Assembly (NCBI GenBank): GCA_021779375.1
Contig: JAJYAT010000004.1
Location: 34,884-98,883 of the forward strand
Length of the DNA: 64,000 nt
From: a bacterium
Lineage (GTDB): Bacteria; Patescibacteriota; Gracilibacteria; JAHISY01
Direction: 5' to 3'
This document shows positions 1 through 64,000 of this stretch, piece by piece (the stretch's first letter is position 1; each line of letters begins with the position of its first letter). The position numbers were made by a program, and so were the translations under genes. The notes beneath the pieces are model-generated. The model saw only the letters and a program-made list of their open reading frames with translations, was not told the origin of the DNA and did not search any database.

Positions 1-2
1 GT

Positions 3-404
3 AAACCGGACGAGACGATTCCAGTTTCTGGCGCGCCGCTTTTGCCCACGACACCGCTGGTCGTTTTGATTAATGAAGGTTCAGCTTCGGCTTCTGAAAT
101 TCTCGCGGGGGCGCTGCAAGACGCTGGACGCGCGAAGCTGCTCGGTGAAAAGAGTTTCGGCAAAGGCACGGTCCAGGAATTAATTTCTGATTTCGCCGAT
201 GGCAGCACGCTGCGAATTACGGTGGCGAAATGGTTCACGCCGAAAGGTCGTGCCATCGACGGCGTCGGTCTCGATCCGGACATCGTCGTCAAAATGCCGC
301 TCGAAGATTATTTCAGTGATCGCGATCCGCAGCTCGATGCCGCGGTCACCTTCCTCAAGACTGGTGAGACTCCGAAAGTTGAAAAATCTACCGAAGGAAA
401 TTAA
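3..404 (+). CDS. ctpA: S41 family C-terminal processing peptidase, 3' part (truncated by window edge)
   Basis: Motifs [46 protein letters not shown] and a C-terminal DPQL; the frame is open back to position 3. Confidence 0.93.
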
Positions 405-416
405 AATCTCGCAACT

Positions 417-463
417 GCTCGGGTGGTGAAATTCCTGCCTGCCGGCAGGCAGGGGTATACACG
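417..463 (+). pseudogene. Duplicated 5' fragment (nt 1-27) of tRNA-Leu(GAG), interrupted by a 20-bp palindrome
   Basis: 417-433 GCTCGGGTGGTGAAATT plus 454-463 GGTATACACG equal 732-758 exactly; the insert occupies 434-453. Confidence 0.9.
434..453. repeat. Perfect 20-bp palindrome CCTGCCTGCCGGCAGGCAGG
   Basis: Self reverse-complementary; a 19/20 copy lies at 18905-18924. Confidence 0.95.
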
Positions 464-479
464 AGATGCTCTAGTTAAA

Positions 480-719
480 ATGTTTTACACATATGTGATA
501 AAAAGTCGAGAAAGAAACTATATTTATGTCGGTTTAACAGGTGATCTCTTGAAAAGGGTGGGCGAACACAATCGTGGGATATCTCGAACTACAAGAAGTT
601 ATAAGCCGTTTGATTTAGTCCACTTCGAAAAATTTTCAACAAGAAACGAGGCTCGCGAAAGAGAAAAATATTTAAAGTCGGGCTGTGGTAAGGACTGGAT
701 TAAGAGTAAACTAGCTTGA
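480..719 (+). CDS. Small stand-alone GIY-YIG nuclease (UPF0213/Slx1-like)
   Basis: MFYTYVIKS...YIYVGLTGDLLKRVGEHN.G...T..YKPF.LVHFE.F..R.EA..RE..LKSG.G; ATG at 480 preferred because the upstream extension (LPAGRQG) is tRNA/palindrome-derived. Confidence 0.9.
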   Translation: MFYTYVIKSRERNYIYVGLTGDLLKRVGEHNRGISRTTRSYKPFDLVHFEKFSTRNEAREREKYLKSGCGKDWIKSKLA

Positions 720-731
720 AATCTAGAATGT

Positions 732-816
732 GCTCGGGTGGTGAAATTGGTATACACGTACGCTTGAGGTGCGTATGCCGCAAGGCGTGGAGGTTCAAGT
801 CCTCTCCCGAGCACCA
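732..816 (+). tRNA. tRNA-Leu, anticodon GAG
   Basis: Acceptor stem GCTCGGG/CCCGAGC, anticodon arm TACGC-TTGAGGT-GCGTA, long variable arm, GGTTCAAGTCC T-arm, encoded CCA. Confidence 0.97.
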
Positions 817-825
817 AAAAATCTT

Positions 826-853
826 CTCAATCAAAAGATTGAGGTTGTTTTTT
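826..853 (+). terminator. Probable intrinsic terminator after tRNA-Leu
   Basis: CTCAATC-AAAA-GATTGAG hairpin followed by GTTGTTTTTT. Confidence 0.6.
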
Positions 854-986
854 GGCGAGCAGAATTGGCGTGGATTTCACACAGGTTCGAATTTGCAGTA
901 TTTACAGAGAGAACGACTGCATTAAAAACCACCAACGAATCAATTTCTAAGCTGTTGAAAAAGCGGTTCAAGCTTGAATAAAGCTT

Positions 987-1340
987 TTAATTCTCTCGAA
1001 TGTCATCAACAATCCAGGTTCCGGCGTAAACTCCATCCACAGTCACTCTTACTTTGTGTCCTAAGTTTTCAGGAGTTGGTGTCGCTTCTCGCGATTCAAT
1101 TTGCCGTTGAATACGAAGATAATTGTCGTAAGCTTTATCGACCGATTTTCTTAAGTCGGAATCGTCTGGATTTGCTTCTTTTGCCCTGAGTAATTCCTCA
1201 TGCTCTCTGAGAGCCCTTCTCTGTTCATATTTTAAATCCTCCAGGGTTGGCTCAGGAATAGTTAAGTCGTTCATGTCCACAATATCAGTTTCAGGATCCA
1301 TTAATCCGACATCTTTTTTATCAGTAGTCTCAGTAGTCAT
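987..1340 (-). CDS. Hypothetical protein (AT-rich, acidic/coiled)
   Basis: 117-aa ATG ORF; TTGACA on the minus strand about 50 nt upstream; no family recognised. Confidence 0.65.
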   Translation of the reverse strand: MTTETTDKKDVGLMDPETDIVDMNDLTIPEPTLEDLKYEQRRALREHEELLRAKEANPDDSDLRKSVDKAYDNYLRIQRQIESREATPTPENLGHKVRVTVDGVYAGTWIVDDIREN

Positions 1341-1545
1341 TTAATAAAATTAAAGGCGTTAATTTTTACATTAAAATAAAATCTTGTCAACTAGATTATT
1401 TGGGCTTATTTTCTCGTCCAATCTGGCTTCGCGGATTGCGGTCTGTTTTTGTCTAGGATGAAATTGAACCAACTTTAAACCCAAAGATTCGCTCAGGCTC
1501 CAAGCTTTAATCCGCAGAGATTCGGAAAGGCGGCAAGAAATAAGC

Positions 1546-2868
1546 TCAGTCGCGTTTCGTGAGCAGTCCTGCGCTGACGAAAAAAATTAGCGCCAGTGGT
1601 GCGAAGAAAAGCGAATTCACGAAAATTGAATGGACGAGCAATCCGGCGCAGGCGGCGAGGAAACCCCAGTTTTTCGCGCGGAAATGTGCGGCGGCGAGAT
1701 TCCACAAAAAAATTCCAAAAATCGCGAGTCCGCTGATGCCTGTCGTCGCGGCGACATTGAGCAGTGAAGCATCCGAGCCAGTCGCGGCATGCGAATCAGC
1801 GGCGGAGAAATTTTGGTGAAATTTATACGCGCCGAAGCCGACTCCGAGTAAGGGTTTTTCGGCAAAAATCCGCCAGCCCTCGTTCCAGCTGTTGACGCGC
1901 AGTTGCGCTGTCGGATCGAGGACTTGCTGTGAGGCGGTACCGAGAGATTCGACCGATTGGCTGAATTCGCCGACGCGTTCCGCTAGTCGCGGCGAACCAG
2001 CGACGCCCAGCATCGCGACCAAAATTCCGGCGAGCAAAATCCGCCGATTGCCAAAAATTCCCAAAACCAAACCGGAGACGCCGAGCGCGAGCAGTCCGCT
2101 GCGCGAAAAAGTCAGCAAGAGTGCGGCGCCGAAAATTCCGGCGCTGGTCAAAATCAAGACTTGGCGTCCGGAATTTTTTTCACGCAAGAAGCGTCCGCCG
2201 AGAAGTGCGAGTAAAAAGGCGAAGGCACCGGCGGCGAAATTCGGATCGAGAAAAGTCGAGGTCAGACGTCCGACGTGCGGATCCCAACCGAGCTCAGTCA
2301 AGCCCGCTTTCGTGAAGTCGGGCAAGATTTGGAAAAGCACGAAGCCAGCGACTGCGAACAAAATTCCGCCGAGGATTAAAGTCAGGAAGACTTGCTCGGT
2401 TTCTTTTTTCGTCAAATCACGCGCGACGAAAATCAAACCGGAAATTCCGACGAAGCGTAAAAAATACAAAAGTGCGAATTTGAAATCTGCGCTCGCGAGT
2501 CCTGCCGAGCCGAGCAGCAAACTTAAAATTCCGACTGCCCAAAAAATCAGCAGACTGCCCGTGACAGCATCGAGTTCGATTTTTTCTTTCGCCAAAAATT
2601 TCCGAGTAAGCCAAAGCATCAGTACGGCTGGTGCGATGAGATCGAGGAGCAAAAAAGAAATTCCGCCCAATTCGACTCGCCCGAATTCGCCGGCGAAAGC
2701 GGCGATGATTGTCGCAGCGAGACCGAAGGTCGGGAAGCGCAGTGCGAACAGTACAAAAATTCCCGCTCCTGCCACTGCGAAAATCAGCTGCGGAGCGAAG
2801 ACGGCACTCGTCGCGAGTGCGAGAATTGCCAGACTTAAAGCGATTTTGTTTTGGGCGAGCGGATGCAC
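1546..2868 (-). CDS. O-antigen ligase/Wzy_C family polytopic membrane protein
   Basis: RLTSTFLDPNFAA, LLTFSRSGLLAL, R...W..G..IF..KPLLGVGFG, TTGISGL, HSIFVN; GTG 2868 preceded by TAAAAT 7 nt upstream. Confidence 0.88.
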   Translation of the reverse strand: MHPLAQNKIALSLAILALATSAVFAPQLIFAVAGAGIFVLFALRFPTFGLAATIIAAFAGEFGRVELGGISFLLLDLIAPAVLMLWLTRKFLAKEKIELDAVTGSLLIFWAVGILSLLLGSAGLASADFKFALLYFLRFVGISGLIFVARDLTKKETEQVFLTLILGGILFAVAGFVLFQILPDFTKAGLTELGWDPHVGRLTSTFLDPNFAAGAFAFLLALLGGRFLREKNSGRQVLILTSAGIFGAALLLTFSRSGLLALGVSGLVLGIFGNRRILLAGILVAMLGVAGSPRLAERVGEFSQSVESLGTASQQVLDPTAQLRVNSWNEGWRIFAEKPLLGVGFGAYKFHQNFSAADSHAATGSDASLLNVAATTGISGLAIFGIFLWNLAAAHFRAKNWGFLAACAGLLVHSIFVNSLFFAPLALIFFVSAGLLTKRD

Positions 2869-2926
2869 GCGCTTGATTTTAGCGTGTCGAGAAGGTAATT
2901 TGGAATGGAATTTTAATTTTCCCAAA

Positions 2927-4285
2927 ATGCTCGTTCGTAAATTTGGCGGCACCTCGATGGGTTCGACCGAGTCTATTTCGACGGTCGTCAAGATTGTCCA
3001 ATCTCACCGCGGCGAACAGGTCGTGGCGGTCTCGGCGATGTCGGGCGTGACTGATTCGCTGCTCGCGGCGACGAAGGCGGCGCTCGCGGGTCGACGTACG
3101 CTAGTCAAAAAAGTCATTGCCGAAATGCTCGCGCGTCACATCGAGACAGCGGGCAAGAACATTCAAAATGAAAAAGTTTTGGCGGAGACGAACCAGTATT
3201 TTGAAAAAGTTTTGTGTGATTTGTCGAATTTCCTGAAAGCGATTCAGGAGCTCGGCGAACTTTCGATTCGTTCGAAAAATACAATTATGGCAGTCGGGGA
3301 GCGGCTCTCCGCCAAAATGCTCGCGGGTATTTTGACTTCCGCCGGATCGCCGGCTGAGCAGCTCGACCTCGAAAAAGCCATTCCACAAAAATTCAAAAAG
3401 GCTGATCACGATTTCTATATCGCGACGGAAAAAATCTTTGCGCAAAAAGTTCGCAAGATTCTTGCCAAAAAGAAAATTCCCATCGCGACGGGCTACTTCG
3501 GCTGGGTGCCGGGCGGTATGCTTGACGCGGTCGGGCGCGGTTATTCCGACTACTGTGCGGCGCTCATCGCGGCTGGTGTAGCGGCGAAGAGTCTTGAAAT
3601 TTGGACAGACGTGTCAGGTATCCTGACCGCTGATCCGCGCAAAATTCCGCAAGCCAAAATTATCGACGATATCTCGAGCGAGGCGGCAGCGGAGCTGGCG
3701 CACTTCGGTGCCAAGGTCATTCACCCACAGTCGATTCATCCGGCGATTCGCGCGCGGGTGCCGGTCTGGATCAAAAACACTTTTCGCCCGGGCGATCGCG
3801 GCACGGCAATTCTCCCCGAGATCAAAAACCCGCCGCAGATTATGACTTCGGTGACCTGCAAAAAAGGCGTGACCATCGTGAATATCGCGAGCTTCCGCAT
3901 GCTGCTGCAGTACGGTTTTCTCGCCAAGATTTTCAATGTCTTCGCGAAATACGAAATTCCGATTGATGTGGTTTCGACTTCTGAAGTTTCCGTTTCGGTC
4001 ACGATCGAAGACGAATCGAAATTGCCAGAAATTATCAAAGAGCTCACGCCGGTTTCCAAAATTTCCGTCCATCCGAAGAAGGCAATTATTTGCTTAGTCG
4101 GCATGGGCATCTACAAACGGCGCGGCGTCGCCGGTGAAGTTTTCGCGACGCTCGGCGCGGCTGACATTTCCATTGATCAGATTTCACAGGGCGCGAGTGA
4201 GATCAATATCACTTTCGTCGTTGACGAAAAAGACGCTGACAAGGCGGTCGCGATTTTGCACAAAAAGTTTTTTGAAAATGCTTGA
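2927..4285 (+). CDS. lysC: Aspartate kinase with C-terminal ACT domains
   Basis: VRKFGGTSMG, VAVSAMSGVTD, GRGYSDY, IWTDVSGILTADPR, AELAHFGAKVIHP, STSEVSVS, SQGASEINI. Confidence 0.95.
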   Translation: MLVRKFGGTSMGSTESISTVVKIVQSHRGEQVVAVSAMSGVTDSLLAATKAALAGRRTLVKKVIAEMLARHIETAGKNIQNEKVLAETNQYFEKVLCDLSNFLKAIQELGELSIRSKNTIMAVGERLSAKMLAGILTSAGSPAEQLDLEKAIPQKFKKADHDFYIATEKIFAQKVRKILAKKKIPIATGYFGWVPGGMLDAVGRGYSDYCAALIAAGVAAKSLEIWTDVSGILTADPRKIPQAKIIDDISSEAAAELAHFGAKVIHPQSIHPAIRARVPVWIKNTFRPGDRGTAILPEIKNPPQIMTSVTCKKGVTIVNIASFRMLLQYGFLAKIFNVFAKYEIPIDVVSTSEVSVSVTIEDESKLPEIIKELTPVSKISVHPKKAIICLVGMGIYKRRGVAGEVFATLGAADISIDQISQGASEINITFVVDEKDADKAVAILHKKFFENA

Positions 4286-5504
4286 AGCCAAAATTTCGCG
4301 CCGCCCGACGCTTTTCGAACTTTGCAAAACTTCCCTCTATATCGGCGCGATTAGCTACGGCGGTCCGGCGATTTTGGCGCAGGTCAAAAAATTAGTTGTC
4401 CACCAAAAGAATTGGCTTACCGAAAAAGATTTTTTGGACGGGCTCAGTCTGGCGCAGATTTTGCCGGGGGCGACGGGGATCAATATCATGGGCTACATTG
4501 GTTATCGCATCCACAAAATTTGGGGCGGAATTTTCGCGCCGCTTTGCTTCGTCTTGCCGGCTTTCGTCTCGATGTTGCTCTTGGCAGCGGCGTACTTTAT
4601 TTACGGCAATCTGCCGGTGATTCAGTCGGCGATGCTCTCGCTCGGTGCGCTCGTGGTCGCGCTGCTTGTGAATGCGACGCTGCAATTGGGTCAGACCGTT
4701 TTTAAAAAAATTAACGCGAAAACACTCAAAGGTTTTTTTATCGCGCTGCTGACTTTTGCCGGCGCATTTTTTTTGCACCTTAACGTGCTGTGGCTTATCC
4801 TCTTGGCGGGAGTGCTCGGAGTTGGGTTTTATTATTTCACAGCAGAATTCGAAGACGAACATTTAGCACCGCATCCTAAAAGTTCGCATCAGGCGAAGCT
4901 GCATGCTGACCGACTTAAATTTTTCGACTATCTGCCTGTGTTTGGCGTATTGCTCGTGATTGGCAGTATTTTGCTCTGGCCGAATTTGCGTGCAATTTTC
5001 ACAACTTTCTTTGGCATTGGGGCTTTTTCTTTCGGCGGAGGCTTCATCGCGATTCCGCTCATCCAGCATCAGATTGTCGACCAATTGCACTGGCTGAGTT
5101 TGGTCGAATTCCGTGACGGTATCGCGCTCGGGCAAGTGACACCCGGACCGGTCTTCATCACCGCGACTTTTATCGGCTACAAAGTTTTTGGTATCGTGGG
5201 TGCCTCGGTCGCGACCTTGGCAGTTTTCACACCTGCGCTCACCGCGATGATGCTGCTCGCTGGCGTTCACGCGAAGGTGAAAGAATTGAGGTTGGTCAAA
5301 GTCGTTATCAAAGGTTTCCTCGCCGGTTTTATCGGTCTGCTCGCCGCCGTGACGCTCCAGTTCGCTTTTAGCTCGCTCACGGATTGGTCGACGTGGCTGA
5401 TTTTTTTGGTGTCGCTCTTCGTGCTGCTCTATCTGAAAAAAGATGTGTTATGGGTAATTATCGGCACGGTTTTGTTTTCGCTATTTTTGACCGTGCTGGC
5501 GTAA
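4278..5504 (+). CDS. chrA: Chromate efflux transporter (long-chain CHR)
   Basis: Two CHR repeats: SYGGP..LAQ...LAQILPGAT and SFGGGF..IP...LGQVTPGPV. Confidence 0.9.
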   Translation: MLEAKISRRPTLFELCKTSLYIGAISYGGPAILAQVKKLVVHQKNWLTEKDFLDGLSLAQILPGATGINIMGYIGYRIHKIWGGIFAPLCFVLPAFVSMLLLAAAYFIYGNLPVIQSAMLSLGALVVALLVNATLQLGQTVFKKINAKTLKGFFIALLTFAGAFFLHLNVLWLILLAGVLGVGFYYFTAEFEDEHLAPHPKSSHQAKLHADRLKFFDYLPVFGVLLVIGSILLWPNLRAIFTTFFGIGAFSFGGGFIAIPLIQHQIVDQLHWLSLVEFRDGIALGQVTPGPVFITATFIGYKVFGIVGASVATLAVFTPALTAMMLLAGVHAKVKELRLVKVVIKGFLAGFIGLLAAVTLQFAFSSLTDWSTWLIFLVSLFVLLYLKKDVLWVIIGTVLFSLFLTVLA

Positions 5505-5660
5505 ATTTTTCACCCCAATTCTTTTAGCGCAGCGGAATTTGGCTGCTATTTTTGCGCCAAAATTTGGGCTAATTTTAAAAATGATTTTTTCCGCTAAAAT
5601 GCTGCCTAGTCTTTAGCTCGATTTGGAAGTTTTGGTCTCTGTATTTTTAACCCCTCTCAC

Positions 5661-6659
5661 ATGGCTCAATATAAAGTTGGCGTGATTGGCGCGACGGGTG
5701 CGGTCGGAATGGAAATGGTGCGTGTTTTGCATGACCGCAAATTTCCAGTCGGCGAGCTGCATCTTTTCGCGAGTGAACGCTCGTCGGGCAAAAAGATTGC
5801 CACGCCGTTTGGTGAAATCGAGGTCGAATTATTTTCAGTCGCAGCAGCCCGCGAGATGGACTTCGTTTTTCTCGCCGTGTCGGGTGACTTCGCGACTGAG
5901 TTCGCGCCGCAGATTGCGGCGGAGGGCGGAGCGATCGTGATCGACAATTCCTCGGCCTTTCGTTACGACGAAAAATATCCGCTCGTGATTCCGGAAATCA
6001 ATCCACAGGAAGCCAAAAAAAGCCGCCTCATCGCGAATCCGAATTGCACGACTGCGATTCTCGCCGTGGCGCTTTATCCGCTACACAAAAATTTCGGTGT
6101 GAAGCGCGCGATTGTCTCGACCTACCAGGCGACTTCGGGAGCAGGCGCGGAGGGAATGGCGGAGCTGGAAAATGAAACGAAAAAATATTTAGCAGGCGAG
6201 CCAGTCAAGAACGAAATTTTCGCGCATCCGATTCCCTTCAACCTGATTCCACACATCGATAAATTCCAAGATAACGGCTATACGAAAGAAGAAATGAAGG
6301 TGACTTGGGAGACGCGCAAAATTTTCGGTGAGCCAGAATTCAAGCTTTCTTGCACAGCGGTACGCATTCCGACTTTCCGTGCGCATTCTGAGAGCTGTAC
6401 GATCGAGACTGAGAAGCCAATCACACCGGAGGCGGCCCGCGAAATTCTTCGCAAAGCTCCCGGCGTGAAAGTCGTCGATGACACCGCGAAATTAGAATAT
6501 CCGATGCCGCTCAACGCGACCAAAAAATACGACGTCGAAGTTGGACGTATTCGCGCATCGCTCGTCTTCGAGCATGGTCTCGACTTCTTCGTCTGCGGCG
6601 ATCAGCTGCTCAAAGGTGCAGCGCTAAATGCGGTGCAGATTGCGGAGTTATTGGTCTGA
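5661..6659 (+). CDS. asd: Aspartate-semialdehyde dehydrogenase
   Basis: [68 protein letters not shown]. Confidence 0.97.
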
Positions 6660-9600
6660 GCTCTCCAGGTTTTCTTTCTTCGCCTTGGTAGTGTTAGCCA
6701 AGGTTTTTTGTTCGAGTAATTTTTCTTGACCAGCCTGGATGAAATTTTGATCTTGGAATTTTTTCGCATCGTATTGTCCGATGCTTTGTAAAAATTTCTT
6801 TTGGTTTTCCACTTTCGCTTCAGCTTGTTTGTGGGCTGCGCCCGTGCTGATTTTCATCTGACTTTCTAAGTCAGCTAATTTCGCTGCCTCCATTTTTTGC
6901 CAATCAGCATTAATCAGTAGAGTTTGTAGAAAGTTTTTTTCAGGCAAAGATTTGGCTGCTTGGACTTTCTTCTGGATGCGTTCGTTCCAAGTCATGACAT
7001 CGTTGTAGCGGAAGCGCGAAATGATTTCTCCGTTGTGAGCAATTGCTGGCATGTCTCGTTCCAAAAACTCTTTGGCGTCTTCGCCAGTGTGAAATGCGTT
7101 TCCTATAAATCCTGCCAATCCCACACCAGAAGCGGCCTCAAGCCCGAGCAGCACATCATCAGTCAAGCTCCCTTCCGAAAGATCTAGATTAATTCTCTTC
7201 AAAATTTGTGAGGAAAATTCCTCAATACCTTGTTCGCCAACAAAGAAAGAAAGCATGGCGATTGAGACTGCTCCTACCGCTTTGGCGATAAATGGACCAG
7301 GAACCGCTTCGAAAGTCATTGTGCCAAATTTAATGGCGATGTAAAAAGCGGCGAGCGAGGCGGCATTTTCAGCGATGGCTTCATTCCGTTTTTCAGCTGG
7401 GGCAGATTCGATATTGTGAATTGTGAGAAATACCATCAACGGTGTCGCGCCGAGCTGCAGTGCTTTCGCACCGAAATTCGCTAGTCTTGCGGTCAATACT
7501 CCTTTAGGAATTGCCCTCACACCGTTTTGCTCGCACCAATCGAGATAATATTTAGTTTTCAAACTTTCAACTTTTGGTTTCGGACTTTTTACGGCTTCAG
7601 CCTGCAGAGCGCTTGTTGTTTGTGGTTCAGGTTCGATTTTTATTTGCTGAGTCGTACGAAGTTCATCCTGAGTTGTTGGATTGGCGCCGGTAGCTTTTGC
7701 TGCTCTCTTTTTTTCTAAACTGACAACCTCGGCATCGCCAGGTTTTGGTGTTATTGCAGTCTCTGTCGGAGGAGGTGTCCTGGCCGGACCATCTATGATT
7801 TGTCTTATTTTTTGTTTTTTGTTTTCTATAAACTCTTCAGTTTTCTTAATTGCTGCCTCTATGTTTCGGTGATCTTTTCCGAATTCTGGAAGACTAATAC
7901 TTTTACCACCAAGAACAGGGTCACGCAATCGAAGCGGCTCTAAAGTTTTCCAAACTTCATCCAATAATTCTCGTCTCTTGCCACTAAACGATCCATTAGC
8001 TTCTGCGAGTAGTTTTTTGGCTCGCTCAAGTCCACTAATTTCTTCATGGAGTGTAGCAATATCATTGCCAGCTGACGGGCTTAATTTCCTCATCCAACTA
8101 ATTTTTGATTGCAGTCTGTGATATGTCTCCTTAAAGGTTGAGGTAAATTCGATTGCGGGATTAGTGAGAATGGCTTTTGGATTAAAATCTCGCGGGCAAA
8201 GTGGTCGGGCGATATAGCTAAAGACTTTTTTTGCGCCGGCGTAAGGATAATCCCAAGTTCGCATGACAATATTACCTGGTAAAAATGCCTTCCAGCCCTC
8301 GCTCGCTATTGCTCCGGCCATTCCGAAAACTGCGACCGGCAAAAGTCCTTCGGCGTAATCTACCGCCATTTCTACACAGGAAAAGTTTTTGCCGCCAGGA
8401 ACTAGGCTTACAAGATCGCTTAGTATTTCAATCGGACCCAGAATAAATTTTCTGGCTCCGCCCTTAGCGATTAACCAAAGTGTGCCACCAACAGCCATAA
8501 GTGTCCCGCCATCCCTTAGTGCTGGTAGAGCGAGTTGAATTTGTTCTGATGGAACTTCGATTAGTTTTCCAGCAGCATCAAGCCAATTATCACTTTCGAC
8601 GAAAAATCCTTTGGCAACCTTAAACTGCTCCTTGTCTGGGAGAGCAGGATCGATGCAAATCGACTGAATATGCGCGACTCCATTTTCGTCGAGCGTGACT
8701 GATTTCAGTCGCCCGTCTTCCGCGCGAATTTTGAAGCCAAGCGGCTCGACGGATTTTTTGACGGTCTCGACATCACTCGCCGTAATTTTTTCACCTTTTT
8801 CTGTTTTTTGTCGCAAGACTTCAATCGCTGCGAGCGCCGCGGATTTTTCAGGCTTACCGGATTCTTCGATTTTTCTTGCGAATGAGCGGATGCCGGTGAG
8901 ATTTTTTTCTTGGATCAAACCTTTTTCATCGAGCGATATTTTTTCAAGACCAGTTTCAGCGAGACCAGCGAGCATTTTTTCTGCTGGCTCGATAAATTCC
9001 GTGACGCTTCTTTCTCCCGTCAAAATTTCAGCGATGATCATCAGGTCTACACCGGGGATTGGTGGCATATTAAGTTCAGCCAATTTTTCTGCATGGTCTT
9101 TCATCTCGGCCTTCAAAAACTTGAGCATGTTTTTTGCATCTTTTGGCACACGAAATTTGCCAGCTTTATTTTCGATTGTTTCGAGATTTAGCAGAAAAGC
9201 AGTTGTGGCAAAAAGACTTGTAAGTGGGAAATTTTTTACGGCTTTAAGCGGTAAGTTTACAAGCGCGAGCGCACCTTCGGCCGTCAGCTTGATTCCGCCA
9301 GAGGTTAAATGGCGCACGGTTTCTGAGCTGGCGAAGCCAGAGGCAGCAAGCACCACGAGAGCTTTCCGATTTCGGTCAGCGAAGTCAGCGATTGGTCGCA
9401 AGCCTGTCTGGGCATCTTTCCAATAATTTCCAATTGCTGTTTCAAGCGGCACCATTTCACCGTATTTTTCGATGTCTTCTGGAGTTTGCGTATTTTCTTT
9501 TTCATCTTTTTCGCCGAAAAACTTTCTGGCCATTGCCCAGTTTTTTTCACCTAGGATTTTGCGACCAAGAAGGTCGACAACTTCGCCCCCAAAATTTTCT

Positions 9601-10253
9601 TTGAAAAGTGAAATGCCGAGATAGGTTGCTAGTCCGCCAGAGAGTACGCCGCTGACTTTGTCTCCAGTGTCACTGTTTTTTTTAAAAAATTTGTAAATTG
9701 CAATTCCGCCTGTAAGTAAGAATGCGCCGAAGAGAAGCGGATTTTTTTTAGCTGTATCCAAAATTTCAGTTCCAATATTGCCAGCCTTATTGAGGTAATC
9801 TTTGGGATTTTTCCAATCGAAATCTTTTTTCTCGAAGATTGCGGCGACAGCCAAACCTTTTTTTGCGTCTTCCAAAATATTTTTCCAAACCTCTGGTTTT
9901 TGTAGTTCGCTATTGGTTGTGTATTCCGCTGGATTTAGCTCAGCTAGATTTTTTCCTGGATTAGCTTTTAGGAAGCGAGCGACCTTTTCGCTTACGTTAA
10001 AACGCTCAAAGAATTTTTTGATTTCAAATTCTTCAATAATCGCCTCAAGCTCAGTGTAAATTTCATGTCTTACTTGACTGTTTTTTCCTCGGGAGTCCAT
10101 CAAAATATCGATTTTTTCACCTAATTTTTCCAGCCGTTGTTTAATAATCGGTTGTTTCTCTAGAGGAACATCGTTTTCGAGCGCCTTGAGCTGCTTCTTC
10201 AGGTGTTCAGCTTCTTCCTCCGGCGTGACTTCGATTTTGGAAGGTTGAGTCAT
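6648..10253 (-). CDS. Large (~1200 aa) hypothetical membrane-associated protein
   Basis: Uninterrupted ORF with several hydrophobic helical pairs; ATG 10253 directly follows the upstream ORF; no family recognised. Confidence 0.8.
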
Positions 10254-10254
10254 G

Positions 10255-10485
10255 TTAGTCGTTTTTATTAGTTTTTTGTGGGACGGCGTCCATTTTCCTA
10301 CGGAGTTCGTTGGCAATCCGCAGATTCACGAGTTGGGCTTTGGCGGCGCGTTCGGGTAAGAAATTTTTGGGTTTTTTGACTTCCAGTTTTTTACGCAAAG
10401 TTTGTAGCTTCAACGCAGTCTTTTCTCGGCGCAAATTCTTTTTGGCGAGATCATCGAGGGCGTTGGCGGCGTTGGGATTTTGCAT
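10255..10485 (-). CDS. Small basic hypothetical protein
   Basis: 76-aa ORF abutting the large ORF; extended -10 TGTGGTAAAAT upstream on the minus strand. Confidence 0.5.
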   Translation of the reverse strand: MQNPNAANALDDLAKKNLRREKTALKLQTLRKKLEVKKPKNFLPERAAKAQLVNLRIANELRRKMDAVPQKTNKND

Positions 10486-10584
10486 TTTGGTTTCCTGTTA
10501 TTTTACCACAAAATTTCTCTTAGAGCAAAGGCTTCCCAGCAACCGAGCTTTCCGCTAAAATCCGCTTCCGTTAACTTCAAACAT

Positions 10585-10791
10585 ATGTCTCGTGGAGGCA
10601 CCAAAGCGCAGGCTTCGCAGTGGATTTGCTCGGTATGTGGCAAACAGGTTGATTCGGCAACGATCATCAACAAAGCCACGACTCCGAAAATCGAAGGTCG
10701 CAATCGTTACTGCAAACACTGCCGCAAGCATACACCGCAAAACACGAAAGCCGAGAAATCTGGTTCGCTCGGTCTCGCGCGCAACAAGTAA
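10585..10791 (+). CDS. rpmG: 50S ribosomal protein L33 (Zn-ribbon type)
   Basis: CSVC...K...RYCKHCRKHT pattern; small basic protein. Confidence 0.85.
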   Translation: MSRGGTKAQASQWICSVCGKQVDSATIINKATTPKIEGRNRYCKHCRKHTPQNTKAEKSGSLGLARNK

Positions 10792-10804
10792 TCCGCCCAG
10801 TTTA

Positions 10805-11254
10805 ATGCCAACCTGGATTCTTTTCGGAATCGGAGCGGCACTGTTGCTCGGTGCTGCGAATATTCCTCAGAAGCTCGCGCTTGGTGGGATTTCAGCGCAC
10901 ATGCTTTCGCCTTTTGCGTACGGCGTGCTTTCGGGCGTGGTGATTATCGTGATTAATCTGGCGCTGTTTCTGTACTACCGCGATGATGCGCAATTCTTCG
11001 CCAAAAAAGAGTGGGGCTTCGCGCTGCTCGCCGCAGTCATGTTTTCGCTCGGCTCAGTCTGCATCGCACTCGGTTATCGTCGCGGTGCGCCGACCTCGAG
11101 CTTCGTCGCACTTTTCAATACCAACACGCTCGTCGCGACTGTGCTTGGGTTAATTCTCCTCAAAGAATTTACCAGTCTGACTGCGCTCGGCATCGTCAAA
11201 ATCATTATCGGTGCGGTGCTTGTGATTGCCGGTGGGATTCTGGTCTCGGTTTGA
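10805..11254 (+). CDS. EamA/DMT family transporter (single repeat)
   Basis: About five TM helices; G...S....L.NTNTLVATVLG...LKE. Confidence 0.8.
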   Translation: MPTWILFGIGAALLLGAANIPQKLALGGISAHMLSPFAYGVLSGVVIIVINLALFLYYRDDAQFFAKKEWGFALLAAVMFSLGSVCIALGYRRGAPTSSFVALFNTNTLVATVLGLILLKEFTSLTALGIVKIIIGAVLVIAGGILVSV

Positions 11255-12460
11255 TTATTTCTCGCGCGTCGAATAGTCGTTGACGAAGACGGAAATCGCC
11301 GTCGCGATTGGTAGGGAAATAATAATTCCAATGACGGGATTGATTGTCTCGGGAAAGCTTGCGCCGACGAGCATCGCGAACATCACGATGACGGGCGAAA
11401 GCCCGATGGCTTTGCGCATCACGAGCGGGACGACAACGTTATTTTCGAGCTGCTGGATACCGATGTAAATCACGACGATGACGAACGCGAAAAGCGGTCC
11501 ACCCTGACTTAGTGCCAAAATAACGGCTGGGACTAGTGCCAAAAGTGGACCAATATAAGGCAGTATTTCTGTGAATCCGGCGAAAGTTGCGAGCGTCGCT
11601 GCGTAGTTCACGCCGGCAATCTTGAGCGCGATGTAGGTAAGTATGCCGATAACAATCATCAAAACGACTTGTCCGCGCACCCAGAGACCCAGCTTGTCTT
11701 TGACGAGCCCGCCTTTTTCTAAAATGTAGTGGTGAAAGCGATGTGGAAAAAGTCGAATCAGAAAACCTTTAATGCCGTTTTCGTCGATGGTTATAAAGAA
11801 GGCAATCACAAAAACGAAAATAAAATTCATCACGCCGCCGGCGACGGATTTCACTACGGCGAAAGCGTTTTGGCTGATGGCGCCTAGAAAACTGAGACCC
11901 GCCGCGATGTTTTCACGGCTGAGGTTTTGTTGGAGATTGTTGAGGTAATTTTGTAAATTCGTGATTTCGGTTTGAATCGCGGTAGTGTCGATGCCAAATT
12001 TGCCGACCCAATCCAGAACCGCTGTCGCGAGTTTTGGAATTTCATTCGTGAGAATCGGGACGAAGGAGGCGATTACTAAGCCGACTACGGCGACGAAAAG
12101 AATGTAAATTAGCAAGATCCCAAGTGCTCGTGGAATTCGCCATTTCTGCATTTTGTCGACAGCTGGATCAAGTGCAAGTGCGAGAAAGGCTGCGACGAAA
12201 AACATGACGAGGATATCTTTGATCGCAAGCAAAAACCAGCCGAGCGCGATGATTCCAAGAATCGCGAGGGTTGCGCGCGCGACAGAGCTCGTCGAAATAC
12301 TGACCTGTACAGGACCGCGATTTTTGTCTGACGTTGTTGTCAGCTTTTTTTCGAGAGCCAGTAGGCGTCGATTTTCCTCGCGAGTGCGAGCGGCCTCCTC
12401 ACGTAGCGACAGCAAAACTTTTTTGGCTTTGCCAATGAGGTGGGAAAAATTATTAATCAT
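11255..12460 (-). CDS. AI-2E (PerM/TqsA) family transporter
   Basis: ALDPAVDKM, W.RGQ, EILPYIGP, IQQLENNVVVP.VM..AIGLSP. Confidence 0.92.
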   Translation of the reverse strand: MINNFSHLIGKAKKVLLSLREEAARTREENRRLLALEKKLTTTSDKNRGPVQVSISTSSVARATLAILGIIALGWFLLAIKDILVMFFVAAFLALALDPAVDKMQKWRIPRALGILLIYILFVAVVGLVIASFVPILTNEIPKLATAVLDWVGKFGIDTTAIQTEITNLQNYLNNLQQNLSRENIAAGLSFLGAISQNAFAVVKSVAGGVMNFIFVFVIAFFITIDENGIKGFLIRLFPHRFHHYILEKGGLVKDKLGLWVRGQVVLMIVIGILTYIALKIAGVNYAATLATFAGFTEILPYIGPLLALVPAVILALSQGGPLFAFVIVVIYIGIQQLENNVVVPLVMRKAIGLSPVIVMFAMLVGASFPETINPVIGIIISLPIATAISVFVNDYSTREK

Positions 12461-12509
12461 CGGCGCAAATTTTAACCTGCGCTCACTCGGTCGGCAAACT
12501 TCGATACGT

Positions 12510-12634
12510 TTGGAACACGTAGCGCACAACATGGAACACATAGCATGGAACATGAAACAGGGAGGTTGGTTGGTAATTTTCAAATTTACGGAATTTACAA
12601 ATTTTCAAATAAATTCCAAATTTCAAAAATCAAA
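12510..12634. repeat. Degenerate 7/8-mer tandem repeats (CATGGAA-type, then AATTTTCAA-type)
   Basis: catggaa/catagca/catgaaa units related to 42021-42166; an aattttcaaataaattccaa block related to 25264-25325. Confidence 0.65.
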
Positions 12635-12708
12635 GAATTAAAACCACATATTTGAGCTAACAGAAAAATGAACGGTTCATTTATAAACTTGAACTTGCGG
12701 GAGATCTT

Positions 12709-12806
12709 GTCATTCCCGGCTTGACCGGGAATCCAGAATTTTGCACGAGCTTTTTTTCTGGATCCCCGTTCCCCGATTTCTCGAGGACAAGTTTCGGGGG
12801 AAGGAC
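12709..12806. repeat. Inverted pair of dRS3-like (ATTCCC-Nn-GGGAAT) palindromes, the second carrying a 22-bp nested insert
   Basis: GTCATTCCCGGCTTGACCGGGAATCCAG ... CTGGATCCCCGTT[CCCCGATTTCTCGAGGACAAGT]TTCGGGGGAAGGAC. Confidence 0.75.
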
Positions 12807-12891
12807 AAAAACACGTCGGAACAACGAAAGCCAAGCTGGGATTAACAATCAAGAACTTAAACTTAAATTGCGAGACTTGAAAATTTGAGAT

Positions 12892-13983
12892 TCAAATAGT
12901 CTTCGGGATTTTGACCCGAGCGCTGGCATCCAAAACTTCGATGAAAGTTTGACCGGGATTGAGGCTGACAGGTCGACCGAAATTGTCGAAAAATTTAGTG
13001 CGTCCGTCGATTTTGCGCCAGACTCCGCGCCAAAATTTTCCCTCCGAAAAATACCACGCCGTATTTTCACCAGCCGTCTTGAGCTGAAGTCGTCCCGCCT
13101 CGTCGATCGGAAAATATTCCGTGAACTGGACAATCACGTTGCTCGGTCGGATTGGATTGCCGCCCGCTTTATGAGTTATTCCGCCAAGTTTGCGATCATA
13201 TTTGCCGTCAGTCGCATTGTAATTATATTCGACCAGATAGCTCGGCAAACTGAAATCGAGCGAAAATTGGCGCACGTCAGTCGCCCCTGCCGGAATTTTT
13301 CCGGAGAAATCGAACTGGCTTTCCAGTGAATCATTTTCGGGCAAATTCGCGCGGATATCCGCCAGGTTTACGAAAAGATTGTGCGGCGCCAAAAATTGAA
13401 AGTCGCGGTAGACCATCTCGCCGTCTTCGTCGAAGTTCGCCAAGTTGCTGGCTGCCAATTTCGTAAGCGCCTCAGCGCTGCCGCCGGCATGCACCAGCGC
13501 GCCGCCGAGCTCCGCTGCCCACTCGACGAAATACGGTCGAGTGGAACGCACCGGTCCGACTTTTTTGGCTTCGCTTGTGTCGAAGATTGCGAGGAAGCGC
13601 GTGATGCCGCCTTCCGCCAGCGCCTCGATCACGATGCCGGCTTCATCCAGACCGCGCATTTGCGGACGGCTGGCAGGCAAGTTTTCAATCATCACTCCGA
13701 CCAGCTTGACTGCTACTTTACCTTTAATCGTTAGACCGGTGAGCGGTGAAACTCCCGACTGTGTTTTCGCCAAAACTTCATTTTCGATTGTGGGTGGCAC
13801 GATCAAATCACTAATCGAGCGGGTGAGTACATTATCTCGGTTCGCGTTTGATGAACCTGAGGCAAGGTATTGGAAAAAAAGTCGACCAAGGATCAGCGCG
13901 ACTAAAAAAATTATTACGCCGACGAGAATGAGCAGCAGCTTCTTCCGCCCGCGCAAATCGCGCAAAAAAGTGAAATCCACCAT
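12892..13983 (-). CDS. DUF3048 (YerB-like) membrane-anchored protein
   Basis: SPLTGL, VMIEN.PASRPQ.GL..A.IV.E..AEGGITRFLA, GPVRS.RPYF, HAGGS, APHNLF. Confidence 0.9.
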   Translation of the reverse strand: MVDFTFLRDLRGRKKLLLILVGVIIFLVALILGRLFFQYLASGSSNANRDNVLTRSISDLIVPPTIENEVLAKTQSGVSPLTGLTIKGKVAVKLVGVMIENLPASRPQMRGLDEAGIVIEALAEGGITRFLAIFDTSEAKKVGPVRSTRPYFVEWAAELGGALVHAGGSAEALTKLAASNLANFDEDGEMVYRDFQFLAPHNLFVNLADIRANLPENDSLESQFDFSGKIPAGATDVRQFSLDFSLPSYLVEYNYNATDGKYDRKLGGITHKAGGNPIRPSNVIVQFTEYFPIDEAGRLQLKTAGENTAWYFSEGKFWRGVWRKIDGRTKFFDNFGRPVSLNPGQTFIEVLDASARVKIPKTI

Positions 13984-13992
13984 CCCAGAAGA

Positions 13993-14700
13993 TTATTTTT
14001 TCTCGCCGCCTTTCTTTTCCGTATCGCTTTCTTTGCTCGCCTGCGCCGCCGCTTTTTCTTTCTCGGCTTCTTTCTTCACGTCTTCGCTGACAGCCTCACC
14101 GACATCCTTGGCGAGCTCGTCCTCGATTTGTTCGGCAGTCTTCGGCGCGATGATTGTCACCAGCATCGCTTCGGCCTCTTCCAGAACCTCGTGTTTTTTA
14201 GGATCAATTTTCAAATCCTTCACACGCACGCTGGCACCGATTTGCTCGAGCGAGGCGATGTCGATGACGATTTCTTTGAGAAGGTCGCGTGGCAAGCACT
14301 TAATCTCGATCTCACTCTTACCGTGGGTGAGAATACCGCCCAAGCTTTTGACCGCCGGGCTTTCGCCAGTGAGGTGAATCGGAACTTTGGTCGTGATTTT
14401 TTTGCCGCGTTCAATCTGCATCAAATCGACATGCAAAAATTCATCCGTAATCGGATCGTAATCGACATTGTGCACCAGAATCTCGCGCGGCTCTTGCTCA
14501 CCTTCGACGGCGAGATTGATAATCGAGCTCGAACCAGCGGAGCGGAAAAGCTTGCGGAAAGTCTGGTAATCCAGCGTGAGGTGGAGATTCTCTTTACCTT
14601 TGCCGTAGTATTCCGCGGGGATTTGGCGCAGCGCGCGCAGTTTGCGCGTTTTTGCCGCGAGATCGCGGGGCAAGGCGGGGAGAGTCAGGATTTCATTCAT
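13993..14700 (-). CDS. rplY: 50S ribosomal protein L25/Ctc
   Basis: LR...IPA.YYG, V.YDPITDEFLHVDL, VPIHLTGESPAVK..GG, CLPRDL. Confidence 0.95.
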   Translation of the reverse strand: MNEILTLPALPRDLAAKTRKLRALRQIPAEYYGKGKENLHLTLDYQTFRKLFRSAGSSSIINLAVEGEQEPREILVHNVDYDPITDEFLHVDLMQIERGKKITTKVPIHLTGESPAVKSLGGILTHGKSEIEIKCLPRDLLKEIVIDIASLEQIGASVRVKDLKIDPKKHEVLEEAEAMLVTIIAPKTAEQIEDELAKDVGEAVSEDVKKEAEKEKAAAQASKESDTEKKGGEKK

Positions 14701-14867
14701 CGGAAAAAATTAGCCGGCAGATTTTAAATAAAAGTTTGGAAGAAAGCAATTAAAATAGAAAAGGTTTATGTGTCGGTGTTCGCCTTTTGAAAAACCAAAT
14801 TTCTTTTTACGTTTTGGTAAAGAGCAGAGGGGAATTAAAGGGGTGAACGCCCCGAAGCCAAGACTCC

Positions 14868-16352
14868 TTATTTTCTTTCTAATTGCCACTTGTAAACTCT
14901 TTTAAGCTCATAAATAGCTATTTCTTCATTTTCTTCACATTCTTTTCCTAATTGTAATCGGATGTTATTCTTTGTTTTCCATGGCTCTGTAGAATTTTTC
15001 AAGTGATCTTTTACTTTTGATTTATAAATATGCGTTATTTGAACATAATTTTCGTCCGTTTCTTGGTCACCAATTAATATAACATCCTTGGGCTTCAAAA
15101 AGGAGTATTTATCGCTAATTTCGTAAAGTGTATCAAATTGATATTCTTTAAATTTTTTTTTACTTTCATCATTCAAAATTATTTTTTTATCTGTGTAGAT
15201 TTTAGAAAATTTATCTTTTTTGAATGTTTTTGGAAAAATATTAACTCTCTTATACTCATCTGTTAAATCTAACTCTTTACCATTTATTTTAAGTATGTTT
15301 CTGCAACCTGCAAAAGGTCCCATATTTCCTAGAAAATCCACATAGATATGAGGGAAGTTGTAATAAACATCCCCTTTATCGTCGACTAATGCGATATCGG
15401 AATATTTTATCAGGCAATCTATTATGAAATTTCCTTTGTTATTTCTTGGTAAAAAATCCCAAAAATCAGCAACCAGTTCTCTTTTTTCAGAAGATTTTTT
15501 GCTTTCATTCTCATCGCGTTTTCGTTGAAGACAAACCATATCTACTTCTTTTGTAAAATCCCATTCTTTTTTTTCGGTATCTACATATGCAAAATACTCG
15601 TGGTTATGACACCACAAGCCACGTGGATGATGACTGAATGCAATATATTCTTTCCATCGAGGTTTATTATTAAAATCTTTGTATTCGCTTTTGTATGGAT
15701 AATTTACATCTTTTAAATCCCTTACTAAAACTGACTGATGAAATTGATGACCTTCCCCAACGGTTCTGAATAATTTATTTTTTATGCTTACTGCTGATCT
15801 TATTTCTGTTGTTTTGGATTTTCTTTTACTCACCAGTGAAATACCAAAAAATGTGAAAAGTATCCTGTCGTTTTTTGGTAAATGTAGCATGTCTTCCAGC
15901 TCTGCCTTTCCCCATAGATAAAATTCCATCACTCCTTTTTCTCTAAGTTCTTTGCGAAATATATCATATGATTCTTTAGAAAAATTAGCAGACGCGGCTA
16001 AAATATACCCATATGGCGGATTTTTTGAATCGACATCAGAGAGAATAGATTTTATTTTTTTGGGACCTATTTCTTTTTCTCTTTTTCCTTGGATCATCCA
16101 TAAGTTTCCCTCCATAGGATGAATTTGATTCTCCTCAATATTATTTTCATCTTCGGATGTCGTAATTATTTCAGCTTTTTCATATGCACGAATATCAAAT
16201 CCACTATCGCTTCCGCTTCTTCCGGTAGCTTCAATATTTTGCCAATCTTTAAAATCATATATCAACTCTCGGATTAAATCCTCAAAGCGGTGTGGATCTA
16301 AATCCTCAAAATGTATTGGATTATATGTTCTTGTGATTTTTGGCTTAGACAT
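14868..16352 (-). CDS. Mrr-like PD-(D/E)XK restriction endonuclease domain protein with an uncharacterised C-terminal region
   Basis: FEDLDPHRFEDLI..., TGRSGSDSGFDI, IQGKR; strongly AT-rich relative to its neighbours. Confidence 0.75.
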   Translation of the reverse strand: MSKPKITRTYNPIHFEDLDPHRFEDLIRELIYDFKDWQNIEATGRSGSDSGFDIRAYEKAEIITTSEDENNIEENQIHPMEGNLWMIQGKREKEIGPKKIKSILSDVDSKNPPYGYILAASANFSKESYDIFRKELREKGVMEFYLWGKAELEDMLHLPKNDRILFTFFGISLVSKRKSKTTEIRSAVSIKNKLFRTVGEGHQFHQSVLVRDLKDVNYPYKSEYKDFNNKPRWKEYIAFSHHPRGLWCHNHEYFAYVDTEKKEWDFTKEVDMVCLQRKRDENESKKSSEKRELVADFWDFLPRNNKGNFIIDCLIKYSDIALVDDKGDVYYNFPHIYVDFLGNMGPFAGCRNILKINGKELDLTDEYKRVNIFPKTFKKDKFSKIYTDKKIILNDESKKKFKEYQFDTLYEISDKYSFLKPKDVILIGDQETDENYVQITHIYKSKVKDHLKNSTEPWKTKNNIRLQLGKECEENEEIAIYELKRVYKWQLERK

Positions 16353-16489
16353 GCAATTTTCAATAAAATCCAGATAATGAATCATTTTCATGAGCGAAGC
16401 GGAGAAAACACCATTACTCTCACGCTAAAAAATTAAAAATAAAATTTGTTAATTTAGATAGCTTTTATGCGAACTTATCATCTAAATAG

Positions 16490-16517
16490 TACGCCGAAAC
16501 TGTGCATTATGCGAAAC
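16490..16517 (+). other. dif-like (Xer recombination) site candidate
   Basis: TACGCCGAAAC-TGTGCA-TTATGCGAAAC; the right arm matches 8/11 and the spacer 4/6 of E. coli dif; a second TTATGCGAACT lies at 16465-16475. Confidence 0.4.
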
Positions 16518-16544
16518 ACCACCCTGATTTAGAACCACTGCAAT

Positions 16545-18608
16545 TTACATGTGAATCAATCCACTCCAATTTGCCAAGACTGCAGCGAGGATCAGAGCAA
16601 TCGTGTTGATGACTTTGATTAAGGCATTGATTGCTGGTCCGGCAGTGTCTTTGTACGGATCGCCGACAGTGTCGCCGACTACCGCGGCTTTGTGTGCGTC
16701 GCTGCCTTTGCCGCCGAATTTGCCGTCTTCAATGTACTTCTTCGCATTGTCCCAGGCGCCGCCGCCATTCGCCATCATGAGCGCGACGAGCAAGCCGGAG
16801 GCGATTACGCCGATTAAAAGTCCCGCCAAAGCGATTGGTCCGAAGAGATAGCCGACGAGAATCGGGGCTGTGACGGCGATGAGCGCCGGCACAATCATTT
16901 GTTTCAGGGCGGCTTTCGTCACGATGTCGACGCAGCGGGCGTAGTCCGGCTTGGCTTTGTCTTCCATGATGCCTTTGATTTCACGGAATTGGCGACGCAC
17001 TTCCTCGACGACCGAGAAACCGGCGCGACCGACAGCTTGCATGCAGTAGGCCGAGAAAATGAAAGGTAAGAGCGCGCCCAAAAGTAAGCCGACCAAAACA
17101 GGCGGATTATTGAGTGAGAAATCGAAATTGCCGCTCGGATTATTCGCGAGCAGCGTGTCGCCGTAAGCCTGGAAAAGCACCAAGGCGCCGAGCGCGGCTG
17201 AGCCGATGGCATAACCTTTCGTCACGGCTTTGGTCGTGTTGCCGACGGCGTCGAGCGCGTCCGTAATTTTGCGCACCTTCTCCGGTTGCTTGCTCATCTC
17301 GGCGATGCCACCGGCGTTGTCCGTGATCGGACCGTAGCTGTCCATCGCGATGACCATTCCAGTCGTCGAGAGCATCGCGACTGCAGCGATCGCAATTCCA
17401 TAGAGTCCGGCGAAGTGGTAAGCGACCACGATGCCGCCGACGATGGTGAGCGTTGGCCAAAAAGTTGATTTGAGACCAATCGCGAGACCTTCGATGATGT
17501 TCGTGCCAGCGCCGGTCGTCGAAGCTTTCGCGATTGAACGCACGGGAGCGTAGCGTGTCGAAGTGTAATACTCTGTGATGGCGACGAGCAGAATCGTGAT
17601 GACATAGCCGACTAAGCCAGCGTAAAAAATATTCGTGTCGCCGGTCAATTGGTCATTGATATAGTAAAAAGCGATTGCCGCCAAAAGCGCCGTCACGAAA
17701 GTACCCTGATACAGAGCGCGCATGATGTTATTTTTCTTGCCGAGTCGGACGAAGAAAGTTCCGAAGAAAGTCGCGACGATGGAAGCGGCTCCGACCGCGA
17801 GTGGCAGGAGGACGTGATTTTCCGTCAACGCATTTTCTCCACCGAGAGAGATTGCTGCCAAAACCATCGCGGCAATCATCGTCACGGCATAGGTCTCGAA
17901 AAGATCCGCACCCATGCCAGCGCAGTCACCGACATTGTCACCGACGTTGTCGGCGATGGTCGCCGGATTGCGCGGGTCGTCTTCTGGAATACCAGCTTCG
18001 ACTTTGCCGACCAAATCCGCTCCGACGTCAGCTGCCTTGGTGAAGATGCCGCCGCCGACGCGGGCGAAGAGCGAGATGAGTGAAGCGCCGAATCCGAAGC
18101 CGACCAGGGCTTCCGTCGCTGGGTAAATCGCCAAGCCGACAACTTTCGTCAGATAGAGATACAGTGTCGCGACTCCGCCCAGGGCCAAGCCGACGACGAA
18201 GAAGCCGGTCACGGATCCGCCCTTGAAAGCGACATCGAGTGCCGCGCTCAAACTTTTTTTGGCGGCTTCAGTCGTGCGGACATTGGCACGCACAGAGACG
18301 CTCATGCCGATGTAGCCAGCCGCGCCGGAGAGAATCGCACCACCCGCGAAACCAATCGCGAGATTCCAGCCCATCCCAGGAGCGAACGCCAAGAGGAGAA
18401 AAATCGCGACGGCGAAAGCTCCGATGACCAAATACTGGCGGTACAAATAGGCGTTCGCGCCCTCTTGGATGAAAGAAGCAATTTCGCGCATGCGGCTGTC
18501 GCCAGCGGGTTTTTTCAGCACGCGGATGATTGTGATGATTGCCCAAGCGATGGCGAAGAGTGCGGCGCCGATGGCGAGTAGGGTGATGTTTGGCAGGGTG
18601 GTGGGCAT
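16545..18608 (-). CDS. hppA: Membrane-bound H+-translocating pyrophosphatase, K+-independent signature
   Basis: [42 protein letters not shown] (Lys at the K+-determinant site), [11 protein letters not shown]. Confidence 0.96.
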
Positions 18609-18683
18609 GGAAATTAAATTAAATTTTTTAAACAAATAAGCCGGTGGATTTTAAATTAGAAAACTTTTTCGAACAACCTCCGG

Positions 18684-18838
18684 TTAAGTCGTTGAGTTAT
18701 TAAGTCATTGAGTCATTGGTTACTTGGTTCGGAGGGTGATTGGTTATTGGGTTCGGGGTCAACAAGTCTTTGAGTTTTTAAGTCGTTGAGTCATTGAGTC
18801 ATTGGTCATTGGTTCGGAAGGTGATTGGTCAGTTGGCT
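18684..18838. repeat. Patchwork 7/8-mer repeats (GTCATTGA/GTCATTGG/TTCGGA) in two related blocks
   Basis: taagtcgttgagt...tcattgagtcattggt...ggttcgga.ggtgattggt occurs twice; a reverse-oriented relative lies at 25329-25410. Confidence 0.75.
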
Positions 18839-18880
18839 AATTGATGATGCTGATTTCGAAATTACAGCCAAGCAGCCGTA

Positions 18881-18939
18881 AATTCCCTCCTTTCGCAAAG
18901 GAGGCCTGCCTGCCGGTAGGCAGGGTTAGGGAGGATTTT
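18881..18939. repeat. CCCTCCTTT-CGC-AAAGGAGGG/GTTAGGGAGG REP-like hairpin interrupted by the 20-bp CCTGCC palindrome (18905-18924)
   Basis: Removing CCTGCCTGCCGGTAGGCAGG extends the hairpin stem by one pair and leaves a continuous element. Confidence 0.8.
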
Positions 18940-19025
18940 AGAAAACTAAAAATTCTTTTTCCTCAAACCAAAAATTAATTTCCAGCTTAGGTTAAGAATT
19001 CTTTCTTTGTAGTTGAGAGCTTGAT

Positions 19026-20444
19026 TTACAGTCCCATTTCTTTTTTGACTGCGTTCACGTGGCGGATGAGCGCTTCGTTTTTTTGGAGTTCGCGTGAGAT
19101 TTTGCGGACGGAATGCAGCACGGTCGAATGGTCGCGCTGGAAATTTTGCGCAATCTCCGCGAGGCCGCAGCCGAGAATTTCACGAGCGAGATACATCGCG
19201 ATTTGGCGGGCAGTCAAAAATTCTTTTTTGCGAGATTCGCCGCGGATCGCTTCGGTCGAGAGATTGAAATGTTTGGCGACGAGCTCAATCATCTCAGCGG
19301 GCGTGTTGATTGAGAGCTCCGGTGTCTTTTCGGGCAAGCCGAGCATGCGCTCTTTTTTATTGACCTTGCCGAGCATCTTGCCGAGCTCGCGGACGGTCGG
19401 CTGAGTCTTTAGCAAATCGGTCTGCGCGATGGACCAAGCCAGTGCGGACTCGAGGCTGCGCACAGAATCCGAGACATTTAGCGCGATGAATTCGAGCAGC
19501 TCGGGATCGAGGATGGCGCGGCGTTCACGCGTTTTGGATTTGAGAATTTCGAGGCGCGACTGGAAGCTCGGCTGTTCGATCTCGGCGATCAAGCCCCAGG
19601 TCAGGCGACTGCGCAAGCGGTCGACAATCGCGGTGAGCTCGGACGGCGGGCGATCGCTCGTGAAGACGATTTGTTTGCCGGCACCGTGCAGCTCATTGAA
19701 AATATTGAAAAGCTCGGTCTGAGTCTTGTCGCGATTCTCGAGGAATTGGACATCGTCGAAAAGCAAGACATCGACGTCGCGGTATTTTTTCTTGAATTCG
19801 TCCGCCTGGAATTTTTTGGAAGCTTCGACGAATTCGCGTGTGAAAATTTCAGCGTTGGTGAAAGCGACGACTTTGTTGGGATTGTTGGTCAGGACTTCGT
19901 GACCAATCGCGGAGAGTAGGTGCGTCTTGCCGAGACCGACTCCGCCGTAAATCACGAGTGGGTTGTAAGTCATGCCGGGAGCGCGCGCGACAGAAAGTGC
20001 CGCGGCGTGCGCGAGGCGGTTCTCCGCACCGGGTACGAAATTCGCGAGCGTGAAGCGCGGATTAAGTTTGGCGGAGAGAATGCCCGAACGGGTCAAGATG
20101 ACTTCTTCGCGTCCGCGGGCTTTGTAAATTTTCTTGTCGTTCGGTTTGGCGAAAACCGCGCGCAGGTCAATTGTGCGCGGATCGATGCCATCACTCAGGG
20201 CTGCGTCGACATCGAAGGTGACTTCTTTGATCGCGGAGTTTTCTTCCTCGGCGGCCTGTAAAATTTTGATGGCGTATTTCTGAGCAATCCAGTCACGCGC
20301 AAAATTCGTCGGCGTGCCGACGACGAGCGTGTCATTTTCGAGCGAGAGTGCGGCGGTATTTTGGAACCAAGTCAAAAACTGCGAACGGGAGATAGTCGGC
20401 TCAAGGCGGCGCAAAATCGAAAGCCAAAAATTTTTGTAATCCAT
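19026..20444 (-). CDS. dnaA: Chromosomal replication initiator DnaA
   Basis: LNPRFTL.NFV.G..N, YNPL.IYGGVGLGKTHL, DDVQFL, SDRPP, RLRSRL.WGL, ARQIAMYL, RDHSTVLH. Confidence 0.97.
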   Translation of the reverse strand: MDYKNFWLSILRRLEPTISRSQFLTWFQNTAALSLENDTLVVGTPTNFARDWIAQKYAIKILQAAEEENSAIKEVTFDVDAALSDGIDPRTIDLRAVFAKPNDKKIYKARGREEVILTRSGILSAKLNPRFTLANFVPGAENRLAHAAALSVARAPGMTYNPLVIYGGVGLGKTHLLSAIGHEVLTNNPNKVVAFTNAEIFTREFVEASKKFQADEFKKKYRDVDVLLFDDVQFLENRDKTQTELFNIFNELHGAGKQIVFTSDRPPSELTAIVDRLRSRLTWGLIAEIEQPSFQSRLEILKSKTRERRAILDPELLEFIALNVSDSVRSLESALAWSIAQTDLLKTQPTVRELGKMLGKVNKKERMLGLPEKTPELSINTPAEMIELVAKHFNLSTEAIRGESRKKEFLTARQIAMYLAREILGCGLAEIAQNFQRDHSTVLHSVRKISRELQKNEALIRHVNAVKKEMGL

Positions 20445-20578
20445 CGGAAGGAGGGAGACCCAATTTACAAAATTTTTTCTCCGAAAGCGATTGACCCACC
20501 TCACCGGAAGTCGCAGAATAACCAAAAGCGACTCGCCAAATTCTCCAAAAAAACCCTTAATCATTTAACAAAACTTTT

Positions 20579-22663
20579 ATGCGAGGAATCGAATTCGTGG
20601 CTTTGGATTGCGAAACAACCGGTATCGATTCGCGGCGAGATAACATCATCGAGTTGGGTGCGGTCAAGTTTTCACTTGCCCAAAATCTCGCTAGCTTCGA
20701 TTCGCTTTTTTATTCTCCGACACGAATTCCTCAATTTGTCGAGCAGCTGACCGGCATCCAAAATTCCGATCTCGCGGATGCGCCTAAATTTCCTGACAAA
20801 AAAAATGAGATTGAAAACTTCCTGACGGACTCTATTCTCGTCGGGCACAATCTGCCGTTTGATCTCGATTTCCTGACGACGGCGGGACTCGATTTTTCTG
20901 GTCGCACCACGCTCGATACTTTCCTGCTTGCCGGTTTGATTTTGCCGCGCGGCGAATCACTCGGTCTCGAGAGCTTGGCGCAGAAATTTCAAATTTTTCA
21001 CGAAGATGCGCACCGTGCGCTCGCTGACGCCGAGGCGACCCGCGAGCTTTTGCGTGTGCTCACGGCGCTCGCTCGGAATTTTTCCGCTGAAAAATGGGAA
21101 CGCATTCGAAATCTCAATTCCGCAAAAGGCTGGCCGCAAATTTTTGCCGAATTAGTTTTGAGTTCGGCAATTCCGCCGCGTGAATTCGAAAACGCTCCCG
21201 TCGCGGACTCCGCGGTGCGCGATTCGGTTGTCGAAAAATTATTTACCGAACTTTCCGGTGATGCGAAGCTGATCGAAGTCTCCGCTCAGCCCAACGAAAT
21301 TCTGGCTGCTGCGGAAAAATTAAATCAGCCGAGCGTGATTTTTTTCGCCTCAAATTTCACCGCGCGGGAATTGCCGGCTGCGCAATTTTTCGCGCCGCAA
21401 AATTACGTCGATGCGCAGAAGTTGGAAAAATTTCTGAGTAAAAAATTAACACCAACCGAGCTCACGCTCGCTGCCAAATTGATTCTCCATTCGGACAAAA
21501 ATCGGCACGAGCTCAATCTCACGCGCGCCGAAAACTTACTCTTCGATTTTGTCGCCGCGGAAGAAATTTCGGCGAGTTCGAATTCGAAGGTTCTCGTCAG
21601 TGACCATGCGGCGTTTGAATTTGCCGCTGCCGCGCGTCGCCGCATCATTGCGGACGCGGCTACTTTTTCAGAGAGCCGCGCACAGGCAGTTTCACTCGAT
21701 TTGGATTTGTCGAATCTGGAATTGCTCGCTCCGGCGGCGTTCGACAAAATTCAAATTTGGTGGGGTTTGCTCGGTTTACTTTTTCGCGAGGCGGCACCGC
21801 AATTCGGGCGGCTCGATTTCACCGCGGCGAGCGGTTTGGCGAATTTTTCCAAAGTGGTCGAAGCCGGTCAGAATTTGCTCGCAGAAATTTCCGGGGAGCT
21901 GCCGCCGTCGGTTGTGCGCGCCCTGCAAAATTTTCTCGACCCGAATTCCAATTGCGCGAAATCGTTGCGTTCAAACGTGCTTGGTGAGATTACGATTTCC
22001 ATCGAGCCGCGCGCTTTTCTGCCGCTCGATTTTTCCAAAGATTTCCTAATCGACAGTGCAATGGACGCGGCGGATGATTTCACTTTTGCGCGTAGGCAGT
22101 TTGCACTGCCAGCTGATTTTCCGGCGACCAAGACTCCGACTGAGAATGCGCCGCGTTTTTTTGTCGCGGAGAATGCGCCTGATCCAGCCGCGCCGCAATT
22201 TTTTCCGGTGGTCACGAAATTTTTGCTCACGCAGTTGCCGGATTTTTCCGGTCTGACGGCGCTCGTTTTTCCGAATCGCGCTGAGGCGGGTAAATTCGCT
22301 GAGCGCGCGACAGCGGAACTCACACTGCCGATTTTTTTCCGCAAGATTCCGTCAGCGGAAAATTTGCGCGCGCTTGGTCGGGCGGTCGTCATCCTGACGC
22401 CGGGCAGCCGACTGTCGGCTGCCGATTTCGCAAACTACTTCGTGATTAAGCTGCCGTTTTTTGTTTGTGCTGGCGACGATTGGCTGACTCAGACTTTGCC
22501 CGCGACGGTTTTGCGTTTCAAAAAAATGTGGGCGGATTTCGCGCGTCTCGACTCAGCGGTTAATTTTTTCGCGCTGGATTCACGACTGCTGGGCAAAAAT
22601 TACGGTCAGAATTTTCTCGACGCAATTCCACAAAAATTTGAGGGTGTTAAAATTTCAGCGTGA
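20579..22663 (+). CDS. DnaQ-like DEDDh 3'-5' exonuclease fused to a degenerate DinG-type helicase
   Basis: ALDCETTG, GHNLPFD, HRALADA; DinG-like C-terminus (IKLPF, LDSRL..KNYG..F) but no Walker A or DEAH motif. Confidence 0.82.
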   Translation: MRGIEFVALDCETTGIDSRRDNIIELGAVKFSLAQNLASFDSLFYSPTRIPQFVEQLTGIQNSDLADAPKFPDKKNEIENFLTDSILVGHNLPFDLDFLTTAGLDFSGRTTLDTFLLAGLILPRGESLGLESLAQKFQIFHEDAHRALADAEATRELLRVLTALARNFSAEKWERIRNLNSAKGWPQIFAELVLSSAIPPREFENAPVADSAVRDSVVEKLFTELSGDAKLIEVSAQPNEILAAAEKLNQPSVIFFASNFTARELPAAQFFAPQNYVDAQKLEKFLSKKLTPTELTLAAKLILHSDKNRHELNLTRAENLLFDFVAAEEISASSNSKVLVSDHAAFEFAAAARRRIIADAATFSESRAQAVSLDLDLSNLELLAPAAFDKIQIWWGLLGLLFREAAPQFGRLDFTAASGLANFSKVVEAGQNLLAEISGELPPSVVRALQNFLDPNSNCAKSLRSNVLGEITISIEPRAFLPLDFSKDFLIDSAMDAADDFTFARRQFALPADFPATKTPTENAPRFFVAENAPDPAAPQFFPVVTKFLLTQLPDFSGLTALVFPNRAEAGKFAERATAELTLPIFFRKIPSAENLRALGRAVVILTPGSRLSAADFANYFVIKLPFFVCAGDDWLTQTLPATVLRFKKMWADFARLDSAVNFFALDSRLLGKNYGQNFLDAIPQKFEGVKISA

Positions 22664-23505
22664 CGCGTATCTCTTTTCGGCAGCGTAAATTAAACCGATT
22701 TTTCGGTCGGATTTTTTGTCGGCGACGCAAGGAGCATTTGGCGGCGCGTGTTTTTCAATCCGAAAAAAGAGTGAGTAGGTTGCTCACCGTGCGCCAAAAA
22801 GTTTACCTCGTGCTGGCGGTGGCAGCTTTCGGCGCGCTGATTGGTTTCACGCAATTCTCGGGATTTTTCAATATCGAAAAAATCTCCATTGCGCGCAGCA
22901 GTCTTGATTTGCCGCTCGAGCAGATCGAGCTTTCTATTCGCGATCTCGCTTTCGGTAAAAATATTTTTTCACTCAATCAAAATACACTGGCGGCGGCAGT
23001 GCGCGCGGTCCAGCCTGATATCTCGCGTGTCGTGATCCACAAAAAATATCCGCGCGAGATTTCCGTCGAGGTTTTCAAATTTCCGATAGTCGCCGAGCTG
23101 AAGACGAATGCGGAATCAATTTTTTTGAATGAGAACGGTTTTCGCGTGGTCGGGGAGTCGCCTGATCGCGATACGCTTTTGCTGCTCGTGGGAGAGAAGG
23201 TCGATTTCAGCGATCCGACGGTGCGGGTGATTGATCCGGCGCAGCTGACTTTTATTCGCGAGGCGGTTTTTTATTTTGAATCAGTCACAGATCTGAAGGT
23301 TCTGAGTACGCAGTATTTTCCGATTTCGCGCGAAGCACATCTCAAGACCGAAAGTAATTTCGATGTGTGGCTCGATTTCGCAAGCGATTACAAGACTCAG
23401 ATTGATAAGCTGGTCGCGGCAGCGGACGTGCTGAAGCTCGGCAAACAGAAATTTGTGTACATTGATTTGCGTGTGCGCGGAAAAATTTTTTATAAGCTAA
23501 AATAA
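22660..23505 (+). CDS. ftsQ: FtsQ/DivIB-type POTRA cell division protein
   Basis: Single TM, POTRA-like G.NIF...I..V.I.KKYP..I.V, C-terminal YIDLR. Confidence 0.8.
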   Translation: MTRISFRQRKLNRFFGRIFCRRRKEHLAARVFQSEKRVSRLLTVRQKVYLVLAVAAFGALIGFTQFSGFFNIEKISIARSSLDLPLEQIELSIRDLAFGKNIFSLNQNTLAAAVRAVQPDISRVVIHKKYPREISVEVFKFPIVAELKTNAESIFLNENGFRVVGESPDRDTLLLLVGEKVDFSDPTVRVIDPAQLTFIREAVFYFESVTDLKVLSTQYFPISREAHLKTESNFDVWLDFASDYKTQIDKLVAAADVLKLGKQKFVYIDLRVRGKIFYKLK

Positions 23506-23523
23506 GTTTTTAATCTTTTTAAA

Positions 23524-23841
23524 ATGTCTGAAGTTAACCTCACCGCCTCGAATTTCGAGAGCGAAATCAGCACGGGGGTTGTCCTGGTGGATTTTTGGGC
23601 ACCGTGGTGCGGGCCCTGCCAAATGATGCTGCCGGTTGTCGCCGAGATTGCGCAGGAGTTTGCCGGTCGAGTAAAAGTTGGCAAAATTAATATCGACGAG
23701 GAGGGTGAACTCGCGCAAAAATTTGGTGTGATGTCGATTCCGACTTTCAAGATTTTCAAAAACGGCGCGGTCGTTGCGACGGTCGTCGGCGGAATGCCGA
23801 AAGAAAATTTGATTGCGGAATTGCAAAAATTTTTAAGCTAA
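23524..23841 (+). CDS. trxA: Thioredoxin
   Basis: VDFWAPWCGPC, SIPT. Confidence 0.97.
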   Translation: MSEVNLTASNFESEISTGVVLVDFWAPWCGPCQMMLPVVAEIAQEFAGRVKVGKINIDEEGELAQKFGVMSIPTFKIFKNGAVVATVVGGMPKENLIAELQKFLS

Positions 23842-23845
23842 ATCT

Positions 23846-24787
23846 TTGTCTGAGCCGCGCAAGCCCGAAATCGACGTGAACGAGATTCTGCAAAATCTGA
23901 AGAATCAGAATCCCGACGTGACCCAAAAGACGAAAAGTTTCGTGCGTGGGATTATTCTTTTCATCGTGCTCGTGAACGCGCTGCCTTGGTTGCTTCAAAA
24001 TTCCAATAACTCTTTTAATATGCAAGACTTTTCCCCACTTTTCTCCGGTTTTGGCTTGATCGCTCTTGCGATCATCCTGCTCGTTATCTTCATTCGGCAG
24101 ATCAATCAATACGAGCGCGGCGTTCTTTTCACTCTCGGCAAGTATTCCAAGACCGTCGAGCCGGGCTGGCGTATCGTCATTCCGATTTTCCAATCGCTGA
24201 CCAAAGTTGATATTCGCGTGAAGGCGGTCGACGTGCCGGATCAGGAGGCGATGACGAAGGACAATGTTTCCGTGCGCATCAACGCGGTCATTTACTACAA
24301 GGTGAAAGACGCGGCGCGGGCAATCATCGAAGTTGAGAATTTCCGCAATGCCACGGCGCAGCTCGCGCAGACGACGATGCGCAATGTCGTCGGTCAGGTG
24401 CCGCTCGACGATTTGCTAGGTCAGCGCAATGCGGTTTCCATCAAAATAAAAACAATCGTGGACGAGGCGACTGACATGTGGGGGATTGACGTGAGTAATG
24501 TCGAGCTGAAAGACATCGGACTGAATGACGAGATGAAACGCGTGATGGGCAAGCAGGCGGAGGCTGAGCGTGAGAAGCGTGCGGTCATCATCAAAGCCGA
24601 GGGTGAAGTCGCGTCAGCCGAGAACATGGCGAAAGCTGCGAAAATGCTTTCGAGTACTGATGGGGCACTACATTTGCGCACGCTCCAGTCCATCAACGAT
24701 ATTTCCTCGGATCAATCGAATACGACAGTTTGGATGGTGCCGATCGAGGCGCTGCGCGCGCTCGAAAGACTTGGTCTAAAAAAATAA
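23846..24787 (+). CDS. SPFH/slipin (stomatin-like) protein
   Basis: YERGV.F.LG, VD.R....DVP.QE..TKDNV, LAQTT.R, QAEAERE.RA, A..LRTLQ. Confidence 0.92.
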   Translation: MSEPRKPEIDVNEILQNLKNQNPDVTQKTKSFVRGIILFIVLVNALPWLLQNSNNSFNMQDFSPLFSGFGLIALAIILLVIFIRQINQYERGVLFTLGKYSKTVEPGWRIVIPIFQSLTKVDIRVKAVDVPDQEAMTKDNVSVRINAVIYYKVKDAARAIIEVENFRNATAQLAQTTMRNVVGQVPLDDLLGQRNAVSIKIKTIVDEATDMWGIDVSNVELKDIGLNDEMKRVMGKQAEAEREKRAVIIKAEGEVASAENMAKAAKMLSSTDGALHLRTLQSINDISSDQSNTTVWMVPIEALRALERLGLKK

Positions 24788-24791
24788 AAAT

Positions 24792-25196
24792 ATGTTTCGT
24801 CGTTTCAAAATGCATTTAGCCGAAGAAGCTGATGCGCCGAAAGTCGCGCGGCTTTTTCGGGAGCTTGATCGTGATTTGAGCTTGGGTGAGATCGATGACT
24901 TGATTCGTGACAAGCGCGTCGTGCTTTTGCGCAAGAAGAAAAAAACTTTGGGCGCCTTTTCTTTCGCGCGTATTGGTCTCGGAATTTTCGCGCTGCTTTA
25001 TATCCGCAAGCTTGTCATCGACAAAAAATTTCGCGGGCAAGGTTTGGGTGGTCGCGCACTTGCCAAGTTGCGCGTTTTTACGCGCCGCAAAAAAGCGCAG
25101 GGATTTTTTCTCTGGTCGCGCCAATCCGCCAAAAATTTTTACCTCAAAAACAAACTTAAAAATTGGTGGCGTTTTTTTTGGCACCGAGCCGATTAA
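24792..25196 (+). CDS. GNAT family N-acetyltransferase
   Basis: LVIDKKFRGQGLG acetyl-CoA motif and A.NFY. Confidence 0.8.
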   Translation: MFRRFKMHLAEEADAPKVARLFRELDRDLSLGEIDDLIRDKRVVLLRKKKKTLGAFSFARIGLGIFALLYIRKLVIDKKFRGQGLGGRALAKLRVFTRRKKAQGFFLWSRQSAKNFYLKNKLKNWWRFFWHRAD

Positions 25197-25263
25197 CGCG
25201 AATCCTGAAACTAATTCGAGGCTTGAGCCGTGCAGAATTTTCGAATATCTTCAATGCTCTAGG

Positions 25264-25410
25264 GGTAATTTTTAATTCTTAATTTTGTAATTTTTAAATA
25301 AATTTCAATTTCTAATTTTTAAAAATGATTGACTCAACAACCATCCGAACCAATGACTAATGACTCTCCGAACCCAATAACTCAAAGACTTAACAACTTA
25401 ACGACCAATT
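25264..25410. repeat. Stacked degenerate 7/8-mer repeats between convergent genes
   Basis: The ggtaatttt...aaataaatttcaa block resembles 12572-12634; the ccgaaccaatgac block is the reverse complement of the 18684-18838 family. Confidence 0.65.
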
Positions 25411-25433
25411 TCTAGATTTCGAGCTTCGCGTAA

Positions 25434-26519
25434 TTAGCTCAAGCTTTTGAGGAGCTGTTCTTTTTTGAAGTTCTTGATGGAGAGCGCTTTGTCGGTGAAT
25501 TCGCCAATCTTGCGCGAGTAGTTCAGCCCGACTGCCGGTACACCGGTGAGCTGTGCGGCGATGAGCGAGTGCAGGCGCATGCCGATGACGAGGTCAAATT
25601 TTTTCACTGCGCGCAAAATTTCTTCCGCCGACTCCGGCAATGCGAGAGTTTTCCAGGTCGCGGAATTTTTCGTGCGGCGGCGGACTTTTTGCCAGACGGT
25701 GCGGTCGCCAGCTCCGAATTCCGCGAAGAAAATTCGTGCGTGTTTTTTCTCCGTCAGCAGGTCGAGCGCGCGTGCCAGCTCATGCCAAAATCGTGGCTCA
25801 ATTTTCGGAAAGTCGCGCACCGAGACCAAAACCTTCAGCACGCCGCGTTTTTTCACTTCGCGCATTTTTGGCAGGCGCGCTATCAGCCAGAGTGCCGTGT
25901 CGCGACCACTGCGTATTTTGCGCGCCGGGATTCCGCTGCGGGTGAGCTCCGCCTCGCTTGCAGCATCGCGCACGCCGATCCACTCGGTTTTCGCCAGACA
26001 AAAGCGCGTGAATTTGCGCGTCCATTTTTTTTCAAATGGTCCGACGGACTGACCGAGCAAATAAACCGGTTTCCAAAAATACCGCGCGACCAAAATATGC
26101 AGACCCCACAAAAAAACCGCCTGCCAACTTTCCTCGTCGGAAAAGAGTCCGCCGCCGGGGAAGATGATCGCGTCGGCTGTGCGAATTTTCTGCAGGCTGC
26201 GCCACCAATTCATTTTCCAAAAACTGCGCAGTCCCGTCGGAAGCATCGGCAGTGCGTCCACGCCGTGAAAGCGACGCACCAATTTCGGATTGCCGGCGAG
26301 CACGACGACTTTGGCTTTTGGTAATTCTTTGCGAATTTTTTGCAAAAAGCCTGCCAAGATTAATTCATCGCCGACATTGCCAGCGCCGAAACTACCAATC
26401 AAAACTAATTTGGGAGTGGGGCTGTGCGCGCGAATTTTAGAGAAAGGCAATGTGCGTGTGAGCTTAACAATCTCCCAAATTTTCAGTTTTCCAATTTTTG
26501 AGTAAGCACCAGATTTCAA
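25434..26519 (-). CDS. Polysaccharide pyruvyl transferase (CsaB-like); start uncertain
   Basis: GSFGAGNVGDE, GGGLFSD, GQSVGP, VRD..S, IGMRLHSLI. Confidence 0.88.
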   Translation of the reverse strand: MKSGAYSKIGKLKIWEIVKLTRTLPFSKIRAHSPTPKLVLIGSFGAGNVGDELILAGFLQKIRKELPKAKVVVLAGNPKLVRRFHGVDALPMLPTGLRSFWKMNWWRSLQKIRTADAIIFPGGGLFSDEESWQAVFLWGLHILVARYFWKPVYLLGQSVGPFEKKWTRKFTRFCLAKTEWIGVRDAASEAELTRSGIPARKIRSGRDTALWLIARLPKMREVKKRGVLKVLVSVRDFPKIEPRFWHELARALDLLTEKKHARIFFAEFGAGDRTVWQKVRRRTKNSATWKTLALPESAEEILRAVKKFDLVIGMRLHSLIAAQLTGVPAVGLNYSRKIGEFTDKALSIKNFKKEQLLKSLS

Positions 26520-26537
26520 AACCTGAGCAAGCTTGTT

Positions 26538-28265
26538 TTAATTTCCATTGGAAATTTCGGTTACAAATTTCTCGACACTGACGGTTTTCTGTTCTTGCTT
26601 GCCGCGCTCGCGCACCGTGATTTTATTCTCCTGAGCTTCTTTCTCACCGACGATGAGGAGAAAAGGAATTTTCAGCAGCTCACCGTTGCGTACTTTCTTC
26701 GAGAGTGAATCATTCGAGCGGTCGATGCCGACGCGCACATTTTTCGCTTGCAATTCCGCTGTAAATTTTTCCGCCGCTCCCAAAAATTCTGCAGCGACTG
26801 GAATGACGCGCGCGACTTCCGGTTGCAATTCGAGCGGGAGATTGCCAGCGGTGTGCTCGAGCAGGACGGCGAAAAATCTTTCAAATGAGCCGATGATGGC
26901 GCGGTGAATCATGACCGGACGGTGTTTCTCGCCGTCGGCGGCGACGTAATTCAAATCAAATCTCTCCGGCAGATTGAAATCAATCTGGCAGGTGCCGAGT
27001 TGCCAATTGCGCCCGAGTGCGTCTTTCACATTGAACTCAATTTTCGGACCGTAGAACGCCCCTTCGCCTTCTTTCACGCCCCACTTCAAATTTAACTTCC
27101 GCATCGCGCCTTCAAGTGCGACGGTGGATTTTTCCCAAACTTCATCCGAGCCGATGGCTTTCTTCGGCGGGCGCGTCGCGAGGAAGAGTTCGTAATTTTC
27201 AAAACCAAAATGTTTGTAAACATCCGTGGTGTATTCAATAATTTTCACAATCTCTGCTTCTAGTTGTTCTGGCGAGCAAAAAACATGTGCATCGTCCTGA
27301 CGAAATTCGCGCACACGCAGGAGACCGTGCAGAACGCCGGAGAGCTCGAGACGGTGGACGACGCCGAACTCGGCATTCCGGATCGGCAGTTCGCGGTAGC
27401 TCGGAATTTTTTCCGCGAAGAGTAGGCAGCCGCCCGGACAATTCATCGGCTTCACGGCGAACTCGCGTTCTTCGAATTCCGTGAAGTACATATTTTCCTT
27501 GAAATTCTCGTAGTGGCCGGACTGTTTCCAGAGGTCGCTCGAGAGGACAATCGGTGTCGCAATTTCTTGGTAGCCGCGTTTTTCATTTTCGCGCTTCATG
27601 AAATTCATCAAGCCGTCGTAAATAAATTTTCCGCGCGGATGCCAAAAGGCGGCGCCCGGTGCGGCAGCGTGGAAAGAAAATAAATCCAATTTTTTCCCCA
27701 GCTCGCGGTGATCGCGTTTCGCGGCTTCGCGCATTTGCTCCTCCCATTTTTGTAATTCTTCTTTACTCGCGAAAGCGACACCATAGATTCGTTGCAGCTG
27801 GACACGGTCGGAATCACCGCGCCAGTAGCTACCAGAGATGTGCGTGAGTTTCACCGCTTTCAGTTCATTTGTCCCGACGACGTGCGGACCGCGGCAAAGA
27901 TCGACGAAGTTGCCGGTTTTGTAAAAGCTGACTTTTGTTTCGCCCGCTTGTTTCAGATCGGCGACGAGTTCGAGCTTCAAAACCTGCTCGGTTTTTTTCA
28001 AAAAATTTTCCGCTTCAGCAATCGGCTCTTCGTATTTCTCAAATTTCAAATTCTGTTTGATGAGGTGCTGCATTTTTTTCTCGATCAGTCCGAGGTCCTC
28101 AGGAATCAGCGTGCGTGGCAGTAAAAAGTCGTAATAAAAACCGCCCTCAATGGCGGGACCGATACCGAGCTTCGCCTCAGGAAACATTTCGAGCACGGCG
28201 GCGGCGAGGACATGGCTCGCGGAATGGCGCAGTGTCGCGAGGTCGGGGGGAGTTTTGGAATTCAT
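26538..28265 (-). CDS. thrS: Threonine--tRNA ligase (lacks the N-terminal TGS domain)
   Basis: RHSASHVLA, GFYYDF, DLCRGPH, RDHRELG, KPMNCP, GLLRVR.F.QDDAH, GAFYGPK, MIHRA..GS.ERF. Confidence 0.97.
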   Translation of the reverse strand: MNSKTPPDLATLRHSASHVLAAAVLEMFPEAKLGIGPAIEGGFYYDFLLPRTLIPEDLGLIEKKMQHLIKQNLKFEKYEEPIAEAENFLKKTEQVLKLELVADLKQAGETKVSFYKTGNFVDLCRGPHVVGTNELKAVKLTHISGSYWRGDSDRVQLQRIYGVAFASKEELQKWEEQMREAAKRDHRELGKKLDLFSFHAAAPGAAFWHPRGKFIYDGLMNFMKRENEKRGYQEIATPIVLSSDLWKQSGHYENFKENMYFTEFEEREFAVKPMNCPGGCLLFAEKIPSYRELPIRNAEFGVVHRLELSGVLHGLLRVREFRQDDAHVFCSPEQLEAEIVKIIEYTTDVYKHFGFENYELFLATRPPKKAIGSDEVWEKSTVALEGAMRKLNLKWGVKEGEGAFYGPKIEFNVKDALGRNWQLGTCQIDFNLPERFDLNYVAADGEKHRPVMIHRAIIGSFERFFAVLLEHTAGNLPLELQPEVARVIPVAAEFLGAAEKFTAELQAKNVRVGIDRSNDSLSKKVRNGELLKIPFLLIVGEKEAQENKITVRERGKQEQKTVSVEKFVTEISNGN

Positions 28266-28275
28266 ACTCCCGATT

Positions 28276-29940
28276 TTAGCCTCGTTGGCTCGCTTTTTCG
28301 AGCGCCGTGATTACGCCGCGGACTTTTTTCTCGACTTCGCCAAATTCGTGGCGCGGCACGGAGTCGGCGACGATGCCCGCCGAGGCTTGAACAGTCGCTT
28401 TTTTCCCGGCCGCGAAGAGACTTCGCAGATTCGCCGCGAAGACGCAATCACCAGTCAGACTGAAAAATCCGACTGCACCCGCGTAGGGTCCGCGCGGATC
28501 TTTTTCGAGGCGCTCGATAATTTTCATCGTCTCAATCTTCGGCGCGCCGCTGACTGTGCCGACAGGCGTATTGGTCGCGAGCGCGTCGAAAGCCGTCAAA
28601 CCTTTTCTCAATTTTCCGACGATTTCGCTGCCGATGTGTTGCACATGCGAAAATTTTTTAAGCTGCATAAATTTCGGCACCTTGACGCTACCAAATTCAC
28701 TGACGCGTCCGACATCGTTTCTCCCGAGGTCGACGAGCATGAGGTGTTCGGCGCGCTCCTTGGCATCATTCAAGAGTTCGCGTCCGAGTGCGTCGTCGAT
28801 TTTTTTGTCGCCCGTGATTTTTCGCGTGCCGGCGAGCGGATAATTTTCCACCTTACCGTTTTCGACGCGGACGATGAGCTCCGGTGAGCTGCCGATCAAT
28901 TCTCGGACTTCGCTCTTCGAGCTTCGACCGACAGGTTTTTCGCTGAACTTCAAATAAAACATGTGCGGACTCGGATTCACTTCGCGCAGCGTGGCGTAAA
29001 ACTCCATGCGGTCACCGCTCAAGTCGAAATAACTTTTGCGCCCGAATTGAAATTGAAAAGTATTACCGGCGAGAATTTCCTTCTGACCGAGCGCGACCTT
29101 CGCCTCGAAATCTTTTTGGGCGATATTCACGCCGCGAGACTTGGCACAGAACTTCGGTTCGGGTTTTAATTTTTTCGCCAAAATTTTCTCGAGCAGTTTC
29201 GAGCGGTCCTCCGACAGATAAAAATATTTCAGTTCGCGCGTTTTTTTATCGAAGATTAAGCCGTCGAAATAAAGTCCAAATTCGAAATCCGGCCAAGCGG
29301 GATCTTTCTTGAACTCTACACTTGGCTCGAAATAACGCGTCGCTTCGTAAGTCAGGTAGCCGAAGAGCCCGCCACGGAAACCACGACCGCGCGGTAAGCG
29401 TGGCAAGAAATTTTTGAGCGCGAGGTATGGATTCGGCGCGGCGAAAACTTTGCCATCGACAATTAATTTCCCGGGTTCAGCGCGAATGACAGCGTGCGGG
29501 GCGAAGCCGACGAAACTCTGGCGCGAAAAATCCGCGTCCTCGCCGAGTGACTCGAGCAAAAATGCCGTGTCAAAATTCTGCCGGAGACGCGCGAAGATTT
29601 CGAGCAGGCTCAAGTTCGTCTGAATTTTTTTCTCACGGTAAACGATTTTCGGCGGCGTCAATTTCTGCGCCAGCTCGAAATAGCTCGACTGCGCCGAGCG
29701 GCTCGTCGCGAAGAGCGCACGAAAAATTTTCTCAACTTCATCCGTCGGGATGCCGAGCTTAGCGGCGAGCTGCTTTTTCTCAATCAATAATTTTTTCTCA
29801 CGCGCGGGATCAAAAACTTTCTTGCCAGTCGCGCGTTTCGCTGCGGCGATTTCGGCGGCGAGATCCTGGCGGCGCGCAATCAATTTCAAAATCTCGGCGT
29901 CGGTGGCATCAATTTTTCCGCGAAGTTCATCTAAATTCAT
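28276..29940 (-). CDS. trpE: AroQ chorismate mutase fused to anthranilate synthase component I (chorismate-binding)
   Basis: N-terminal LDELRGKID..D..I..L...R......I...K......FDPARE; then FLLES, NPSP.MF, GSSPE, PLAGT, KERAEH.MLVDLGRND, GTVSGAPK, RG.Y.G; ATG 29940 has TAAAAT 7 nt upstream. Confidence 0.88.
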   Translation of the reverse strand: MNLDELRGKIDATDAEILKLIARRQDLAAEIAAAKRATGKKVFDPAREKKLLIEKKQLAAKLGIPTDEVEKIFRALFATSRSAQSSYFELAQKLTPPKIVYREKKIQTNLSLLEIFARLRQNFDTAFLLESLGEDADFSRQSFVGFAPHAVIRAEPGKLIVDGKVFAAPNPYLALKNFLPRLPRGRGFRGGLFGYLTYEATRYFEPSVEFKKDPAWPDFEFGLYFDGLIFDKKTRELKYFYLSEDRSKLLEKILAKKLKPEPKFCAKSRGVNIAQKDFEAKVALGQKEILAGNTFQFQFGRKSYFDLSGDRMEFYATLREVNPSPHMFYLKFSEKPVGRSSKSEVRELIGSSPELIVRVENGKVENYPLAGTRKITGDKKIDDALGRELLNDAKERAEHLMLVDLGRNDVGRVSEFGSVKVPKFMQLKKFSHVQHIGSEIVGKLRKGLTAFDALATNTPVGTVSGAPKIETMKIIERLEKDPRGPYAGAVGFFSLTGDCVFAANLRSLFAAGKKATVQASAGIVADSVPRHEFGEVEKKVRGVITALEKASQRG

Positions 29941-29947
29941 CGCTCGC

Positions 29948-29962
29948 ATTTTACGCTAAAAT
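29948..29962. promoter_or_regulatory. Back-to-back divergent -10 boxes (ATTTTA-CGC-TAAAAT) for trpE and hisF
   Basis: Each box lies 6-7 nt from its start codon; the starts are only 28 nt apart. Confidence 0.7.
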
Positions 29963-29968
29963 TCCCGC

Positions 29969-30730
29969 GTGCTCACCAAACGTATCATCCCGTGTCTCGA
30001 CGTCGATGCTGGTCGTGTCGTCAAAGGTATCGAATTTGTGAATCTGCGCGACGCAGGTGATCCGGTCGTGCTCGCGAAATTTTACGATGGTGAGTCGGCG
30101 GACGAACTTTGCTTCCTCGACATCACGGCTTCTTCGGATTCGCGCGAGACGGTTTTCGAAATGATTGCCCAAGTCGCGAGTCAAGTTTTCATCCCGTTTG
30201 CGGTCGGTGGCGGTGTGCGCTCAGTCGCGGATGCGAAAAAAATTCTCGCCGCAGGTGCGGACAAAATCGCAATCAATTCTGCGGCGGTCGCGAACCCTAA
30301 TTTGATTTCCGAAATTGCCGAGGCGATCGGATCACAAAATCTGATTCTCGCGATTGATTCCAAAAAAGTTGGTGAAGAGTTTGCCGTCTTCACGCACGGC
30401 GGTCGTCGCAATTCCGGACTCGGCGTGGTCGAGTGGGCGCGTCGTGGTGAAAAAATGGGAGCGGGTGAAATTCTCCTGACTTCGATGGACGCGGATGGCA
30501 CGAAAAATGGCTTCGACATTCCGCTGACGCGTGCGGTTTCTGAGGCACTCAAAATCCCAGTCATCGCGAGTGGTGGTGCTGGGCGCGCGGAGCACTTCCT
30601 CGAAGTTTTCCAAAAGACTTCGGCGGACGCGGCACTCGCGGCTTCGATTTTTCACTTCAAAGAAACCTCGATTGTTGCGATTAAAAATTTCCTCGCGGAA
30701 AATCAAATTCCAGTTAGAATTACAGCATGA
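29969..30730 (+). CDS. hisF: Imidazole glycerol phosphate synthase cyclase subunit
   Basis: [55 protein letters not shown]. Confidence 0.97.
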
Positions 30731-31053
30731 ACGCACCGAAAATCGATTTCGCAAAAATGGGCGGACTGATTCCGGCGGTTGTGCAGGATGCGAAAACCGG
30801 CGAAATTTTGATGCTCGCTTTCCAAAATCAGGAAGCCTTCGACCAAACAGTCGCGACGAAAGAAGTTTATTTTTTCTCGCGCTCGCGCCAGAAGCTTTGG
30901 AAGAAAGGTGAGACCAGCGGCAATGTTTTGAAAGTAGTTGAAGTGCTCGCTGACTGCGACGACGACTCGATTATTATCAAAGTTGCGCATGATCCGGATA
31001 TGAAAGCCTGTCACACGGGCGCGCGCAATTGTTTCTTTAAAAAAGTTTTGTGA
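30727..31053 (+). CDS. hisI: Phosphoribosyl-AMP cyclohydrolase
   Basis: [36 protein letters not shown]. Confidence 0.95.
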
Positions 31054-31460
31054 ATTCAAATGAGCTGGCCTTGGCGGAACAACTCTTCGGCGTTTTCGTG
31101 ATGCTGCGCGATTCCAACCAATTTCTCGAGTCGGGGACTGCCAAGATGCTCAGAGAAAAAGACGCCGAATTTTTCCAAAAGCGCGCAGCTGAAGAATTCG
31201 CTGAGCTGACGGGAGTCGTCGACGGTTCACATCGCCATTCCGCAGATTTCGAACAAGACTTTTTACTCGAGAGCTCGCAGGTTTTTTATTGGCTGAGTTT
31301 GGCGGCGGTCGTGCAGCAGAAAAATTTTTCAGAATTTACGCAAATTTTCGCGCGTGAGCTTTCAGAGCTTGAAGCGATTCACACGGTGCACAAGATTCCC
31401 ATCGCAAAAATCTTCGAAAAAGATTTAGCCGAGTGCCGCACCAAAGGCTACCTCGTTTAA
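31050..31460 (+). CDS. Divergent HisE-like phosphoribosyl-ATP pyrophosphohydrolase (all-alpha NTP-PPase)
   Basis: Coupled to hisI; S.TAKML...KRAAEE..E...E..Q..Y.L parallels HisE S.T..L...K..EE..E...E.AD..YH. Confidence 0.55.
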   Translation: MNSNELALAEQLFGVFVMLRDSNQFLESGTAKMLREKDAEFFQKRAAEEFAELTGVVDGSHRHSADFEQDFLLESSQVFYWLSLAAVVQQKNFSEFTQIFARELSELEAIHTVHKIPIAKIFEKDLAECRTKGYLV

Positions 31461-32413
31461 TTTTTGTGCGCTTCCCAGAGCTTGGAGACAGAGCGACCAG
31501 TGTGAATACCGACGATTGTTTTGGCGAGTAGATCGGTGATGGAGAGAATTTTCACATTTTTCAATTTGCCGAAATCCTGGGGAATCGAATCGGTGAAAAC
31601 GATTTCCTCGAATTTAGCTTGCGCCAATTTCTCTTTGGCTTCGCCCGAGAGAACCGCGTGCGTCGCGGCAAGGAAGACTTTGTTCGCGCCATTTTTTCTC
31701 AAAACTTCGGCTGCGGCGGCGACTGAGCCAGCAGTGTCGACCATGTCGTCGAAGAGAATCGCGACTTTGCCGGCGACATCGCCGACGACTTTTTGAATTT
31801 CGGCGCGATTGTGCGCGGGGCGGGATTTGTGCAGGATCGCGAGGTCGGCACCGAGCAGACGGGCAAATTTCTCAGCTTTCTTCGCGCCACCGGCATCCGG
31901 CGAGACGACGACAGTATTTTTTATTTGCTTCTTGGCGAAATAATCGAGGAAAAGTTTTTGTGCGGTGAGATTGTCGACGGGCTTTTCGAAGAAGGCTTGC
32001 GCCTGGTCGGAGTGCAGGTCGAGCGTGATGACGTGTTTCGCACCGGCGGTCTCGATCAGATTCGCCACGAGCTTCGCCGAGATCGGCTCGCGCGGGTCGG
32101 CGATACGATCCTGGCGGGCGTAGCCGAAGTGCGGGATCACGACATGGATGTATTTCGCGAGGCTGCGTTTCAGCGCGTCAATCGTCAAAAACAATTCCAT
32201 CAAATCTTCGTCGACCTTGTGCGTCGCCGTCGAAATGACGAAACAATTGCAGCCGCGCACGGATTCACCGATCTGGACGTAGCGCTCGCCGCAGGCGAAT
32301 TTTTTACTCGTCAGTTTTCCGGGCGGAACTCCGGCCTTGCGGCAAATCTCATCGCCCAAACTCACCGCGGAGCTGGTGGAAAAAATTTTTAGAAATTTGA
32401 GGTCTGATTTCAT
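31457..32413 (-). CDS. prs: Ribose-phosphate pyrophosphokinase
   Basis: ESVRG, YARQDR, DLHS.Q, VVSPDAGG, DDMVDTAGS, ATHAVLS. Confidence 0.96.
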   Translation of the reverse strand: MKSDLKFLKIFSTSSAVSLGDEICRKAGVPPGKLTSKKFACGERYVQIGESVRGCNCFVISTATHKVDEDLMELFLTIDALKRSLAKYIHVVIPHFGYARQDRIADPREPISAKLVANLIETAGAKHVITLDLHSDQAQAFFEKPVDNLTAQKLFLDYFAKKQIKNTVVVSPDAGGAKKAEKFARLLGADLAILHKSRPAHNRAEIQKVVGDVAGKVAILFDDMVDTAGSVAAAAEVLRKNGANKVFLAATHAVLSGEAKEKLAQAKFEEIVFTDSIPQDFGKLKNVKILSITDLLAKTIVGIHTGRSVSKLWEAHKN

Positions 32414-32458
32414 CGTGGCGGCATTTTAACATTGTCGCGTTAATTCAGAAAATTGGAC

Positions 32459-32488
32459 AAAAAAGCCCCGCAGTCGCGAGGCTTTTTC
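32459..32488. terminator. Bidirectional-type intrinsic terminator after pilin copy 1
   Basis: AAAAAAGCC-CCGCAGTCGCGA-GGCTTTTT; identical core at 33047-33078. Confidence 0.75.
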
Positions 32489-32514
32489 GTTTGAATTTAA
32501 GATTAGTCTCCGCT

Positions 32515-32928
32515 TCATCCTCCGGTTGGATTGTCGACGCCTCCAGAAATCATATTGAGCAGAGCATTGACGAGGACGGCTGCGATGAGGATGAGGACGA
32601 TACCAATTACGGAGTAAGTAATAATTTTCTTAGCCTTGGCGATGTTGTCATCGCTCATGCCAGCAGTGACGTAAAGGAAGCCGCCGTAAAGCAGGAAAAT
32701 AGTCGCGACGAATCCGAGGAAATATAAAATCCAGTTCACCATTGTTTGGACTAGCCCTCGTAAACCAGCAGTGCAAAGACCTTGCTGTCGTTGCCAATCA
32801 GTGCAAGTCGCATCTATGTCGTCGGCGGCGGCACCCGGAGCGGTGACTGTCGTCAAAGTCGCAACACCCAAAAGAGTAGTGAGCCCGATTGCGAGACTGA
32901 GCATGAGCGCTTTGATTCTTGTCGACAT
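32515..32928 (-). CDS. TrbC/VirB2-like pilin, paralog 1
   Basis: Signal-like N-terminus, Cys-x9-Cys loop, TM...YGGFLYVTAG..D....KAKKII..SVIG pattern typical of CPR pilin-like proteins. Confidence 0.8.
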   Translation of the reverse strand: MSTRIKALMLSLAIGLTTLLGVATLTTVTAPGAAADDIDATCTDWQRQQGLCTAGLRGLVQTMVNWILYFLGFVATIFLLYGGFLYVTAGMSDDNIAKAKKIITYSVIGIVLILIAAVLVNALLNMISGGVDNPTGG

Positions 32929-33046
32929 TGGGAGGGAGGATTAGTTCGCGAAAAATTTTAATCGAAAAAACTCGCTTTGCAAATTTTCGCCTCGCCGAGA
33001 GCCTAGTTTGCCATTTCGTTTATCACTCAACCTAAGATTTTCAAAT

Positions 33047-33078
33047 AAAAAAAAGCCCCGCAGTCGCGAGGCTTTTTC
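33047..33078. terminator. Intrinsic terminator after pilin copy 2
   Basis: Same sequence as 32459-32488. Confidence 0.75.
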
Positions 33079-33095
33079 AAATTGCTTAGAAATTC

Positions 33096-33500
33096 TCAGG
33101 CGGTTGGATTGTCGACGCCACCTGCGATCATATTGAGGAGTGCATTGACGAGGACAGCCGCGACTAGGATGACGACGATACCGATTGCAGCGTAGGTAAT
33201 GATTTTCTTGGCTTTGGCGATGTTGTCATCGCTCATACCAGCAGTGATGTAGAGGAATCCGCCGTAAATCAAGAAAATAGTCGCGATGAATCCGAGGAAG
33301 AATAGGAACCAGTTGACCATCGTCCGCATCATCTCTCTGAGACCAGGAGTGCAAAGACCCTGAGCTTCTTGCCAAGCTGTGCAAGTAATGTCGTCGGCGG
33401 CGGCGCTCGGAGCGGTGACCGTCGTCAAAGTCGCAACACCCAAAAGAGAGGTGAGGCTGAGAGTGAGACTGAGTACGAGCGCTTTGATTTTGGTGGACAT
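33096..33500 (-). CDS. TrbC/VirB2-like pilin, paralog 2
   Basis: Closely similar to 32515-32928, with a duplicated TTGCAA-N16-TAAAAT promoter. Confidence 0.8.
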   Translation of the reverse strand: MSTKIKALVLSLTLSLTSLLGVATLTTVTAPSAAADDITCTAWQEAQGLCTPGLREMMRTMVNWFLFFLGFIATIFLIYGGFLYITAGMSDDNIAKAKKIITYAAIGIVVILVAAVLVNALLNMIAGGVDNPTA

Positions 33501-33565
33501 TTTGGGAGAGGGTTAGTTCGCGAAAAATTTTAATCAAAAAAGGTCGCGTTGCAAAATTTTTTTGT

Positions 33566-34255
33566 TCAACGCCGTGAGAGCGCAGTCATGAAGCGCAGAA
33601 TGTATTCAAAAAGTAAAATGAAATCGAGGAATAACGAGATTGAGGCTTGGATTGGCGAAATAGTGCCTTCGAGCTTTTTGATTTTTTGGAAGTCGTAAGC
33701 CGTAAAACCAGCGAAAACCAAAACACCAAAACCTGAAAAAATCAATTCAATTCCATCATTCCAAACGGAAATTCCGAAAAAACTCAAAATAAAAGTGAGC
33801 AGCGAGATGACGATCATGCCAATCAAACTTGCCATCAAAAAGCCACCAAGTCCGGTCAAATCGCGTTTGGTTGTCGCGCCGAAAAGCGCCAATCCGGCAA
33901 ACATCGCGATGGTCGCGACGAGGGCTTTTACCAAAATCAAAACTCCTGCTGAAAGTGCGGCATAGACCAGGAGTGGGACGAGCGTGAGTCCGAAGATCGC
34001 GGCGAACAAAATTAAAAACAAATAACCGAAACTGGCGCGACTCCATCGCTTCGCGGTAAAAACCAAAATCAAGGTGAGTGCGAACATCGCGAACATGAAT
34101 CCGGTGTTCGTGATGAGCGTCGTCGGGACTAAATATATTCCGGCAAGCACGCCAGCAGCTGCAGCCGCGAGTGCGAGCGCGAAGTAGCCCATCGTGCGTG
34201 CAAAAAAAGTAGACGAACCGACAGTTCGTGTCGCGGTGTGAGAAAGTTGAGTCAT
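33566..34255 (-). CDS. Bax inhibitor-1/YccA family membrane protein
   Basis: Seven TMs, TKRDL..LG, F.G.TAYDFQ.I, A..LFLDFI.LF. Confidence 0.9.
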   Translation of the reverse strand: MTQLSHTATRTVGSSTFFARTMGYFALALAAAAAGVLAGIYLVPTTLITNTGFMFAMFALTLILVFTAKRWSRASFGYLFLILFAAIFGLTLVPLLVYAALSAGVLILVKALVATIAMFAGLALFGATTKRDLTGLGGFLMASLIGMIVISLLTFILSFFGISVWNDGIELIFSGFGVLVFAGFTAYDFQKIKKLEGTISPIQASISLFLDFILLFEYILRFMTALSRR

Positions 34256-34433
34256 AATTGGATTTTATTCGCAGCGCATTTTTTTGTAAATTGCACCAAA
34301 AGCCTTTTTGTACAATGATTTCTTGAACACAAAAATTCTCCAAAAAAGTGTGACTGAACTCAAAAGTTGTTCGAATAAATTTGCGTCTCGAATCGGCAAA
34401 ATTTAAACTGGCACCAATTTAAAAAACACAGCT

Positions 34434-35663
34434 TTGGCAAAAGATAGCATCGTCGTCGGTCTCGACATCGGCAGTAGCAAGATTCGCACAGTAATTGCGA
34501 ATATTGACGAACGAGACGTTTTGCCAAACGTCATCGGCGCGGGCGTCTCGCCCTCGGCGGGATTACGCAAAGGCGTGATCGTCGATGTGAATGAAACCAT
34601 CTCGGCGATTACGGCGTCACTCGAGGACGCGGAACGCATGAGCGGGTCGCCGATTCACCATGCGGTGATTGCAGTCGGTGGTGCGCATCTCGCGGCGATT
34701 AATTCGCGCGGTGTGATTGCCGTGCCACACGGTGGAGAGATTTCAGCGGGCGATGTCGAGCGTGTGCTCGAAGCGGCGCAGGCGGTCAATATCCAAGCTA
34801 ACCGCCAAATTCTCCGCGTCATTCCTCAAAATTACACGATTGACGATCAGACTGGCATTCGCAATCCACTCGGAATGAAAGGTGTTCGGTTGGAAGTCGA
34901 GGCGCACATCATCACTGGTCTCGCGCCTGCTTTGAAAAATCTCGAAAATGCCGTGCACCAATCTGGCGTGGATGTTGACGATTTTATTCCGGCGCCGCTC
35001 GCTGCCGCCGAGGCGGTTCTCTCCAAGCGTCAAAAAGAACTCGGCGTAGTCGCGATTGACATCGGCTCGAGCTCGACGGGAATTTCCGTCTACGAGGAAG
35101 GCGTCGTCATCGCGAGCTTCGTGCTGCCGGTCGGCGGCGACAGCGTCACCAATGACATCGCGATTGGTCTCAGGACCAGCGTCGATGCGGCGGAGAAATT
35201 AAAAATCGAATACGGCACGGCGAAACCGGCGGATGTTTCTGACCGCGAGACGATTGATCTCGCTACGATTTCCAAGGCGGACTCACAGATCGTCGAACGC
35301 CGCCAACTCGCCGAAATTATTTACGCGCGTTACCATGAGATTCTCTCGATGGTGAATGAAAAGCTGGCATTGATTGAGCGTGACGGACAACTCCCGGCAG
35401 GCGCAGTCATCACGGGCGGTGGCGCGAAAATTCCCGAGCTGATTGAGCTGGCGCGCGAGACGCTTTCACTGCCGGTCCAGATTGGGTTTCCGACAGCGAT
35501 TGACGGCATCGTCGACAAGATTGACGATCCAGCGTACGCGACCGCAGTCGGACTCGTGATTTTCGGTTCGCGCGGTTCGTCACGCAGCTATTCACTTTCC
35601 AGCGTGGACTTCGGCAAGACTTTTGACGGAGTAAAAAATTTCTTCAAGAAACTCCTGCCGTAA
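34434..35663 (+). CDS. ftsA: Cell division protein FtsA
   Basis: GLDIGSSKI, S.GLRKGVIVD, P.GMKGVRLE, IDIG, VGG..VTNDIA.GL, TGGGA, YATAVGL. Confidence 0.96.
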   Translation: MAKDSIVVGLDIGSSKIRTVIANIDERDVLPNVIGAGVSPSAGLRKGVIVDVNETISAITASLEDAERMSGSPIHHAVIAVGGAHLAAINSRGVIAVPHGGEISAGDVERVLEAAQAVNIQANRQILRVIPQNYTIDDQTGIRNPLGMKGVRLEVEAHIITGLAPALKNLENAVHQSGVDVDDFIPAPLAAAEAVLSKRQKELGVVAIDIGSSSTGISVYEEGVVIASFVLPVGGDSVTNDIAIGLRTSVDAAEKLKIEYGTAKPADVSDRETIDLATISKADSQIVERRQLAEIIYARYHEILSMVNEKLALIERDGQLPAGAVITGGGAKIPELIELARETLSLPVQIGFPTAIDGIVDKIDDPAYATAVGLVIFGSRGSSRSYSLSSVDFGKTFDGVKNFFKKLLP

Positions 35664-35735
35664 AAAAAATTTGTTCAACAAAATTTCCGTGAATAAAAGT
35701 TTTAATTTAAAATCCAATTCCTAACCACTTCCAAT

Positions 35736-36875
35736 ATGTCTGACAACTTCAAAAATCTTTTCGGCGGGGCAGGGCGCGGCACTGGCTCGAGCTCGTCTTC
35801 GTCCCAAGAGATTAATCCTGGCATTTCTCCAGTCGCGAAAATCAAAGTCATCGGCGTGGGTGGTTCTGGCAACAATGCGCTCAACCGCATGATCAAAGCG
35901 CAAGTCAGCGGTGTCGAATTCATCGCGATCAATACCGACGCGCAGGCGCTCTATCACAACAATGCGCCGCTCAAGATTAATATCGGCAAAGGTACGACGC
36001 GCGGTCTCGGTGCCGGCTCCGATCAGAATGTCGGCAAGAAAGCCGCCGAAGAATCTTCCGAAGAAATTCGCGGTCATCTCGAAAACACGGACATGGTTTT
36101 CATCACTTGCGGTATGGGCGGTGGCACCGGTACGGGCGCGGCGCCGGTGATTGCCGAGATGGCGAAAGAAGCGGGCGCACTTACAGTCGCGGTCGTCACC
36201 AAACCGTTCACTTTCGAAGGCGAGAAGCGCGGTGAGCGCGCAGTCAGCGGCATCGAAGACTTGAAGAGTAAGGTCGATACGTTGATTACGATTCCGAATG
36301 ACAAAATTCTTTCTATCATCGACAAGAAGACACCGATTCACGATGCATTCACTGTCGTCGACGATGTTTTGCGCCAGGGCGTGCAGGGCATTTCCGACCT
36401 CATCACGATTCACGGAATGATCAACGTCGACTTTGCCGATGTGAAAAACATTATGCAAAATGCCGGTTCGGCTTTGATGGGCATCGGTTACGGCACGGGT
36501 GAAAATCGTGCGGTCGAAGCAGCGCGCGCTGCGATTGATTCGCCGCTGCTCGAACAACAAATCGACGGCGCGAAAGGCTTGCTCTTCAATGTCACAGGTG
36601 GCAACGACCTCTCAATGTTCGAAGTCGACGAGGCGGCGAAAGTCATCACCGCTGCCGCCGATCCGAGTGCGAATATCATCTTCGGCGCGGTCATCGACGA
36701 CAGCTACACTGGCGAAATCAAGATTACTGTCATCGCGACTGGTTTTGACGATAAGCCAAAAGCAGTGACTGTAGCGAAGCGGAGTGCTGTGACGCGTGCT
36801 TTTGGTTCGCCACTCGCACGACCAGAAATTGACGATCTCGAAGTGCCAGCATTCATTCGTAAGAAAGTTAAATAA
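35736..36875 (+). CDS. ftsZ: Cell division protein FtsZ
   Basis: [33 protein letters not shown]-terminal LEVPAFIR. Confidence 0.98.
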
Positions 36876-36911
36876 GTCATAAGTCATAAGTCATAAGTCA
36901 TAAGTCATAAG
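36873..36911 (+). repeat. Perfect heptamer tandem repeat (TAAGTCA)5 + TAAG
   Basis: The first unit supplies the ftsZ TAA stop. Confidence 0.95.
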
Positions 36912-36928
36912 GATTAAGAAATAAGGAG

Positions 36929-36963
36929 AATAGGGACGAGGCACGCTGAGTCCCTATTTTTTT
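36929..36963 (+). terminator. ftsZ terminator resembling a GTAG-type REP
   Basis: AATAGGGAC-GAGGCACGCTGA-GTCCCTATT followed by a T run; similar to 37540-37568. Confidence 0.65.
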
Positions 36964-37051
36964 GTCGAATATCTAACATCGTCACCTGATATTTTTTCTT
37001 TAGAGATTCATATAATTGGCAGTTCAATAATACTGATTTAAAATCCAAACG

Positions 37052-37516
37052 ATGAAGAACAAAAAAATTTGGGGCGGAATTGTGGGATTGGTTGTTTTGT
37101 TTATTGTGGAGTATCTAAACACAATCTTGTCTTATGGTCTTGAATGTGAATTTCCTGATGACCACTTGTGTGGCATTTGGCTGCCTATTTGGATGTATAA
37201 CTCACTCAACCCTTTATGGTTGTTTTTCTTAATAATTTTTTTCTGGGGAATAATAGAATTTGCAATTAAAGAGTATAAATCTAAACCTTCTCTAAATCAT
37301 CTACCCATGAAGAATAAAAAAATTTGGGCAGGGGTCGCGGGTTTGATAGTCTTTTTTGCCGTAAAACATCTGATTTTAATCACAATGGTCTATGTTGAGA
37401 ATTATAGTGTCGAGTTGCCTAATCGGTTATTTAATTCACTGATTTTTATTTTTCTCTTCATTTTTATCTGGGGGATAATCGAACTGGTTGTTAGAAAATA
37501 TAAAGCTAGAACCTGA
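37052..37516 (+). CDS. AT-rich membrane protein made of two tandem homologous halves
   Basis: MKNKKIWGGIVGLVVLF...FFWGIIE..IKEYK / MKNKKIWAGVAGLIVFF...FIWGIIE..VRKYK; second Met at 37307. Confidence 0.75.
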   Translation: MKNKKIWGGIVGLVVLFIVEYLNTILSYGLECEFPDDHLCGIWLPIWMYNSLNPLWLFFLIIFFWGIIEFAIKEYKSKPSLNHLPMKNKKIWAGVAGLIVFFAVKHLILITMVYVENYSVELPNRLFNSLIFIFLFIFIWGIIELVVRKYKART

Positions 37517-37539
37517 GGCGCAGAGGATTAATAAATTTA

Positions 37540-37568
37540 GTAGAGACGAGGCATGCCCACGTCTCTAC
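37540..37568. repeat. GTAG-type REP palindrome
   Basis: GTAGAGACG-AGGCATGCCCA-CGTCTCTAC. Confidence 0.75.
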
Positions 37569-37589
37569 TTTTTTAATTCTCGTTTTTTT

Positions 37590-37614
37590 GGATTCCCGCT
37601 TTCTCAGGAAAGAC
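37590..37614. repeat. Degenerate dRS3-like palindrome
   Basis: GGATTCCCGCTTTCTCAGGAAAGAC versus GGATCCCCGCTTTCGCGGGGATGAC at 47422. Confidence 0.55.
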
Positions 37615-37639
37615 AAAAGGTTTTTGTTAAAATCCAGAC

Positions 37640-38296
37640 GTGCTGCGCTTCGATGTTATCTCGCTGTTTCCCGAAAGTTTCGAATCGACTTTGAATTCGA
37701 GCATTCTGGCGCGTGCGATTAAATTAAAAAAAATTGACGTGCGTTTGCACCAGCTGCGTGACTTCGCGAAAAATAAATGGCGTAAAGTTGATGACCGACC
37801 CTTCGGTGGCGGCGCGGGTATGGTGATGGCGTGTCAGCCGCTCTTCGACGCGGTCAAAAAAATCCGCGGACGCTCAATCAAAAAAATTCCAATAATTTAC
37901 TTCACACCGCGCGGTCAAAAATTCGACCAGCCGATGGCGGAAAAATTCTCTGAAAAATTCGACCGCATGATTCTCGTTTGCGGGCATTATGAAGGCGTCG
38001 ATCAGCGCTTCATCGATGCGCTCGTCGATTTCGAAATTTCGCTCGGTGATTTCGTCCTGACGGGCGGTGAGCTACCGGCACTCGTTTTCATCGACGCGGT
38101 TGCGCGGCTCATTCCCGGAGTCGTCGGTAAAAATGAAAGCACTGCGGAAGAAAGTTTCTCGAAGAGGCTCGATCGTAAAAAAGAATATCCGCACTTCACG
38201 CGACCAGAAAATTTTCGCGGCATGAAAGTTCCGGAGATTTTACTCACGGGCGATCACGGCAAAATCGAAAACTGGCGGCGTAAAAATTTGCAATGA
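37640..38296 (+). CDS. trmD: tRNA (guanine37-N1)-methyltransferase
   Basis: VDDRPFGGGAGMV, CGHYEGVDQR, SLGDFVLTGGE, EYPHFTRP, VPEILL.G.H. Confidence 0.97.
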   Translation: MLRFDVISLFPESFESTLNSSILARAIKLKKIDVRLHQLRDFAKNKWRKVDDRPFGGGAGMVMACQPLFDAVKKIRGRSIKKIPIIYFTPRGQKFDQPMAEKFSEKFDRMILVCGHYEGVDQRFIDALVDFEISLGDFVLTGGELPALVFIDAVARLIPGVVGKNESTAEESFSKRLDRKKEYPHFTRPENFRGMKVPEILLTGDHGKIENWRRKNLQ

Positions 38297-38565
38297 AAAC
38301 ACTGAATGAACTTTTTGCCGAATTTGAAAAAACCGGGCGGCTGACGCTGCGGATTAAAGTTATTCCGAAGTCAGTCGAGAACGCCATCGTCGGATTTCTC
38401 GATGAGGAGACGCTCAAGATTCGCGTCGCGGCGACACCGGAAAAAGGTAAAGCGAACGCCGAGCTGAAAAAATTTCTCGCTGGCGAGTTCGGCGTTCCGC
38501 GGGAAAATGTGACGATTCTCTCTGGCGCGGCTGATTCGCTCAAATTGATTCGTCTCGAGAAATGA
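38293..38565 (+). CDS. DUF167 (YggU/UPF0235) protein
   Basis: KV.P.S..N, LKIRVAA.PEKGKAN.EL..FLA..FGV, I.SG..S..K. Confidence 0.88.
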   Translation: MKTLNELFAEFEKTGRLTLRIKVIPKSVENAIVGFLDEETLKIRVAATPEKGKANAELKKFLAGEFGVPRENVTILSGAADSLKLIRLEK

Positions 38566-39389
38566 AGTTCACCGACTCGCTCGAGCTCGAAAAATTTTTG
38601 CGCCAAAATAATTTGCGCGCCGACCACGCGCTTGGTCAGAATTTTCTTGTGGATGCCACAGTGCTCGACAAAATTTTGGCAGCGGGCGAATTGCAAAAAT
38701 CCGATGTGGTCGTCGAGGTCGGAGCTGGACTGGGAATTTTGACGCGTGCGCTCGCGCAGAAAGTTCAAAAAGTCGTGGCGCTCGAATTCGATAATAAAAT
38801 TTTTCCGACGCTGCAAAAAAATCTTGCCGACCTGGGAAATGTTGAGCTCCAAAATATCGACGTCCGTCATTTCACTCCACCGCATCAGAATTTCAAACTC
38901 ATCGCGAATATTCCTTATTATCTGACTTCGCCGATTCTCCGTAAATTTTTTCTCGAAAATCAGCCGCCGCAGATCGCGGTGCTGCTCGTCCAAAAAGAAG
39001 TTGCGCAAAAAATTTGCGAGGCAAAAAAGCTGTCACTACTGGCACTCGAAGTCCGCATTTTCGGTGAGTCGGAAATTGTCGCGCTGGTCCCGCCGCAGAG
39101 TTTTCTGCCACCGCCGAAAGTCGATTCGGCGATTCTGAAAATCACGCTCAAACAAAGTCCGGAAATTCCGCGCGCTGACCTTGTAGATTTTTTTGAAATT
39201 GTGCGCGCCGGATTTCGCGCCCCGCGCAAAAAAATTCGCGGTAGTTTCGCGGCTGGATTCACCGGAAAAAAAGCCGTTGCCGAAAAGATTATCGCGCAGG
39301 CGGGTATTGATCTAGATTTGCGTCCCGAAGATCTCCAAATTTCTGACTGGCAAAAAATCCTTGTCGCCAGCCGTAAGCTTAGAGATTGA
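38562..39389 (+). CDS. rsmA: 16S rRNA m6,2A dimethyltransferase KsgA
   Basis: LGQNFL, VEVGAGLG.LT, ANIPYYLTSP, QKEVA, F.PPPKVDSA. Confidence 0.96.
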   Translation: MKFTDSLELEKFLRQNNLRADHALGQNFLVDATVLDKILAAGELQKSDVVVEVGAGLGILTRALAQKVQKVVALEFDNKIFPTLQKNLADLGNVELQNIDVRHFTPPHQNFKLIANIPYYLTSPILRKFFLENQPPQIAVLLVQKEVAQKICEAKKLSLLALEVRIFGESEIVALVPPQSFLPPPKVDSAILKITLKQSPEIPRADLVDFFEIVRAGFRAPRKKIRGSFAAGFTGKKAVAEKIIAQAGIDLDLRPEDLQISDWQKILVASRKLRD

Positions 39390-39391
39390 GC

Positions 39392-39661
39392 TTATTTTTT
39401 CGCGCGCATTTTTTTCTCGATTTGTTTTTCGACGAGCTCGGTGATGACGCGTGCTTTAGAAAAGAGGAAAGTCAAAAATTTCGTCGGCTGAATCAAGACA
39501 TCGTTCGCACGCCGCGCTGTTTTTTTCAGTGTCTGCGTCAATTCACCGAGGTCGCGCAAAATAAAAATCGCGTAAAAGAGTGCAATCGACAGGAAAAGCG
39601 CGACGAGTCCGATTGAGGCGGCGAGGACGACATTTAAAATGTCGGAAGAAGTGGCAAACAT
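39392..39661 (-). CDS. Small single-TM hypothetical protein (DUF948-like architecture)
   Basis: N-terminal TM followed by a coiled tail; TAAATT 8 nt before ATG 39661. Confidence 0.65.
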   Translation of the reverse strand: MFATSSDILNVVLAASIGLVALFLSIALFYAIFILRDLGELTQTLKKTARRANDVLIQPTKFLTFLFSKARVITELVEKQIEKKMRAKK

Positions 39662-39700
39662 CGAACACAAATTTAGCTCAAAAAATTTACCTACGCAAAT

Positions 39701-41131
39701 TTACTTGCCGATTTTTTTCAAAATAATTTCATTTACTTTGGCTGGATTGGCTTGGCCTTTCGAGAGTTTCATCACTGTGCCGACGAGCGCGCCGAGCGCG
39801 CGGTCTTTGCCATTGCGAAAATCCTCAATCGCGGCTGGATTGGCGGCGATGGACTGCTCGACCAATTTCTCGAGCTCACCGGAATCCGAAATTTGCTCGA
39901 GACCTTTTTCTTTCAGAATCTCGTCAACTAATTTTCCGCTCGCCCACATTTCCGGGAAGACTTCTTTACCGATTTTGCCGCTGATTTCACCACTCACAAT
40001 TTTTTTCACGAGTGCGCCTAAGTTTTTGGCTGTGATTTTTTGTTCCTCAATTTTCAAACTGGCTTCTTTCATCTTGGCGAGCAGCTCGCTCAGGATCCAG
40101 GCGGCCGATTTTTTTGCGTCGCCGGAAATTTTCACGACCGTCTCGAAGTAGTCCGCCAAATTTTTCGATTCGGTCAGATTCAGCGCGTCGTCCTCGGTGA
40201 TGCCGAATTCTGCGACAAATCTTTCTCGGCGCGCGAGTGGCAACTCAGGCAGTTCGGCGCGCAATTTTTCGACAAAATCTTTTTTCAAAACAAGCGGTGG
40301 AATGTCGGGCTCAGGAAAATAGCGGTAATCCGCGGCTGACTCTTTCGCGCGCATCAAAAATGTTTCGCCCAAATCATCGTCCCAGCCGACGGTCGAATCA
40401 CCGGTCGGCGGTGTGCCTGCCGCCCATAATTTTTTCTGCCGTCCGATTTCGAAATCAATCGCGGATTCAAGTGCTTTGAAAGAATTCAAATTTTTAATCT
40501 CCGCGCGCGGATTCAATTTCTCTGTCCCGACTTCGCGTAGGCTGACGGACGCGTCGAAGCGCATCTCGCCCTTGAAAAGATCGGCGCCAGAGCTGCCGAC
40601 GAATTGCAGAATTTTTTGAATCTCTTCCGCGTAAATTTTCGCCTCGGCGGCGCTGCGCAAATCCGGCTCACTGACGATTTCCATCAGCGGCGTGCCGGCG
40701 CGATTGTAATCACAAAGGCTGAAATTGCCGACGTGCGTGAGTTTGCCCGCGTCATTTTCGAGATGCAGGCGCGTGATGCCGATTACTTTTTCCGCGCCAT
40801 CTAGGCGAATCGTGACTTTGCCCTGGACCGAAATCGGCTCGTCGAATTGGGAAATCTGATAACCGTAAGGCAGATCCGGATAAAAATAATTTTTGCGGTC
40901 GAATTTCGATTTCGCCGGAATCGTGCAGTCGAGAGCGAGCGCAGCTTTCACACCAAGCTCAAGCGCTTTTTTATTCGGTGCGGGTAATGTCCCAGGATGG
41001 CCGCAACAAATCGGACAAACTTTCGAATTGGGCGCTGCACCAAAAGCATCGTTGTCGCAGCTGCAAAACATCTTCGTTTTCGTCGCGATCTGCGCGTGAA
41101 TTTCGAGACCGATAATTGCTTCAAGTTGCAC
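39701..41131 (-). CDS. gatB: Asp/Glu-tRNA amidotransferase subunit B
   Basis: IGLEIHAQ, FDRKNYFYPDLP.GYQISQ, NRAGTPLMEIVSEP, DYRYFPEPD. Confidence 0.97.
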   Translation of the reverse strand: MQLEAIIGLEIHAQIATKTKMFCSCDNDAFGAAPNSKVCPICCGHPGTLPAPNKKALELGVKAALALDCTIPAKSKFDRKNYFYPDLPYGYQISQFDEPISVQGKVTIRLDGAEKVIGITRLHLENDAGKLTHVGNFSLCDYNRAGTPLMEIVSEPDLRSAAEAKIYAEEIQKILQFVGSSGADLFKGEMRFDASVSLREVGTEKLNPRAEIKNLNSFKALESAIDFEIGRQKKLWAAGTPPTGDSTVGWDDDLGETFLMRAKESAADYRYFPEPDIPPLVLKKDFVEKLRAELPELPLARRERFVAEFGITEDDALNLTESKNLADYFETVVKISGDAKKSAAWILSELLAKMKEASLKIEEQKITAKNLGALVKKIVSGEISGKIGKEVFPEMWASGKLVDEILKEKGLEQISDSGELEKLVEQSIAANPAAIEDFRNGKDRALGALVGTVMKLSKGQANPAKVNEIILKKIGK

Positions 41132-41143
41132 CGGGGCATTTTA

Positions 41144-42004
41144 TCAAACCGCTGCTTTTTTGCAGAATTCGATAATTTTTCCCGGAATGTCGACATCGCC
41201 CGCTGCCTCCATCAGACCGTGGAATTCGACACCGGAATTTACTTCGACGACTTGCAGCCCGGATTTCGTCTCGACGAGATCGACACCGAGCAGCGCTGGT
41301 TTGTCTGCGACGGCTGCCGCGGCGGATTTCACCAGCTTCTCGAAATCGGCAGTAACCGCGAAGCGCTCGACGGCTGCGCCGCGCGCGGTATTCGTAATCC
41401 AGTGCTCGGATTTGCGGCGCATCGCTGCGACGATTTCATCACCAATCACGACCGCACGAATATCGCTGCCATTTTTTTTCTCGATGAATTCCTGAATGTA
41501 AAAAATCTGCGAGTGCGTGATTCCGCCCAAAACGGTTTTGTGTTCAAGGACGGTTTCCGCCGCATCGCGGTCGTTGATTTTACTCAGCATGCGACCCCAG
41601 CTGCCGACGACCGGCTTCAGTACGACAGGATAACCCCAGGCTTCAATCGTTGCGAGCGCTTGCTCCTCGTCGAAGCAAACTTTCGTGCGTGGAGTCGGTA
41701 CGCCGTTTCGCGCGAGCTCGATCGAGGTCAAAAATTTATCGCCGCAAATCTCAATCGTCCGGAAATCATTGACGACTTTCACGCCGCGTGCGCCCAAAAA
41801 TTTCGCAATGTAAAAATTCTTAGTGTGCGAGACGCTGCGAAGCAGCACGACATCGCAGTCCAGAATTGGCAGATTTTCGTGGAGGTCGAGTGCGACTTCG
41901 TTGTCACGAATTTTCACCAGCTCAATCTCCGGATCATTTTCCGCCGCAGCAAAAAGGGCTTTTTCTTCGATGCGCGGATGGGAGTAAAAAATTCCTAGTT
42001 TCAT
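41144..42004 (-). CDS. lysX: LysX/ArgX-type ATP-grasp ligase (RimK family)
   Basis: R.EEK.L, ICGDK, KPVVGSWGR, EHK.VLG, YIQEF, HWITNTARG, EVN..VEF.G. Confidence 0.8.
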   Translation of the reverse strand: MKLGIFYSHPRIEEKALFAAAENDPEIELVKIRDNEVALDLHENLPILDCDVVLLRSVSHTKNFYIAKFLGARGVKVVNDFRTIEICGDKFLTSIELARNGVPTPRTKVCFDEEQALATIEAWGYPVVLKPVVGSWGRMLSKINDRDAAETVLEHKTVLGGITHSQIFYIQEFIEKKNGSDIRAVVIGDEIVAAMRRKSEHWITNTARGAAVERFAVTADFEKLVKSAAAAVADKPALLGVDLVETKSGLQVVEVNSGVEFHGLMEAAGDVDIPGKIIEFCKKAAV

Positions 42005-42020
42005 ATCATAGAGCGTAAAA

Positions 42021-42166
42021 CATGGAGCATGAAACAGCTAAAAACTGTGAATGAATTTTACAATGAAAACCAAATATTTCAAGCCCCCTGTTCCCTAATT
42101 TCGAAACTACTTTGGGATTGAGCTACGCCAAATTTAGCTTCATGTTCCAAGTTCCATGTTCCATGA
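42021..42166. repeat. Inverted remnants of CATGGAA-type heptamer repeats
   Basis: catggagcatgaaacagc at 42021 and gcttcatgttccaagttccatgttccatga at about 42137. Confidence 0.55.
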
Positions 42167-42167
42167 C

Positions 42168-43121
42168 CTACGCAAAGCTGACGATAAATTTTTCCAGCGC
42201 GAGTGCGAATTCACCCGGGTTTGTCGACGAATAATTCAGCCGCCCGGTTTTCATCGCGACATCGATGGCGAGTAATTTCGCATGCGCTGTCAGCAGCTCC
42301 GCTTCCGAAAAATTGCGCGCCTGCTGCAAAGAATTTTGTACGACGAAAGGATGTAGTTTTAATTCGCGGGCAATCTCGGCGGGCGGGAGATTGCGTGCGG
42401 CAAGCGCATTCAAATTCAGCAAAATTCGAAATTGGCGCACGACCATAAAAAAAATTTGCACCAAGTTTTCGCCGCGGTCGACGATGTCGTGGAGGTCGGC
42501 GAGCGCGCTCTCGATGCGGCGCGCGCCAATCGCGTCAGTCAAATTAAAAACCGAAACGTGCAGATTGGGATGCGTGAGCGCGCGTACGTCGGCGCGCGAA
42601 ATTTTCCCAGCACCCGAGAAGGTTTTGAGTTTCGCGAGCTCGTTCACTGCTGCGGCGCAATCGCCGAGGGTGAAAGTCGCGAGCAATTCCACCGCTGCCG
42701 GCTCAATCGCCAAACCGGCACGCGCGATTTCTGCCGCGAGCCACTTCTTGAATTCTGCCGGTTTCGGCGGCGCGAATTCTTTCACTGTGCCGTTATCGCG
42801 GAAAGCTTTGAAAAGTTTTGTGCGCGCGTCCGCTGCTTTCGCTGTCACGATGAGCGTCGTATATTCCGGTACGTTCACGACGAAATTTGCGAGTCGCTCA
42901 GAAGATTTTTTGAAATCGAAATCGCGGACGATGACGAGCCGCGCATTACCCAAAAATGGCGGCGTCTCAGCTGCGGCGATGATTTTGCCTTCGTCGCTTT
43001 CGCGTGCTTCCAAAATGGCGAGATTGAGATCGCCCTGTTGCTGCTTGAATTCTGCGACAAGCCGCTGAACTTCTTTCTGAATCAGAAAATTATGTTCGCC
43101 AAAAAAAAGTAGCGCGGGCAT
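42168..43121 (-). CDS. holA: DNA polymerase III delta subunit
   Basis: LFFGE..F, T.PFLG..RLV.V, NEL.KL, VF.L.DAI, QFR.L, LKLHPFV, L..ID..MKTG. Confidence 0.9.
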   Translation of the reverse strand: MPALLFFGEHNFLIQKEVQRLVAEFKQQQGDLNLAILEARESDEGKIIAAAETPPFLGNARLVIVRDFDFKKSSERLANFVVNVPEYTTLIVTAKAADARTKLFKAFRDNGTVKEFAPPKPAEFKKWLAAEIARAGLAIEPAAVELLATFTLGDCAAAVNELAKLKTFSGAGKISRADVRALTHPNLHVSVFNLTDAIGARRIESALADLHDIVDRGENLVQIFFMVVRQFRILLNLNALAARNLPPAEIARELKLHPFVVQNSLQQARNFSEAELLTAHAKLLAIDVAMKTGRLNYSSTNPGEFALALEKFIVSFA

Positions 43122-43122
43122 T

Positions 43123-45486
43123 TTAAATTTTGGAAAATTTAGATTTGGGTTTGCGGATGTGTCCGCCTTTCAGCAGTTGAATAAAAATTTTCGCGAGCTC
43201 TGGATCGAATTGTTTACCGCTGCCAATCTCGAGTTCGCGAATGGCTTCGAGGCGATTCATTTTGCGACCGTAGCTGCGGCGGGTAATCATCGCGTCGTAA
43301 GCGTCGGCGATGGCGACGATGCGCGCTTCGAGCAGAATTTTTTTGCCGACGATACGGTCAGGGTAGCCCGAGCCGTCCCAGCGTTCGTGGTGCTCACGGA
43401 TGGCTGCTGCCGCGGCTTCCAAAAATTTGGCCGACGAGACAATTTTCGCGCCGATACTTGGATGGTTTTCCAGCTCGCGCGTTTCGCTTTCGCTGAGTGC
43501 GGTGCGTTTTTGTAAAACTGACTGATCGACGGCAACTTTGCCGACATCGTGCAGCAGTCCGGCGTAGCGCAGATTGGTGAGCGTTTTCTTCTTCAGACCG
43601 AGCGCGCGTCCGAGCTTCACCGCATAGCCTGCGACGCGGACAGAGTGACCGCGTGTGTAAATGTCTTTTTCTTCGATGCTTGTGACGAGCGCAGAAATCA
43701 ATTCGAAATGTGCTCGCTGTTCTTTTTCGCGCAGCTCTTGGTTATCGCGGACTTTTTCTTCGAGCGAGTTGGAATATTTTTTTAGCTGAGTCGTCGCTGC
43801 GTTCACTTCTTTTTTTAGTTTGCGGTTGAAGCTTTCGATCTCCGCGCCCGCGCGAGCTTTAGCTACACCATTTTCGATTTGATCGCCGAGTGTGAGAAAA
43901 AAATCAAAATCACTTTTGCGGAATTTTTGTTGCTGGTCGTGTTCTGCGAAAATCATTCCCAAAATGTGTTTTCTGCCGATGAGCGGAATCAGGAGCGCGT
44001 TTCCGATTTTGAATTTTTGCAGCTCAGCGAACATTTTTTTCTGCGTATCAACCATGATGACTCGCCGCGCGCGTCCGATTTGTTCGATTTGATGCGGCAA
44101 ATTGAGAGCCCTGGTTAGGTCGAGGATTTTGGCAGCCAATTCCTTTTCGAATTTTTGGGAATGCGCCACAATTTTTAATTCATGATTTCCATTGCGTGCG
44201 AAAATCAAGACGCGCCTGAAAGCGAGTTCACTTCGGAAAATGGAAACGATTTTGTGAAAAATTTGCTGTTCATTTTTCGCTGTGCGCAGAATCTCCGAAA
44301 TTTTATTAATCGCAGCGAGCTGACGAATGTAGTCGAGCGCGAAAGTGCCCTGCTCCTCAATTTTTTGTAAATTTAATTTGCGTTCTGCGAATGAGTGAAT
44401 TTGCTCATTTTTTTCGCCTGCGCAGACGAAGCGATTACGTCCGGTGTGTTTCGCATGATAGAGAGCGTCATCGGCGAGACGCATCAAATCTGTGAGCGAA
44501 GCAACTTCGGGGTGCGGCAAGCTGATGCAGCCGATGCTAGCGGTGTGTCCGGTTGTTTTTTTAATTTTGCGCAGAATTCTTTGCAGGGCTTGATCGCGCT
44601 TGGCCTTGCTAAGGTTGCGAATCAAAAACGCAAATTCGTCGCCAGCGAAGCGCGCAGCGAATTCGATATCCTGATCTTTTTTTAAAATTGCGCCGAGCCT
44701 GGTGAGTAGCTGATCTCCGGCGGTGTGACCGCGGGTGTCGTTGACGTGTTTCAAAAAATCGATGTCGAGCATTGCGTAAATAAAAGATTTATTTTTGCGG
44801 TGCAAACGTTCGCTTAAAACTTTTTGCAGAAAGCGGCGATTGGGCAGGCCGGTCAGCTGATCGTAGTGCGCTAGCTTTTCCAAAATTTCGTTTTTCGTTT
44901 TTAACTTTTTCGTCGCTTCATCAATTTTGTTTTTCAGTTCGCGATTTACAGCCTTGATTTTTTCATCGGTAATCACGCGGCTCAAAACCAGCGCGATGTG
45001 ATTCACAAACGGCATGATTTTGGTTTCGCTGTCTCTCAAATCAATCTTGCGTCCAGAAAATAAATTATCGACCGAGACTACGCCCAAAAGTTTTTTGCCG
45101 GCTAGCATCGGGAAACCGACGGTATAGCTTGAATTGAAGTCACCAAAAAACTTTTTCAAAAGCGGCATCGTCGTGTTGCGATAGGGCTTTTTTTCCTTTA
45201 AGTAGGAAACATAATCACTGGGCAAAACTTTGCCGTCGAGCGAGGTCTGGGCTTTTTGAAATTCGGTGTCCGGTAAGTAGCTCGCCTTCGCGCCGTAATA
45301 AATTTTGCGATCTTCATCGATGAGCCAAACTCGCACGCGGTCGAAACCAAGTTTGCGAAAAATTCGAATCGTGAAATCAATCACGTCCTTTTTACTGCGT
45401 GCTGCGCGGAGTGTTTCGCCCGTAATTTTGAGGTCGTGCAAAACAGACTTGGCTTCGTCGGCATTTGTATCGCGAGAGTCTTTCAC
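43123..45486 (-). CDS. GAF-GGDEF-GAF-HD-GYP c-di-GMP signalling protein
   Basis: DQLTGLPNRR, DIDFLK.VND..GH..GD, RFAGDEF, ADDALY.AK..GRN; YTRGHS.RV, LHDVGK, HHERWDGSGYP, GKQFDP. Confidence 0.9.
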   Translation of the reverse strand: MKDSRDTNADEAKSVLHDLKITGETLRAARSKKDVIDFTIRIFRKLGFDRVRVWLIDEDRKIYYGAKASYLPDTEFQKAQTSLDGKVLPSDYVSYLKEKKPYRNTTMPLLKKFFGDFNSSYTVGFPMLAGKKLLGVVSVDNLFSGRKIDLRDSETKIMPFVNHIALVLSRVITDEKIKAVNRELKNKIDEATKKLKTKNEILEKLAHYDQLTGLPNRRFLQKVLSERLHRKNKSFIYAMLDIDFLKHVNDTRGHTAGDQLLTRLGAILKKDQDIEFAARFAGDEFAFLIRNLSKAKRDQALQRILRKIKKTTGHTASIGCISLPHPEVASLTDLMRLADDALYHAKHTGRNRFVCAGEKNEQIHSFAERKLNLQKIEEQGTFALDYIRQLAAINKISEILRTAKNEQQIFHKIVSIFRSELAFRRVLIFARNGNHELKIVAHSQKFEKELAAKILDLTRALNLPHQIEQIGRARRVIMVDTQKKMFAELQKFKIGNALLIPLIGRKHILGMIFAEHDQQQKFRKSDFDFFLTLGDQIENGVAKARAGAEIESFNRKLKKEVNAATTQLKKYSNSLEEKVRDNQELREKEQRAHFELISALVTSIEEKDIYTRGHSVRVAGYAVKLGRALGLKKKTLTNLRYAGLLHDVGKVAVDQSVLQKRTALSESETRELENHPSIGAKIVSSAKFLEAAAAAIREHHERWDGSGYPDRIVGKKILLEARIVAIADAYDAMITRRSYGRKMNRLEAIRELEIGSGKQFDPELAKIFIQLLKGGHIRKPKSKFSKI

Positions 45487-45543
45487 CGCTTGATTTTATG
45501 GTTTCCAGCTGCCGACTTCAACAAACTCCGCTAAAATCCTCGC

Positions 45544-47361
45544 ATGTTTGCCACGATTCAAAAGATAGTTTCCGACGCACTTCCTGCGAAAATCGACTTC
45601 ACGCTCGAGACACCGCCGGATTCGCAATTTGGCGATCTCGCGACGAATGCGGCGCTGATTCTCGCTAAACAACTCGGTAAGAACCCACGCGAGCTGGCGA
45701 CCGAAATTGCTGCGAAAATTTCCGCGAGCGAGCTAGTGGCGAAAACTGAGATTGCCGGTCCGGGATTTATCAATATATTTCTAAAAGACTCGGTAATCTG
45801 GGAAGCGGCGCGCCAAAAAATCGAACCAAAAGAAGTAAGCAAAAATTCTCCTTTGATCGTCGTCGATTTCGGTGGCGAGAATATCGCGAAGCCGATGTCA
45901 GTCGGGCATCTTCGTTCTAACATCATCGGACAAGCTCTCTGCAATATCTACAAATTCATCGGCTGGCGTATCGTCGGCGATAATCACCTCGGCGATTGGG
46001 GCACACAGTTTGGAAAGCTAATCGTGGCGTGGAAGAAATGGGCAGGAGATAAAGATCCGACAGAGGCGACGATTCAAGAGTTAAATGATTTGTACGTTCG
46101 CTTTCATGAGGAGGCGGAGAAGAATCCAGAGTTAGAGGATGAAGCAAGGGAAACTTTCGCAAAATTAGAAAAAGACCAATTAGATTTTTTGGCGACAAAA
46201 TCAGTAGATGAGAAACGCAGGATAAAAGCTGAAAGCAGAGAATGGGCTTTGTGGACAGAGTTTATAAAAAATAGCATGAGAGAGTTTTATAAAACTCGTC
46301 AAAGACTTGGGGTTCAATTTCCTGAAAAAAATTTTCCCGAAGATGAAAACGGAAATCTTTTAATATGGGATCAATGGAATCAGGTAATTCCATATTATTG
46401 TCAGATTGGAGAAAGCGATTATTTGCAAGATTTAGCGAAAAATATTGAAGAGCTACTTGATGGTAAAGTTGCCCAAGAAAGTGAAGGCGCCATAGTCGTT
46501 TCTTTTGAAGAAGAGGGTTGGGGACCATTACTTTTTCGTAAATCAGATGGCTCGACTTTGTATGCTACGCGTGATTTGGCTGCGATTGAATTTCGAATTA
46601 AAAATTTCAATCCTCAAAAAATAGTCTATGCGGTTGGCTCAGACCAAGAACTTTATTTTAAGCAACTTTTTAAGGTGGCTAATGATTTTTTCCCGAAAGG
46701 TGATGAACCATTGAAAGTTCCCGAATTGGTTCACGCGAAGTTTGGGATGGTGCGGTTGCCAGAGGGGAAGATGAGCACGCGGAAAGGACGCGTGATTAGA
46801 TTGGAAAAATTACTCGATGAGGCACACGAGAAAATGGTAAAAATTTTAAAAGATAAGAGCCCTGATTTATCGCCGGAAGAGCGAGAAGTGCTCGCCGAGC
46901 AAATCGGAATAGGAGCGGTCAAATTCGCCGACCTCGGTCACGGTCGCGAGTCCGATATTACTTTCACTTGGGAATCCGCTCTTTCCTTCGAGGGTTACGC
47001 TGCGCCGTATCTCATGTACACCCATGCTCGCGCTTGCTCCATTTCACGCAAAGCCGGCGAATTTACTCTGCCGCAAAACATTGAAAAATTCTCCACTCCG
47101 ATTGAGAGACAGCTCGCCTTAAAATTAGACAAATTCGTAGGAGTCGTCGAAGAAGCTGCACAGAGCTATCACCTCCATCTCATCGCGACTTACATTTATG
47201 AGCTGGCGCAAGATTTCAATAACTTCTATCACAAATCTCGCGTGCTGAACGCTGAGAGTGAAGAACTCAAACGACTGCGTCTCGGTTTGGTGAAGCAGAC
47301 AGCGGGAATCATAAAAACAGGACTTGGGCTGCTCGGTATCGAGGCACCTGAAAAAATGTAA
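45544..47361 (+). CDS. argS: Arginine--tRNA ligase
   Basis: FGDLATN, GPGFIN, N.AKPMSVGHLRS, NHLGDWGTQFG, KSDG.TLY.TRD, KMSTRKG, PYL.Y.HAR. Confidence 0.96.
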   Translation: MFATIQKIVSDALPAKIDFTLETPPDSQFGDLATNAALILAKQLGKNPRELATEIAAKISASELVAKTEIAGPGFINIFLKDSVIWEAARQKIEPKEVSKNSPLIVVDFGGENIAKPMSVGHLRSNIIGQALCNIYKFIGWRIVGDNHLGDWGTQFGKLIVAWKKWAGDKDPTEATIQELNDLYVRFHEEAEKNPELEDEARETFAKLEKDQLDFLATKSVDEKRRIKAESREWALWTEFIKNSMREFYKTRQRLGVQFPEKNFPEDENGNLLIWDQWNQVIPYYCQIGESDYLQDLAKNIEELLDGKVAQESEGAIVVSFEEEGWGPLLFRKSDGSTLYATRDLAAIEFRIKNFNPQKIVYAVGSDQELYFKQLFKVANDFFPKGDEPLKVPELVHAKFGMVRLPEGKMSTRKGRVIRLEKLLDEAHEKMVKILKDKSPDLSPEEREVLAEQIGIGAVKFADLGHGRESDITFTWESALSFEGYAAPYLMYTHARACSISRKAGEFTLPQNIEKFSTPIERQLALKLDKFVGVVEEAAQSYHLHLIATYIYELAQDFNNFYHKSRVLNAESEELKRLRLGLVKQTAGIIKTGLGLLGIEAPEKM

Positions 47362-47366
47362 CCGCA

Positions 47367-47394
47367 GTAGAAACGTTGCATGCAACGTTTCTAC
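47367..47394. repeat. Perfect 28-bp GTAG-type REP palindrome
   Basis: GTAGAAACGTTGCATGCAACGTTTCTAC is its own reverse complement. Confidence 0.9.
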
Positions 47395-47421
47395 GAATTA
47401 TTTACGGATTGGTATTTTTTT

Positions 47422-47468
47422 GGATCCCCGCTTTCGCGGGGATGACAAAATGAGGGCGGGGACGACAA
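47422..47468. repeat. dRS3-like palindrome plus trailing half-copy
   Basis: GGATCCCCGCTTTCGCGGGGATGAC followed by TGAGGGCGGGGACGACAA; same layout as 53010-53055. Confidence 0.8.
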
Positions 47469-47495
47469 ATGGTAGCGCCGAAGTGACGAATGGAT

Positions 47496-48269
47496 TTACG
47501 AGAATTTTAATTCAAGTGAAATCGGGCAGTGGTCGCTGCCTAAGACTTCATTGTGGATTTCGGCGCGCGTGATATTTTTGCGCAGTTCGGCCGAGACGAA
47601 AAAACTGTCGATACGCCAGCCGACATTCCGCTCGCGCGCGCCTGAGCGCACACTCCACCAGGAATATTTCACTTCGTTCGGATGCAGTTCGCGAAACGTG
47701 TCGAGATAATTTTTGGCAATTAATTTATCAAGCCACTTGCGCTCAATCGGCAGGAAACCAGAAATTTTTTCATTCTCCTGCGGTCGAGCGAGATCAATCT
47801 CGCGGTGGGCGGTATTAATATCGCCACAAAAAACGATTGGTTTCTGCTTGCGCAGTTTTTCAATCAGCTTCAAAAATTCCTCGTAAAATTCAAGTTTAAA
47901 ACGCAGACGCGCGTCGCTCATTTTTCCATTTGGAAAATAAACATTCAGAAAATAAAACTCAGGAAATTCGGCGAGCAAGATGCGACCCTCGCCATTTAAA
48001 ACTGGCGCAGTGAATTCAGTTTGAACTTTGAGTGGCTCAATTTTCGCGTAAAGCGCGACGCCGGAATAGCCAGGTCGAGCTGCGGAATTCCAAAAGCTGC
48101 GGTAGCCATCGGGCGTGAGCAGATTCGCGCCGAGCTGATTCGGCGCGGCTTTCGTTTCCTGAATCGCGATGAGATCGGCAGGCGATTTCGCGAGCCATTC
48201 GAGAAAACCCTTTTTCGCGACGGCGCGAATTCCGTTGACGTTCCACGAAATGAGAGAAGTGGATTTCAT
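47496..48269 (-). CDS. xth: Exodeoxyribonuclease III
   Basis: SWNVNGIRA, QETK, GYSGVA, EGR, YFPNG, CGDIN.AH, GWRID.F, SDHCP. Confidence 0.96.
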   Translation of the reverse strand: MKSTSLISWNVNGIRAVAKKGFLEWLAKSPADLIAIQETKAAPNQLGANLLTPDGYRSFWNSAARPGYSGVALYAKIEPLKVQTEFTAPVLNGEGRILLAEFPEFYFLNVYFPNGKMSDARLRFKLEFYEEFLKLIEKLRKQKPIVFCGDINTAHREIDLARPQENEKISGFLPIERKWLDKLIAKNYLDTFRELHPNEVKYSWWSVRSGARERNVGWRIDSFFVSAELRKNITRAEIHNEVLGSDHCPISLELKFS

Positions 48270-48291
48270 TTAATTGAATAATGTCACGATT

Positions 48292-48825
48292 TTAATCGAA
48301 TAGATTAGAGCACATAGAAGCACTTGGTGACATTTTTATAACTGGTCCTTTCAGGTCGGCTTGCATACAAAATAACATTTTAGATTCAGATCTTTTGATA
48401 TAGCACCTAATGATTCTTGGATCATCAATTTTGAATTCGGTTTCCTCGATTAGCTTTTGTAAGCAATCGACGAATGAATCTCTCTGGGAGATAATTTTTT
48501 CATCTTCGAATTTAAGCTTCAAATTATCCAGAACAATCAATAACCTTCTCATCACATCATCGCGGAGAAAGACTGGTGGTAAGCCACGAATTTGCCCACC
48601 TCTTTCAGAAACCGAAAGAAAATTATTTACGAAGGTAAAAATATGATTAAAAGAGACGCCCCTGTCTCGTCCATCGCTATGAGTAATAAAATTTGAAAGA
48701 TCTAATAAGATTTGATCTTTAGAAAAACATGGTCTTAGCCATACAAACAATAAGCCGATATCGCTGCAGGTGAAATTACCATCTGTAATTTTATTGATAA
48801 TTTCTTGGATTTTCTCAGTTTTCAT
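48292..48825 (-). CDS. AT-rich hypothetical protein just downstream of tRNA-Ser
   Basis: 177-aa ORF from ATG 48825 with TAGAAT 8 nt upstream; no family recognised. Confidence 0.7.
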   Translation of the reverse strand: MKTEKIQEIINKITDGNFTCSDIGLLFVWLRPCFSKDQILLDLSNFITHSDGRDRGVSFNHIFTFVNNFLSVSERGGQIRGLPPVFLRDDVMRRLLIVLDNLKLKFEDEKIISQRDSFVDCLQKLIEETEFKIDDPRIIRCYIKRSESKMLFCMQADLKGPVIKMSPSASMCSNLFD

Positions 48826-48865
48826 TTGTTCGGATTCTAAAATAGTTTTTGATGACAAAAACCTT

Positions 48866-48955
48866 TGGCGGAGGGGGTGGGGATCGAACCCACGAGACCC
48901 TTGCGGGTCTGACAGTTTTCAAGACTGTTGCCATCGACCACTCGGCCACCCCTCC
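48866..48955 (-). tRNA. tRNA-Ser, anticodon TGA
   Basis: GGAGGGG.../CCCCTCC GCCA, anticodon arm ACAGT-CTTGAAA-ACTGT, long variable arm, GGTTCGATCC. Confidence 0.97.
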
Positions 48956-49025
48956 GTGCGGATGATTTTACAATAAAAGAATGCAGAAACGCGATTGATT
49001 ATGTTGCTACCGAGAGGGATGACAG

Positions 49026-50195
49026 TTATGAATATTTTTCAGCTGATTCAGTTTTCACAAAGCTCAGAAAAATCATCGCGAGTATAGTCAGTCCGAGCGA
49101 GACGACGAAGGGAATTGTCATGCCGAAAGTGTCCCAAAGAATTCCCGCGCCGAGCGAAGCGGGTAGAGCCGCCAAGCCGACTGCCATCTGATAACCGCCG
49201 AGTGCGCTGGCGCGTAGGTCGGGTGGAGCGAGTTCTGCGACGAAAGCTTTTTGAACCGGTTGCAGCGCGCCCTGGTGTAGACCGTAGGCTATGAAGATTG
49301 CGATGATCGCGACAAAGCCATTCAAAAAAATCGCGCTGACACAAACCAGAATCCAGCAAAATAGCGCGAGCAAAAAAACCGGCTTGCGTCCGATGCGGTC
49401 GGCGAGTTTGCCGAATGGCAGCGAGGTGAGTGAGGCGATGGCTGTGAACGCGAGGTAGAGCATTGGCAGAGTCGCTGGCGCGAAGCCTTCGTTTTTCGCG
49501 AAGATCAAAAGGAAAGAATAGCTGAAGGCGCCGCTGGCGAAAATCACGCTTGCCCACAAAACGATTTGAAAATTGCGCGAGAGATGGCGAAAACTAATGC
49601 CTTTGAAAACTTTTAGCTTCGCGACGGGCCGTTCTTTCACGAAAAATAAAATTAGTGCGACGCTCAAAAATGACGGAATCGCGGCGAGCAGAAACAGATG
49701 CTGGTAGCCCAAATAATTCAGCAAAAAAATCGTCGTCAAAATTCCGCAGACCGCGCCGAGATTATCCATCATCCTGAGCAGTCCGAAATTGCGACCGCGA
49801 TTGCGGTCGGTCGAAAGATCAGCGACGATGGCGTCGCGTGGCGCGCCGCGCATTTTGCCCGCACGATCGAGGATGCGAAAGGGAATCAGCCAAGGCCAAA
49901 ATTTGGTGAAGGCGTAGCCAAGTCGCGAGATGCCGCCGAAGAGATAACCCGTCCAAATAAAAACTTTGCGCCGCTGCCATTTGTCAGAAAAATAGCCGCT
50001 CACGGCTTGCGAGATACTCACGATGGCGTCGCCGATGCCGTCGACCAGACCGAGCACGCTCATGTCAGCGCCGAGCACGGTCGTCACAAAAATCGGCCAA
50101 ATCGGATAAATCATGTCGCTGCCGAAATCATTCAAAAACGAGGCGGCGGCGAAAGTGCGAATTTCGGTCGAAGTTTTGGGTTTCGACTTCTCCAT
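49026..50195 (-). CDS. MFS transporter
   Basis: About 12 TMs; G.FSDKWQRRK, DR.GK.RGAPRDA, GKLADRIGRK. Confidence 0.92.
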   Translation of the reverse strand: MEKSKPKTSTEIRTFAAASFLNDFGSDMIYPIWPIFVTTVLGADMSVLGLVDGIGDAIVSISQAVSGYFSDKWQRRKVFIWTGYLFGGISRLGYAFTKFWPWLIPFRILDRAGKMRGAPRDAIVADLSTDRNRGRNFGLLRMMDNLGAVCGILTTIFLLNYLGYQHLFLLAAIPSFLSVALILFFVKERPVAKLKVFKGISFRHLSRNFQIVLWASVIFASGAFSYSFLLIFAKNEGFAPATLPMLYLAFTAIASLTSLPFGKLADRIGRKPVFLLALFCWILVCVSAIFLNGFVAIIAIFIAYGLHQGALQPVQKAFVAELAPPDLRASALGGYQMAVGLAALPASLGAGILWDTFGMTIPFVVSLGLTILAMIFLSFVKTESAEKYS

Positions 50196-50198
50196 TTT

Positions 50199-51677
50199 TT
50201 AATTGCCGAGGGCGCGCCAGACTAGCTCTGCGATGAAGCCGCGATTTTCGGCTTTGTCGTAATCTTTCGCTTCACCAGTACGCAGAACATCTTTCGCGAG
50301 TGCGGCATTCACGAAGGGCGTGTACCAAGCCCCGCTCGTCGCAGTCACTGGCCAACCGAAAGCACTCACTAGAATTTTCAGTGCTTCGGCGCGATTGATC
50401 GGATTAGCCGGTCGGAATTTGCCGTCAGAATATCCGCCCACCCAGCCGCGCGATTTTGCGTAGCAAATATAGGGCGCGAACCATTCGCTGCCGACATCCG
50501 GAAAGCAATTCGTGCCGGAGATGGCGAGATTTTTGTCTTTGGTCGCACCGACCAAAATTTTCAAAAACTCTGCGCGATTAATTTGCAGATCTGCTCCGAA
50601 AGTTCCATTCGCATAGCCGGCAATTATTCCGAGTTTAGTCAGTCCGAGGATTGCGGCGAGGTGCGCGTTCGTTGGCGAGATATCCGAAAAAGGTGATTGG
50701 ATGATATTGACGCCGACATCGCCCGTCGTCCAAGAAACGAAGACGCGTGAACCGTCGTCTTTCACAAATGAGTAGGTGCGACTTTTTTGCATTTCAGTTG
50801 GCGCTTTCGGCAAACCGAAAACCGAGCTGCCCGCTGCCTTGTAATTTGCTTCTGGATTAAAACAGCTAGTCGCAATCGGGCAATAATTCTCTCCGCTCAT
50901 TGTGAGGTTTTCGAATTTTGCGCCGACGAGCGAGTGGGCGAGATTATTCCAAGTCGTGACGGCTTCGTCGGGAAGCGCAAACCCCGCGATATTTGAATAG
51001 CTGACGCGCTTCACATCTGATCCGAGCAACATCACGAGTTCCTTAATCGCGAAATTACTTTGTTCGGTCGTGCTCACCGCGGCTTGGTCTTCGTATTGCG
51101 TCGGCGAGAAACCGAAACCGGTCACCCAGATTGGTTTTTCGCAGCCGGCATCTTTCAGAATCTGGCGGTAAAAATTCACCCACTGCTCGACGGTGTAATT
51201 GGCATTCTTCTCCGCATTGACTTCATCCGGTGCGACGCCGAAGTGGAAAGGGTGGAAGGCGAGCACATCGAATTTTTCGCAGGCGCCGTCGAGCTTCAAA
51301 AAGGCTTTCAACCAAGCGTAATCGTAACCACCGAGACTACCGAGAACTGTGTCGGTCGTTTTGTCTGTCAGCTCGCCGAGGGTTTTGTCCAAGAAATCAG
51401 AATAATTCAGTGCGCGCGCCGTGGTCGTGAGACCGAGTCCGCGCGACTCCCTATTGGGCATGTCGCAAATCTCATTCGCAAAAATCGTGCGATCGGCATT
51501 GCGATAAAACATCACCGCTTGATTGTCGCTGTCCCAACAGCCGGTGATGACGCGGGGGTTTTGCTCGTCAATCTGAATATTGCCGGCGGAGTCGATGATG
51601 AGATCGACAGGCGTCGCCGCCAAAACAGGCGCGAATGAAAGGACGAACGCGAGGAAAGAGGTGAGTGCTTTTTTCAT
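50199..51677 (-). CDS. Secreted protein with a partial clan-A glycoside-hydrolase-like region and C-terminal SLH repeats
   Basis: Signal peptide; FDVLAFHPF, KPIWVTGFG; SLH motifs GII.GY.NGTF...INRAE and GYSDGKFRP.NPINRAE. Confidence 0.8.
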   Translation of the reverse strand: MKKALTSFLAFVLSFAPVLAATPVDLIIDSAGNIQIDEQNPRVITGCWDSDNQAVMFYRNADRTIFANEICDMPNRESRGLGLTTTARALNYSDFLDKTLGELTDKTTDTVLGSLGGYDYAWLKAFLKLDGACEKFDVLAFHPFHFGVAPDEVNAEKNANYTVEQWVNFYRQILKDAGCEKPIWVTGFGFSPTQYEDQAAVSTTEQSNFAIKELVMLLGSDVKRVSYSNIAGFALPDEAVTTWNNLAHSLVGAKFENLTMSGENYCPIATSCFNPEANYKAAGSSVFGLPKAPTEMQKSRTYSFVKDDGSRVFVSWTTGDVGVNIIQSPFSDISPTNAHLAAILGLTKLGIIAGYANGTFGADLQINRAEFLKILVGATKDKNLAISGTNCFPDVGSEWFAPYICYAKSRGWVGGYSDGKFRPANPINRAEALKILVSAFGWPVTATSGAWYTPFVNAALAKDVLRTGEAKDYDKAENRGFIAELVWRALGN

Positions 51678-51731
51678 GCGCCGATTCTAGAACAAATTTT
51701 GTGTTCTATCAATCGAGCTCATTACTCCAAG

Positions 51732-52049
51732 CTAGTCGGCAATCTTCTCACCAAGGAGAGAATGAATTTTGGCTTTATCCTCTTCGGATTTGAAAACGAT
51801 CAAATCTACTTTTTTGGATTGTTTAGCACTATTTGGGCAAGCTTGCCCCCTCAAAGAACATTTTTTATCGTCGCCGACCATTGGGCATTTGAGATCTTCA
51901 AATCTTTCTAAAGTTAGTGAATCTAAGTCAGGTATTGCCAAGGTTATAATCTCGTTACCCTCGAGTGCTTCGCACAAAAGAATTCTGACATGCCCTATTA
52001 TTGCTAGCTCCTTTAGCTGAGCCGAGCCAAGCTTGAGTGAATCAGGCAT
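51732..52049 (-). CDS. AT-rich hypothetical protein with a Cys cluster
   Basis: ATG 52049; C-x8-C-x6-C; upstream TTGACA-N16-TAATAT. Confidence 0.55.
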   Translation of the reverse strand: MPDSLKLGSAQLKELAIIGHVRILLCEALEGNEIITLAIPDLDSLTLERFEDLKCPMVGDDKKCSLRGQACPNSAKQSKKVDLIVFKSEEDKAKIHSLLGEKIAD

Positions 52050-52105
52050 AAAAATTAAAAATAAAATAAGTTGACATATTAACTTACAATTTTTAATTGT
52101 CAAGT

Positions 52106-52924
52106 TTAGAATTCAATGCGTTCGCCGACGGAGTCTCGGCGGTATTTGCCGAATTCGACCAGTTTCAGTGCGCGTTCGCCCTCGATGATTGGTCCTTCGC
52201 GGCAGACGCAGAAACCAGAGTCGTCCATCGCGCAGCTGCCACAGACGCCGATGCCGCACTTCATCATGCGTTCCAAACTCAGCTCGCTCGGGACTTTCGC
52301 GTCTTGGCAAATTTGCGCGACTTTTTGCAGCATCAATTCCGGACCGCAAGAGAAGACGGCGTCGACCCCCCCAGAAATCTGGGGGGTTAATTTTCCCTGT
52401 TTCTCTAGAATTTTCGCGAGCAGGTCGGTCGTGAAGCACTGCGTGCCGCGGCTACCGTCATCCGTAGCGATCGAAACTTTCGCTCCCATTTTCGCGGCGT
52501 ATTTTTCACCAAATAAAAATTTTTTCGAGCGTGCGCCGATGATGAAATTAACTTCGCAATGCTCAAGTCGTTCCGCCAAGCCGAGGAGTGGTGCGACGCC
52601 GAAGCCACCGCCGACTAAGACCACTTTCTTTTTTTTCAAGACGGAGAAGCCGCGACCGAAGGGTCCGCGAATTCCGACTGGCGCGCCGACTTTTTGACTC
52701 GTCAGTTTTTTCGAAAATTCACCGATGGCGGAGACTGTGATGCGAAACTCGCCTGTTTTCGTGCGCCAAATTCCGTACGGTTTTTCTTCCACGCGCGGCA
52801 GCCAGACCATTACAAACTGTCCGGGTGCGAAGTCAAAATTTCCCTTGAAAACAAGTGTTTTAATGCCATCAGCTTCGGCGATGACTTTCTGAATTTCGTA
52901 AACGGTGGGAAGAGTCTCGGACAA
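52106..52924 (-). CDS. pyrK: Dihydroorotate dehydrogenase electron transfer subunit
   Basis: PGQFVM, GPFGRGF, GGGFGVAP, TDDGS.G, CGPE.M, ERMMKCGIGVCGSC, VC.EGP. Confidence 0.93.
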   Translation of the reverse strand: MSETLPTVYEIQKVIAEADGIKTLVFKGNFDFAPGQFVMVWLPRVEEKPYGIWRTKTGEFRITVSAIGEFSKKLTSQKVGAPVGIRGPFGRGFSVLKKKKVVLVGGGFGVAPLLGLAERLEHCEVNFIIGARSKKFLFGEKYAAKMGAKVSIATDDGSRGTQCFTTDLLAKILEKQGKLTPQISGGVDAVFSCGPELMLQKVAQICQDAKVPSELSLERMMKCGIGVCGSCAMDDSGFCVCREGPIIEGERALKLVEFGKYRRDSVGERIEF

Positions 52925-53009
52925 TTTAAAATTTTAAATTTAAAATTTTGATTAGGTATTTATTTACAGGAGCGAGACGAGAGAATATTTTCATAGCTTT
53001 GGACTTACT

Positions 53010-53055
53010 GGATTCCCACTTCCGTGGGAATGACAATGAAGGTGGGGAATGACAA
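53010..53055. repeat. dRS3-like palindrome (ATTCCC-N8-GGGAAT) plus trailing half-copy
   Basis: GGATTCCCACTTCCGTGGGAATGAC followed by TGAAGGTGGGGAATGACAA. Confidence 0.85.
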
Positions 53056-53976
53056 CTATATTCTATGGGCGAGGCCGATGAGGTCGGCGACCTTTTTAAT
53101 TTTTTTGCGCTCACAGAATTTGGCAATTTCGCGTGTGATTTCGGCAAAAATTTCGGGACCGTCTTTCGCAGCTGAGCCGATGCCGACGAGGGTCGCGCCA
53201 GCCTCTAAAAATTCAATCGCGTCGCGACCGCTTGCAACTCCGCCCACGCCGATGATTGGAATTTTTACTGCCTGGAAAATTTCGAAAATCGCTTTGACCG
53301 CGAGTGGGCGAATCGCCGGCCCGGACAGTCCGCCGAATTTATTCGCCAGGATTGGCGCTGCGGTCTCGATGTCGATGACCATGCCGGGACCGACAGTATT
53401 GATTGCCGTGATTGCGTCGGCGCCTGCGGCTTCGACAGACCGTGCGATTTCAGCGATACTCGCAACATTCGGTGAAAGCTTCACTGCGAGCGGAATTTTT
53501 CCAATCTGTTTTTTCACAATTTTCACCGCGGCGGCGGCGTCATTTACGCTGCAGGCGAAAGGCTGACCGAATTCACTCGCGACATTCGGACACGAAATAT
53601 TCAGCTCAATTAAGTCCGGTTTCAGCTCCGCGACAGCTGCGGCGGTTTCACCGAATTCTTTTAAATTACTCGCGGCGATGCTCGCGAAAAGTGGCTTCTG
53701 TGACAGCTTGCGGAAATTCGCGAACTCGATGCGCGCCTCCTCGATCCCGCCGTGCGGCAGACCGACGGCGTTGATGAGATTTCCGCCGCCGAGATTGAGG
53801 ACGGTCGGATTTCGGTGGCCGGGATGCCTCTGGAGCCAAACTGACTTCGAAGTGACTGCGCCTGCTCCGGATTTCGCGACACTAGCTAGGCTGGCGCCAG
53901 TCGTACCTAAAATACCGCTCGCTAGCACAAGAGGATTTTCGAGCTTAATTCCGAGGAATTTTGTTGCTAGTTGCAT
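53056..53976 (-). CDS. pyrD: Dihydroorotate dehydrogenase, family 1B catalytic subunit
   Basis: NPLVLASG, NAVGL, ELNISCPN, VKLSPN, GGLSGPAIRP, IIGVGG. Confidence 0.95.
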   Translation of the reverse strand: MQLATKFLGIKLENPLVLASGILGTTGASLASVAKSGAGAVTSKSVWLQRHPGHRNPTVLNLGGGNLINAVGLPHGGIEEARIEFANFRKLSQKPLFASIAASNLKEFGETAAAVAELKPDLIELNISCPNVASEFGQPFACSVNDAAAAVKIVKKQIGKIPLAVKLSPNVASIAEIARSVEAAGADAITAINTVGPGMVIDIETAAPILANKFGGLSGPAIRPLAVKAIFEIFQAVKIPIIGVGGVASGRDAIEFLEAGATLVGIGSAAKDGPEIFAEITREIAKFCERKKIKKVADLIGLAHRI

Positions 53977-54104
53977 CTCGCTGATTTTAACAAAAATTTT
54001 CACCAAAAAATCTATTTTTTAGCAAGCCAAATAGGGTGAGTTTCGAGTAAATTTATGCTACAATTCTCCGATGTCGGATAAAACTTTTAACCATTAATTT
54101 TTTG

Positions 54105-56720
54105 ATGTTTAATAATTTTGATAAATTCACGAAAGAAGCAAAGCGTGCGCTTATCGTCGCTCAAGACCAGGCGCGTGCAGCTGGACTTTCGTATGTTGGG
54201 ACTGAGCATATTTTGCTCGGAATACTGACGCAACCCGAATCGCTTGGCGCTTCGGTTTTACTCGGTTTCGGCGTGACTGCCGAAAACGTAAAATTGGTTT
54301 TACAGACGGTCGGCCGTACGCCGGCGAATCGCCCGGCAGACTCGACTGAGTCGGGCAGCCTTTCCGGATTTGCCAAAAAAGTAATCGAAGACGCAATCCG
54401 AACTGCGTACCGTTTCAATCACTCTGCTGTCGGGACGGAACACTTACTCTACGCGTTGGTTAGCCAGGAAAATACTGCCGCGACAGTCATTCTCGAGAAC
54501 ATGAAAATTCGCGCGGCGGACGTGCGCAAACAAATCGAAGAAATTTTTCGCGATGCGAGCGACGCTCAATCCATTCCGAAAAATGTCCATCCGCTCGAGA
54601 TTCTCTTTGGTTCGTTGCAGCAGGTGATTTCACGGCAAAATCAAAACCAAAATTTTGACGATGCCTACGCGCACAAAGACTCGCCTGAAAATAATAATTT
54701 TGCGCCACCGCCGAATACTCCGCGCCAGAAATCCAAAACACCTGCGCTTGATTATTTCACGACAGATCTGACTGCCGAAGCACGTGCTGGCAAACTTGAT
54801 CCAGTCGTCGGACGTGAGAATGAGATTTCGCGCATGATCGCGATTTTGAATCGTAAAACGAAAAATAATCCAGTGCTTACTGGTGAGCCGGGTGTCGGTA
54901 AGACCGCAGTGGTAGAAGGTTTAGCTCGGGCAATCGTGGCGGAAAAAATCCCAGCGTCGATGCTCGACCGCCGCGTCTTGATGATTTCTATGACCGCGCT
55001 CGTTGCAGGCACGAAGTATCGCGGTGAATTCGAAGAGCGTTTTAAGAAAGTCATTGATGAGGCGACGAAATTTTCCGGAGAAGTTATTCTTTTTCTCGAT
55101 GAATTGCACACAGTCATCGGGACTGGCGCAGCAGAAGGCTCGCTCGATGCAGCGAATATTTTGAAGCCGGCACTTGCCCGCGGCAAAATCCAAGTTATCG
55201 GTGCGACGACGCTTGATGAATTCCGCAAACATGTCGAGAGCGACAAAGCTCTAGCGCGGCGTTTTCAGCCAGTTATGGTTCCGGAGCCAAGCGAGGAAGA
55301 TTCGATCAAGATTCTAGAAGGCTTGCGCGAAAGTTTCGAAAAGCACCACAATTTGAAAATTGAAGACGCCGCGCTCGTTACTGCCGTCAAAATGTCGAAA
55401 CGCTATGTGCCGGATCGCTTCCTGCCAGACAAGGCGATTGACCTCATCGACGAAGCGGCGAGTCTCAAGGGTGTCGCGCGGCGTGGTGATTCCCGTGAAA
55501 TCAAAAAACTGAAAGACGAACTCGCGAAATTAATTTCGCAAAAAGAGGCGGCTGTTTCAGGTCAAAATTACGAAGTCGCTGCGAATTTGCGTGCGCGTGA
55601 ACTCCAAATCAAAAACGAAATCGAAGCGTCCAAAAATTCCACTCCCATCGTCAAAAATGGCGAGTCGCCAGTCGTGACAGCAGAGGATGTCGCGAAAGTC
55701 GTCGCGAGTGCGACGGGCGTACCGGCGGGCGAATTGCTCGCGGAGGATGTCATTCGCCTGAAAGACCTCGAGAAAACTTTAGCGACGCGCATCGTCGGTC
55801 AAAAAAACGCAGTGCATTCTGTCGCGCAGGCGGTGCGCCGCAGTCGCGTCGGCATCGCTGCGCCGAATCGTCCGATTGGCTCATTCATCTTTCTCGGTCC
55901 GACGGGCGTCGGCAAAACTGAGCTGGTCAAAACTTTGGCGCGTGAAGTCTATGGTTCTGAAGATGCGCTGATCAAGATTGACATGTCGGAGTTTGCCGAA
56001 CGGCATTCTTCGAGTCGCCTAGTTGGTGCGACGGCTGGCTATGTCGGTTACGAAGAGGGCGGAGAATTGACCGAAAAAGTCCGCCGCCGACCTTACTCGG
56101 TCGTCTTGTTTGACGAAGTCGAAAAGGCGCACCACGATTTCCAAAATCTGCTTTTGCAAATTCTCGAAGACGGTCATCTCACCGATGCGCGCGGACGCCG
56201 GACTGATTTTCGCAACACGATCGTCGTGATGACTTCCAATATCGGTGCAGAGCGAATGACGACTCAGGCGGGCAAAATCGGTTTTGCTGTCGGCTCGGAA
56301 CTGCGTGACGCCAAGGCGGAATTCGAAGAGGTGAAGGCTGACGTTCTAAATAAATTAGAAGAGACCTTTCGTCCGGAGTTCCTGAACCGTGTCGACAAGG
56401 TCGTCGTCTTCGAGCCGCTCACTTCCGCTGAAATCAAAGAAATCGTGAAGCTGCATCTCGCTGATCTCGAAAAAAGATTAGGCGAGCGCAAAATCAAAAT
56501 CGAGCTCACGGCGTCGGCACTCGATTACCTCGCCCAGAAATCCTACAATCCGAGATACGGCGCGCGACCAGTGCGGCGTGCGATTACCGAGAAAATTGAA
56601 GACGAGCTGGCGGGCATGATTCTCGACGGTAAATTTAAAAATGGTGATACCGTCAAAGTTGATTTCAATAAAAAAGCCGCCGAGCTGACCTTCAAGAAGA
56701 AAGCGCGGATTAAGAATTAA
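54105..56720 (+). CDS. clpC: ATP-dependent Clp protease ATP-binding subunit ClpC
   Basis: Two Clp-N repeats (GTEH.L), GEPGVGKT, UVR-like middle domain, GPTGVGKT, YGARP.RR. Confidence 0.94.
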   Translation: MFNNFDKFTKEAKRALIVAQDQARAAGLSYVGTEHILLGILTQPESLGASVLLGFGVTAENVKLVLQTVGRTPANRPADSTESGSLSGFAKKVIEDAIRTAYRFNHSAVGTEHLLYALVSQENTAATVILENMKIRAADVRKQIEEIFRDASDAQSIPKNVHPLEILFGSLQQVISRQNQNQNFDDAYAHKDSPENNNFAPPPNTPRQKSKTPALDYFTTDLTAEARAGKLDPVVGRENEISRMIAILNRKTKNNPVLTGEPGVGKTAVVEGLARAIVAEKIPASMLDRRVLMISMTALVAGTKYRGEFEERFKKVIDEATKFSGEVILFLDELHTVIGTGAAEGSLDAANILKPALARGKIQVIGATTLDEFRKHVESDKALARRFQPVMVPEPSEEDSIKILEGLRESFEKHHNLKIEDAALVTAVKMSKRYVPDRFLPDKAIDLIDEAASLKGVARRGDSREIKKLKDELAKLISQKEAAVSGQNYEVAANLRARELQIKNEIEASKNSTPIVKNGESPVVTAEDVAKVVASATGVPAGELLAEDVIRLKDLEKTLATRIVGQKNAVHSVAQAVRRSRVGIAAPNRPIGSFIFLGPTGVGKTELVKTLAREVYGSEDALIKIDMSEFAERHSSSRLVGATAGYVGYEEGGELTEKVRRRPYSVVLFDEVEKAHHDFQNLLLQILEDGHLTDARGRRTDFRNTIVVMTSNIGAERMTTQAGKIGFAVGSELRDAKAEFEEVKADVLNKLEETFRPEFLNRVDKVVVFEPLTSAEIKEIVKLHLADLEKRLGERKIKIELTASALDYLAQKSYNPRYGARPVRRAITEKIEDELAGMILDGKFKNGDTVKVDFNKKAAELTFKKKARIKN

Positions 56721-56765
56721 AACGTAGCAGCGTCGACCTCATTATGAAGATAGCTAATTTTCAGA

Positions 56766-57521
56766 TTAAAGATCTCCTATGTCCCAAAAATTAATTTCAA
56801 ATTTTTGATTAAAACAGCTATAGCAATTGAGTGTAGTCCACTCGAATTCACGGTATCCGTTCTTTTTGATATCATAAAGATACTCAGTATCCAAATTGAC
56901 CGATTTTCCATTTGCATCAAAATGTTCAATATCTATTTTGATCGTGTTAATGTCATATTCTGAATTGTTTAATAGCCTTAAACTGCCTTCAGCATAACCA
57001 CTTTGTGATATTGTTCCTTTTTCTATAACCTCCAGTTTTAAATTTTTTTTCAGACTAGATAAAACTCCATCCTTCTCTTTATCCCAAAAAGAACTCCATT
57101 CTGTACCTATTGGACTTGGATTAGGGAACACAATATAGTTATATGTATCATATATTTTCCATTGGTTTTCAATTTTTTTAAGTAAAAATCTTCGTTCTAT
57201 TTCTACAGGATTACCAAAAATGTTTTCTGCTTGACCTGTTGCTTTTATAAAAACTTCATCATCGTTGTTTTTAGTAAAAGTTAAATTCCAATCAGAATTT
57301 AAATATACAGAATGACTTTTTATCACTGCATAAAGAGAATTATCTATTTTTTCTGAATCTAAATTTCCATCAATTCCATCGTTAGTTTGTGTTAAAAAAT
57401 TGTCAACTATTTTTAGGGATTCTTTTTCGATATTACTGCATCCTGACAGGCACATGATGGCGATTAGCGCGAAAAGATGAACAGTGATGTCTTTTTTTGA
57501 TAAAAGCTTGATTGATTTCAT
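56766..57521 (-). CDS. AT-rich putative lipoprotein
   Basis: Lipobox-like LSGC; C-terminal G.L.N.S......I...D.NG beta-sandwich-like segment. Confidence 0.7.
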   Translation of the reverse strand: MKSIKLLSKKDITVHLFALIAIMCLSGCSNIEKESLKIVDNFLTQTNDGIDGNLDSEKIDNSLYAVIKSHSVYLNSDWNLTFTKNNDDEVFIKATGQAENIFGNPVEIERRFLLKKIENQWKIYDTYNYIVFPNPSPIGTEWSSFWDKEKDGVLSSLKKNLKLEVIEKGTISQSGYAEGSLRLLNNSEYDINTIKIDIEHFDANGKSVNLDTEYLYDIKKNGYREFEWTTLNCYSCFNQKFEINFWDIGDL

Positions 57522-57530
57522 TTTTAAATG

Positions 57531-58043
57531 TTATTTAAAAAATTTTTGAGTTAAGACCACCTTTTTTATTGCGTCAGCAACTTCTTGTTTGCTCATATTT
57601 TTTACATTGATACAATTTGAGTTTGGTATTAGATCATAAAAATTTTTCTTTTTATGGGGATTAAGTTCAGCATCCATGTAGGATTTCTTTGAAGGATGAC
57701 AAGGTCTTCTTTTAAATAAGGCATCTGCATCATTTAATATTAAATAAATCAAATTTTTTTCTAAAAAATAGTTGTAAGATTCCTTTTTATTTGTTGATCC
57801 CGCACCGACATCAATTAATAGAAAATCTTTCTCAACGAATCTTTTTTCTATCGCACAAATTATTTCTTTTGATTTCTCAAGAAAGAGATTTCCTTCTCCT
57901 AAAAGTTCGGTGAGATCTTTCCCAGTCTCTTTTTTTATTTCATCGTCTAAATTAAAACAATGAAATTTTTCGTCTTTTAACTTATTTAGGGCGGTAGACT
58001 TGCCAACACCGCTCGGTCCGACTAAAAGAAACATCTTAACCAT
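57531..58043 (-). CDS. AT-rich shikimate-kinase-like P-loop kinase
   Basis: LVGPSGVGKST, LDDEIKK.TG, D.GAG, RRP. Confidence 0.65.
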   Translation of the reverse strand: MVKMFLLVGPSGVGKSTALNKLKDEKFHCFNLDDEIKKETGKDLTELLGEGNLFLEKSKEIICAIEKRFVEKDFLLIDVGAGSTNKKESYNYFLEKNLIYLILNDADALFKRRPCHPSKKSYMDAELNPHKKKNFYDLIPNSNCINVKNMSKQEVADAIKKVVLTQKFFK

Positions 58044-58093
58044 CTTGATTCATATTTTAAAATAAATTATCTAAATTTCAAGTGTCTTTGAAC

Positions 58094-60160
58094 TCAAAGT
58101 GCCCAATTTTTCTCTATGCCAAGATTCACCTCGTCGTCAAAAATTTCTGCATCGTTGACGATGATTGATTTCTCGATTTCGCGGGTGCGGTCGCCCGACT
58201 GGAATTCCCCGAGGAAAGAATAAGTGTCGTCAAATTTTTGCGGCAGCTGGTATTTCAGAGTTACCTCGCGGGAAAATTTCGGCTGAGTCGTAAGTGAGAA
58301 CATGAAATAAGTTTTGCCGACAGACTCGTGCACGGTGACGCTTTCGGCGGGCACACCCTCGACTGAGATTAATTCGCTGCCGCTTGGCACAAAAATTTTC
58401 ACGAGGTCGATGTTTCTACCGCGCCCCATGATTTCTTTCAAATTATCCGAGAGCGGAATGCGGAATTCTTTCGCGAGGTTTGTAATCGTGCGTTCCGCCG
58501 CATCGCTCCACGCATCTTTCCGCAAAATCGTGAGTTCGTCGGTTGCTGTCCCGTCGTTCGTGATGGTCGTCGCGTGCGTGATTTCGTTTGAGGTGAAGCG
58601 GTCGGATTTATTGCCGGAGAGGGAAGTATTCACGACGAAAATATAATCACCCTCGGTTTTCTTGAGCTCATTCGCGAGTCCGGCGGAGCGGGCAAAATTC
58701 AAGAAATCTTCATTGCCGGAAGCAAACTGAATTTCTTTTTCTGCAGCGGCGTGCCACACGAGCGCGGCGAGTTCACTTGGTGGAATTTTTGTGAGCGCGT
58801 CTTTCACTGCAGCGAGCACTTCATCCAGAATAATTTTCGGATTGGCGGCACCGTCGACTTTCGTCTCAATCACGAGCGAGAGTAGGAGCGTGAGTTCGTC
58901 AGCCGAGATTTTGCGCGGATAGCGTTCAAGCTTGATTCCACCGAAAGTTTGCACGAGCGTTTCCAAGAAACTCGCGTTGACCGCCGCGACGCCGTCGACC
59001 GAGCCGAAACCGGCGGCTTCGAAAAGTTTTTCCGCCGCCGCAGCCGAAGTCGGGAAGTCGGGGTGAAAATTCGCATCACGCAAACCCCAGTTGCCGGTGA
59101 TGAATTCAAATCCTTCCGGCGGGTCGAAGTGCTGCTTCAGCTGTCCGTCGATTTCGTACACGTTTTTAATCTCGAATTTTTTTACGAAGCCATTATCCAA
59201 ATCCAAAATTCCGACTGAGCCGATGAAGCCGCCCGTCGCACGAATCTCCGTCGGATTTTGCAGCAAGATCAAATAGCGGCGGGGAACTTTTTCACCGAGC
59301 AGAGCAGGGAGTGTCGAGAGCGTATTCGCGAGTGGACGCGCAAGCCCTAAAAATAAATTCAGCTCGGTCACGGCCTGCTGGACTTTGGTCGCGAGCTCGG
59401 CTGGCAGGACTCGTGTGTCGACGAGCTTGAGCAGTGCCGCCGCACTTTCGAGCTCGCTCACGCCACCCAAAATTTGCGCAATCGGTGCCTCGAGCTGGCT
59501 CGCAAAACTTTCGACTGGTTCGCCGGCGGTGACCGCTTGCTGGCGAATTTGCCAATTTGAAAATGCGACCGTGAGTTCATTCGCCGCTTCCGCGAATTTT
59601 TCACCGCCGCTTGCGAGCAATTTTCCGGCGGAGACGAGCCGACTGCCGGTTTGCACGCTTTCCGGCTGCGTCTCGAGAATCGCGCCCGCTCCGCCCAGCA
59701 CCATCAGATTTTTTTCTGCGTCACGCAGGACTGTGACAGCCTGCGCGAAACGATTTTGCGAGGCGGCGAAATCACCCGCTGCGAAACTTTGGCTCGCCGC
59801 GATGAGATCGCCGATTCCGGAAAAGGCCGCCGTCACGGTGCGCTCGACCGTATTTTTGCCACTGCCGAAGACACCGACGAAATTTAAAATAAAAACAAAC
59901 ACGAGTGCCGCGGCGACGATTTTCAATCGACTGAAATTCAGCCGCCGTGATTTTTCGGAAGGCAGATAAATCGAGCTGCCGGAGTTCATTTTCTTCGCGC
60001 GGGTGAAATCAAAACTGCGCTGCGCGCTCGGCAAACTTTGGCGGGCGCTGATTTTTTCCAGGCGCAAAACATTCGTGTGCATTTTTTCGGCACGCTGAAC
60101 AACGAGCGGACGACTCGCCCGTTTTTTCAGGTCGATCAAGCGGCGGTGGGAATGCTTCAT
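58094..60160 (-). CDS. DUF4012 domain membrane-anchored protein
   Basis: YLILLQNPTEIRATGGFIGS, RDANF.PDFPTSA, VDGV.A, N.SLSGNKSD. Confidence 0.9.
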   Translation of the reverse strand: MKHSHRRLIDLKKRASRPLVVQRAEKMHTNVLRLEKISARQSLPSAQRSFDFTRAKKMNSGSSIYLPSEKSRRLNFSRLKIVAAALVFVFILNFVGVFGSGKNTVERTVTAAFSGIGDLIAASQSFAAGDFAASQNRFAQAVTVLRDAEKNLMVLGGAGAILETQPESVQTGSRLVSAGKLLASGGEKFAEAANELTVAFSNWQIRQQAVTAGEPVESFASQLEAPIAQILGGVSELESAAALLKLVDTRVLPAELATKVQQAVTELNLFLGLARPLANTLSTLPALLGEKVPRRYLILLQNPTEIRATGGFIGSVGILDLDNGFVKKFEIKNVYEIDGQLKQHFDPPEGFEFITGNWGLRDANFHPDFPTSAAAAEKLFEAAGFGSVDGVAAVNASFLETLVQTFGGIKLERYPRKISADELTLLLSLVIETKVDGAANPKIILDEVLAAVKDALTKIPPSELAALVWHAAAEKEIQFASGNEDFLNFARSAGLANELKKTEGDYIFVVNTSLSGNKSDRFTSNEITHATTITNDGTATDELTILRKDAWSDAAERTITNLAKEFRIPLSDNLKEIMGRGRNIDLVKIFVPSGSELISVEGVPAESVTVHESVGKTYFMFSLTTQPKFSREVTLKYQLPQKFDDTYSFLGEFQSGDRTREIEKSIIVNDAEIFDDEVNLGIEKNWAL

Positions 60161-61689
60161 TGCGCGAAAGAGAAATCGATTTCAGCGCCGTCGCTTTCGA
60201 AATTCACGGCGGCGAGCATGAAGTGAAAGGGCTGCAAAAATGGATTCACCGCTGTATCGAGTCGGGCGTAAAAAATATTGCCACTCGCTGGCAGTTCGTC
60301 CGGTAAGAATTTTTCTTCGCTCATGAAACGTGCGACCATTTTTTCGAGTGCGGCTTTTTCCGTTGCGAAAATCGCCAAGTTGTCGAGCTGCATGAAGCTC
60401 AAATCAGATTGCGGGAAATGCAGTGTCTCGATTTTTTGGCTGGCGAAAAATTCTTCCGTCGCGCTCGGCGCGCTGCCCTCGGCTGCGAGCTCGTGACCGG
60501 CTGTCGTGTCGGGGAGCTCGACAGTTTTTTCGACTGCGGCAATTTTGCCGTTGGCTGTTTTTAATTTTTCAAACAGCGCGGTTTGGTCGCCGGTGAAAAC
60601 CGCGACTGCGCCACCGGAAGTCGTGAGGCCGAGCGCGCTCGAGCTCGCAAACAGTGGCACGAGCGTGAGCTCGGTGAAACTTTCCCCGAACCAAGTCTGT
60701 AAAAAATTCTTGATGGAGCTTTGGGTGATTACCGCGAGTGGAGAATTTTGCGCGGCGCTGGCGGTCAAAAAATTCTCCACCTGGCTGGCTAGGTTTTTGT
60801 TCGCGAAAAAGAGCTTGGTCTCTTCGCCCCACAGATTAAAAATTTCTTTGTCCAAATTTCCGACTGCCAAGAATGGCGCGGTCTTCACCGCGGAATTTTT
60901 CAAAATCAGTCGCGCTTCGATTTTCAATTTTCCGCCGTCGACCGAAAAAGTCGCGCCGCCGGCAGTCCAGAGATCGAGGAAGGGTACGGCGAACGCTTTT
61001 TGCAAACCGACGAAACGGCTCGCGAAAAATTCATTCAAAAATCGCGGCGAGCAAAAAACGAAATTTTCGCGCGGATTGAATTTCGCGGCGACTGCGCGAA
61101 ACGCCTCGGATCTCGCGACGCGTTTCTCCGGTGCGCTGATGGCGGTTACGATTTTTTGCAAAATCGTCGAGTCGGCTGCGAGGATCAAATTGCCGCGGGC
61201 AAAAGTAAAAGCGAGCGGACGACTGCGCGGGAAAGTGTAAATTTTCTGACCGAGAAAATTTTGTGACGCGAGTGTCTCACCTGCGGCGACTTCTCGCTCC
61301 AGAAGCGCGAGTGCGGCGTCGCGGTCAGCGACATCGAAAATCAGCGCAAAATTTTGTGGATCAATCGTCGCGCCTAAGAAAGCGACGCCGATGTGATTTC
61401 GCGCGAGCGCGAGTAAGTCCGTGGGATGCGCCAGGCCGAGCGAGTCGAGCCCGGCGATTTCCGCGCGGACATCACTGCCAAAAATTTTTCCGAGCGCCGT
61501 CGCGTCAGACCCGAGCTGGAGCTCGCCAAAAAAAAGCGTTTCCTCTGCCGGCAAAATATCCGCGAGCGAACTCGGGCGGGCGTATTTCTGCCAAAGAAAA
61601 AATCCGAGCAGCAGCAAAAGTCCGAGCGCGAAGAAGGTGAGCAAAATGCCGCCGACGAGCGTTCGATTTGAAGAGGTCTTTTTTTTCAC
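60157..61689 (-). CDS. Membrane-anchored hypothetical protein (DUF3352-like)
   Basis: N-terminal TM followed by LA..LPA.ET.F; overlaps the DUF4012 start (ATGA). Confidence 0.7.
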   Translation of the reverse strand: MKKKTSSNRTLVGGILLTFFALGLLLLLGFFLWQKYARPSSLADILPAEETLFFGELQLGSDATALGKIFGSDVRAEIAGLDSLGLAHPTDLLALARNHIGVAFLGATIDPQNFALIFDVADRDAALALLEREVAAGETLASQNFLGQKIYTFPRSRPLAFTFARGNLILAADSTILQKIVTAISAPEKRVARSEAFRAVAAKFNPRENFVFCSPRFLNEFFASRFVGLQKAFAVPFLDLWTAGGATFSVDGGKLKIEARLILKNSAVKTAPFLAVGNLDKEIFNLWGEETKLFFANKNLASQVENFLTASAAQNSPLAVITQSSIKNFLQTWFGESFTELTLVPLFASSSALGLTTSGGAVAVFTGDQTALFEKLKTANGKIAAVEKTVELPDTTAGHELAAEGSAPSATEEFFASQKIETLHFPQSDLSFMQLDNLAIFATEKAALEKMVARFMSEEKFLPDELPASGNIFYARLDTAVNPFLQPFHFMLAAVNFESDGAEIDFSFAQ

Positions 61690-61723
61690 GCAGGCAGGAT
61701 TTTCTCTTTTTTGCGTGGAATTT

Positions 61724-62878
61724 TCAATTCGCGCCGAGCCGTGCCCGCGCCAAAATTTTGCCGCGCTCGACGCCCGGCTGGTCGGCGAAATTCACACCCA
61801 AAATTTGCGCGAGGAAATAAATTTCGAGCATCCAGAATTGTAAAAATTCGCCAAGCTCGGCTTCCTCAATTTGAGCGAAATCAAAAATTGCGAGTGGTCG
61901 TTTTTTCTCGGCTAGTGATTTCGTCGTCGCCAGAAATTCTGCCCGCAAAATTTCCGACAAATTCCGATTTTTCAAAAAACTAAATTCCGGCGGCGAACTT
62001 GGGATGCGAAAATCTTGCTTGAAATTCTGCGCGCCGACAAAAATATAAAATTTGTCCGCCGGACCATCGCGCCAGAGCTGCAGCTTCGAATGTTGGTCGA
62101 GTGCGCCGACTGCTGCGGCGGGTGTGATTCCGACTTGGGAATTTTTGCCGAGCGATTCAGCGAGGAGCTGCTCGAAAAATTTCGCGAGCGACTCAAGCGC
62201 GTTCGCGTAAACGCAAAAGACGGAAATGTTTTTACCGTGGCGGAATTCAGCCGCGTGGATTTGCGCGAATTCTAGGGCTTGTTTCGGATCGGCTTGCTGC
62301 GCGCCCGCCAAAAGTTTCTGCAGATTCGCGCCGGCGAGTGCTGCCGGCAGGAGACCGACCGGCGAAAAAATCGAGAAGCGCCCGCCGACTTTCGCGGGGA
62401 TCGTAAATGTCACAATTTTTTCTTTGGTTGCGAGCGCACGCAAGAAGCCTTTCTCTGCGTCCGTCAAAAAGACAACTTGTCGTTGCCAATTTTTACCCAA
62501 GAATTTCCGCACGACGAAAAAATTCGCGAGTGTCTCGAGCGTGTCGCCGGATTTCGAGACGACGAGGACGAGTGTTTTCGGGAAATCGAGGCGCGCGAAA
62601 ATTTTTGCTGCCGCGGCAGGATCGACATTTTCTAGGAAATAAAATTCACGTTTAGATTTTCCCAATGCATCAACCAAAGTGCGTGCAGGCAGCGAGCTGC
62701 CGCCGATGCCGATGACGAGAACTTGCCGCCACTTCTTATTGGCTGCTACGAATTTTGAAATTGCACTGAAGTCGCTCTTCGGCAAATCGGAAAAGTCGGG
62801 CGGATTTTTTTTGAAATCGGCGAGGATTTTTTGGTCGGACGATTTGGTGCGTGCGAGATTTTGGAAAATGATTTTCAT
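61724..62878 (-). CDS. pgi: Glucose-6-phosphate isomerase (compact SIS type)
   Basis: IGIGGSSL, VSKSG.TLET, VGGRFS.FS.VGL, QL.AESLGK, DQHS.LQ, DQPGVE.GK. Confidence 0.92.
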   Translation of the reverse strand: MKIIFQNLARTKSSDQKILADFKKNPPDFSDLPKSDFSAISKFVAANKKWRQVLVIGIGGSSLPARTLVDALGKSKREFYFLENVDPAAAAKIFARLDFPKTLVLVVSKSGDTLETLANFFVVRKFLGKNWQRQVVFLTDAEKGFLRALATKEKIVTFTIPAKVGGRFSIFSPVGLLPAALAGANLQKLLAGAQQADPKQALEFAQIHAAEFRHGKNISVFCVYANALESLAKFFEQLLAESLGKNSQVGITPAAAVGALDQHSKLQLWRDGPADKFYIFVGAQNFKQDFRIPSSPPEFSFLKNRNLSEILRAEFLATTKSLAEKKRPLAIFDFAQIEEAELGEFLQFWMLEIYFLAQILGVNFADQPGVERGKILARARLGAN

Positions 62879-62922
62879 AAAAACAGTTTAACGCGAGTCG
62901 AAGAGAGGTTAAAATCCATAAG

Positions 62923-63774
62923 ATGAAATTTTCTTCCCGAAACAGCGCGCTCGTTTTCCTGACTCTCAACTTTCTGCTGTTTGTCGCCAAAATTGCGGCG
63001 GGTTTGCTTTTCGGTTCGCTCGCAGTTTTGTCTGACGCTTTCAATTCACTTGTCGACATCGCGACTTCGATTATGATTTTTTTCGCGGTCAAAATTGGCA
63101 GTCAGCCAGCGGACGAGGATCATCAATTTGGTCATTCGCGCGCTGAACCAATCGCGGCTTTCACGGTTTCGATTCTCACTTTCGTACTCGCTTTCGAAGT
63201 CGTGCGTGAAGCAGTCGGGAGAATTATTTCTGGAGAGTTGCCTGAGATGAGCATAGTGCCGCTCATCGTGCTCGGCGGCGTGATTCTCACGAAGCTCGGT
63301 ATGTTTTTACTTGCCCGCAAATTTCACGAAAGTCCGGCACTCGCGGCAGTCGCAGCCGATGCCAAGATGGATGTCGTGATTAGCTCGTTCGCTGTCGTCG
63401 GTGTGGCAGCGATTAATTTCGGTTTCCCGCAATTCGATACTTACGCTGCGCTCGCGATCGCCGCCTGGATTGCATGGATTGGTTTCACGATTGCGCGCGA
63501 TAATCTCGCCAAATTAATGGGGCGTTGTCCGGACGAGCCGAAGCTGCGTGAGATTCGCGCGAAGTTAAACGAATTCAAACAGCAAAAAAAGATTCTCAGC
63601 TTCAGAAATTTACGGGCGCAGCTCATCGGTTCAGAAATTCAAATCGCTGTTGAAGTCACAGCTTCCAGAGATTTGCCCCTCGCCAAAGTCCACGACCTCG
63701 AAGAGCTGATTCAAAAGAAATTGAAATCGGTCAAAAATGTGCGCGAAGTCTCGGTTCATGTTGAGCCGATTTAG
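62923..63774 (+). CDS. Cation diffusion facilitator (FieF-like) transporter
   Basis: GSLAVLSDA.NS..D, PADEDH.FGH.RAE, C-terminal VHVEP. Confidence 0.92.
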   Translation: MKFSSRNSALVFLTLNFLLFVAKIAAGLLFGSLAVLSDAFNSLVDIATSIMIFFAVKIGSQPADEDHQFGHSRAEPIAAFTVSILTFVLAFEVVREAVGRIISGELPEMSIVPLIVLGGVILTKLGMFLLARKFHESPALAAVAADAKMDVVISSFAVVGVAAINFGFPQFDTYAALAIAAWIAWIGFTIARDNLAKLMGRCPDEPKLREIRAKLNEFKQQKKILSFRNLRAQLIGSEIQIAVEVTASRDLPLAKVHDLEELIQKKLKSVKNVREVSVHVEPI

Positions 63775-63811
63775 TCGCGCTTCAAAACCCAAAAGTTTAT
63801 TCGTAAGCAAT

Positions 63812-64000
63812 CTAATCTTTGGCAGAATGTTCTTTTCTCCATGCATCTTCGTCGAAACTGGGGTCTTTCTTTTTTTCTATCCCGAGAAGATTGTTGATGG
63901 ACGCCCTAGCCCAGCAATTTGGATTGCCTTTTTCAGTGCAAGAAATGATTAAGCCTCCATCTTCATCAATATTAATTTCATCTCGGAATGGCCTTTCGTT
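63812..64000 (-). CDS. 3' end of a hypothetical protein (truncated by window edge)
   Basis: Open frame of 62 codons from the window end to TAG at 63812 (NERPFRDEINIDEDGG...AWRKEHSAKD). Confidence 0.45.
   Translation of the reverse strand, partial: NERPFRDEINIDEDGGLIISCTEKGNPNCWARASINNLLGIEKKKDPSFDEDAWRKEHSAKD

What the first reader, a model, noticed from the sequence alone, without database searches (positions are those of the whole stretch)
402..816. Minimal GIY-YIG nuclease element sitting in a 5'-end duplication of tRNA-Leu
Seen: TAAAAT (402-407) precedes an exact copy of tRNA-Leu nt 1-27 (417-463). An AT-rich 79-aa GIY-YIG gene follows, then the complete tRNA-Leu (732-816). The -10 box sits 9 nt before the fragment, the same spacing as at tRNA-Ser, which suggests the fragment marks the original tRNA start. 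Known: integrase-based islands usually duplicate the tRNA 3' end and encode a recombinase; no recombinase is present here. UPF0213/Slx1-like GIY-YIG proteins cut structured DNA. Inference: a roughly 300-bp selfish cassette that targets tRNA genes through the D-arm, regenerates the tRNA downstream and is expressed from the tRNA promoter. This would be a recombinase-free tRNA-homing module.
Basis: partly seen in the sequence, partly recalled or inferred. Interest (0 to 1): 0.78.

Follow-up and report, generated by a model that had tools for sequence, protein, structure and literature searches.

The report
Tiny nuclease cassette splitting a tRNA gene
A 300-base insert carrying a 79-residue nuclease gene has split a leucine tRNA gene and rebuilt an intact copy behind itself, and the same design recurs at many tRNA genes in two bacterial phyla, which points to a widespread, very small selfish element that the paper searches here did not find described.

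Summary
The upstream "copy of tRNA-Leu nt 1-27" is nt 1-17 (417-433), then a perfect 20-nt palindrome (434-453), then nt 18-27 (454-463).

Three congeners have the empty site: ctpA, leader, intact tRNA. Two others carry ORF-less remnants. So the upstream fragment is the ancestral 5' end, and about 300 bp was inserted (palindrome, UTR, GIY-YIG ORF 480-719, a diverged leader copy and a regenerating tRNA 5' part).

The protein is a catalytic-domain-only GIY-YIG nuclease of the Slx1/UPF0213 type with conserved catalytic residues.

The design is general. Of 82 homologous loci across the phylum, 65 lie within 600 nt of a tRNA, all on the same strand (random control 6%). Of 46 loci with a downstream tRNA, 36 have a 5' fragment and 33 also a GC hairpin. 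A mirror form with 3' fragments exists, and the design also occurs in Bacteroidota.

Protein clades follow tRNA isotype, and occupancy differs at four sites between the two closest genomes.

Best reading: a homing-type cassette that uses the tRNA as homology arms, like phage SegB. Nuclease-driven mobility is inferred, not shown.

The palindrome is a separately dispersed mini-repeat found in many phyla, and its role is unexplained.

The parts
3..404 (+). 3' end of the upstream gene (S41/CtpA-type peptidase). This is context that fixes the ancestral left flank.
   Evidence: Pfam Peptidase_S41, E 3.3e-29. It is syntenic in G001, G002, G006, G007 and G008.
379..407 (+). Promoter-like site of the original tRNA-Leu gene (TTGAAA, 17 nt, TAAAAT). 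It now stands in front of the fragment and the ORF.
   Evidence: Consensus scan, 10 of 12 matches. The same TAAAAT + 9 nt spacing occurs at tRNA-Ser. Function is inferred.
401..416 (+). Ancestral leader of tRNA-Leu.
   Evidence: It matches the leader in front of the intact tRNA in the empty alleles L009, L010 and L011.
417..433 (+). Displaced tRNA-Leu 5' fragment, nt 1-17.
   Evidence: Exact match to 732-748 (family D1).
434..453 (.). Perfect 20-nt palindrome inserted in the D-loop of the fragment. It belongs to a dispersed mini-repeat.
   Evidence: Inverted repeat I6, 100%. 13 copies in the genome at up to 3 mismatches. Exact copies occur in many phyla.
454..463 (+). Displaced tRNA-Leu fragment, nt 18-27. 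The copy ends at the D-arm/anticodon-stem junction.
   Evidence: Exact match to 749-758 (family D5).
464..479 (+). 16-nt spacer (5' UTR) of the cassette.
   Evidence: Read from the sequence. Across the family the spacing from fragment end to ATG is 24-75 nt.
480..719 (+). 79-aa GIY-YIG nuclease gene, catalytic domain only, Slx1/UPF0213 type.
   Evidence: Pfam PF01541, E 2.1e-17. Invariant Y5, Y16, G18, R26, H30, E62, K66. PDB 1zg2, E 9e-17. AF2 pLDDT 94.3. 6 synonymous and 2 non-synonymous differences in the X5 strain.
716..731 (+). Leader': a diverged copy of the leader (11 of 16 identical) brought in with the insert. It holds the ORF's stop codon.
   Evidence: family D1. It is identical in the G008 remnant.
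732..816 (+). Intact, single-copy tRNA-Leu(GAG). Its first 27 nt are the regenerated part.
   Evidence: ARAGORN. Rfam 52.4 bits. It is the only Leu(GAG) gene among the 46 tRNAs of the genome.
825..854 (+). Terminator-like hairpin with a T run that closes the transcription unit.
   Evidence: Consensus scan.

Best explanation
The tRNA-Leu(GAG) gene has been invaded by a cassette of about 300 bp. Its only gene encodes a 79-residue GIY-YIG nuclease of the Slx1/UPF0213 type.

The cassette sits inside a partial duplication of the tRNA. The ancestral promoter, leader and tRNA nt 1-27 are left upstream as a dead fragment. The cassette carries its own leader copy plus the tRNA 5' part, so an intact tRNA is rebuilt directly behind the ORF. 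The ORF is thereby placed inside the tRNA transcription unit, between the tRNA promoter and the tRNA.

It is one member of a large family of such cassettes in Patescibacteria and Bacteroidota. Their lineages keep to one tRNA isotype.

Shown: the insertion, the regeneration of the tRNA, the recurrence of the design, its turnover between close relatives, and the conserved catalytic residues.

Inferred: the nuclease cuts cassette-free tRNA genes, and the break is repaired from a cassette-bearing copy with the tRNA sequence on both sides as homology arms. This would be homing of a free-standing endonuclease gene, as shown for phage SegB.

The 20-nt palindrome in the fragment is a separately dispersed mini-repeat that lands in stem-loop DNA. 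Whether it serves the cassette is open.
For: 1. Empty alleles in G001, G002 and G006. ORF-less remnants that share leader' or the fragment in G008 and G007.
2. A second clean pair at tRNA-Ser(GGA): empty in G000, and about 286 nt inserted in G008. The flanks align at 90-94% and overlap by 22 nt.
3. At tRNA-Asn the ORF is present in G000, G001, G006 and G004. G002 and G008 have ORF-less forms.
4. Of 82 loci, 65 have a tRNA within 600 nt, and all 65 are on the ORF's strand. 51 are within 100 nt. The random control is 6.0%.
5. Of 46 loci with a downstream tRNA, 36 carry a 5' fragment that starts at nt 1-4, 24-75 nt before the ATG. 33 of the 46 also have a GC hairpin next to it.
6. The mirror form is tRNA, ORF, 3' pseudo-tRNA. 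A tRNA piece follows the ORF in 7 of 19 loci.
7. Protein clades follow isotype: Leu aLRT 93, Ser 97, Asn 98, Gln 94. There are 34 label changes against 42-53 in 200 shuffles.
8. Catalytic residues are invariant in 24 sequences. The X5 strain shows 6 synonymous and 2 non-synonymous changes.
9. The ORF has 37% G+C against 49% for the genome.
10. Precedent: SegB cuts inside tRNA genes and spreads or amplifies with them by recombination (PMC2330249 abstract; PMC13096335 sections 9 and 10).
Against: - No cleavage, homing or expression data exist for any member.
- The protein has no DNA-binding domain, unlike characterised GIY-YIG homing enzymes, so how it would find a tRNA gene is unknown.
- The rebuilt tRNA is identical to the tRNA of the empty alleles. 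A target lying wholly inside the tRNA would therefore also be cut in the carrier.
- No near-identical cassette was found in a distant host. The only DNA-level relative is 71% identical, at tRNA-Leu(TAG) of G006. Recent horizontal transfer is thus not shown, and isotype clustering could be partly vertical descent.
- 17 of 82 loci have no tRNA nearby, and 10 of 46 loci with a downstream tRNA show no fragment by my criteria.
- The class and phylum loci are the best matches to a profile built mostly from tRNA-linked ORFs. That inflates the enrichment figure.
Confidence: 0.6

Rival explanations
1. Structure-targeting element, a partnership like REP and RAYT. The small GIY-YIG nuclease acts on DNA stem-loops or cruciforms. 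Its cassettes and the 14-22-nt GC palindromes enter structured DNA (arms of tRNA genes, hairpin repeats) with duplication of the target. tRNA genes are simply the most common structured targets.
For: - In the phylum sample the palindrome occurs in 45 of 108 genomes with the GIY-YIG family and in 2 of 43 without it (Fisher p 2e-6, Spearman 0.46).
- Two ORFs of G000 that are not at tRNAs are flanked by direct repeats of 31 and 36 nt that contain hairpins.
- In Bacteroidota, 17 of 29 loci have no tRNA within 800 nt. By eye, many of them are preceded by hairpin repeats.
- The palindrome often sits at the apex of an existing hairpin or in a tRNA arm.
- The closest solved relatives, Slx1 nucleases, cut branched DNA by the titles of their entries.
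Against: - Of 80 palindrome sites from all phyla, only 4 have a GIY-YIG gene within 500 nt and 9 have a tRNA within 500 nt.
- The co-occurrence is not corrected for phylogeny.
- The leader and leader' are mostly unlike beyond a few bases. This does not fit a fresh target duplication.
- No mechanism is known for copying a 20-nt palindrome.
Confidence: 0.2
2. A host-serving gene that happens to be linked to tRNAs. The nuclease has a cellular role in repair, recombination or tRNA metabolism and is co-transcribed with tRNAs. The duplications arise from ordinary recombination at tRNA genes, not from the nuclease.
For: - The ORF is kept intact with mostly synonymous change.
- Prokaryotic Slx1-like genes are linked or fused to methyltransferases, one of them TrmH-like (PMC1564403, section 11).
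- One clade, next to tRNA-Met, has genome-like G+C (49.6%) and is conserved in several congeners.
- 9 of the 12 tRNAs with self-fragments in G000 have no GIY-YIG ORF nearby.
Against: - Copy number runs from 0 to 13 per genome.
- Occupancy differs at four tRNA sites between two genomes that are about 92% identical.
- Degenerate remnants exist.
- G+C is foreign at 33-37% in the tRNA-split copies.
- A host gene has no need to sit inside a duplicated tRNA.
Confidence: 0.15
3. Scar of an integrase-type island, a tRNA intron, an assembly error or a chance repeat.
For: tRNA genes are classic integration sites (recalled knowledge). Other tRNAs of this genome carry 3' fragments.
Against: - No recombinase lies within about 4 kb downstream, and the upstream neighbour is ctpA.
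- The duplication is of the 5' end, and the insert is about 300 bp.
- Rfam finds only the tRNA in 1-3000, at E up to 1.
- A duplicated 5' part is not what an intron leaves.
- An independent study's contig shows the same structure.
- The layout recurs in 36 of 46 loci.
Confidence: 0.03

Closest known systems
SegB, the free-standing GIY-YIG homing endonuclease of T-even phages
   Same: - It is a GIY-YIG nuclease gene set among tRNA genes.
- It cuts inside tRNA genes; its recognition site includes the conserved T-psi-C stem-loop motif.
- It is inherited together with flanking tRNA DNA by break repair.
- It drives recombination-dependent segmental amplification.
- segB homologues are enriched within 1 kb of tRNAs in phages.

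Sources: PMC2330249 abstract; PMC13096335 sections 9 and 10.
   Different: - SegB is phage-borne and, from recall, larger, with a DNA-binding part.
- The protein here is chromosomal, 79 aa and catalytic domain only. It is nearer to Slx1/UPF0213 than to I-TevI-type enzymes.
- Here the gene lies inside a partial duplication of a single tRNA gene with a hairpin module. I did not see this described for SegB in the parts I read.
Bacterial UPF0213 / Slx1-like stand-alone GIY-YIG proteins (BH0048, EF2693)
   Same: These are the best sequence matches among solved structures (1zg2, E 9e-17; 1ywl, 1.6e-14; SLX1 chains, 9e-10 and weaker). The fold agrees (Slx1, TM 0.67-0.71). Size and domain content are the same.
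   Different: The one review section I read (PMC1564403, section 11) treats them as repair or unknown-function proteins with methyltransferase links. It does not treat them as mobile cassettes in tRNA genes. Eukaryotic Slx1 has a RING domain and needs Slx4.
GIY-YIG ORFs in non-intron insertions of CPR rRNA genes
   Same: Same phylum. A GIY-YIG ORF lies in an insertion that is neither a group I nor a group II intron, inside a structured RNA gene. Those insertions lie mostly at the top or base of stem-loops (PMC11270868, passages).
   Different: The host gene is an rRNA, with no regenerating duplication described. [quoted passage not shown]
Integrase-type genomic islands and prophages in tRNA genes
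   Same: The target is a tRNA gene, and the element carries a piece of the tRNA so that an intact gene is restored and a fragment is left (recalled knowledge).
   Different: Those duplicate the 3' part, encode a recombinase and span kilobases. Here the 5' part is duplicated (or the 3' part in the mirror form), there is no recombinase and the insert is about 300 bp.
Mobile GIY-YIG ORFs of fungal mitochondria that bring a replacement gene end
   Same: An endonuclease ORF travels with a copy of part of the host gene. The resident part is displaced as a pseudo-fragment.
   Different: The hosts are protein-coding genes and 3' ends, in organelles. Those enzymes have additional domains.
REP elements and their RAYT transposases (recalled)
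   Same: A small nuclease gene is associated with, and sometimes flanked by, dispersed short palindromes.
   Different: RAYTs are HUH/Y1 enzymes, whereas this is a GIY-YIG enzyme. Here the link is only a co-occurrence.

Membership tests
GIY-YIG nuclease superfamily (Pfam PF01541) | Match to the domain profile above the curated cut-off | tested here: met
   63.6 bits against a cut-off of 22.6, E 2.1e-17, residues 1-67.
GIY-YIG nuclease superfamily (Pfam PF01541) | Conserved GIY Tyr, YIG Tyr/Gly, central Arg and C-terminal Glu (as listed in PMC1564403, Background) | tested here: met
   Y5, Y16, G18, R26, H30, E62 and K66 are invariant, and N31 is at least 90% conserved, in 24 sequences.
GIY-YIG nuclease superfamily (Pfam PF01541) | The beta-beta-alpha-beta-alpha fold | tested here: met
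   AF2 model with pLDDT 94.3 and elements E-E-H-E-H-H. The top Foldseek matches are all GIY-YIG domains, with weak E-values (from 1.9e-3) because the protein is short.
Slx1 / UPF0213 clade | Closer to UPF0213 and Slx1 than to I-TevI or UvrC types | tested here: met
   Sequence search: 1zg2 at 9e-17, 1ywl at 1.6e-14 and SLX1 at 9e-10, with no I-TevI or UvrC chain at E up to 1e-3. Fold: Slx1 TM 0.67-0.71, I-TevI 0.51, UvrC 0.54.
Homing endonuclease gene (functional class) | Presence/absence polymorphism at one homologous site, with degenerate copies | tested here: met
   tRNA-Leu(GAG): occupied in G000, remnants in G008 and G007, empty in G001, G002 and G006. tRNA-Ser(GGA): empty in G000, occupied in G008.
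Homing endonuclease gene (functional class) | The enzyme cuts the element-free allele and is copied into it | not testable with these tools
   This needs biochemistry and a conversion assay.
Homing endonuclease gene (functional class) | A DNA-binding module that gives site specificity, as in I-TevI and Seg enzymes (recalled) | tested here: not met
   The 79 aa are filled by the catalytic domain (Pfam residues 1-67; the model has no extra domain).
SegB-like phage endonucleases | Sequence membership | tested here: inconclusive
   Only weak PHROG matches to 'homing endonuclease' families (E 5.7e-4 and 2.9e-3). No SegB sequence was compared directly.
Integrase-type tRNA island | A tyrosine or serine recombinase in the element, and a 3' tRNA duplication | tested here: not met
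   The neighbours are an S41 peptidase, an unassigned ORF, Wzy_C and an aspartokinase. The duplicated part is nt 1-27.
tRNA group I/II intron | A ribozyme core, and an insert that interrupts rather than duplicates the gene | tested here: not met
   Rfam at E up to 1 on 1-3000 finds only the tRNA. The tRNA behind the ORF is complete.
Known anti-phage defence proteins (PADLOC) and NCBI named families | Profile match | tested here: not met
   0 families in PADLOC and 0 in NCBIfam at E up to 0.01.

The most novel reading that the evidence does not exclude
The catalytic-domain-only Slx1/UPF0213-type nucleases of bacteria are not housekeeping enzymes. They would be the engine of a mobile system, found in several phyla, that targets DNA structure rather than sequence. 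It would cut stem-loop DNA, with tRNA-gene arms as the favourite target. It would spread both its own 240-nt gene, wrapped in tRNA homology arms, and a set of 14-22-nt GC palindromes. This would explain why an identical 20-mer palindrome sits in unrelated contexts in many phyla, and why about a quarter of the tRNA genes of this genome carry hairpin-bearing pseudo-copies.
Probability: 0.17. Interest if true: 0.9.

Novelty: new variant of a known kind. Interest (0 to 1): 0.72.

Why it matters
- It would give a first biological role to a very common family of roughly 80-100-residue 'GIY-YIG nuclease family' proteins. These are relatives of eukaryotic Slx1, and their function in bacteria is unsettled.
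- It would define one of the smallest self-contained mobile units known: one 240-nt gene plus pieces of its target.
- It explains a source of pseudo-tRNA fragments that confuse tRNA annotation. In this genome, 12 of 46 tRNAs carry such fragments.
- It shows tRNA genes acting as portable homology arms in genome-reduced bacteria.
- A catalytic-domain-only nuclease that still finds tRNA genes would be of interest for how structure-specific recognition works.
- The mini-palindrome found in many phyla is a separate open puzzle.

Tried and rejected
- **Dimer prediction.** Two copies of the protein gave score 0.04 and the verdict 'no answer'. This is not evidence either way.
- **The search for related loci.** I used the genome search instead.
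- **The search of earlier findings.** It was closed.
- **Expression.** The run search listed RNA or possibly-RNA runs (X15-X20) only with shares of 0.05-0.06. None was laid, so there is no evidence on expression.
- **Joint 454->638 in X5.** It rests on one contig with 21 nt on its shorter side. I disregarded it.
- **Recent transfer.** L044 and L028 are nearly identical, but so are their flanks, so this is vertical descent. L032 and L026 share the cassette at 67-80% with unalignable flanks, which is inconclusive.
- **RNA fold of 408-500.** Only the palindrome hairpin stands out; z-score -0.96.
- **Leader argument.** The five differences between the repeat copies all fall in the 16-nt leader. 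By my arithmetic this has a chance of about 0.007 under a uniform model, but only about 0.05 once constraint on the live tRNA is allowed for. This is weak.
  - None returned a paper on small cellular GIY-YIG genes inside tRNA duplications, or one holding the palindrome sequence.
  - One search was badly framed and uninformative.
  - Subscription journals and supplements were not searchable, so a prior description may exist.
Full report
**1. What is in the sequence**

ARAGORN finds tRNA-Leu(GAG) at 732-816, and Rfam confirms it at 52.4 bits. No other RNA family matches 1-3000 at E up to 1.

The repeat finder shows three things.
- 401-433 repeats 716-748 and is reported as 85% identical over 33 nt. 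By my count the five differences all lie in the 16 nt before the tRNA.
- 454-463 repeats 749-758 exactly.
- Between them, 434-453 is a perfect 10+10 palindrome.

So the upstream copy is leader, tRNA nt 1-17, a 20-nt palindrome and tRNA nt 18-27. It is not a contiguous copy of nt 1-27.

The ORF runs 480-719 and encodes 79 aa. My first coordinates were off by one. It matches Pfam GIY-YIG at E 2.1e-17.

A promoter-like site (TTGAAA, 17 nt, TAAAAT) ends at 407, 9 nt before the fragment. tRNA-Ser has the same TAAAAT + 9 nt spacing. The only terminator-like hairpin follows the tRNA at 825-854. The ORF has 37.1% G+C against 48.8% for the window.

**2. It is an insertion, and the fragment is the old gene start**

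The window lies in a 1.07-Mb genome of 14 contigs. A DNA search of 40 relatives, read at base level, gave the following.
- In congeners G001, G002 and G006 the ctpA stop is followed by the same kind of leader and then directly by an intact tRNA-Leu. This is the empty site.
- The closest relative is G008, 92% identical over ctpA. It has fragment nt 1-14, half of the palindrome, the last 25 nt or so of the ORF, the identical leader' and the tRNA. This is a cassette that has lost its ORF.
- G007 has fragment nt 1-17, another hairpin, about 55 nt and the tRNA.

The leader in front of the fragment matches the ancestral leader. The leader in front of the live tRNA is the diverged one. Hence about 300 bp entered the gene and brought a replacement 5' part.

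No recombinase is nearby. The neighbours are an S41 peptidase, an unassigned 117-aa ORF, an O-antigen ligase and an aspartokinase.

**3. It is not an artefact, and the ORF is under constraint**

Logan contigs of run X1 span 200-787 without a difference, though X1 may be the source sample. A 3978-nt contig of run X5, from another study, spans 201-767. It shows the same architecture, 17 substitutions and a 2-nt insertion in the leader.

Eight of those substitutions lie in the ORF. Six are synonymous and two are not (R59C, A79T).

**4. The protein**

In an alignment of 24 family members, Y5, Y16, G18, R26, H30, A58, E62 and K66 are invariant, and N31 is nearly so.

A profile search of solved structures gives UPF0213 proteins BH0048 (9e-17) and EF2693 (1.6e-14), then SLX1 chains. 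No I-TevI or UvrC chain appears at E up to 1e-3.

The AF2 model is confident, with pLDDT 94.3 and the order beta-beta-alpha-beta-alpha-alpha. Foldseek ranks UPF0213 and Slx1 first (TM 0.67-0.71), ahead of I-TevI (0.51). The E-values are weak because the protein is short.

NCBIfam and PADLOC give nothing, and PHROGs gives only weak 'homing endonuclease' matches.

**5. The design recurs**

*Own genome.* G000 has six small GIY-YIG ORFs, and four of them have a tRNA in their locus.

*Family.* In 12 genomes of the family the protein search listed 56 matches. I analysed 33 loci: the 30 given as loci plus three more of G000's own loci fetched. The remaining listed matches were not fetched. Of the 33, 25 have a tRNA within 600 nt.

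*Class and phylum.* For a wider look I built profile A1 from 24 of the 33. I left out nine:
- the divergent clade L003, L006 and L042;
- the tRNA-Met-linked clade L005, L029, L036, L037 and L038;
- L039.

A1 matched 102 of 121 genomes of the class and 108 of 151 of the phylum, with up to 13 copies per genome.

*Pooled figures for all 82 loci held.*
- 65 have their nearest tRNA within 600 nt.
- All 65 are on the ORF's strand.
- The tRNA is downstream in 46 and upstream in 19.
- It is within 100 nt in 51.
- Random 240-nt intervals in G000 score 6.0%.

*Layout.* Of the 46 loci with a downstream tRNA, 36 carry a fragment that starts at tRNA nt 1-4 and ends 24-75 nt before the ATG. 33 of the 46 also have a GC-rich hairpin next to it.

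Fifteen isotypes host a cassette with the tRNA downstream: Leu, Ser, Gln, Pro, Asn, Met, Gly, Lys, Phe, His, Asp, Glu, Tyr and Arg, and, counting both orientations, Val, Ala, Ile and Thr as well.

The copy ends at the D-arm/anticodon-stem junction, in the anticodon loop or in the T-loop. The hairpin is either a pure insertion or replaces an arm of about the same length.

*Caveat.* The class and phylum loci are the top matches to a profile made mostly from tRNA-linked ORFs, so the 65 of 82 overstates the rate for the whole superfamily.

**6. Mirror form, remnants and turnover**

Where the tRNA is upstream, a 3' pseudo-tRNA with hairpins can follow the ORF, for example L023 Val, L056 Gln, L069 Met and L079 Phe. 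A tRNA piece of at least 10 nt follows the ORF in 7 of 19 such loci.

Several loci hold one or two extra tandem units of leader' plus hairpin-bearing pseudo-tRNA.

In G000, 12 of 46 tRNAs have self-fragments within 500 nt, and only 3 of those have a GIY-YIG ORF nearby. ORF-less units therefore outnumber full cassettes.

G000 and G008 are the closest pair, yet occupancy differs at four sites:

| Site | G000 | G008 |
|---|---|---|
| Leu(GAG) | full cassette | remnant |
| Ser(GGA) | empty | occupied: about 286 nt inserted, flanks 90-94% identical |
| Asn | ORF present | ORF-less |
| Phe | ORF absent | ORF present |

**7. Lineages keep to an isotype**

A quick maximum-likelihood tree of the 82 proteins is poorly resolved (87 columns). 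It still groups Leu cassettes from six genomes of several families and classes (aLRT 93), Ser(GGA) (97), Asn (98) and Gln (94).

Isotype labels change 34 times on the tree, against 42-53 in 200 shuffles. Kin share labels, so part of this is descent.

The Leu clade sits at three isoacceptors (GAG, TAG, CAA). This argues for moves between similar tRNA genes.

**8. The palindrome is a separate, dispersed unit**

*In G000.* The palindrome occurs 13 times at up to 3 mismatches, and 7 of those are within 300 nt of a tRNA. The contexts include pseudo-copies of tRNA-Phe, Leu(TAA) and Tyr. The copies near tRNA-Pro and tRNA-Arg look like pseudo-tRNA contexts too, but I judged those only from the flanks printed.

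*In other cassettes.* It marks Leu cassettes in distant genomes (L019, L057, L059, L100) at different positions in the fragment.

*Across phyla.* An exact-match scan of one genome per species stopped at its limit with 120 stretches. The hits fall in Patescibacteria, Bacteroidota (cultured isolates included), Omnitrophota, Planctomycetota, Proteobacteria and others.

Of the 80 shown, 4 have a family member within 500 nt and 9 have a tRNA within 500 nt. The flanks are unrelated. The unit often sits at the tip of an existing hairpin or inside other repeats.

*Co-occurrence.* In the phylum sample it occurs in 45 of 108 genomes with the nuclease family and in 2 of 43 without it (Fisher 2e-6, Spearman 0.46, no phylogenetic correction).

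*Hairpins in general.* G000 holds 230 GC-rich perfect hairpins. 17 of them lie within 300 nt of a tRNA, a zone that covers 2.7% of the genome.

I cannot say whether the hairpin serves the cassette or merely lands where it is tolerated. Service could mean stabilising the mRNA 5' end, breaking up the direct repeat or marking a nuclease site.

**9. Beyond the phylum**

Five Bacteroidota genomes that hold the palindrome have 3-18 family members each. 12 of 29 loci lie within 800 nt of a same-strand tRNA.
- Several show the same layout of 5' fragment and hairpin (L233 Leu, L244 Pro, L259/L261 Pro).
- One locus has tRNA-Met followed by tandem ORF-plus-3'-pseudo units.
- Of the other 17, many are preceded by hairpin repeats.

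**10. Mechanism**

*Shown:* insertion with regeneration of the gene, recurrence, turnover, and a conserved active site.

*Inferred:*
- Homing by break repair with the tRNA as homology arms.
- Spread to similar tRNAs by ectopic recombination.
- Decay by recombination between the repeats, which leaves solo pseudo-units.

*Precedent:* phage SegB.
- Its site includes the T-psi-C motif.
- It is inherited with the tRNA region.
- Its cuts inside tRNA genes drive recombination-dependent amplification.

(PMC2330249 abstract; PMC13096335 sections 9 and 10.)

*Open problems:*
- The protein has no DNA-binding domain.
- The rebuilt tRNA is identical to the empty allele's tRNA, so self-immunity is unexplained.
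- No recent horizontal transfer was caught.

**11. Prior knowledge**

- The GIY-YIG survey of 2006 (section 'Slx-1 cluster' read) notes methyltransferase links of prokaryotic Slx1-like genes. It says nothing about tRNA genes as insertion sites.
- A 2024 study of CPR rRNA insertions (passages read) reports GIY-YIG ORFs in non-intron insertions near stem-loops and does not mention tRNA.
- None of the ten searches returned a description of this design or of the palindrome.

Noticed in passing
window 434-453 and 18905-18924; loci L102-L181: An identical 20-nt GC palindrome occurs as a bare insertion in unrelated contexts in many bacterial phyla, cultured Bacteroidota included. It often sits at the tip of an existing hairpin or inside other repeats. 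No paper in the searchable library holds the sequence.
   Followed up: partly
G000 C2:21073-21254, C5:40600-41650, C10:26130-26305, C13:1901-2050: 12 of the 46 tRNA genes of this genome have partial self-copies within 500 nt, and most have no ORF. One is a full-length pseudo-tRNA-Phe whose D-arm is replaced by one hairpin and whose T-loop is split by the 20-nt palindrome.
   Followed up: partly
L009, L010, L012 about 130-150 nt after tRNA-Leu; G000 C5:105038-105060: This looks like a second kind of small insert. A shared motif (GAGCCAGCTTC, then the T-loop) is followed by the last 17-23 nt of the tRNA. It lies about 130-150 nt downstream of intact tRNA-Leu and tRNA-Ala genes in several genomes and carries no ORF.
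   Followed up: no
L003 (G000 C12:38186-38386) and L006 (G000 C12:118250-118459): Two GIY-YIG ORFs that are not at tRNAs are flanked by direct repeats of 31 and 36 nt that contain hairpins. L006 lies in a field of further dispersed hairpin repeats.
   Followed up: partly
L004, L032, L026, L040, L045 (ORF 3' ends): Several cassette ORFs have no stop before the tRNA. They read into it and end at the TAG or TAA of the D-loop, so the last residues are encoded by the tRNA gene itself.
   Followed up: no
L005, L037, L038, L036, L029: A separate GIY-YIG clade lies 127-399 nt downstream of tRNA-Met in L005, L037 and L038 (L036 and L029 have no tRNA nearby). Its G000 member has genome-like G+C (49.6%). 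The clade is conserved in several congeners and may be a resident rather than a mobile form.
   Followed up: no
window 402-416 and 48956-48970 (minus strand): Both tRNA genes of the window have TAAAAT exactly 9 nt before the mature 5' end. This suggests transcripts that start at or within a base or two of the tRNA.
   Followed up: no
L232/L237/L242 (G267 C11:46831-47761); G042 C1:482727-483284; G045 C26:370-932: Tandem arrays of near-identical GIY-YIG cassettes occur with a period of 321-341 nt. In L232/L237/L242 each unit ends in a 3' pseudo-tRNA; the G042 and G045 pairs were seen only as coordinates in the match table. The arrangement recalls the segmental amplification reported for SegB.
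   Followed up: no
L020 (G009 C7): Two pseudo-tRNA-Met units in one locus carry a 22-nt double-hairpin insert at the same tRNA position (between nt 10 and 11), apparently in opposite orientations.
   Followed up: no

Follow-up and report, generated by a model that had tools for sequence, protein, structure and literature searches.

A 20-bp palindrome that inserts exactly into tRNA duplicates and is associated with a tRNA-linked clade of 79-residue GIY-YIG nucleases

The window, a stretch of 64,000 nucleotides, comes from a genome of 1.07 Mb that is 98% complete. Near its start, the gene of a small GIY-YIG nuclease lies between a 5' duplicate of tRNA-Leu(GAG) and the intact gene of the same tRNA, and the duplicate is split by a perfect palindrome (Table 1). 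The palindrome is identical to its own reverse complement, is flanked by GAAATT on the left and GGTATA on the right, and folds as DNA into an 8-bp stem with a CCGG loop (-8 kcal/mol). After removal of its 20 nt, positions 416-433 joined to 454-463 are an exact 28-nt match to positions 731-758, the 5' end of the intact tRNA, and therefore no base was duplicated or lost at the insertion. The first-pass annotation had described the palindrome between these flanks, its insertion without target duplication or loss, its distance of 26 nt from the nuclease start (ATG at 480) and a distant copy matching at 19 of 20 positions, all of which were borne out. Its placement of the insertion in a tRNA D-loop holds as to the clean insertion and is refined as to the host, which is the 5' duplicate and not the working tRNA. 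Rfam gave only the tRNA at this locus.

Table 1 Features of the tRNA-Leu(GAG) locus and the second palindrome copy, in window positions
Feature	Position	Strand	Remark
Sigma70-like site, 10/12; likely native tRNA promoter	379..407	+	Consensus match only
Left part of tRNA-Leu(GAG) 5' duplicate, nt -1 to 17	416..433	+	Runs on from native leader
20-bp perfect palindrome, inserted after tRNA nt 17	434..453	.	Self-reverse-complement
Right part of tRNA-Leu(GAG) 5' duplicate, tRNA nt 18-27	454..463	+	
79-aa single-domain GIY-YIG nuclease, tRNA-Leu/Arg-linked clade, YhbQ/Slx1-like fold	480..719	+	PF01541, E 3.4e-17
Second sigma70-like site, 9/12, at end of nuclease gene	700..729	+	Consensus match only
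Intact tRNA-Leu(GAG)	732..816	+	
Terminator-like hairpin 3' of tRNA	825..844	+	
Second palindrome copy, one C>T change (19/20), intergenic, downstream of dnaA-like gene, common to G008	18905..18924	.	

The upstream promoter-like site now likely transcribes the duplicate, the palindrome and the nuclease gene, and the second one possibly serves the restored tRNA. Two palindrome matches are present in the window against 0.02 expected, and none of 100 shuffles gave two. Moreover, contigs from two public runs (X1 and X2, from one study that may be the source of the assembly) span the palindrome without differences, and no contig with the 20-mer left out was found in the public runs, all of which were compared as contigs, an outcome that carries no weight on population polymorphism.

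In 75 nuclease sequences, residues Y5, Y16, G18, R26 and H30 are invariant and Y41 and E62 nearly so, and these correspond to the catalytic positions of the GIY-YIG family. The structure model of the nuclease (pLDDT 95.5) has its best PDB matches in UPF0213/YhbQ and Slx1. NCBIfam contains no family for the nuclease, and the protein atlas returned no result for its sequence. Translation of the palindrome as part of the nuclease was rejected, as its frame to the start codon is distributed 14/19/25 over 58 loci (p=0.21); with the palindrome frame unconstrained, translation probably does not begin at the GTG at 423.

The history of the locus can be followed in relatives. In G001, G002 and G006, the upstream protease gene and the leader are followed directly by the intact tRNA, representing empty orthologues, and the stub at 416-463 is therefore the original gene start. 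Filled and empty alleles of the Leu(GAG) locus both occur within one genus. At the level of sequence, these alleles establish that a 295-bp nuclease cassette entered tRNA-Leu, duplicated 28 nt of the host gene and restored a full tRNA downstream. The closest relative, G008, retains a cassette relic (L181:1650-1740): a deletion of about 240 bp, starting inside the palindrome, has removed the nuclease gene except for its final bases, which now directly follow the palindrome's left half. In G007 (L186:1410-1520), where the nuclease gene is no longer present, the orthologous Leu(GAG) duplicate is interrupted at the same point of its D-loop by a longer, related hairpin. A Leu(GAG) duplicate without a hairpin was not found among the 11 family genomes.

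Allowing two mismatches, the genome contains 13 copies of the element, including 3 perfect ones, 9 with one change and 1 with two. Six of the 13 are held by tRNA duplicates (Leu-GAG, Leu-TAA, Phe, Tyr, Arg and a Pro-like stub); detected tRNA duplicates account for 284 matched bases, from a search that missed three of these six, against approximately 132 kb outside long reading frames. For five copies, a paralogous tRNA gives the exact empty site. Three copies lie in frame within genes, recognised from their translations and presumably argC, a Mur ligase and ispG; the 21-nt in-frame insert of the argC-like gene is missing in all five orthologues. In genes, the insertion events that survive are those that keep the frame. 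Comparison with G008 is particularly informative. Both its orthologous Leu(TAA) duplicate, whose left flank is the same over 40 nt, and its orthologous Phe duplicate carry exact empty sites, indicating that the 20-mer arrives after the duplicate exists. The Arg site of G008 has an uninterrupted tRNA, and the Tyr, Pro-like and 18905 copies are common to both genomes. Judged from these alignments, the 20-mer is a mobile non-coding unit that inserts exactly and without target duplication. The first-pass suggestion of an ultra-short mobile unit is thus upheld by exact presence/absence at orthologous sites, and the genome-wide count and empty-site reconstruction that it recommended gave 13 copies, not two only, together with a precise orthologous polymorphism.

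Several other repeats were observed around the copies. In the presumed Mur-ligase gene (L207, G000:C12:128099, and L245-L248; named from the translation), TAGACA-type repeats and the palindrome form an in-frame patch; at this site the same copy is present in G006, a different 20-nt hairpin in G001 and none in G008. The second copy in the window adjoins the base of a different hairpin repeat (18883-18945), of which this genome and relatives have further copies. Just upstream of it is an intergenic array of short degenerate repeats of the GTCATTGA/GTCATTGG type (18680-18860), with related stretches at several G008 loci. The element can also ride on a host repeat, because a 59-nt unit including the palindrome is identical at two G008 loci. 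In addition, near tRNA-Gly(GCC) on G000:C2 (76769-76845), there are three tandem 3' tRNA stubs, each after a small CCCGC-N3-GCGGG hairpin.

The palindrome pattern was found in 12 of 41 related genomes, and a reversed control pattern in none of the 41 and nowhere in a panel of 151 genomes. A scan of one genome per species yielded at least 124 loci, including at least 42 in Bacteroidota, at least 11 in Saccharimonadota and at least 8 each in Omnitrophota, Planctomycetota and records labelled Pseudomonadota. The others are from Nitrospirota, Bdellovibrionota, Chloroflexota, Ignavibacteriota, Thermodesulfobacteriota and several other CPR groups, and 22 loci are without a phylum. Viral contigs contributed 55 loci. 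The unchanged 20-mer is present in at least nine phylum-level groups as well as in viral contigs, and the palindrome also occurs in records of named cultured strains. A variant with one change (GCCGGT/ACCGGC core) is frequent (60 of 184 copies), but the symmetric double change is rare (2 of 184; L001-L179). In one viral contig (L161), a full-length tRNA-Met(CAT)-like sequence is split by the palindrome.

No target consensus was found across 126 copies. Among their junction dinucleotides, CC/GG (42 vs 14 expected) and AT (24 vs 10 expected) exceed expectation, and TA, CG, GA/TC and CA/TG are rare. A post-hoc rule, a purine before and not A after the junction on one strand, describes 109 of the 126 against a background of 45%, and 46 of 54 viral junctions; the T|G site in the window is an exception. 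Of 115 junctions, 16 fall into a local direct repeat (vs 13 of 920 controls) and 7 into a further copy of the element. Matches to a tRNA library were found at 10 of 121 junctions vs 10 of 729 controls, 4 of the 10 only through a library entry that itself contains the element, suggesting that tRNA context is a minority of sites across phyla. The first-pass annotation had also proposed insertion into hairpin-forming sequence. Empty sites fold with a mean z of -0.98 vs -0.48 in control windows (115 sites, p=0.07), and a general hairpin-target preference was rejected, what is left of the proposal being a weak trend. Local direct repeats, tRNA duplicates and the element itself are clearer targets than hairpins.

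To describe the pairing of nuclease and palindrome, clade loci were gathered by protein pattern alone, giving 84 non-redundant loci. These are nearly always at tRNA-Leu (with any anticodon) and sometimes at tRNA-Arg, and 74 of them have the palindrome or a close variant within approximately 130 nt. The order stub-gene-tRNA is found at 58 loci (49 with the element, 3 with a looser variant and 6 without), the order tRNA-gene-stub at 15 (12 with the element), and an undefined order at 11 (10 with the element). The element follows tRNA nt 10, 14-17, 22-24, 32 or 39, and in all but about six rows the stub has the alleles of the neighbouring tRNA both before and after the element. In the 41 related genomes, the element adjoins three of four clade genes. 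It was beside none of 70 other small GIY-YIG loci, which comprise a subset of the small GIY-YIG matches in relatives and five genes of this genome. On the nuclease tree, in which columns are few and most forks weakly supported, insertion position changes 11 times vs a shuffled mean of 18.9, with none of 300 shuffles as low; part of the position sharing is therefore descent and not new insertion.

Other tRNA-linked nucleases go with other hairpins. The Ser(GGA)-, Gln-, Asn-, Pro- and Phe-linked GIY-YIG proteins each form a supported clade with its own recurring hairpin, and the group flanked by NTS-like (Ssn) hairpins is a separate clade that is not tRNA-linked. Several Arg-linked cassettes carry a different hairpin family, one cassette has the element at tRNA-Met, and most tRNA duplicates in this genome hold some hairpin. 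Most element copies are solo: a clade-profile gene occurs within 300 nt of only 5 of the 127 scan copies and 2 of the 57 viral ones, and none of 35 copies in relatives is near one (35 of 46 were taken, with the adjacent G006:C35 and G037 left out). Tandem arrays of two to four tRNA-linked GIY-YIG cassettes, amplified along with their hairpins, were seen in Bacteroidota (L445, L449, L452 and L454), and in L445 the palindrome is nested in itself. This genome has a second cassette (G000:C2:26738-27119), with tRNA-Asn and its own GIY-YIG clade, in which two other hairpins replace parts of the 5' duplicates. Two further GIY-YIG genes (G000:C12:38165 and C12:118238) are flanked by NTS/SRM-like hairpins and are probably true Ssn family members.

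The first-pass annotation had named two possible mobilisers, the adjacent nuclease and an unlinked HUH/RAYT transposase, and had suggested comparing their co-occurrence with the palindrome. This was done in the 151-genome panel, drawn from the family of G041 (clade gene at E<=1e-24; Y1_Tnp at E<=1e-6), in which one-copy counts include the copy beside the clade gene and p-values overstate because kin genomes are not independent. The element is present in 19 of 26 genomes with a clade gene vs 18 of 125 without (OR 16), and at three or more copies in 7 of 26 vs 6 of 125. For Y1_Tnp, the corresponding counts are 20 of 55 vs 17 of 96 (OR 2.7). Among genomes without Y1_Tnp, the element is found in 10 of 13 with a clade gene vs 7 of 83 without; among those with a clade gene, Y1_Tnp adds nothing (9 of 13 with it vs 10 of 13 without). 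Other small GIY-YIG genes also co-occur with the element (11 of 35 vs 7 of 90 genomes, OR 5.4), and if only genomes with some small GIY-YIG gene are compared, those with a clade gene do not reach three copies significantly more often (7 of 26 vs 5 of 35, p=0.33), suggesting that part of the signal may be a general selfish-DNA load.

Copy numbers reach 31, in G045. Among the nine panel genomes with at least five copies, no clade gene was found in G144 (18 copies) and G079 (8), and only truncated or broken ones in G041. The 16-copy and 12-copy genomes have a clade gene and no Y1_Tnp match; at E<=1e-6, Y1_Tnp matches are absent from G110 (16 copies), G124 (12), G079 (8) and G050 (5), and there are none in G006 (8 copies, 97% complete) or G018. 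This genome does contain Y1_Tnp matches, with no exact element copy within several kb of them. A Y1_Tnp-like domain at G000:C3:19594 is part of a 1236-aa open frame, and similar long fusions exist in several relatives. Overall, co-occurrence favours the nuclease clade over HUH transposases.

We tentatively read the 20-mer, with a confidence just short of even, as a mobile hairpin that enters spare DNA exactly and is likely mobilised by the tRNA-Leu-homing mini GIY-YIG family. The mobility is visible in the orthologous alleles; that the adjacent nuclease is the mobiliser we infer from its association with the element, namely the cassette pairing and the odds ratio of 16, and to this extent the first-pass proposal gains support. 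Like Ssn nucleases acting on their repeats, the nuclease would recognise the hairpin when the DNA is single-stranded, and like Slx1-type enzymes it would cut stem/single-strand junctions, both cutting free the 20-mer and opening tRNA-like or slipped-repeat targets. GIY-YIG enzymes hydrolyse DNA and cannot rejoin it, so host steps must be assumed: repair and ligation by the host would join the freed 20-mer into the opened target. Insertions in a working tRNA would be lethal and purged by selection, leaving only those that hit the duplicate, another repeat or, with the frame kept, a protein loop that tolerates them.

The mobiliser could instead be unlinked or host machinery that inserts the 20-mer widely, with selection retaining it in cassettes where it breaks a deletion-prone direct repeat or damps nuclease expression driven by the strong tRNA promoter. 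This is less likely than the first reading, with the following in its favour: insertion occurs after the duplicate exists, and also where no clade gene is linked, in the duplicates of Phe, Tyr, Pro and Leu(TAA); most copies are solo; G144 and G079 have many copies with no clade gene found; most tRNA duplicates in the genome carry some hairpin; and a target-sequence preference for Leu D-loops could mimic the clade pairing. However, a direct repeat could be broken by any hairpin, but in genomes with several hairpin types every nuclease clade stays with its own. Damping of expression is at odds with the element in 12 of 15 tRNA-upstream cassettes, where it is mostly downstream of the gene and cannot block translation, and stabilisation, which the first-pass annotation had put forward as a possible effect, with the G008 cassette, which decayed despite its palindrome. 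An unlinked HUH (Y1) transposase of the RAYT/TnpA-REP type, excising and inserting the hairpin as single-stranded DNA, is improbable. Precise insertion without target duplication agrees with HUH chemistry as given in the accessible part of PMC6006769, and Y1_Tnp matches are present in the genome and co-occur weakly with the element (OR 2.7). Nevertheless, there is no conserved guide or target tetranucleotide beside the hairpin, the six genomes listed above carry copies with no Y1_Tnp match, and Y1_Tnp makes no difference among genomes with a clade gene, so that this part of the first-pass proposal is disfavoured.

Still less probable is that the palindrome is a fixed cassette end that moves only with its cassette, the solo copies being relics or passengers of other repeats. 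The insertion position tracks the nuclease tree, tandem arrays copy the palindrome with the unit (L445) and the 59-nt host repeat of G008 contains it at two loci, all as a fixed end would predict. But host-specific tRNA sequence lies on both sides of the palindrome, in-frame copies sit in housekeeping genes, and the exact 20-nt empty sites at gene-less loci in G008 largely refute it. Given so short an element and a genome assembled from a metagenome, a chance match or assembly artefact might be considered, but it has a negligible likelihood and is refuted by the 0.02 matches expected in the window, the matchless reversed control, the cultured strains and the bridging contigs. Returning to mobilisation by the nuclease, a broader and more tentative possibility, which we hold a little less probable than the reading for the Leu-linked family itself, is a code of three-part selfish systems that crosses phyla: each clade of approximately 80-aa GIY-YIG proteins would home to one tRNA type and mobilise its own hairpin of 15-25 bp. 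On this view, few known transposable units would be shorter than the Leu/Arg 20-mer, which would need no transposase but a hydrolytic nuclease and host ligation, and which would add inserts of six to seven residues to essential proteins.

An exactly inserting unit of 20 bp that is identical across phyla lies far below the size that the accessible text of PMC10969869 gives for prokaryotic MITEs, and it bears on the still-open question of how REP-like hairpins spread. If true, the pairing of clade, tRNA and hairpin would carry the Ssn concept over to a second branch of GIY-YIG proteins, which could then supply many small ssDNA nucleases specific for hairpins. The question of how the hairpin spreads can be tested directly, since the candidate enzyme has 79 aa, the substrate is a single oligonucleotide and cultured Bacteroidota contain both. 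In addition, the palindrome accounts for LPAGRQ/PACRQAG insertions and for wrongly extended N-termini among annotated proteins (20 of 120 homologues).

No published description of the sequence, its peptides or the architecture was found in a search of main texts that covered few subscription journals. Free-standing GIY-YIG genes tied to tRNA genes have a parallel in SegB, reportedly a homing endonuclease in the tRNA cluster of phage T4 and a larger phage protein; the gene in the window is chromosomal, encodes 79 aa, has duplicated part of its tRNA and comes with a cognate hairpin. Homing endonucleases of the Seg type cut the empty allele and spread through gene conversion. Among the close systems are also the Ssn nucleases (cd10448), single-domain GIY-YIG proteins that bind and cut ssDNA next to their own hairpins (PMC11893778, accessible text). 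There, too, a single-domain GIY-YIG protein of less than 100 aa goes with a short hairpin dispersed genome-wide, and different nuclease clades with different hairpins; the window nuclease, at 79 aa with PF01541 only, shares the size and domain feature. It nevertheless falls outside the SRM-flanked clade, as judged indirectly from tree and profile scores: proteins flanked by NTS-like hairpins branch off as a clade of their own (SH-aLRT 98), and the profile of the tRNA-Leu/Arg-linked clade gives them 33-50 bits vs 130 for the window nuclease. Furthermore, the 20-mer is a bare palindrome without an oriented 5' tag (CGTCA-type flank), with only a one-base bias over 126 copies, and stands on one side only, inside a tRNA duplicate. 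In the accessible text of PMC11893778, movement of the repeats by Ssn is not shown and tRNA targeting is not mentioned.

REP/REPIN-RAYT/TnpA-REP systems likewise comprise palindromes of 20-40 bp in many copies, some in genes, for which spread in trans by one small enzyme has been proposed (PMC3733652 and PMC6006769, as far as accessible). The 20-mer falls in that size range and has several copies (13 here), but it differs in the lack of a GTAG or CGTC tag at the hairpin foot, of a REPtron and of a flanking HUH gene, in its linkage to GIY-YIG instead of HUH, and in its low copy number (1-31) and identity across phyla. Rickettsia palindromic elements and prokaryotic MITEs are also non-autonomous palindromes found in frame in unrelated genes; according to the accessible text of PMC10969869, the former are approximately 150 bp and the latter 50-500 bp with target duplications. 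The in-frame insertion is shared, whereas the 20-mer crosses phyla and the former are Rickettsia-specific, and unlike MITEs, with terminal inverted repeats around an internal part, it is all stem and makes no target duplication. Non-autonomous IS200/IS605 derivatives have a conserved target tetranucleotide and subterminal hairpins (PMC6006769, accessible part), neither of which is found in the 20-mer. Finally, the GC clusters of yeast mitochondria are short GC-rich palindromic mobile DNA with presence/absence polymorphism, for which endonucleases acting in trans have been proposed; in the accessible text of PMC4478555 they differ from the 20-mer in being organellar, longer (GC42) and accompanied by a putative target duplication.
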